Shown here one piece after another: positions 1 through 32,000 of a stretch of DNA of 32,000 bases. Positions within the stretch are counted from its first letter, which is position 1. Each line of letters opens with the position of its first letter. The notes under the pieces were generated by a model, which saw only the letters and a list, made by a program, of their open reading frames with translations, was not told the DNA's origin and did no database searches. The stretch comes from Candidatus Saccharimonadota bacterium (lineage in GTDB: Bacteria; Bacteroidota; Bacteroidia; Cytophagales; Amoebophilaceae). Location: NCBI RefSeq assembly GCF_003351905.1, contig NZ_CP022339.1, positions 870,001 to 902,000 on the forward strand, given 5' to 3'. The position numbers and the translations under genes were made by a program.

Positions 1-752
1 ATACCTTTACGAAATTCTTATCTCCTCAATCACATACAAAACCTCGCTTGACGCTTGTTGGGATGTGGAACGCTATGTTACCCCCTATGCAAGCAGTGGG
101 GAATGATGTAGCCATGGGTCAAGAGACACAAAGTATTATTTTAACCGGGCCCAATGCAGGAGGTAAATCAACCTTCCTAACCGGTGTGGCTACCACCGTT
201 TTATTAAGTCAAACCTTTGGTATCGCACCCGCTAAGTCCTGTGAAATGACGCCATTTGCTAAAATAAATACCTACATCGATATTACCGATGATATTGCAG
301 CCGGGAAGTCACTTTTTATGGCAGAAGTGGATCGATTTCAGTCCCATTTAAGATTATTAGAGCATTTAAAACAAGGAAAATTCAGTTTCACTATTTTTGA
401 TGAACCCTTTAGCGGAACCAATCCAATAGAAGGTGCAGCAGCAGAATATTCCGTATTAAATTATATTGCAAAATATAGCAACGCGCTAAACATTGTGGCT
501 ACGCACTATCCAATTGTTATGCTTTTAGAACAACGTGAGCCTCAAAAAGCGTTTAAAAACTATAAAGTTTTTATTAAGCCTATGGGCAAAGATGGGAAAA
601 TTCAGTACACCTATAAGGTGGTGCCTGGCGCTTCGAATCAAACCATTGCTATAGATATATTGGCTGAACAGGGGTATGCAACTGAAATGTTGCAACAAGC
701 TAGAGATATTATTGGCCATCCAGAAAAGTATAAGAAAAGCTTTGCAAAATAG
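1..752 (+). CDS. MutS-family ABC-ATPase paralog (domain V visible); the 5' end runs off the window
   Basis: Frame 3 is open from nt 3 to the TAG at 750-752. It carries Walker A GPNAGGKST, SLFMAEV, Walker-B-like IFDEPFSGTN and ATHY. This is the MutS domain V signature, but it is diverged from the canonical MutS at 21400. Confidence 0.8.
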   Translation, partial: TFTKFLSPQSHTKPRLTLVGMWNAMLPPMQAVGNDVAMGQETQSIILTGPNAGGKSTFLTGVATTVLLSQTFGIAPAKSCEMTPFAKINTYIDITDDIAAGKSLFMAEVDRFQSHLRLLEHLKQGKFSFTIFDEPFSGTNPIEGAAAEYSVLNYIAKYSNALNIVATHYPIVMLLEQREPQKAFKNYKVFIKPMGKDGKIQYTYKVVPGASNQTIAIDILAEQGYATEMLQQARDIIGHPEKYKKSFAK

Positions 753-776
753 CACCCCCTACTTTTACTCCAATAT

Positions 777-817
777 CTTGTTGCAGTTTATGCCATTTTG
801 ACATAAACTGCAGCAAG
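777..817. promoter_or_regulatory. 16-bp inverted repeat with a 9-nt spacer between the MutS-like gene and dnaK (operator or atypical terminator)
   Basis: CTTGTTGCAGTTTATG-ccattttga-CATAAACTGCAGCAAG, with one G:U position. It lies 25 nt after the upstream stop and about 100 nt before the dnaK ATG. No T-tract follows it. Confidence 0.4.
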
Positions 818-920
818 GTAATCCATTTGGCATAGACTTTGTAGTACCTCCAACTAAAGTTAAATAGGTATTTGTACGAATAAAAGGAGTGATCCAATAC
901 AAACAAAATAGAAATTAGAT

Positions 921-2837
921 ATGGGAAAAATAATTGGAATCGATTTAGGAACCACTAATTCCTGTGTTGCCGTTATGGAAGGCAATGAACCAGTAGTGAT
1001 TCCTAACAATGAAGGTAAAAGAACGACACCATCTGTAGTTGCTTTTTTAAATGGTGGGAAAGGGGAACGCAAGGTAGGTGATCCTGCTAAGCGTCAGGCC
1101 ATTATAAATCCTCATAATACCATAAGCTCTATTAAGCGTTTTATGGGTAAAGGGTATGACAGTGTGGCCAATGAGATCAATGAAGTGGCCTATAAGGTAG
1201 AAAATGGCGCGAACAATACCGTTCGTGTCCGGATTGGTGATCGGCTCTATACACCTCAAGAGATTTCCGCTATTATCTTGCAAAAGATGAAAAGTGCGGC
1301 GGAAGACTACTTAGGTACTACGGTTACAGATGCAGTGATTACCGTTCCTGCCTATTTTAATGATGCAGAGCGACAAGCGACTAAAGAGGCAGGAGAAATA
1401 GCTGGGCTAGCCGTAAAACGTATTATCAATGAACCAACTGCTGCTGCTTTAGCCTATGGTTTAGATAAAAAAAATAAAGACATCACCATCGCTGTATTTG
1501 ACCTTGGAGGAGGTACCTTTGATATTTCTATTCTAGACTTAGGTGATGGCGTTTTTGAGGTAAAGTCTACCAATGGAGACATTCATTTAGGTGGAGATGA
1601 TTTTGATCAAAAAATAACAGATTGGCTGGCCGATAACTTTCAAAAGGAGGAGGGTGTTGATTTAAGAAAAGATCCAACTGCCCTGCAGCGCCTAAGAGAG
1701 GCAGCTGAAAAAGCCAAAATTGAGCTTTCTAGTGCCTCTACTTCAGAGATTAATCTTCCCTACATTACCGCTATTGATGGCGTCCCTAAACATTTGGTTA
1801 AGCAGCTCTCTAGGGCTCAGTTTGAAAAATTGGTTGATGACTTGGTAAAGCGTACCCTAGCCCCCTGTAGGCAAGCTTTAACAGATGCCTTTGGCGATAT
1901 ATCTGATCCACAGAACAACATTCATGAGGTGATTTTAGTAGGTGGCTCTACCCGCATACCAAAGATTCAAGAAGAAGTAGAGCGTTTTTTTGGTAAAAAG
2001 CCTTCCAAGGGTGTTAATCCTGATGAAGTAGTAGCTGTAGGCGCTGCGATTCAAGGCGGTGTGTTAACTGGAGAAGTAAAAGATGTTTTATTGCTTGATG
2101 TTATTCCACTATCCTTAGGTATTGAAACATTAGGTGGTGTTTTTACCAAGTTAATTGAAGCCAATACTACGATTCCAACCAGAAAATCAGAAGTTTTTTC
2201 TACCGCTTCAGACAATCAATCTTCTGTTATGGTGCATGTATTGCAAGGCAATAGGCCGATGGCCAAGCACAACCGAACCATTGGCCAGTTTCACTTATCC
2301 GATATACCATCCGCTCCCAAGGGTGTTCCACAAATAGAGGTAGCTTTTGATGTAGATGCCAATGGTATATTGCATGTTTCTGCAAAAGATAGAGGTACAG
2401 GCAAGGAACAAAAAATTCGTATTGAGGCTTCGTCTGGTTTGACAGAAGATGAAATCAAGCGTATGAGAGAGGAGGCAGAAGTCAATGCAGCAGCAGATAA
2501 GGCAGAAAGGGAGCAAATGGATAAGGTTAATCAAGCGGATTCATTTATATTTGAAGTAGAAAAACAACTCAAAGAGTTGGGAGATAAAATTGACGCAGAA
2601 GATAGGAAAAAGATAGAGCCCGCTTTAGCAGATTTGAAGAAAGCACATGCAGAAAAAGAGGTGGTTGTTATTGATCAGGCATTAGAAACGCTAAACAAGA
2701 TTTGGAGTGAGGTCATGGCTAAGGTCTACCAAAAATCGCAAGCTGCGGGCGCAACATCCGCTGCTAGTGGGGAACAGGAAAATGCTAAAGAAGGTGGCAG
2801 TAACGTGACAGATGCTGAATTTGAAGAAGTAAAATAA
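921..2837 (+). CDS. dnaK: Molecular chaperone DnaK (Hsp70)
   Basis: [43 protein letters not shown] and a C-terminal acidic EEV-type tail. Full length at 638 aa. Confidence 0.98.
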
Positions 2838-2860
2838 TAGGCTTTGTTGCTGCTATGGAG

Positions 2861-2898
2861 AGCGACTTTCTAATTGGTTTTTAGAAAGTCGCTTTTTT
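2861..2898 (+). terminator. Rho-independent terminator of dnaK
   Basis: AGCGACTTTCT (2861-2871), an 11-nt loop, AGAAAGTCGCT (2883-2893), then TTTTT. Confidence 0.8.
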
Positions 2899-3056
2899 AT
2901 ATTACGTCTGTAAGATAATAAACCATTTGTGTAACATGCTTATGCTGAAAACATAACACGAAAAACCGCTTAAAGCCAAATAATAGTTGATTATTCTCTT
3001 CAATTTTACTAAATTAAGTTAGCTTGGGTGTACATATTCCATAATTATATATTTTT

Positions 3057-4028
3057 ATGCTGAGAACCAAATATTATTATAACCCTGCTACTTGTAGCTA
3101 TGAGCGTGTACAGCGATCTATATCCACCTTTATTATACGTAGTTCTCTTTATATATTTTTTTCGGTCGTCTTAGCGGTAGCAATGGTTAGGTATTATCGA
3201 GGTCGTTTTGTTTCTTCTAGAGAGCTTGAGTTGCTACAAGATAATGAGCGGCTTAAGGCCTATTATCATATGGTGCAGAAAAAGATAGAAGGTAGCGTGG
3301 CCCTTTTGACTCGGTTGCAACAACAGGATGATGAACTATATAGGCTATTGTTGAATACGACTCCCCTTTCTCCTGCAGAGCGCAATGCGGGCATGGGAGG
3401 TGTAAATACATATGCCCATTTGGGGAAAGACACATTAATTGCCCAAACATTGTCTAAAGCAGAGCAACTCTATAGTAAATTAAAGGTTCAGCAGCAATCT
3501 TACAAGCAATTACGCGAGCTTGCCAAGCATAAGATGGCTAAGCTTGCTTCCACACCTACCTTTCCACCCGTTTCTAAAAAACATTTAAAAAGAATATCGG
3601 CCCCTTTTGGTATGCGTACCCATCCAATCCATCATATACGTAAGATGCATGAGGGGGTTGATTTTTCCGCTCCTATTCATACGCCGATTTATGCTGCTGC
3701 GGATGGGCATGTTAAGTGGGTTAAAAATGATAAAAAAGGATATGGGAACCATCTCCTTATTGAGCATGGCAATGGTTTTCAAACCCATTATGCCCATATG
3801 CATACTATAATCGTTCAAAAATCGAACCACATCATCAGAGGACAACAGATTGGTACAGTGGGCAACTCAGGGGATTCAACTGCTCCCCATCTCCACTATG
3901 AAGTCTACAGCAATAGACATCGTGTTGATCCGATTCAATATTTTGTAGGAGAGCTTACTGCTGCTGAATATGAAGCAGTTCGTAAGCAATCCACCCATCG
4001 TACACAAGCCCTTTGCTCCAATTTTTAG
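3057..4028 (+). CDS. M23 (LytM) family metallopeptidase with an N-terminal TM segment and a coiled-coil region
   Basis: HEGVDFSAP and GNSGDSTAPHLHYEV zinc-binding motifs, plus an N-terminal hydrophobic segment IIRSSLYIFFSVVLAVAMV. Confidence 0.9.
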   Translation: MLRTKYYYNPATCSYERVQRSISTFIIRSSLYIFFSVVLAVAMVRYYRGRFVSSRELELLQDNERLKAYYHMVQKKIEGSVALLTRLQQQDDELYRLLLNTTPLSPAERNAGMGGVNTYAHLGKDTLIAQTLSKAEQLYSKLKVQQQSYKQLRELAKHKMAKLASTPTFPPVSKKHLKRISAPFGMRTHPIHHIRKMHEGVDFSAPIHTPIYAAADGHVKWVKNDKKGYGNHLLIEHGNGFQTHYAHMHTIIVQKSNHIIRGQQIGTVGNSGDSTAPHLHYEVYSNRHRVDPIQYFVGELTAAEYEAVRKQSTHRTQALCSNF

Positions 4029-4311
4029 CAGGTTTTACACAGGGTATTTGTACTTATTTTGGAGTGGTATTAAAAAATAAGCTATCTTATAAGTTGATTT
4101 GCGTTTGTTTCATTTACGATATGGTGCACCTGACTGGTTTATCTAGCGCGCATATCCAGGATGTATACCTTTCCTCTGGGGGAGTCAGATAGATCTTTTT
4201 GCTATGGCTTACTGGAATCTTTATCTCTGTGTCTATCCGCCTCAAATGCATCTAGTATACTGGCTCTTGTTTGGTTCTTAAGCGTTACCAATAGCGGTTG
4301 AAAGAGGTCTT

Positions 4312-4635
4312 ATGCAAAAGAAATATTTTACCATTCAGGAGGTAGCGCGCCATTTTGATGTGGCGCCTTCTTTGATACGTTTTTGGGAAAAAACCTTTAG
4401 TGGCATCCTACAGCCTCATAAGAATAGCAAGGGAGCCAGAAGGTATCAAACAAAAGATATCACTCAGTTGCGTTATATCTATACACTGGTGAAGGAAAAA
4501 GGCTATAGTTTAGCCGGTGCACGCAAAGTAATCCAGAAACATCGTCGTCCGTTTGCCATTACACCCGCAGATGTTGTGCAACGGCTACAGGCGTTACGTG
4601 CTTTCTTAGGTGCGTTAAAAAAAGAGATACATTAG
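4312..4635 (+). CDS. Small MerR-family HTH transcriptional regulator
   Basis: The N-terminal sequence YFTIQEVARHFDVAPSLIRFWEKTF is a typical MerR helix-turn-helix. Only 107 aa, with no obvious effector domain. Confidence 0.75.
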   Translation: MQKKYFTIQEVARHFDVAPSLIRFWEKTFSGILQPHKNSKGARRYQTKDITQLRYIYTLVKEKGYSLAGARKVIQKHRRPFAITPADVVQRLQALRAFLGALKKEIH

Positions 4636-4782
4636 CTACACATTTGCACTGTTTGGGCAATGGCATCAGCTTAAGGAAAAGTGTATGGTAGCACAGAGGT
4701 GCAAAAGCGGTTTATAGATGGTGAATATGCCATCCCATTTATAGCTGTTGATAAAGATTAAAGTTTTACTTCAAGTGCTAAA

Positions 4783-5041
4783 GTATCTGTTCAAGTCGCT
4801 GGTGTTTTCCATTACAAGAAGACCGCCCCTGTAAAAAGTCGCGGTGTAGCAAGTGTCATCTTACAGATGATTAGGAAAAACAGTTTCCTTTCAAGCCCCC
4901 AAAGGGGGCGCTTACTGTTTTTCCATCTGTCAGATGACACTTTCAGTGACTTTTTACCGAGGGCTTGATTTTTTGTCCACTTTTTTATTAAGAACAAAGT
5001 GGGATAAAGTTCATTGTTAACCAAATGGTGTGAATAGATAC
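4783..5041 (+). repeat. MITE-like palindromic element, copy A (complete)
   Basis: Starts GTATCTGTTCA and ends TGAATAGATAC (TIR). The interior is a long imperfect palindrome centred on GCCCCCaaaGGGGGC (4895-4909). Near-identical to the copies at 8257, 24154 and 24942. Confidence 0.8.
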
Positions 5042-5276
5042 GCAATAAAATATATTCCTTAAGTTGACACCATTGTGTCGTACGTTTGTATTATAAGCTT
5101 ATTTTACTTAAAGAGCTGGAATAAGGTCGCTTAAGTGCTGGTATTAGATGCCGTTTTACACGTTCCGCCCCCCGCTCTTTTCATCTTAAAAACTGAATAG
5201 TTCGTTGGCCCTTAGAGCCCGTGGTTGCGACGATAGTTTATAAGATGATTCAATTTAGTATAAACTTTCTAATAAT
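5042..5276 (+). ncRNA. Non-coding left end of the IS110 element; candidate bridge (guide) RNA region
   Basis: By position only. IS110-subgroup elements encode a structured recombination guide RNA in the 5' non-coding end. TTGACA at 5064-5069 with TATTAT at 5089-5094 (19-nt spacer) is a weak promoter-like pair. I did not verify a fold. Confidence 0.25.
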
Positions 5277-5568
5277 ATGAAATATATAGGCATTGATATA
5301 TCAAAAAGCAGCTTTGTAGCTGCTTTTCCTAAAGGTGAAGGATTTACTACGTCTAAATATTCAAATGATGTAAATGGGCTTAACCTATTTTTGGCTCAAC
5401 TTGATAGATCCTTGCATCACTGTGTTTTAGAAGCCACTGGCAATTATGGCGCTTTATTAGTAGAGATGCTTATAGCAGCTGAGCTAGCTGTTTCAGTTGT
5501 TAATCCAAGGCAAATCAAACACTTTGCTAAGGCAATGCATCATATAACTAAAACCGATAAGGTAGATG
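5277..5568 (+). CDS. IS110-family transposase, exon 1 (N-terminal DEDD domain)
   Basis: IGIDISK, LEATGNYG, VNPRQIKHFAKA, KTDKVD. Family similarity ends abruptly after KTDKVD, where the GC-rich intron sequence starts. Confidence 0.85.
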
Positions 5569-6094
5569 GCGTGCCACGAAGGCCTCCTTTCTAGTGGGTG
5601 CAAGTCCCACCCTGGCAATAGGCCTGTTGGCCAGGTAGCGAGGAGTGCATCTATAAAGAGTAATTTTTGTAGATGAAGCCACTCGACGACGGCTCTGTAC
5701 AAGGAGCTACGCAAACTGCGGGCCGTACGCAAGGAACCTATATGTAGCGCCGTGAAGGTCTTACCAGAGAAATCTGGGAATTGGAGATGCTGAGCCTCTC
5801 GTCTGGTGGGCGAAAGCTGTAAAGTGACGGAAAGATAACAGGTCAATAACCGTCACTTATCTCCCGGCGTAGCAGGGGCGGCACGTAGGAAAGAAAGGAG
5901 GAGAAACGTGGGAGATCCTGCACGGTCTTTAAGTTCCAAGAGTAAGGAAGGATATAAGGCGCAAGTCGAAGTTCGTTCCGATGCTGTGCAGGAAGTCGGG
6001 AAGATAGTAGTAGTGAAGATGGCAAGGACAACAAAACCTTACCGGAGCGAAGGATCTTCAGTTTCGTCATGTTTTCAAAACAGGGAAAGATACC

Positions 6095-7393
6095 ATGATT
6101 CCGCAAGGTAACCACATGGCACAAAGCGTCCGAGAACTGCAGCGAGAACTTTATCGATCTGCTAAGTCTAATCCTAAACGCAGCTTCTACACCCTTCATG
6201 ACAAAATATATAGATTGGACGTACTGGTCTGTTCATGGAAACAGGTTTGTGCAAATCACGGGGCACCAGGCATAGATGGAATAACAATAGAACAAATCAA
6301 AGAACAAGGGGAAGAAGCGTTTCTTGGACAAGTTCAAAAAGAACTGGAATCAGGAAGCTACCGAAGCAATAAGACAAAGCGCGTGGAAATACCCAAACCG
6401 AAAGGAGGAATAAGAATCTTGGGAGTGCCCACGATTAAGGACCGCTTAGTACAAACTGCAACCCGTCTTGTTATAGAGCCAATTTTTGAAGCAGACTTCC
6501 AAGAATGCTCATTTGGGTTTCGACCTAAACGATCCGCAGTCCATGCAAGTCTATCAATATATAAATGGCTTAATTACGGGCTCACCCAAGTTTTAGATAT
6601 TGATTTGAAGCGATACTTTGACTCAATCCCACACGATAAGCTTATGAAAGTCATTCAAAAGCGAATCAGTGATAGGTATGTTCTAAAGTTAATACAAGCC
6701 TGGCTTCGCTCAGGAGTCCTTAAAGGCGAAGAAGTTGCTACTCGACAAGGATCCCCTCAAGGGTCCCCCATTTCGCCCTTACTTTCTAATATATACCTGA
6801 ATCTGCTAGACACAGTATGGGTCAAGCGGATGACCGAAAGGAATGGGTGGAATGCACAGATTGTCCGCTATGCGGACGATCTCGTGATAGTGTCGAATAA
6901 ACCGGTAGAGAAGATTTTGGGTATTTTATGTGGGTATCTGCAACGCTTGGGCCTTTCGATCAATGAAGAAAAGAGTCGAATGACCACGGCCGAAGAAGGT
7001 TTCAATTTCTTAGGGTATGCCTTTAAAAGGGGATACTCGCCAAGATATCAGAAACCCGTTACCCATATGTATCCTACACCTGATGCAATCAAGCGGATTA
7101 TTAAGAAAGTCACGCAATTGACCTATCGGAACCGGTTGCACGAAAGTGTTGAAACTATTGTTAAAGACTTAAACGCATCCTTACTGGGGTGGACGGAGTA
7201 TTACCGTCACACGGCCAGTTCTAGGAGATTTAGGAAAGTACAAGGGCATGCAAACAGGCGTCTGAGAAGATTTATCATGAAAAAGAAAGGGAGTAGGAAG
7301 AACGGGTATAAGGAACTCCCCGACGAGAAGCTCCACAAAGTGTACAAATTAGTCAATGTAGGAGCTTATCGGGTGCGATACAGATGGACGTAA
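6095..7393 (+). CDS. Group II intron reverse transcriptase/maturase (no endonuclease domain)
   Basis: GAPGIDGITIEQI (RT0), FRPKRSAVHA, DIDLKRYFDSIPH, QGSPISPLLSNIYL, RYADDLVIV (YADD), and X/maturase FNFLGYAF and LLGWTEYYRH. The alternative start MAQSV at 6116 is plausible. Confidence 0.95.
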   Translation: MIPQGNHMAQSVRELQRELYRSAKSNPKRSFYTLHDKIYRLDVLVCSWKQVCANHGAPGIDGITIEQIKEQGEEAFLGQVQKELESGSYRSNKTKRVEIPKPKGGIRILGVPTIKDRLVQTATRLVIEPIFEADFQECSFGFRPKRSAVHASLSIYKWLNYGLTQVLDIDLKRYFDSIPHDKLMKVIQKRISDRYVLKLIQAWLRSGVLKGEEVATRQGSPQGSPISPLLSNIYLNLLDTVWVKRMTERNGWNAQIVRYADDLVIVSNKPVEKILGILCGYLQRLGLSINEEKSRMTTAEEGFNFLGYAFKRGYSPRYQKPVTHMYPTPDAIKRIIKKVTQLTYRNRLHESVETIVKDLNASLLGWTEYYRHTASSRRFRKVQGHANRRLRRFIMKKKGSRKNGYKELPDEKLHKVYKLVNVGAYRVRYRWT

Positions 7394-7416
7394 TGCAGAC
7401 GAAGAAGACGATCCGT

Positions 7417-7449
7417 GCGCCGTATGAGGGAAAACCTCACGTACGGTGC
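7417..7449 (+). ncRNA. Group II intron domain V
   Basis: GCGCCGUAU-GAGG-gaaaa-CCUC-AC-GUACGGUGC. It has the conserved CCGUAU / AC-bulge / GUACGG architecture, with a CGC triad instead of AGC. Confidence 0.8.
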
Positions 7450-7474
7450 GACGGGGGGGTGCTGGAAACGGGAA

Positions 7475-7563
7475 AGAGAGATTGGGTTATTTAGGCACGA
7501 AATCGGAAACGATGGACACGGATAAACCTGGTCCTATACTTCACCGCGCCAGTGCTCTACTCT
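7475..7563 (+). ncRNA. Tentative group II intron domain VI with bulged branch-point A at 7559
   Basis: AGAGAGA (7475-7481) pairs with TCT-A-CTCT (7556-7563), leaving A7559 bulged at position -7 from the predicted 3' splice site. The helix encloses about 74 nt, which is unusually large. Confidence 0.35.
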
Positions 7564-7565
7564 AC

Positions 7566-8245
7566 CTTTTAAACTAGCTCGCTATGGACAGGAAAGGGGA
7601 TTGAAAGCTAATTACAGCTATTATATTACAACAGATCGGCTTAAAAGGCAACAACAAAGAAGAGAAGAGCTGGTAGCTACATTAAGCAATGAAAAGAAAC
7701 GGTTACACCATAGCCAGACTAATATAGATAAAGAAAGCATAGAAAGGCATATCGATTTTTTAGAAAAAGAAATAAAAATTATTGATAAAGCGTTAAATAA
7801 AACCATAACTACTGATAAGGATCTAGACGAAAAGGCTAATATACTAGAAACCATTCCAGGAATCGGGAAATGTTTAGCCACTAAATTAGTCAGTTTTTTA
7901 CCTGAATTAGGTGATAGAAGCTACAGTAGTAATCAACTATCAGCTTTAGTAGGTATAGCACCATATGCGGCTGATAGTGGGAAAAAACAGGGAAAAAGAT
8001 TTATTAGGGGAGGAAGGAAAATACCACGAGATGCACTGTATATGGCTGTATTAGCAGGGAAAAAGTGGTTCCTATATTTAAAAGAATGCTATGATAGATT
8101 AGTAGGTAAATATAAGCCTAAAAAAGTGGCTATCGTAGCATGTATGAGGAAGCTCCTAGAGCTGGCGCATAAGCTTATACAACAAAAAAGAAGCTTCGTC
8201 AAAAGTATCAAAAACGAGTACAAAATGACTAAAAAACTTGCATAG
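7566..8245 (+). CDS. IS110-family transposase, exon 2 (C-terminal domain)
   Basis: The frame is open upstream of the called TTG (7601) and reads FKLARYGQERGLKANY. Also IPGIGKCLATKLVSFLPELGD and LVGIAPYAADSGKKQGKRFIRGGRKIPRDALYMAV, as in the Transposase_20-type domain. Confidence 0.85.
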
Positions 8246-8256
8246 TAAGATAATAG

Positions 8257-8472
8257 CTTTTTTCTTGATAAAAAAGTGGACAAAAAATCAAGCCCTCGGT
8301 AAAAAGTCGCTGAAAGTGCCATCTTCCAGATGGAAAAACAGAAAGTACCCCTTTTGGGGGCTTCAAAGGAAACTGTTTTTCCTAATCATCTGTAAAATGC
8401 CATTTTCTAAACCGCGACTTTTTTCAGGGGCGTTGTTCTTTTAACGCAAAAACCACTGCGCTGAACACATAC
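8257..8472 (-). repeat. MITE-like palindromic element, copy B (inverted relative to A; the IS-proximal end lacks about 40 nt)
   Basis: Matches the reverse complement of copy C almost base for base from CTTTTTTCTTGATAAAAAAGTGGAC through GCGCTGAACACATAC. The similarity begins 12 nt after the transposase stop. Confidence 0.8.
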
Positions 8473-16611: not shown

Positions 16612-18168
16612 ATGTACGAACAATTTGGTAAACAGAGTGTAGTTAAAAAGGTGTGTGGTGTGGTTGTTGTCGTTGCATGTGGCTTATCCTTATGGTTGGC
16701 CAGCCCTTATGCAGGAGAAAAAAGTTTAGTTCCTGTTACCTGTGTGCAGCCGGTTGCTGCCGTAGAACAGCATAAACCATTCGAACAAAGCCTGCCAGCG
16801 CCAGAAGTTAAGCCTTTGGTCACATCCCTGCCCGATTTCACTTATCCAGCTAAAGTGGCTACGCAAGCGGTAGTGCATATAAAGGCATCTCAAAATCCTA
16901 AGATGCTGAAACGAGAATCTTCCCATCCTTTAGAGCAGTTTTTTAAAGAATTTTTTGGACAAGGATTTTTGGTGCCTAAAGAGTATGAGCGGCCAGCCCA
17001 AGAAGCGTCTGGCTCTGGGGTGATCTACACCAGTAATGGCTATATTATTACCAATAACCATGTGGTTGAAGGAGCGGATCAAATAGAAGTTACCTTAAAT
17101 GATAATCGCTCTTATAAAGCAAAATTGGTTGGTGCTGATCCTCTTACTGACTTGGCGCTGTTAAAAATTGATGCAACTAGTCTGCCTGTTTTGGTGCTCG
17201 GCAGTTCGGATAAGTTAGAGGTAGGAGAGTGGGTTTTAGCGGTTGGTAATCCTTTTAACTTGAATTCTACGGTTACCAAGGGTATTGTAAGTGCTAAATC
17301 TAGATCTTTAAGCACCGCTAGTAGTGGGAAATTAGGTATTCAATCTTTTATTCAAACTGATGCAGCCATCAATCCAGGTAATAGTGGTGGTGCGTTGGTT
17401 AATTTGCGTGGGGAGTTGGTAGGTATTAATACAGCTATTTATGCCTCACAATCGCCACAATCGCCTTCATTTATAGGATATGGTTTTGCTATACCCTCTT
17501 CTTTGGTAAAAAAGGTAGCGAATGATTTCATTCAGTATGGTGCGGTGCAGCGGGTATTATTGGGTGTAATCATTCGAGAGGTCAATGCTGAATTGGCTAA
17601 AAAGTTGGCTTTAAAAGTAGTCAGCGGCGTCTATATTGATGAGGTGCAAGCGCATAGTCCTTGTGCAAAGTTATTGCAAAAAGAAGATGTGATTACGCAG
17701 ATCAATGGTCGTCCAATTAATAAAGGCTCAGAGTTACAGGAAATAATAGCTTGTGCTAAACCGGGTGATAAGGTTGTCCTAACATTATACCGTAAAGGTA
17801 AATTAAAAACGGTAGAGGTAGTATTGAAAAAACAGCCTGATGCAGTACAAGTCGTACAAAAAGGAGATACATTGGAAGTAGAAGGGGCGACATTCCAAGA
17901 TCTAGATAAGCAAATAAAAGCCAAGTTGAAGCTTACGGGTGGTGTTTTGGTGCAGGAGGTTGCCAAAGGAAAGTTTCAAGCTGCTGGCCTTAAAAAAGGT
18001 TATATTTTACTTGCTTTTGATAAACAACCTGTTGCAAGTATATCGGACTTAGCTGAAATGGTTCGTCGTGTCACAGAACCTGTTCTGATACAAGTCATAG
18101 AACCTAATAAAGGTACCATTAGTTATTTGGCAGTTGAGTTGGGTGCGGCGCCCCATGCGTCGAAATAA
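16612..18168 (+). CDS. htrA: Periplasmic serine endoprotease of the DegP/DegQ/HtrA family with two PDZ domains
   Basis: Catalytic triad context ITNNHVV, DLALLKI and GNSGGALVN. N-terminal TM/signal and two C-terminal PDZ-like regions. Confidence 0.93.
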   Translation: MYEQFGKQSVVKKVCGVVVVVACGLSLWLASPYAGEKSLVPVTCVQPVAAVEQHKPFEQSLPAPEVKPLVTSLPDFTYPAKVATQAVVHIKASQNPKMLKRESSHPLEQFFKEFFGQGFLVPKEYERPAQEASGSGVIYTSNGYIITNNHVVEGADQIEVTLNDNRSYKAKLVGADPLTDLALLKIDATSLPVLVLGSSDKLEVGEWVLAVGNPFNLNSTVTKGIVSAKSRSLSTASSGKLGIQSFIQTDAAINPGNSGGALVNLRGELVGINTAIYASQSPQSPSFIGYGFAIPSSLVKKVANDFIQYGAVQRVLLGVIIREVNAELAKKLALKVVSGVYIDEVQAHSPCAKLLQKEDVITQINGRPINKGSELQEIIACAKPGDKVVLTLYRKGKLKTVEVVLKKQPDAVQVVQKGDTLEVEGATFQDLDKQIKAKLKLTGGVLVQEVAKGKFQAAGLKKGYILLAFDKQPVASISDLAEMVRRVTEPVLIQVIEPNKGTISYLAVELGAAPHASK

Positions 18169-18217
18169 GACTTGCTACATCTTATGCATCATTGATAGAT
18201 AATGATTCCTGGATACA

Positions 18218-18796
18218 ATGGTCAAAAAGAACAGTTTTTTTAAGTTTAGGTATAGCTATAGTAGCCTTATGGTCCTATGGTATGGGCTGTCAATAGGGTG
18301 TTTTGTACCAGCATATGCAGCGTTGGAAAAATCGGTTGCTATATTAGAAACTACTCAATTTCAGCTATTAGGTACAGAGCATGGCAGGTTAGCGTTAACC
18401 ATTAAGGCAGATGAGATGTGCCAATATGAAAATGGCAATATAACCTTATCAGGCGGTATAGAAATTGTATTATTCAATCATAAAATGGATGGAGAGGAGG
18501 GGCCTATACATATTCAAGCGGGTACGCTTTCTTATAACAAAGAAAAGGAGTTATGTATGGTAGAAGGCCATGTGTTGGTGAGCAAGCCACAGCAACAATT
18601 TAGCATCACTACCGCACAGCTCTGGTATGATATGAAGGAAGAGATCCTGTTTACAGAATTACCCATTGTAATAGCAGATAAAGAAAATGTGTTAAAAGGT
18701 AGTGGATTACGTGCTACAAGGGATTTAACCAAATATACGATTACTGCTCCTAATGGAACAGTAGATATAAAGCAAGAAGTGGTTCTAGGGGGTTAA
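18218..18796 (+). CDS. Probable LptC/OstA-like periplasmic LPS-export protein
   Basis: Single N-terminal TM and 192 aa, with beta-rich sequence of the LptC pattern (GNITLSGGIEIV, AQLWYDMKEEILF). This is a weak assignment based on size, topology and pattern only. Confidence 0.45.
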   Translation: MVKKNSFFKFRYSYSSLMVLWYGLSIGCFVPAYAALEKSVAILETTQFQLLGTEHGRLALTIKADEMCQYENGNITLSGGIEIVLFNHKMDGEEGPIHIQAGTLSYNKEKELCMVEGHVLVSKPQQQFSITTAQLWYDMKEEILFTELPIVIADKENVLKGSGLRATRDLTKYTITAPNGTVDIKQEVVLGG

Positions 18797-18811
18797 TCCA
18801 TTATAATATTT

Positions 18812-19939
18812 ATGCGTGTTTTGATAGGTTGTGGTGGTACTGGGGGGCATATTTATCCTGCTATAGCTATTGCTGATGGCATTAAACAACAATTTCCTGA
18901 TGCGGTCTTTTTGTTTGTAGGTACACAAGGGGGTAAAGAAATTGGGTTAGTAGTGGCTGCTGGTTATCCCATTATGCGGGTCAGTATCAAAGGGTTTCAA
19001 AGGCGTAAGGTCATTAAAAATATATTGTTGCCCTTTTTACTTTTAAAGAGTCTATACCAAGCAATGTCTATTATTAAATCGTTTAAGCCTGATATAGTGA
19101 TTGGTACAGGGGGATATGCCTCTTTCCCCACACTGTTTGTAGCTGCTCTTCAAAAGCTTCCCACCCTTATTCAAGAACAAAATAGCATTGCTGGGCTAAC
19201 CAATAGGTTGCTTTCTAGGCTGGTAGATAAGATTTGTACAGGCTATTCAGATGTTTTTTTCCCTTGTGAAAAGGAAAAAATAGTGTTTACAGGAAATCCT
19301 GTACGTTCATCACTCTGTACCTTTCAAGAGGACCGGATGGATGCACTTGAATATTTTAGTTTTTCTGCTTTTCAGAATAAAAAATGTCTGCTTGTAATGG
19401 GTGGGAGTGGTGGTGCCCATCTATTAAATACTACCATTCTAGAGTGGAGAGAACAATTGAGTTCCTTAGATCTACAAGTAATATGGGTCACTGGAGAGCG
19501 GTATTTTGCGGCCATGCAAAAAGCCATGAAAGATTATCGATATATAAAATGTTATGCATTTATAAGTAATATGGAAATGGCGTATGCAGCAGCGGATATT
19601 GTGATCTCTAGAGCCGGCGCCTTATCTATCGCAGAGCTCTGTGTCAGAAGAAAACCGACTATTTTGGTGCCTTCATCTAATGTAGTAGGAGACCACCAAA
19701 CGAAGAATAGCCTACCATTGGCCTATCAAGGCGCCATGATACATATTACAGATCAGTCATCTCCCTTTTTACTCATCCCTAAGGTAATAGAGTTATTGAA
19801 TGATGAGACGCAACAGTTAGAGCTCATCAAGCGCATGGAACCTTTTACAGTATTACATGCCAATGCACAAAATAAAATAGTTGAAGTAGTCGTTGATTTG
19901 GTTAAGCAGCGTGCTAATGGTGGTGCATCCGGGACTTAA
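18812..19939 (+). CDS. murG: Undecaprenyldiphospho-muramoylpentapeptide beta-N-acetylglucosaminyltransferase
   Basis: MRVLIGCGGTGGHIYPAIAIA, GTGGYASFP, MGGSGGA, ISRAGALSIAEL. Confidence 0.93.
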   Translation: MRVLIGCGGTGGHIYPAIAIADGIKQQFPDAVFLFVGTQGGKEIGLVVAAGYPIMRVSIKGFQRRKVIKNILLPFLLLKSLYQAMSIIKSFKPDIVIGTGGYASFPTLFVAALQKLPTLIQEQNSIAGLTNRLLSRLVDKICTGYSDVFFPCEKEKIVFTGNPVRSSLCTFQEDRMDALEYFSFSAFQNKKCLLVMGGSGGAHLLNTTILEWREQLSSLDLQVIWVTGERYFAAMQKAMKDYRYIKCYAFISNMEMAYAAADIVISRAGALSIAELCVRRKPTILVPSSNVVGDHQTKNSLPLAYQGAMIHITDQSSPFLLIPKVIELLNDETQQLELIKRMEPFTVLHANAQNKIVEVVVDLVKQRANGGASGT

Positions 19940-19986
19940 AGAGGTTCTTCCCATTTGAGTGTGTAAATTATTTAAGGAAAGTGTAG

Positions 19987-20029
19987 AAAAAAAGCCGAAG
20001 GTTTATAGGCGTAAACCTTCGGCTTTTTC
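19987..20029. terminator. Bidirectional rho-independent terminator between murG and the convergent ankyrin gene
   Basis: AAAAAAA-GCCGAAGGTTTA (19994-20005), a 6-nt loop, TAAACCTTCGGC (20012-20023), then TTTTT. Confidence 0.8.
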
Positions 20030-20119
20030 TTCAGTTTAAGAAGCCCTTTTTTCTACTGCTTAAGCAGATTGATGTTGGGGTTGATGTATGGAAAGTATAA
20101 TAGATTTATGCTGCCCGTG

Positions 20120-21220
20120 CTACTTCCTTGCCTCTGTTACTATTTGGATCAATTTATCAGCATATTGTTTACCTATGTCACCTTTGAACCAGCCCACCCA
20201 GCTTGTACGCTCGTGACTCTTAATATCCTGTAAAATAAGATTCCAATCTTCTGGTTTTAGATCATTCTTTACAGCCTCTATGACATACTTGAATATTTTA
20301 ATATTCTTATTAAACCATATAGGTTGTGTACCTTTGTTCTGGATGAATTCGGATAAATAGATCGAAGCCCATACAGTTTTCCCGTCTTTTGTTGTTGAAG
20401 AAAGTTGCTTGATCACTTCATCTACCCCTAATAGCTTAATCAATTTAGGCAGTAATTTTTTAAATAGCTCTAGATCATTTACACAAGCAAGGGTATGGAG
20501 GAACGTCTGACCATTGTTATTTTTATTAAATAATTCTTTCGGGTCAAGTTTATAAATCAATTCTTTTGCTATTTCTGTCCATTTATTTGCAACAATGAAA
20601 TGCAATATATTCTTACCTGACTTTGGATCTGTGCACGTGAGATTTGTTTCAGGCTGCTCGATTAAGCTACTAGTTATGTATTTATTCGATGCACCTGGCT
20701 TGTGACATGCGATCAAAATCGGATTTATACCATCCTTGCCGGCTCTATTGAGATCAACGTATGGCTTATATTCTATAAAAATGTCATATATTTTTCTATA
20801 GCCTTCTTTTATAGCTTTCGTAAAAGGCGTGTCCCCAGATTTTGGGTCAGGCGCATTTATAAAGTCTTTATTTCTGTGCACAAATCCTAATTTTATATCT
20901 TCAACAAGGCGGTCTAAAACTATTTTTAGTTTTTCTTCTTCATTGTGGCTTGCCGCAGCGTATAAGGGGGTGCGACCCTTTTCATCTGGTAAACTAATAT
21001 CTTTTTTGTTGCCTATGTCTTCACGATATTGATCAATACTCATCTTAGTTGCCATACATCCTGCTGTTCCACTTGTACTCCATGTCGGACACTTTTCAGC
21101 CTGCAACACAACCAACAGCAATAATACCTTTGTCCCTTTAGCCAATAAACCAGACTGTTTATGCATTCCCTTTATGCCTTTCATGTTTTTATTTTTTTTA
21201 ATTAAATTCCAACAAATCAT
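20120..21220 (-). CDS. Ankyrin-repeat protein with an N-terminal hydrophobic (signal-like) segment
   Basis: Five or more ANK-like units (GRTPLYAAASHNEEEKLKIVL, GDTPFTKAIKEGYRKIYDIFI, GINPILIACHK, GKNILHFIVANKWTEIAKELI, GQTFLHTLACVNDLELFKKLL). The likely true start is M13 (21184) or M19 (21166). Confidence 0.85.
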   Translation of the reverse strand: MICWNLIKKNKNMKGIKGMHKQSGLLAKGTKVLLLLVVLQAEKCPTWSTSGTAGCMATKMSIDQYREDIGNKKDISLPDEKGRTPLYAAASHNEEEKLKIVLDRLVEDIKLGFVHRNKDFINAPDPKSGDTPFTKAIKEGYRKIYDIFIEYKPYVDLNRAGKDGINPILIACHKPGASNKYITSSLIEQPETNLTCTDPKSGKNILHFIVANKWTEIAKELIYKLDPKELFNKNNNGQTFLHTLACVNDLELFKKLLPKLIKLLGVDEVIKQLSSTTKDGKTVWASIYLSEFIQNKGTQPIWFNKNIKIFKYVIEAVKNDLKPEDWNLILQDIKSHERTSWVGWFKGDIGKQYADKLIQIVTEARK

Positions 21221-21399
21221 GCGCTTCTATTCACACGCAGAGCTTCGCTTTTCTTGTAAAATACGTAATCCATGTTAAAAAACCTAAGTTATAGCTATAG
21301 ATGTTGCCATGCTAAGGTAGCCGATGGTGGTTAATTGGGTTGTAGGTTGCTTTTATTTCGGCCAAATGCGTTACTTTAAGGCTTTAACTAGTATCTTAT

Positions 21400-23997
21400 A
21401 TGACCATGTCCAAACCCGTTGAGCCAACACCGTTAATGCGGCAGTATTTCGCTATTAAAGAAAAATATCCTGGGGCCTTGCTGCTTTTCCGCGTGGGTGA
21501 TTTTTATGAAACCTTTTTGGAAGATGCGGTTACAGCAAGTAAAGTGCTGGATATTGCGCTTACCAAACGGGCCAATGGATCGGCGGCTAGTGTGGAATTG
21601 GCTGGGTTTCCCCACCATTCTTTAGATCTATATCTGCCTAAATTGGTCAAAGCGGGCTACCGCGTAGCGATTTGTGATCAATTGGAAGATCCTAAACAGG
21701 CCAAGGGTATTGTACAAAGAGGGGTTACAGAACTGGTTACGCCTGGTCTTTCTTTTAATGAAGCGGTGTTGGATCAAAGCGCGAATAACTACCTAGCCTC
21801 TATTGTTTTTGATAAAAAACTGCTGGGTATGGCTTGCTTAGACCTTTCTACAGGGGAATTTTTTGTGACGCAAGGTGCTGCTGATTATATCCAAAAAATG
21901 TTGCATCATTTGGCGCCATCGGAAATTGTTTTGAACAAAAAACAGCAAGCCTTATGGGATGCGTTTGCGCAAGATGCTTTTCCTATCTATCCACTCGATG
22001 AGTGGGTATTTCAGTTTGACTATGCCTATGGTCTGCTGAATAACCATTTTGGCACCCACTCCTTAAAAGGATTTGGTATTGCAGATTGCCCTATGGGTAT
22101 TACAGCAGCTGGTGTAGTTTTACATTACTTATCAGAAACAGAACATAAAAAAATCAAACATATTCGTTCTATTGCCCGCCTAGAGGCGCATCACTATGCT
22201 TGGCTTGACCCATTTACTGTTAAAGCCTTGGAGTTGATGGTTCCACAACAGGCAGGCGGAACGGCATTGATCGATCTATTAGATAGAACAGTGACCCCTA
22301 TGGGAGCACGGCTGCTTAAAAAATGGCTGCTGTTTCCGCTTAAAGCGGTGCAACCTATTCAAGAACGGTTGGCTATAGTGGAATACCTGGTAGCAGATGG
22401 TACATTGACTGCATTATTGGTCAGCTATTTGAAGCAAATAGGTGATCTAGAACGACTGATCTCTAAAGTAGCGGCCAACAGGGTCCAGCCACGGGAGATG
22501 GTAGCGCTAAAAAGGGCATTGGAGCAGGTGCAAGCCATACAAACGGCTTTGCAAGGGGTTAGATGCCTAGAAAAACTACATGCACAACTCCATGGATGCC
22601 ACGCTTTGGTGCATAGCATCCATCGTACCCTTCAGGAGGATCCGCCGCTATCCATCCATCAAGGCGGGCTGATTCGACCGCAGGTCCATGAGCGGTTGGA
22701 TGCGTTGAATAAAATCATGTACGAGGGTAAAGATTATTTGATTCAACTGCAACAAACGGAAAGCAAGCGTACCCATATTCCTTCTTTAAAGGTCTCTTAT
22801 AACCGTGTATTTGGCTATTACCTTGAAGTACCTAATGCCCATAAACATAAAGTACCCACCGATTGGATACGCAAACAGACCCTAGCGGGTGCAGAACGGT
22901 ATGTTACCGAGGCGTTAAAACAGTATGAAGAACAGATCCTACACGCAGGTGAAGAAGCACAGCTGCTAGAACAACAACTCTATCAAGCGTTGGTAGAGGA
23001 AGCGGCAGCATTTATTCCACCTATTCAAGACAATGCTAAACAGGTTGCACAATTGGATTGCTATCTTTCTTTTGCCAAACAAGCCGTTGAGCACCATTAT
23101 AGCAAGCCTGTGATGGATGATGGCCACCTGTTGCATCTGACAGGAAGCCGCCATCCAGTTATTGAGCAGCGCTTACCCATAGATAAAGCCTATACCCCTA
23201 ATGATATCTCTTTAGACCCATCTGAACAACAAATCTTAGTCATTACAGGGCCTAATATGGCGGGTAAGTCCGCCCTATTGCGTCAGGTGGCACTAACCGT
23301 ATTAATGGCGCAAATGGGTTCATTTGTACCGGCGGATTCGGCCCGAATTGGTGTGGTGGATAAAATCTTTACAAGGGTAGGGGCATCCGATAACTTGGCC
23401 CAAGGGGAGTCCACTTTTATGATGGAGATGACCGAAACAGCCAGTATTATGCATAACCTTAGTGACCGTAGTTTGGTATTGATGGATGAGATAGGACGTG
23501 GTACCAGTACCTATGATGGCATTTCTATTGCTTGGGCACTGGTGGAATATTTACACAATAACGCGGATTATAAGCCTAAAACGCTTTTTGCTACCCATTA
23601 CCATGAGTTGAATGAGTTGGCCAAAACGCTCCCTAGAGTTAAAAACTTTCATGTAGCGGTGCAAGAGATAGATCGTAAGATTTTATTCCTACATAAACTG
23701 GTGGCTGGAGGTAGCCAGCATAGCTTTGGCATTCATGTAGCCCAAATGGCTGGTATGCCTGCTACGATTTTGGAAAGGGCTCGAGAGGTGTTGGCGCACC
23801 TATCCCAAGTAGGCAGGTATGTCCAGGTAGATAAATTGCCTCAGGTACAATATCAACTGAAACTTTTTGAGCCAGATAACGGCCTCAGTGCGCTTAAAGC
23901 CTACTTAGAAAGCATTGACATCAATACCCTTTCTCCGGTAGAAGCCTTAGTAAAACTCAATGACCTCAAAAATAGAGTTGAAAGATTTAAAAATTAG
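21400..23997 (+). CDS. mutS: DNA mismatch repair protein MutS (canonical MutS1)
   Basis: TPLMRQYFAIKEKYPGALLLFRVGDFYETF, GPNMAGKSALLRQ, STFMMEMTE, LMDEIGRGTSTYDG, ATHYHEL. The start may be the ATG at 21406. Confidence 0.97.
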   Translation: MTMSKPVEPTPLMRQYFAIKEKYPGALLLFRVGDFYETFLEDAVTASKVLDIALTKRANGSAASVELAGFPHHSLDLYLPKLVKAGYRVAICDQLEDPKQAKGIVQRGVTELVTPGLSFNEAVLDQSANNYLASIVFDKKLLGMACLDLSTGEFFVTQGAADYIQKMLHHLAPSEIVLNKKQQALWDAFAQDAFPIYPLDEWVFQFDYAYGLLNNHFGTHSLKGFGIADCPMGITAAGVVLHYLSETEHKKIKHIRSIARLEAHHYAWLDPFTVKALELMVPQQAGGTALIDLLDRTVTPMGARLLKKWLLFPLKAVQPIQERLAIVEYLVADGTLTALLVSYLKQIGDLERLISKVAANRVQPREMVALKRALEQVQAIQTALQGVRCLEKLHAQLHGCHALVHSIHRTLQEDPPLSIHQGGLIRPQVHERLDALNKIMYEGKDYLIQLQQTESKRTHIPSLKVSYNRVFGYYLEVPNAHKHKVPTDWIRKQTLAGAERYVTEALKQYEEQILHAGEEAQLLEQQLYQALVEEAAAFIPPIQDNAKQVAQLDCYLSFAKQAVEHHYSKPVMDDGHLLHLTGSRHPVIEQRLPIDKAYTPNDISLDPSEQQILVITGPNMAGKSALLRQVALTVLMAQMGSFVPADSARIGVVDKIFTRVGASDNLAQGESTFMMEMTETASIMHNLSDRSLVLMDEIGRGTSTYDGISIAWALVEYLHNNADYKPKTLFATHYHELNELAKTLPRVKNFHVAVQEIDRKILFLHKLVAGGSQHSFGIHVAQMAGMPATILERAREVLAHLSQVGRYVQVDKLPQVQYQLKLFEPDNGLSALKAYLESIDINTLSPVEALVKLNDLKNRVERFKN

Positions 23998-24068
23998 TTA
24001 TAAAAGTGGATAACGATTTTGAAAAAATAGAATCTTTAAGTAAATTCGGTCTATTGTGTAGCGTATAA

Positions 24069-24141
<73 letters not shown>

Positions 24142-24153
24142 CGTCTGATCTGT

Positions 24154-24413
24154 GTATGTGTTTAGAGCCACTGGTTTTCTGCGTCCAAAGAACAACGCCC
24201 CTGTAAAAAGTCGTGGTGTAGAAAGTGGCATTTTACAGATGATTAGGAAAAATAGTTTCCTTTCAAGCCCCTATAGGGGGGCGGTTTCTGTTTTTCCATC
24301 TGTAAGATGACACTTTCAGCGACTTTTTACCGAGGGCTTGATTTTTTGTCCACTTTTTTATCAAGAAAAAAGTGGGATAAAGTTCATCATTAACGAGTAA
24401 TGTGAACAGATAC
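24154..24413 (+). repeat. MITE-like palindromic element, copy C (complete), inserted between tRNA-Gly and tRNA-Leu
   Basis: GTATGTGTTTA...TGAACAGATAC termini, central GCCCCtataGGGGG hairpin and a 10-bp CCACTTTTTT/AAAAAAGTGG hairpin (24350-24375). Confidence 0.85.
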
Positions 24414-24433
24414 TCCCACGGGTATTCGGCTTT

Positions 24434-24516
24434 GCCAGGATGGTGGAATTGGTATACACGCAAGACTTAAAATCTTGTGGCCTTTGGCCATGCGGGTTCG
24501 ACCCCCGCTCCTGGTA
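24434..24516 (+). tRNA. tRNA-Leu (anticodon TAA), type II with a long variable arm
   Basis: Acceptor GCCAGGA/TCCTGGT (G1:U72 wobble), anticodon stem CAAGA/TCTTG with loop CTTAAAA, variable arm GGCC-ttt-GGCC, T arm GCGGG-TTCGACC-CCCGC. Confidence 0.9.
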
Positions 24517-24546
24517 CGCATTAAAGCATTGTTTCTGGTTGTATCG

Positions 24547-24876
24547 ATGGGTTCTATTTCCTTTTTAGATGTAGTGGCATGTATTGGTTCATCTACAGCT
24601 GTGCTCTCCCTACTTCCGCAGATTATACAGTCCTATAGAACAAAATCTGTTCATGACGTTTCCATGTTGATGCTCTTGAACCTGACGGTTTCTTCCATTA
24701 GCTGGACCCTTTATGGCGCAATGACCGCTGATAAGCCATTATGCTTAACCAATGTATTGCTTACCATTGGTTCTTTGATTATGGTAGCGCTCAAACGCAA
24801 ATACCGTGCAACGGAACGACCAAAACCCATACAGCCAGCTGACCACCGTAAAAAACGGAAAAAACGCCTATTGTAA
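24547..24876 (+). CDS. SemiSWEET / PQ-loop family small membrane transporter
   Basis: Three predicted TM helices and the PQ motif LLPQIIQSYRTKSVHDVS, plus a basic C-terminal tail. The start is set at the ATG at 24547 because the upstream part of the called ORF overlaps tRNA-Leu. Confidence 0.7.
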   Translation: MGSISFLDVVACIGSSTAVLSLLPQIIQSYRTKSVHDVSMLMLLNLTVSSISWTLYGAMTADKPLCLTNVLLTIGSLIMVALKRKYRATERPKPIQPADHRKKRKKRLL

Positions 24877-24941
24877 AACATTGCGATGCATACCTTATCC
24901 TTCGCATCCCTTCAGTTGTATGGCCAGGCTACTCTAAAGTA

Positions 24942-25172
24942 GTATCTGTTCAACTCACTGGGGGGGGGGGATTAAAAGCAAACCGCCCCTGTAAAAAGTC
25001 GTGGTGCAGCAAGTGGCATTTTACAGATGATTAGGAAAAACAGTTTCCTTTAAAGCCCACGTAGTGGGCGCTTTCTGTTGTTCCATCTGCCAGATGGCAC
25101 TTGCAACGACTTTTTACCGAGGGCTTGATTTTTTGCTTACTTTTTTATCAAGAAAAAAGTAAAAATAAAATT
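24942..25172 (+). repeat. MITE-like palindromic element, copy D (right terminus decayed; carries a G11 tract)
   Basis: GTATCTGTTCAACTCACTG followed by G x11 (24960-24970), then the conserved CCCCTGTAAAAAGTCG core. Compensated stems GCCCAC/GTGGGC (25055-25069) and TTACTTTTTT/AAAAAAGTAA (25137-25162). Confidence 0.75.
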
Positions 25173-25181
25173 GCCTTTTAT

Positions 25182-32000: not shown

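Follow-up and report, generated by a model that had tools for sequence, protein, structure and literature searches.

The insect symbiont Cardinium cSfur carries a full-length, endonuclease-less group II intron that is flanked on its left by part of one IS110-family insertion sequence and on its right by part of another, an arrangement which we attribute, with a probability of about 0.6, to recombination between intron copies. The locus lies within a window of 32,000 nucleotides, the whole stretch of DNA that was analysed, and all coordinates refer to it. The two sources are designated here by coined names, IS-A for the Cardinium IS110 on the left and IS-B for a different, Rickettsiales-like IS110 on the right. 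The features of the locus, with their evidence in brackets, are as follows.

4783–5041, + strand: copy of repeat R, a dispersed Cardinium repeat of ca. 260 nt, in the left flank (further copies within this window, and others in Cardinium sp. TP)
5075–5276, + strand: left non-coding end of IS-A, upstream of the start codon (95–96% nucleotide identity, from 5075 on, to the uninterrupted IS-A copies L001, L009 and L108/L109)
5277–5568, + strand: 5' exon, codons 1–97 and the first base of Ala98, the IS-A DEDD N-terminal part ending in ...KTDKVD (Pfam; amino acid and DNA identity to IS-A)
5569–7565, + strand: complete group II intron, 1997 nt (Rfam matches; full-length relatives L014–L024; junction comparison)
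5574–5911, + strand: ribozyme domain I, containing the D1D4-4 match (RNAalifold consensus; closing helix 5574–5578/5907–5911)
5794–5811, + strand: domain I hairpin, its loop holding the candidate EBS1 CGUC(UG) at 5800–5805 (complementarity to exon GAUG/GACG)
5912–6059, + strand: domains II (5912–5997) and III (6000–6059) (consensus fold)
6095–7393, + strand: RT/maturase in domain IV, 432 amino acids, with YADD and no endonuclease domain (Pfam RVT_1 and GIIM)
7417–7449, + strand: domain V, with catalytic triad CGC at 7418–7420 and a GAAA loop (Rfam Intron_gpII alignment)
7453–7563, + strand: domain VI, with a distal extension of ca. 90 nt (Rfam alignment with two large insertions; fold z-score -3.7)
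7566–8245, + strand: 3' exon, the last two bases of Ala98 through the stop codon, comprising the rest of the DEDD domain, the linker and Transposase_20, of IS-B type (Pfam; DNA and amino acid identity to IS-B)
8246–8262, + strand: 3' non-coding tail of IS-B (homology to L012 until 8262 and to L013 until 8265)
8257–8472, - strand: truncated copy of repeat R in inverse orientation, adjoining the right end (sequence comparison)

The intron is recognised both by its RNA and by its relatives. At the gathering threshold, the Rfam family group-II-D1D4-4 is matched at 5592–5732 with 87.4 bits (cut-off 49) and Intron_gpII, which represents domains V and VI, at 7415–7565 with 45.7 bits (cut-off 40). Eleven relatives align with it end to end, from positions 1–3 to positions 1996–1997, at 83–87% nucleotide identity, and its boundaries are fixed by three independent comparisons: with these intron relatives, with uninterrupted IS-A and with uninterrupted IS-B. 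The first-pass annotation of this DNA had proposed a complete group II intron in an IS110-family gene, with structured 5' RNA, an RT/maturase lacking an En domain, a domain V and an ...AC 3' end, and had named the Rfam covariance models as a check; each of these proposals is borne out by the matches above, the consensus fold and the Pfam domains described below.

Group II introns follow the boundary consensus 5' GUGYG ... AY 3'. The 3' end found here, CUAC, agrees with it, while the 5' end, GCGUG, is a variant in which U2 is replaced by C. At the same aligned 5' position GUGUG is present in six of the relatives (L019–L024) and GCGCG in three identical Paracaedimonas copies, and on this alignment the GCGUG end is a variant of the intron clade. 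Deviation from GUGYG counts against the favored reading, although relatives with GCGCG exist. The RNAalifold consensus fold, built from six relatives, comprises 151 pairs, nine of them with compensatory changes. Within domain I, the core of the candidate EBS1, CGUC at 5800–5803, can pair with the GAUG or GACG that terminates the 5' exon; this 4-nt core is available in all relatives, whereas a putative EBS1/IBS1 pairing of 6–7 bp, with covariation past the core, is confined to the window, L019 and L028. The 3' exon begins with C, conserved across the clade wherever the 3' boundary could be placed. A second EBS1 candidate, CCGUCAC at 5851–5857, was discarded because it belongs to a helix for which there is covariation support (columns 256–298). 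Domain VI of group II introns typically harbors a bulged branch-point A, 7–8 nt from the 3' splice site. Domain VI forms a stable fold here, and the Rfam alignment places A7559 in a 2-nt bulge of it, 7 nt from the 3' end; from this position it is presumed to be the branch point.

The intron-encoded protein contains RVT_1 (residues 99–309, 128.7 bits) followed by GIIM (residues 332–399, 54.2 bits) and is annotated by NCBI as a group II intron RT/maturase. Compared with RTs of solved structure it scores highest with GsI-IIC (212 bits), followed by the E. rectale intron (197), T.el4h (151) and LtrA (112); the comparison covered solved structures alone, a set from which classes D, E and F are absent, and hence carries no class assignment.

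On either side of the intron lie the parts of an IS110-type gene. IS110-family DEDD transposases are bridge-RNA-guided recombinases such as IS621, and the pieces found here share with these the order DEDD_Tnp_IS110 then Transposase_20, a length of ca. 320 amino acids, the motifs GIDxxK, EATG and KTDxxDA and a C-terminal Ser domain. The ORF at 5277–5594 matches Pfam DEDD_Tnp_IS110 with 60 bits over residues 4–97, corresponding to model positions 1–98 of 155, and the frame open from 7526 to 8245 matches Transposase_20 with 54.6 bits, in accordance with the N- and C-terminal domains that had been assigned to them. Removal of 5569–7565 in silico joins GAT G^CT TTT (a caret marks the insertion point) to give an ORF of 323 amino acids, in which the DEDD_Tnp_IS110 match lengthens to model positions 1–148 of 155 (83.4 bits), with Transposase_20 (54.4 bits) coming after it. 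The intron is in the sense strand, splitting the Ala codon of the motif KTDKVD^A behind its first base, and the joined ORF is colinear with the IS110 family. The deletion that the first-pass annotation had proposed is hereby confirmed, with junctions 5568/5569 and 7565/7566 exact to the nucleotide, and so is the colinearity that it had predicted.

The two halves, however, do not derive from the same element. The N-terminal part (residues 1–97) has 92.8–93.8% amino acid identity to IS-A and 24–30% to IS-B, whereas for the C-terminal part (residues 98–323) identity is 70–77% with IS-B proteins and 27% with IS-A. At the DNA level, homology to uninterrupted IS-A extends over 5075–5568 at ca. 95% and stops exactly at 5568, and homology to uninterrupted IS-B begins exactly at 7566 and extends to 8262 (79.8% nucleotide identity to L012, 77.7% to L013), so that both homologies switch precisely at the intron ends. 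L012 stops at its own contig end, and 8262 is a provisional right end of IS-B. Three independent intact IS-A copies read GATG^CGCAACTT, the uninterrupted protein continuing as ...DA^QLIALYG, and two IS-B copies have their own N-terminal part upstream of CTTTTAAA. The corresponding putative target sites are GGTAGATG^CGCA in IS-A and ACATGACG^CTTT in IS-B. By DNA comparison, neither a 3' part of IS-A nor a 5' part of IS-B is present within the window. One candidate for a further intron-split IS-B copy, P0018 (in L013), was ruled out, being interrupted by a DDE-type IS. Gene halves and ends, which in an IS110 element belong to one lineage, are therefore of two lineages here, and from the reciprocal identities together with the homology switch at the intron it follows that the spliced product would be a hybrid. 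Of the expectation that uninterrupted copies would show one and the same IS cleanly interrupted, the clean ends at 5568 and 7566 stand and the single IS does not; the related claim that one split transposase gene would be intact after splicing fails, the halves coming from IS-A (93–94% at the protein level) and IS-B (70–77%).

The position of the intron is shared throughout its clade. All 11 close relatives, which reside on a Paracaedimonas chromosome and two plasmids and in metagenomes, have an IS110 N-terminal ORF on one side and a Transposase_20 ORF on the other and sit after ...GATG^C, and for three of them (L014, L015 and L019) splicing in silico yields full-length colinear IS110 ORFs. 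Introns with RTs of 48–78% identity (L027–L035) are likewise found in IS110 genes, with exons such as ...NKSDKQD^ARNMV, ...NKTDKID^AKRLV and ^AVWICDLMRHGLLKPSF, while those with RTs of 44% identity or less have other exons. Across these alignments the whole clade is shown to share one putative homing site, GAY G^C, which encodes the Asp-Ala pair of KxDxxDA in very different IS110 genes. A literature search for an IS110-specific intron returned no description of one, only general statements on introns in transposases, and the paper on the cSfur genome is silent on introns.

Composition had also been taken as a sign of origin, a view that holds only in part. The intron is indeed richer in GC than its surroundings, at 46.5% versus 35% in each exon, as the first-pass annotation had noted when it proposed a recent, foreign arrival. 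The closest relatives have 45–47% GC whatever the GC of their exons (35–47%), the more distant L028 and L035 reaching 50–53%, and in both cases the value belongs to the intron and not to a host. A foreign origin is better supported by the close relatives themselves, found as they are in metagenomes and in an amoeba symbiont of the Alphaproteobacteria, and recent spread is suggested by the presence of at least five identical copies.

Several known systems resemble this intron in part. RmInt1 of Sinorhizobium meliloti is endonuclease-less, multicopy and homes to the transposase gene of ISRm2011-2 (PMC1802570). Both have an RT/maturase without D/En domains, an IS gene as natural homing site and multiple copies. 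Retrohoming is presumed to take place at replication forks. They differ in that ISRm2011-2 is an IS630-type element, the host here being an IS110, and in that the clade described here shares only ca. 4–5 target nucleotides (GAY G^C), at a site encoding a catalytic motif conserved across an IS family. Group IIC introns (GsI-IIC, O.i.I1) have the best-scoring solved RTs and resemble this intron in the lack of an En domain, in a domain V triad that is CGC rather than AGC here, and in a short 5'-exon match, putative in the present case. For class C introns, the insertion site lies downstream of a terminator or attC stem-loop (PMC7306698). In contrast, the insertions of the present clade lie within coding sequence, and domain VI has its extension of ca. 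90 nt; the 42–45 nt upstream of seven sites form weak folds (-0.7 to -3.9 kcal/mol, z-scores -1.4 to +0.7), with no stable hairpin. More generally, group II introns 'hiding' in mobile elements were reportedly described by Dai and Zimmerly in 2002 and by Waldern et al. in 2020, a likeness to which the cSfur intron conforms by lying in a transposase gene. Bacterial group II introns are often located inside transposase genes (PMC7306698). What differs is that a whole clade is tied to one IS110 codon pair across phyla, and that the cSfur copy joins halves of two ISs.

Within cSfur, at least five identical pairs of RT and IS-B C-terminal ORF are present, with adjacent accessions, and the ORF spanning the IS-A/intron junction is annotated at two separate loci, in each case with the RT and then the C-terminal ORF of IS-B behind it; this copy structure rests on the adjacency of protein accessions. 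Identical copies could also stem from gap-filling of a short-read assembly. The same genome contains an intron-less IS-A remnant that spans the insertion site. Exact-protein look-up returned for the RT only a Logan contig of 1.65 kb and for the C-terminal ORF no match. Together with the site being filled in many unrelated IS110 genes, the identical cSfur copies are indirect indications of splicing and retromobility, and the intron itself is probably still active.

The flanks of the element are repetitive. Besides the copies listed above, repeat R occurs at 24154–24413, 24941–25160 and 27565–27726 and in Cardinium sp. TP. The copy at 8257–8472 forms with 4805–4999 a 195-nt inverted repeat, 89% complementary, which was rejected as IS ends, its arms being copies of the dispersed repeat R, of which the window and Cardinium sp. 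TP contain several more. The locus coincides with a synteny break relative to Cardinium sp. TP; repeat R is abundant, and recombination at R, or the activity of another IS, could also explain this break.

The most serious rival to recombination, given a genome assembled exclusively from short reads, is that the hybrid is an artefact of assembly. Two real junctions from different intron copies would have been collapsed by scaffolding and gap-filling through the identical 2-kb intron, which would actually reside in unremarkable copies of IS-A and of IS-B. Illumina reads alone, assembled with SOAPdenovo2, SSPACE and GapFiller, underlie the cSfur chromosome (PMC6147030), the intron, the two IS parts and repeat R each occur in several copies, and the RT and C-terminal copies are all reported as 100% identical, as consensus gap-filling would give. 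The Logan contig (L011) agrees with the intron at 100% identity and ends exactly 1 nt past the intron 3' end, an end which fits at least two different 3' exons starting with C (CGCAAC of IS-A and CTTTTA of IS-B). Against such a collapse, the hybrid order of ORFs is annotated at two separate loci, and mate-pair libraries of up to 40 kb were available for scaffolding (PMC6147030). Nor is any junction between the intron and an IS-A 3' part visible: none of the IS-A 3' parts known from cSfur adjoins an RT gene, including AXI23930, whose N-terminal extension is not intron-derived; for the IS-A 3' ORF P0252 of cSfur, a search for the source of its 20 N-terminal residues found no match. An artefact is on balance less likely than recombination.

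Considerably less probable is a natural mosaic IS110, composed of an IS-A N-terminal and an IS-B C-terminal part and possibly mobile, that existed beforehand and was merely invaded by the intron. Mosaic ISs are known in general, the assembly places the hybrid at no fewer than two loci, and the joined ORF is intact and colinear. The change of lineage, however, falls on the intron site to the nucleotide on both sides, and would therefore be a coincidence if the intron had no part in it; moreover, no intron-less hybrid protein was found among the matches listed, in which full N-terminal parts were of IS-A or IS-B type. The earlier model of one ordinary IS110 hit by a homing event, its own transposase restored by splicing, can draw on the restored frame, the recreated KTDxxDA motif and the same pattern in L014, L015 and L019, but is hardly tenable given N- and C-terminal identities of 93/27% to IS-A and 30/77% to IS-B and DNA homologies that break at the intron.

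Recombination between intron copies in IS-A and IS-B is accordingly ranked as the likeliest origin. Intron copies at the equivalent codon of the two elements would share 2 kb of identical sequence, across which a pair of them could recombine homologously to yield an IS-A-5'/intron/IS-B-3' hybrid with rearranged flanks. Its reciprocal counterpart, IS-B 5'/intron/IS-A 3', did not appear among the matches listed, in a protein search dominated by full-length IS110s. In an RNA transcribed from the IS-A left end and spliced with the aid of the RT, GAU G would be ligated to CU UUU to encode the colinear 323-residue hybrid. Judging by motif position, such a protein would take all four DEDD residues (D7, E52, D94 and D97) from IS-A and its Ser-containing C-terminal domain from IS-B. 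Unlike IS621 and other IS110 elements, the hybrid frame of two lineages has a left end from IS-A and a right end from IS-B, and because of this pairing the element is most likely an immobile recombination scar. A bridge RNA was sought at the locus, and no Rfam family apart from the intron was detected in 4600–8700; the fold of 5075–5280 is no better than that of shuffled sequences (z = -0.57), and the IS-A copies, at ca. 95% identity, are too similar for covariation. A promoter or bridge-RNA role for 5075–5276 is conjectural.

That introns lie inside IS elements, and that repeats serve as recombination substrates, is already established and the current understanding stands; since introns nested in IS elements are well known, the interest of the locus is modest in this respect. 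For annotation, two 'transposase' ORFs and an RT gene should be read as one nested retroelement/IS unit, in cSfur and in related symbionts, and the halves should not be merged into a single-IS pseudogene. The clade also illustrates how one catalytic-motif codon pair lets a group II intron follow a whole IS family across phyla with ca. five conserved target bases. If a domain swap took place, the DEDD part and left end of one IS have been joined to the Ser domain and right end of a second IS. Should the hybrid be real, the intron copies provide portable homology, through which unrelated IS110 recombinases are recombined and the reduced genomes of symbionts rearranged. Tentatively, and with somewhat less than even confidence, these introns may represent a deep, endonuclease-less, IIC-like clade specialised on the Asp-Ala codons of KxDxxDA in IS110 recombinase genes of unrelated bacteria, driving domain swaps between recombinases and the rearrangement of symbiont chromosomes.

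The group II intron of the window lies within an IS110-family transposase reading frame, and its two exons come from different IS110 lineages, IS-A (Cardinium-type) on the left and IS-B (Rickettsiales-like) on the right.

Features of the element in the window (domains I to IV from the consensus fold)
4783-5041, copy of R, a dispersed Cardinium repeat
5277-5568, 5' exon, IS-A
5569-7565, group II intron
5574-5911, domain I, compact
5912-5997, domain II
6000-6059, domain III
6095-7393, reverse transcriptase (RT)/maturase ORF, carried by domain IV
7417-7449, domain V, CGC triad and GAAA loop
7453-7563, domain VI, bulged A7559 seven nt from the 3' splice site
7566-8245, 3' exon, IS-B
8257-8472, minus strand, copy of R

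NCBI already annotates the ORF at 6095-7393 as 'group II intron reverse transcriptase/maturase' and calls the ORFs on either side 'transposase'. The domains read by the first-pass annotation were recovered by Pfam: the 5' ORF (5277-5594) matches the IS110 N-terminal domain DEDD_Tnp_IS110 over model positions 1-98 of 155, the 3' frame (7526-8245) matches the C-terminal domain Transposase_20, and the 432-aa ORF between them, carrying RVT_1 and the maturase domain GIIM, is an RT/maturase without an endonuclease domain. Upon removal of 5569-7565 the DEDD_Tnp_IS110 match extends to positions 1-148 and rises from 60 to 83 bits, with Transposase_20 following, so the joined ORF is colinear with the IS110 family. 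The Rfam covariance models, reported at gathering thresholds, agree with the ribozyme hallmarks first proposed (group-II-D1D4-4 at 5592-5732, 87.4 bits; a DV/DVI model at 7415-7565, 45.7 bits). Full-length relatives from 11 loci in other organisms, with 83–87% DNA identity, align from intron position 1-3 to 1996-1997 and diverge from the window outside it. Uninterrupted IS-A copies read ...GGTAGATG/CGCAACTT (slash, intron site) and lose similarity to the window after 5568, while in uninterrupted IS-B copies, reading ...GACG/CTTTTAAATTAGC or ...GATT/CTTTTAAACTAGC, similarity begins at 7566. The intron is therefore 5569-7565, 1997 nt, with the junction where it had been placed initially. It begins GCGUG, against GUGUG or GCGCG in relatives, and ends CUAC.

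A consensus fold built from six relatives contains 151 pairs, nine with compensatory changes, and domain VI bears an unusual distal extension of ~90 nt. Two ORFs of 117-118 aa run antisense inside the ribozyme domains, 5493-5846 (-) and 5843-6199 (-); the protein collection has no entry for them, and they are likely spurious. Among solved structures, a set without several bacterial classes, the RT is nearest to group IIC enzymes. Group IIC introns have a stem-loop directly upstream of their site, whereas this defining target was absent from all seven 5' exons tested in this clade. The loop CGUC(UG) at 5800-5805 is complementary to the GAUG/GACG of 5' exon ends and is a candidate EBS1 only, since pairing beyond four bases is limited to some relatives.

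Metagenomes are one source of the closest RT relatives (84–90% aa identity); the other is Candidatus Paracaedimonas acanthamoebae, an alphaproteobacterium that lives as a symbiont of amoebae and has identical intron copies on its chromosome and two plasmids. Almost all of these loci have an IS110 N-terminal ORF of ~100 aa on one side of the intron and a Transposase_20 ORF on the other, with ...GATG before the intron and C after it, and L014, L015 and L019 spliced in silico give full-length IS110 proteins. The exception is the Paracaedimonas chromosomal copy (L016), whose flanks have no IS110 domain match although the 5' exon still ends ...AAKKNDSLD at GATG/C, so either the site is ectopic or the IS has decayed. 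The three Paracaedimonas copies (L016, L017 and L018) have identical RTs, essentially identical DNA and three different exon contexts, and L018, with a 1-nt deletion at the 5' junction, has the end ...CTCTAA. In the metagenome scan, IS110 exons also accompany RTs at 48–78% identity (L028, ...WNKSDKQD/ARNMV; L035, ...GNKTDKID/AKRLV; L030, 3' exon /AVWICDLMRHGLLKPSFIPP; L033 and L034, IS110 profile matches in the flanks), while exons are unrelated where RT identity is 44% or less. Because both close and 48–78% relatives sit at this site, the sequences indicate that the whole clade homes to the Asp-Ala codons (GAY G/CN) of the KxDxxDA motif, which we take by position to hold the final two of the acidic DEDD catalytic residues. 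The host IS110 genes share only ~25–30% identity with one another.

The intron has 46.5% GC against 35% in both exons, in a genome of 39.2% (PMC6147030). This contrast, read at first as a sign of foreign and recent origin, stands, but recency does not follow from it: the closest relatives keep 45–47% GC in the intron (host exons 38–47%), and in L028 and L035, clade members at a greater distance, the value is 50–53%, so high GC belongs to the intron itself and, taken alone, does not show that it arrived recently. For a horizontal origin, the better argument is where the relatives occur.

A single transposase gene, split and restored intact by splicing, had been proposed, and the exon comparisons contradict it. 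Window DNA 5075-5568 is 95–96% identical to uninterrupted IS-A copies in Cardinium sp. TP (L001), Cardinium of Nabis limbatus (L009) and two Logan contigs (L108, L109), which continue ...KTDKVDA QLIALYGAKMEPK with zero DNA similarity to the window beyond 5568. Window DNA 7566-8262 is instead 78–80% identical to the IS-B loci L012 and L013, and the most similar proteins (70–77%) have sources including Rickettsia and Tisiphia endosymbionts; the N-terminal parts of IS-B, ...FSKS.DRCKTDKHDA, are dissimilar to that of the window. The window's N-terminal part has 93–94% identity to IS-A against 24–30% to IS-B, and its C-terminal part 27% to IS-A against 70–77% to IS-B, the lineage switching at the intron ends on both sides.

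The hybrid is most simply explained if a copy of the intron within IS-A underwent homologous recombination with another copy within IS-B. At least five cSfur RT genes are identical, and so are the IS-B C-terminal ORFs that adjoin them (accession pairs 24013/14, 24068/69, 24083/82 and 24265/64, plus the window), while for the IS-A/intron junction ORF there are only two occurrences, AXI24011 and, in the window, AXI24465. The genome also holds an intron-less IS-A remnant across the site (P0371, ...KTDKVDAQLIALYG) and IS-A 3' parts without a neighbouring RT gene. The cSfur protein P0252 (AXI23930), encoded outside the window, is an IS-A C-terminal ORF starting MFVNSSLRYASRLTFSEWLK/LIALYG. It is cut off two codons past the intron site, and the 20 residues joined to it there, for which none of the sequences retrieved gave a match, bear a faint likeness to IS-A's own ...SAIRFNKACKDFYEWLK. 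Synteny breaks at the hybrid locus: its left flank parallels Cardinium sp. TP to ~4955, past which TP has other genes and the window bamA.

The chief alternative to recombination is assembly collapse, as SOAPdenovo2 assembled the chromosome from Illumina reads, with SSPACE scaffolding and GapFiller closure (PMC6147030). The sample must contain each of the two junction sequences, but that they are the ends of one intron copy depends on scaffolding across a 2-kb multicopy repeat. A Logan contig identical to the intron (L011) ends one base past its 3' end, as expected if different 3' exons, both starting with C, follow the intron in that sample. We give collapse about one chance in four. A mosaic IS that pre-dated the intron is less likely, requiring its breakpoint to coincide by chance with the intron site.

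Comparing 4656-8626 with TP (L105), synteny is lost after a MerR-family gene, beyond which TP has a 430-aa gene, a radical SAM gene and an ABC-F gene, and cSfur has bamA and queA on the minus strand; an 843-nt stretch with a PDDEXK_2 gene in TP is missing at 4118/4119. The element is flanked by a 195-nt inverted repeat (4805-4999 and 8257-8451), which was ruled out as part of the IS because its arms are two copies of R (~260 nt), also present in several copies in TP. R (~220–260 nt) has five copies in 32 kb, the others at 24154-24413, 24941-25160 and 27565-27726, and is abundant in TP at 80–90% identity (L105 1857-2116, 3604-3860, 17968-18225); each copy has internal inverted repeats and a MITE-like look, and the cSfur paper has no description of it. 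A complete copy parts tRNA-Gly(GCC) (24069-24142) from tRNA-Leu(UAA) (24434-24517). A 21-nt inverted pair, CAATGGCATCAGCTTAAGGAA / TTCCTTAAGTTGACACCATTG (4658-4678 and 5055-5075), encloses ~418 nt including an R copy, and the motif recurs beside a DDE-type IS in L013 (328-369) and 27 nt from the IS-A right end in L001 (2010-2045); the bounded segment is possibly a MITE belonging to a DDE-type IS, and a position next to the motif may be preferred by IS-A for insertion. Downstream of the IS-A transposase gene there is a long hairpin, GATGTGGACTTATGGATAA...TTATCCATAAGTCCACATC (L001 ~1880-1930, L009 ~7050-7100, L108 ~1375-1403), and the IS-B contig L012 has a similar one upstream of the gene (~285-345).

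The cSfur genome paper makes no mention of introns, while group II introns and the IS110-family element ISCca12 were noted in another Cardinium genome (PMC9769881). Transposase genes are a common residence of bacterial group II introns (PMC7306698), and RmInt1 in ISRm2011-2 is the classic endonuclease-less intron with an IS homing site (PMC1802570), both traits being shared by the present intron; the nesting is thus a known kind of arrangement. The searchable literature yielded no account of an intron clade bound to the Asp-Ala site of IS110, an absence that is weak evidence, and the clade-wide site specificity and the hybrid exons are modestly new.

Since the exons derive from IS-A and IS-B, the ligated mRNA would encode a hybrid, which would take its four DEDD residues from IS-A and the remainder, including the C-terminal domain, from IS-B; the left end of the element would be that of IS-A and its right tail that of IS-B. 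An Rfam search of 4600-8700 and fold prediction for 5075-5280 recognised no guide RNA. In the IS110 family the ends of each element are matched to its own guide RNA, and transposition by the hybrid element is for this reason considered unlikely.

Follow-up and report, generated by a model that had tools for sequence, protein, structure and literature searches.

[quoted passage not shown] They are 105-155 bp long, have repeats of 26 bp and duplicate the dinucleotide TA. They have been reported as terminators, promoters or RNase III targets, and we know of no parent insertion sequence (IS) for them. REP and ERIC sequences occupy the 3′ ends of genes, where they can stabilise the mRNA or terminate transcription. 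The REP/BIME units measure 20-40 nt, depend on RAYT for their movement and have neither terminal repeats nor target duplications, and the Rickettsia palindromic elements (RPE) are often placed in frame within genes.

In Cardinium, the ~240-bp MITECca01, which is derived from ISCca4 (IS982 family) and carries the motif AGMTTGTW after its left repeat, has been reported only in cOegib (PMC9769881). MITECca01 and MITECca02, from one strain only, are the only MITEs so far reported in this genus. The window analysed here, a stretch of 32,000 nucleotides from a Cardinium endosymbiont of insects or mites, contains five copies of a ~260-bp non-coding mobile element, which represents a second, older family shared by several genomes; no description of it was found in the literature search. 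Like MITECca01, it is a multi-copy, non-coding and probably IS-derived MITE of similar size in the genus Cardinium, located mostly in intergenic regions or within mobile elements. Unlike MITECca01, as the latter is described, it has IS4-type ends without AGMTTGTW after the left terminus, and it is present in at least five Cardinium genomes other than cOegib. No cOegib locus was matched by a 20-mer of the element, and ISCca13 is the IS4-family element listed for that strain. The family resembles the Correia elements in being short, mostly intergenic, bounded by TIRs and folded into a hairpin, and differs from them in its length (258 bp), its 8-bp duplications, its IS4-type ends and a distinct terminator-shaped module. 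With REP/BIME, ERIC and RPE it shares the character of a dispersed palindromic repeat that folds in RNA; unlike REP/BIME and RPE, it has TIRs and target duplications, and every copy seen is non-coding and lies between genes.

The five copies and one left-end fragment were recovered by repeat detection and nhmmer, the copies falling inside 23 kb. Copy A (4783-5041, plus strand) is full-length (259 bp; nhmmer model 1-261, score 307), has the termini GTATCTGTTCA and TGAATAGATAC and is placed 3′ of a MerR-family gene (4312-4635, plus strand; Pfam). Beside it lies a 32-nt fragment of the "X-right" module (5043-5074, plus strand; 97% identical to L001:3721-3752), a module that forms the inner part of a longer IS4-type terminus flanking the element in composite copies. 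The left end of an IS110-family element, shared with loci L024 and L025, cuts the fragment short. Copy B (8257-8472, minus strand; nhmmer model 1-219) retains, by its sequence, the left terminus, the palindrome and part of the A/T hairpin; it is without the right terminus, and its break adjoins an IS110 right end. It is located downstream of bamA (8626-11268, minus strand; Pfam POTRA/Omp85), and the "transposase" next to it represents the C-terminal half of a gene of the IS110 family, which a group II intron has split. In tandem with copy B, as a direct repeat, there is a solo left-end fragment (8473-8539, minus strand; nhmmer model 1-55 at 8539-8487) composed of ~53 nt of left terminus (8487-8539) and 14 nt of right-arm sequence. 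Comparable tandem solo termini exist in L004, L008 and L013.

Copy C (24154-24413, plus strand) is also full-length (260 bp; nhmmer model 1-261, score 309) and fills the spacer between tRNA-Gly(GCC) (24069-24142) and tRNA-Leu(TAA) (24434-24517). Its parts, all on the plus strand, are the left TIR GTATGTGTTTA (24154-24164); a long imperfect palindrome with a ~60-bp stem (24197-24336), which is supported by the covariance model R1 (158.7 bits), by the folds and by covariation; a central GC hairpin (24267-24282) with a T-rich tail, found in sense by the terminator-pattern scan (24267-24297); the nearly invariant T-run TTGATTTTTTGT, which precedes an A/T-rich hairpin, CCACTTTTTT-ATCAAG-AAAAAAGTGG (24350-24375); and the right TIR TGAACAGATAC (24403-24413). 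Copy D (24942-25172, plus strand; nhmmer model 1-221 at 24942-25161) is an older copy with a left and without a right terminus, ~80% identical to the young family and with several compensated stem changes. It lies between the convergent SemiSWEET (plus strand) and tlc (minus strand) genes. Copy E (27553-27780, minus strand; nhmmer 27737-27561; covariance model R1 27600-27727) is an old divergent relative between DUF3127 and AhpC, both on the minus strand. Its orientation call is ambiguous, because the copy is nearly symmetrical, with hairpin modules on both sides. The original prediction had been made from these copies, and every position that it listed was recovered, with the additions that 8473-8539 includes right-arm sequence and that the bounds of copy E vary by model. 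The termini that it gave, GTATCTGTTCA or GTATGTGTTTA at the start and TGAACAGATAC or TGAATAGATAC at the end, are those of the sequence, and the intergenic location that it claimed applies to all window copies.

The family is not confined to this locus. The 20-mer search with the element matched 14 loci of Cardinium sp. TP, two of cBcalN2 and two of the Nabis limbatus Cardinium, besides one chance match in Ruegeria. In the window and loci L001-L019, nhmmer detected 36 copies or fragments, 15 of which cover the whole model and have unrelated flanks (in one of these, L015, the right end is degraded). Cardinium sp. TP accounts for at least 26 copies or fragments in its sampled loci, spread over at least 11 contigs; four further Cardinium genomes and one Cardinium plasmid contain relatives. 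Pairwise identity among copies is 76-98% (median 88%), and full copies are 256-261 bp long. The DNA shared between the window and the TP loci consists of the repeats alone, with no window gene. No ORF conserved in strand or frame was found across the copies, and the Pfam scan of the element gave no match; a coding reading based on the 77-aa antisense ORFs of copies A and B was ruled out, these ORFs not being conserved. No Rfam family matched the element at its gathering score (the best E-value, 0.36, is far below gathering), the Rfam matches of the window being tRNAs and group II intron domains only. The palindrome module was not found in the metagenome loci with covariance model R1.

The repeats are non-autonomous transposable elements of Cardinium, and we have little doubt about this assignment. 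It agrees with the predicted non-coding, MITE-like family with TIRs in the dispersal, the lack of a conserved ORF, the 8-bp target-site duplications (TSDs) and an insertion polymorphism. From five copies within 23 kb of one window, it could be suspected that a segment was duplicated locally or that the repeats are remnants of a coding IS or gene; in view of the unrelated flanks, the copies on at least 11 Cardinium sp. TP contigs and in other genomes, the unconserved reading frame and the absence of protein-family matches, this explanation is practically negligible.

The TIRs are 11-22 bp long, start with GTATCTGTTCA and are imperfect beyond 11 bp, to about 22 bp. They follow the pattern GTATSTGTTCA-SGNNNNTGG, which can also be rendered as GTAWSTGTTCA...GGCGTCAACTTAAGG, and GTATCTGTTCA ... 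TGAACAGATAC termini bound the 15 whole-model copies. The window contains 12 occurrences of the terminal motif, compared with 4.96 ± 2.16 in shuffles, none of the 100 shuffles reaching 12. Four 8-bp repeats, three exact and one with 7/8 matches, were detected in Cardinium as the duplications that the prediction had asked for. In detail, these are TCCTATTC at L017:142-399, the youngest of the copies, with 97.7% identity to its nearest relative; CCCCACGG/TCCCACGG around the copy C orthologue in the sister strain L020; GGGAAATA around the composite L001:3281-3767; and AAAAAATA around L004:1551-1899. One further case, TAAAAAAN, is a low-complexity duplication. The scan directly beside the 11-bp termini yielded one clear TSD, the others being found after composite or outer elements had been recognised and the sister strain used; by that scan, most copies, the older ones especially, have no recognisable target duplication. 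Movement is also evident between strains. The MutS of L020 is 96% identical to that of the window. At L020:9494-9753, a full copy interrupts the A/T hairpin of the copy E orthologue, and the corresponding window site (~27585) is empty.

A hairpin-driven element of the REP/RAYT or IS200/IS605 (PATE) type, moved by a Y1 (HUH) transposase at subterminal hairpins, would suit the strong palindromic structure, the many copies lacking visible target duplications and the insertion that landed in another copy's hairpin. Against it stand the TIRs and the 8-bp TSDs, neither of which occurs, to our knowledge, in the REP/RAYT or IS200/IS605 families, the match of the termini to an IS4-family DDE element and the absence of a Y1 transposase among the neighbouring proteins scanned with Pfam. 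Such an origin is thus very improbable.

Composite copies terminate in GTATCTGTTCACGCAATAGCGTCAACTTAAGG, and the metagenome scan with this composite-end motif returned 29 loci. One of them, L048:58-1467, is a 1410-bp IS with the inverted repeats GTAACTGTTCACGCAATGGCGTCAACTTAAGG on a metagenome contig. Its transposase (421 aa) belongs to the IS4 family (NCBIfam NF033592, 186 bits against a cut-off of 115 bits; also Pfam DDE_Tnp_1), and MITE-sized relatives (L037 and L051) have 8-bp duplications. The inverted repeats of this IS are 32 bp long, and the outer 11-22 bp of the Cardinium element match their outer part; the 258-bp form has kept the outer ~20 bp of the repeat and the composite form ~32 bp, and the passenger between the ends is not IS-derived. 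The Cardinium elements share the terminal sequence of the IS at L048:58-1467 and the 8-bp duplications of its lineage, and unlike it they carry no transposase. The autonomous IS with the same termini, for which a search had been proposed, exists, on a metagenome contig only. The ends of the MITEs were probably derived from an IS4-family IS. No IS4-family transposase was found by tblastn in ~260 kb of Cardinium loci. An IS4-family DDE transposase acting in trans presumably moves the elements, also in the window genome. The presence of the terminal repeat in 29 metagenome contigs points to a widespread IS4 lineage which readily spawns MITEs.

Other candidates for the parent or the mobiliser were rejected. 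The true left end of the IS256 element, established from four loci, is GGGTCTGTCTTT... and unrelated to the termini; the IS256-type left end in Cardinium starts with GGGTCTGTCTTTTTAAGTG..., and the family does not have the ends of an IS256-derived MITE. IS6/ISCca2 has the repeats GGTTCTGTCGCAT..., despite its 8-bp duplication. A TCTGT core is the sole sequence common to the element termini and to the ISCca2 and IS256-type ends. The window IS110 has no inverted repeats and has landed beside or within the repeats, and the repeated large ORFs beside copies are SSF+HD_4 fusion proteins and not transposases. A terminus-like 20-mer is located upstream of an IS256 fragment in L022.

The passenger contains a hairpin of ~140 nt, built around an A-tract, a GC-rich 6-bp hairpin and a T-tract. 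A-rich sequence flanks it on one side and a T-run on the other, and a second, 10-bp A/T hairpin completes the passenger. The folding energy of copy C is -98.7 kcal/mol for RNA (z = -8.7) and -54 kcal/mol for DNA (z = -8.9), the antisense RNA reaching -82 kcal/mol. The stem variants quoted in the original prediction are all present in the sequence: GCCCCC/GGGGGC (4895-4909) versus GCCCAC/GTGGGC (25055-25069) in the central stem, and CCAC.../...GTGG (24350-24375) versus TTAC.../...GTAA (25137-25162) versus CTAT.../...ATAG (27560-27585) in the right arm. Compensatory variants of the A/T hairpin exist in D, E, L003, L004div and L020.

The covariance-model alignment was used in place of the plain MAFFT alignment, in which divergent and partial copies are mixed and from which RNAalifold did not recover the long stem. 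In the resulting alignment A8 (27 rows), 96.6% of cells pair, against 43-53% in slid controls. Both sides have changed at 17 of the 48 pairs (4.7 ± 1.8 in shuffles), and 41 cells covary against 5.6 ± 2.2, a count reached by none of the 500 shuffles, with the qualification that alignment to a covariance model leans towards the modelled structure. With the best strand chosen for each of 32 rows, 28 of the 48 pairs and 90 cells covary (19.8 ± 3.7 in shuffles) and G.U cells exceed A.C cells on the sense strand by 58 to 29, a choice of strand which itself leans towards the structure and towards G.U. The covariation is thus significant with many copies aligned and strong across lineages, and the hairpin stays foldable across Cardinium lineages. 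The A-tract/T-tract helix never covaries and is conserved in sequence, and the neighbouring helices covary.

The young family gives another picture. Its one-sided changes amount to ~107 cells versus 8 compensated ones, and its diversity is lowest in the T-run (0.01) and the stems (0.05-0.08), rising to 0.18 at unpaired positions and to 0.15-0.26 at the termini. The claim that differences between copies are compensatory stands mostly for the old copies D and E; young copies differ mostly on one side only. Similarly, the maintenance of the fold itself, as it had been proposed, has statistical support once divergent copies are aligned, but the young copies mostly decay one-sidedly.

The orthologous sites give an indication of the age of the insertions. 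In the Cardinium of D. farinae, whose MutS is 81% identical to that of the window, copies or remnants occupy the orthologues of sites C, D and E. Constraint is not visible at the scale of the sister strains, since the copy C orthologues of the window and L020 are 89.8% identical, without obvious compensated changes. At the copy D site, the sister strain shows remodelling and the D. farinae Cardinium a copy or remnant; copy E has orthologues in L020 and L022. Remodelled sites between sister strains show nested and tandem termini. In L015 the palindrome centre is flipped relative to the termini, which means that the arms recombine.

The central hairpin and its T-tail were flagged as a terminator pattern in the sense orientation of copies A, B, C and D, and the outer palindrome is followed by TTGATTTTTTG, so that a GC stem-loop and a U-tract are present as a pattern match. 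The passenger is thus laid out like an intrinsic transcription terminator; the outer hairpin has U-rich sequence 3′ of it on both strands, and the inner one would work in the sense direction. A typical intrinsic terminator is far shorter than the 60-bp stem. As to context, 10 copies are placed between convergent genes, eight in tandem pairs in sense, four in tandem pairs in antisense and three between divergent genes, and a co-oriented ORF lies upstream of 22 of 30 copies, including all five of the window. These counts agree with the predicted location at gene 3′ ends, an excess which any tolerated insertion would show; the orientation bias in tandem pairs, 8 to 4, is not significant. Matches to sigma-70-type promoters are at shuffle level in a scan that does not model Bacteroidota promoters, and no promoter of its own was identified for the tRNA-Leu beside copy C, which it would need if copy C were a strong terminator.

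A terminator or 3′-end function of the hairpin is plausible from these features. The passenger would most likely act on RNA read in from the neighbouring gene, stopping its transcription, leaving a protective hairpin at its 3′ end, or both. Such a role would account for the decay of the transposition ends in inserted copies that keep the fold, the A/T tracts and the T-run, and for the persistence of old immobile copies at shared intergenic sites in distant Cardinium. For a host-level RNA function as such, the chances seem slightly short of even. The joint reading, an IS4-derived MITE with a passenger hairpin probably acting on the RNA of neighbouring genes, is the one we lean towards, with some reserve. 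In its widest form, the passenger may be a portable bidirectional terminator or 3′-end hairpin spread genus-wide by the MITE. Copies behind genes would then have been selected for tens of millions of years after the loss of their ends, and the terminators of a shrinking genome would be supplied and renewed by transposition, including insertion into old hairpins. This form is possible, yet doubtful.

The elements may, alternatively, be purely selfish MITEs with no host function, their hairpin being a by-product of origin or movement. Even in the absence of selection, template switching or conversion between arms can produce covariation in a DNA palindrome; the symmetry would be kept by template switching in replication or by arm conversion, and the placement at gene 3′ ends would mark where insertions are tolerated. 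The mostly one-sided decay of young copies, the 10% difference of the copy C orthologues without compensation, the recombining arms of L015, the nested or tandem termini of the remodelled sister-strain sites and the non-significant bias in tandem contexts are all in its favour. On the contrary, stems and T-run vary less than the termini in the young family (0.01-0.08 vs 0.15-0.26), and one strand prefers G.U over A.C by about two to one. The A-tract/T-tract helix is conserved in sequence and other helices covary, a pattern not expected from arm-to-arm correction alone, and three orthologous sites keep immobile old copies in a shrinking genome. We regard a purely selfish element as a tenable but rather weak candidate.

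Less probable still, and on the whole unlikely, is a structured RNA whose role is not termination; examples would be an RNase III/RNase E site, a REP/ERIC-like mRNA-stability element or a small RNA precursor with its own promoter. The sense RNA does fold very stably (-98.7 vs -82 kcal/mol in antisense), the covariation and the G.U excess would fit, and processing at the copy in the tRNA cluster would, unlike termination, be compatible with expression of tRNA-Leu. However, no Rfam family matches, promoter-like sites are not enriched in the sigma-70 scan (which leaves Bacteroidota promoters unmodelled), and the layout of A-tract, GC hairpin and T-tract is most simply that of a terminator. Within the preferred joint reading, the family offers a testable case of domestication, its passenger being more conserved than its ends, covarying across lineages and persisting at orthologous sites.

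Repeats make the genomes of Cardinium difficult to annotate. The present family explains several oddities of their intergenic regions, such as the long spacer between tRNA-Gly and tRNA-Leu and the sites that differ between sister strains, and it can serve as a marker to type strains and to date IS4 activity. The search of the plasmid collection, which found no IS, returned a single relative, a full copy with both termini on the D. farinae Cardinium plasmid CP101109.

Repeat detection over the whole window gave a 190-nt direct-repeat family (4811-5000, 24184-24373 and 24971-25160) with an inverted partner at 8257-8451 and weaker matches at 27565-27622. An nhmmer profile made from copies of the ~258-bp element located two full-length copies on the plus strand, A (4783-5041) and C (24154-24413), two copies in which the right end is absent, B (8472-8257, minus strand) and D (24942-25161, plus strand), a left-end fragment (8539-8487, minus strand) and a divergent copy E (27737-27561, minus strand). 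Both approaches recover the copies of the original prediction, which had described a MITE-like family, and its termini and every stem variant it quoted are found in the sequence. The window contains 12 occurrences of the 11-mer terminus, compared with 5.0 ± 2.2 in shuffles. Upstream of copy A is a MerR-family gene and upstream of copy B is bamA; copy C has mutS and tRNA-Gly upstream and tRNA-Leu downstream, copy D lies between SemiSWEET and the convergent tlc, and copy E between DUF3127 and AhpC. In copy D, the T-run of all other copies is replaced by 11 G in a row (24961-24971), perhaps a tract prone to slippage, perhaps an artefact of assembly. The SemiSWEET ORF as listed (24475-24876) has a TTG start within tRNA-Leu; a shorter gene (128 aa) is called in the sister strain, so the true start is probably near 24490. 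Elsewhere, an ORF at 13380-14396 (minus strand) carries a tandem duplication of a 48-bp unit (14127-14222, 85% identical).

A 20-mer of the conserved right arm, scanned against one genome per species, matched 14 times in Cardinium sp. TP and twice each in Cardinium cBcalN2 and the Cardinium of Nabis limbatus; a single match in Ruegeria was judged to be due to chance. In the window and the loci found with the 20-mer, nhmmer identified 36 copies or fragments, 15 of which cover the whole profile (250-261 bp) and have unrelated flanks. These are 256-261 bp long, except for the one in locus L015, where the right end is degraded. Apart from repeats, no sequence shared between the window and the 20-mer-derived loci was found. 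Further relatives are present in a sister-strain locus (L020, from Cardinium MAG GCA_036541165.1; window MutS 96% identical), in a locus of the D. farinae Cardinium (L022; MutS 81% identical) and in the plasmid CP101109 of the latter, whose copy has both termini. The dispersal across loci and genomes indicates that the repeat is genome-wide and genus-wide; with unrelated flanks and copies in several Cardinium genomes, a wide search that the original prediction had proposed thus excludes a local duplication.

Sites C, D and E have occupied orthologues in the D. farinae Cardinium: its tRNA-Gly/tRNA-Leu spacer (site C) holds a hairpin remnant, and copies lie downstream of SemiSWEET (site D) and between AhpC and DUF3127 (site E). 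Either these sites have been filled since before the lineage split, or new copies were drawn to old ones. The latter is exemplified in the sister strain, where the old copy E contains a full copy (L020:9494-9753), bordered by TAAAAAAN, within its A/T hairpin; this hairpin is uninterrupted in the window, which amounts to a presence/absence difference between strains.

Target-site duplications are not visible beside most copies. There are four cases of clear 8-bp repeats, the kind of duplication that the original prediction had proposed to look for: TCCTATTC flanks L017:142-399 (youngest pair, 97.7% identical to L011), CCCCACGG/TCCCACGG the L020 orthologue of copy C, GGGAAATA the composite L001:3281-3767 and AAAAAATA L004:1551-1899. 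The gap from tRNA-Gly to copy C is 11 nt in the window (24143-24153) versus 81 nt in the sister strain (L020:5978-6058), and the left target duplication of copy C is gone from the window because of this deletion of ~70 nt. Site D in L020 is a mosaic in which solo termini are mixed with deletion derivatives, and solo termini (left or right) stand in tandem in L004, L008, L013 and at 8473-8539 of the window. In L015:924-1173 the central palindrome is inverted relative to the termini (minus by the profile, plus by the covariance model, 130.8 vs 85.2 bits), which shows recombination between the arms.

Several copies lie within a ~490-bp composite (L001, L015, L005, L006) that is bounded by a longer repeat, GTATCTGTTCA-CGCAATRGCGTCAACTTAAGG, and 32 nt from this end module follow copy A (5043-5074). 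Among the Cardinium IS families making 8-bp duplications, which were compared as candidate parents, an IS256-type element (left end GGGTCTGTCTTTTTAAGTG...) and ISCca2 (IS6; repeat GGTTCTGTCGCAT...) were rejected for not matching the element. The longer terminus, scanned against metagenomes, gave 29 loci (L032-L060), in most of which GTA[AT][CG]TGTTCA..CAATGGCGTCAACTTAAG borders MITE-sized units. The contigs with this 32-bp terminus have 32-47% G+C, and most of the units are MITE-sized with an unrelated interior. In two small relatives the duplication is 8 bp long (TTGATGGC in L037, GGATTTTT in L051). Locus L048 holds a 1410-bp element (L048:58-1467) with inverted GTAACTGTTCACGCAATGGCGTCAACTTAAGG at both ends, whose 421-aa protein matches NCBIfam NF033592 (IS4 family transposase; 186 bits, cut-off 115) and Pfam DDE_Tnp_1; an autonomous IS with the same termini, as the original prediction had envisaged, is thereby found in a metagenome. 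The 29 loci point to a widespread, MITE-spawning IS4 lineage, and the match of the termini to the L048 lineage indicates that the Cardinium elements carry its ends, the 258-bp form retaining just the outer ~20 bp. The element is a MITE whose ends are of the IS4 type and whose insertion duplicates 8 bp. No IS4-family transposase was found in the sampled Cardinium loci, and the nearest plasmid-borne relatives are at most 30% identical. The published IS inventory (PMC9769881) has an IS4-family element, ISCca13, for cOegib alone.

An IS110-family element occupies 5078-8256. Its transposase gene is in two parts, 5277-5594 (DEDD_Tnp_IS110) and 7601-8245 (Transposase_20), divided by a group II intron (5592-7565) with an RT/maturase ORF (6095-7393). 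The left end (GTCGTACGTTTGTATTATAAG) sits in an IS4-type terminus module beside copy A and the right end adjoins the A/T hairpin of copy B; in L024 and L025, the same left end adjoins the ends of other mobile elements.

The longest ORFs inside the element differ in strand and frame from copy to copy and have no family match in Pfam, which excludes a coding reading; no match was found in Rfam either. The palindrome module was not found in the metagenome relatives and is thus a Cardinium-specific passenger. From left to right, it consists of an A-rich stretch, a ~60-bp stem with GGAAAAACAG, the hairpin GCCCCC-AAA-GGGGGC and CTGTTTTTCC in its middle, a run TTGATTTTTTG and a hairpin CCACTTTTTT-ATCAAG-AAAAAAGTGG. 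In each of the copies A to D, a terminator-pattern scan picked out the central hairpin and its T-rich tail, read in the sense orientation. Copy C folds as RNA at -98.7 kcal/mol (z = -8.7 vs shuffled sequence) and as DNA at -54 kcal/mol (z = -8.9); its antisense RNA reaches -82 kcal/mol. The passenger has the predicted anatomy of an intrinsic terminator.

The maintained fold claimed by the original prediction stands across lineages but finds little echo among young copies, in which changes at paired positions are mostly one-sided, with ~8 compensated cells, chiefly in copy D. Between the orthologous copies C of the two sister strains, which are 10% different, compensation is not obvious. In divergent copies (Nabis, cBcalN2, D. 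farinae, old TP) the arm sequences are very unlike yet complementary. Plain MAFFT/RNAalifold was unsuccessful on this mixed set; therefore, a covariance model of the palindrome was built and its matches were aligned. In the 27 best matches, 96.6% of cells pair, and both-sided changes affect 17 of the 48 pairs (4.7 ± 1.8 in shuffles) and 41 cells (5.6 ± 2.2), values attained in none of 500 shuffles, with the caveat that the alignment is fitted to the structure and the shuffles take no account of relatedness. Pairing falls to 43-53% when partners are slid. With more divergent copies, best strand only, both-sided changes reach 28 of the 48 pairs, in 90 cells (vs 19.8 ± 3.7).

The main rival explanation is a purely selfish element, the symmetry of which is preserved by DNA-level processes. 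The helix of the A-tract and T-tract shows no covariation and is conserved in sequence, and the adjoining helices covary. Among 16 young copies, diversity comes to 0.01 for the T-run, 0.05-0.08 and 0.18 for paired and unpaired positions, respectively, and 0.15-0.26 for the termini; after insertion, the passenger is more conserved than the ends. On the sense strand there are 58 G.U cells vs 29 A.C cells, an excess to which strand choice by model score or a transcription-linked mutation bias could contribute. Together, the A/T-tract conservation, the low T-run and stem diversity and the G.U excess point beyond mere symmetry. An upstream ORF could be called for 30 copies, and in 22 of these it is co-oriented; contexts are convergent (10), tandem-sense (8), tandem-antisense (4) or divergent (3). 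The element prefers gene 3′ ends; orientation bias within tandem gene pairs is not significant. The passenger would most likely terminate transcripts of the upstream gene and/or protect their 3′ ends, a role close to that first proposed. Correia elements, ERIC and REP resemble the element in this proposed function, but the element does not belong to those families, since its ends and duplication differ from theirs and no Y1 transposase was seen among the neighboring proteins scanned with Pfam; the same features exclude a hairpin transposon of the REP kind.

MITECca01 and MITECca02 are derived from IS982 and were reported as unique to cOegib (PMC9769881). No other Cardinium MITEs were found in the literature searched, and neither a 2025 review nor further papers on Cardinium genomes mention the element family. 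Of some interest are the signs that a structured passenger has been retained over the long term and the tie to a widespread IS4 lineage.

Elements often lie directly 3′ of ORFs for paralogous proteins of ~1150 aa, in which a sodium:solute symporter domain is fused to an HD_4 (RelA/SpoT-like) domain. Ten such ORFs occur in the sampled loci (e.g., L017:568-4023, L017:4331-7954 and L013:4502-7876, and in L015, L008 and L001), and the family is also present on plasmid CP101109 (14081-17548). One copy in L002 has a different insert of ~240 bp (L002:7090-7330) in its central GC loop, with an 11-bp TIR (CTTACTATTAC / GTAATAGTAAG) and a 9-bp duplication CCCAAAGGG; this insert seems to represent another MITE family of Cardinium sp. 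TP, unrelated to the first.
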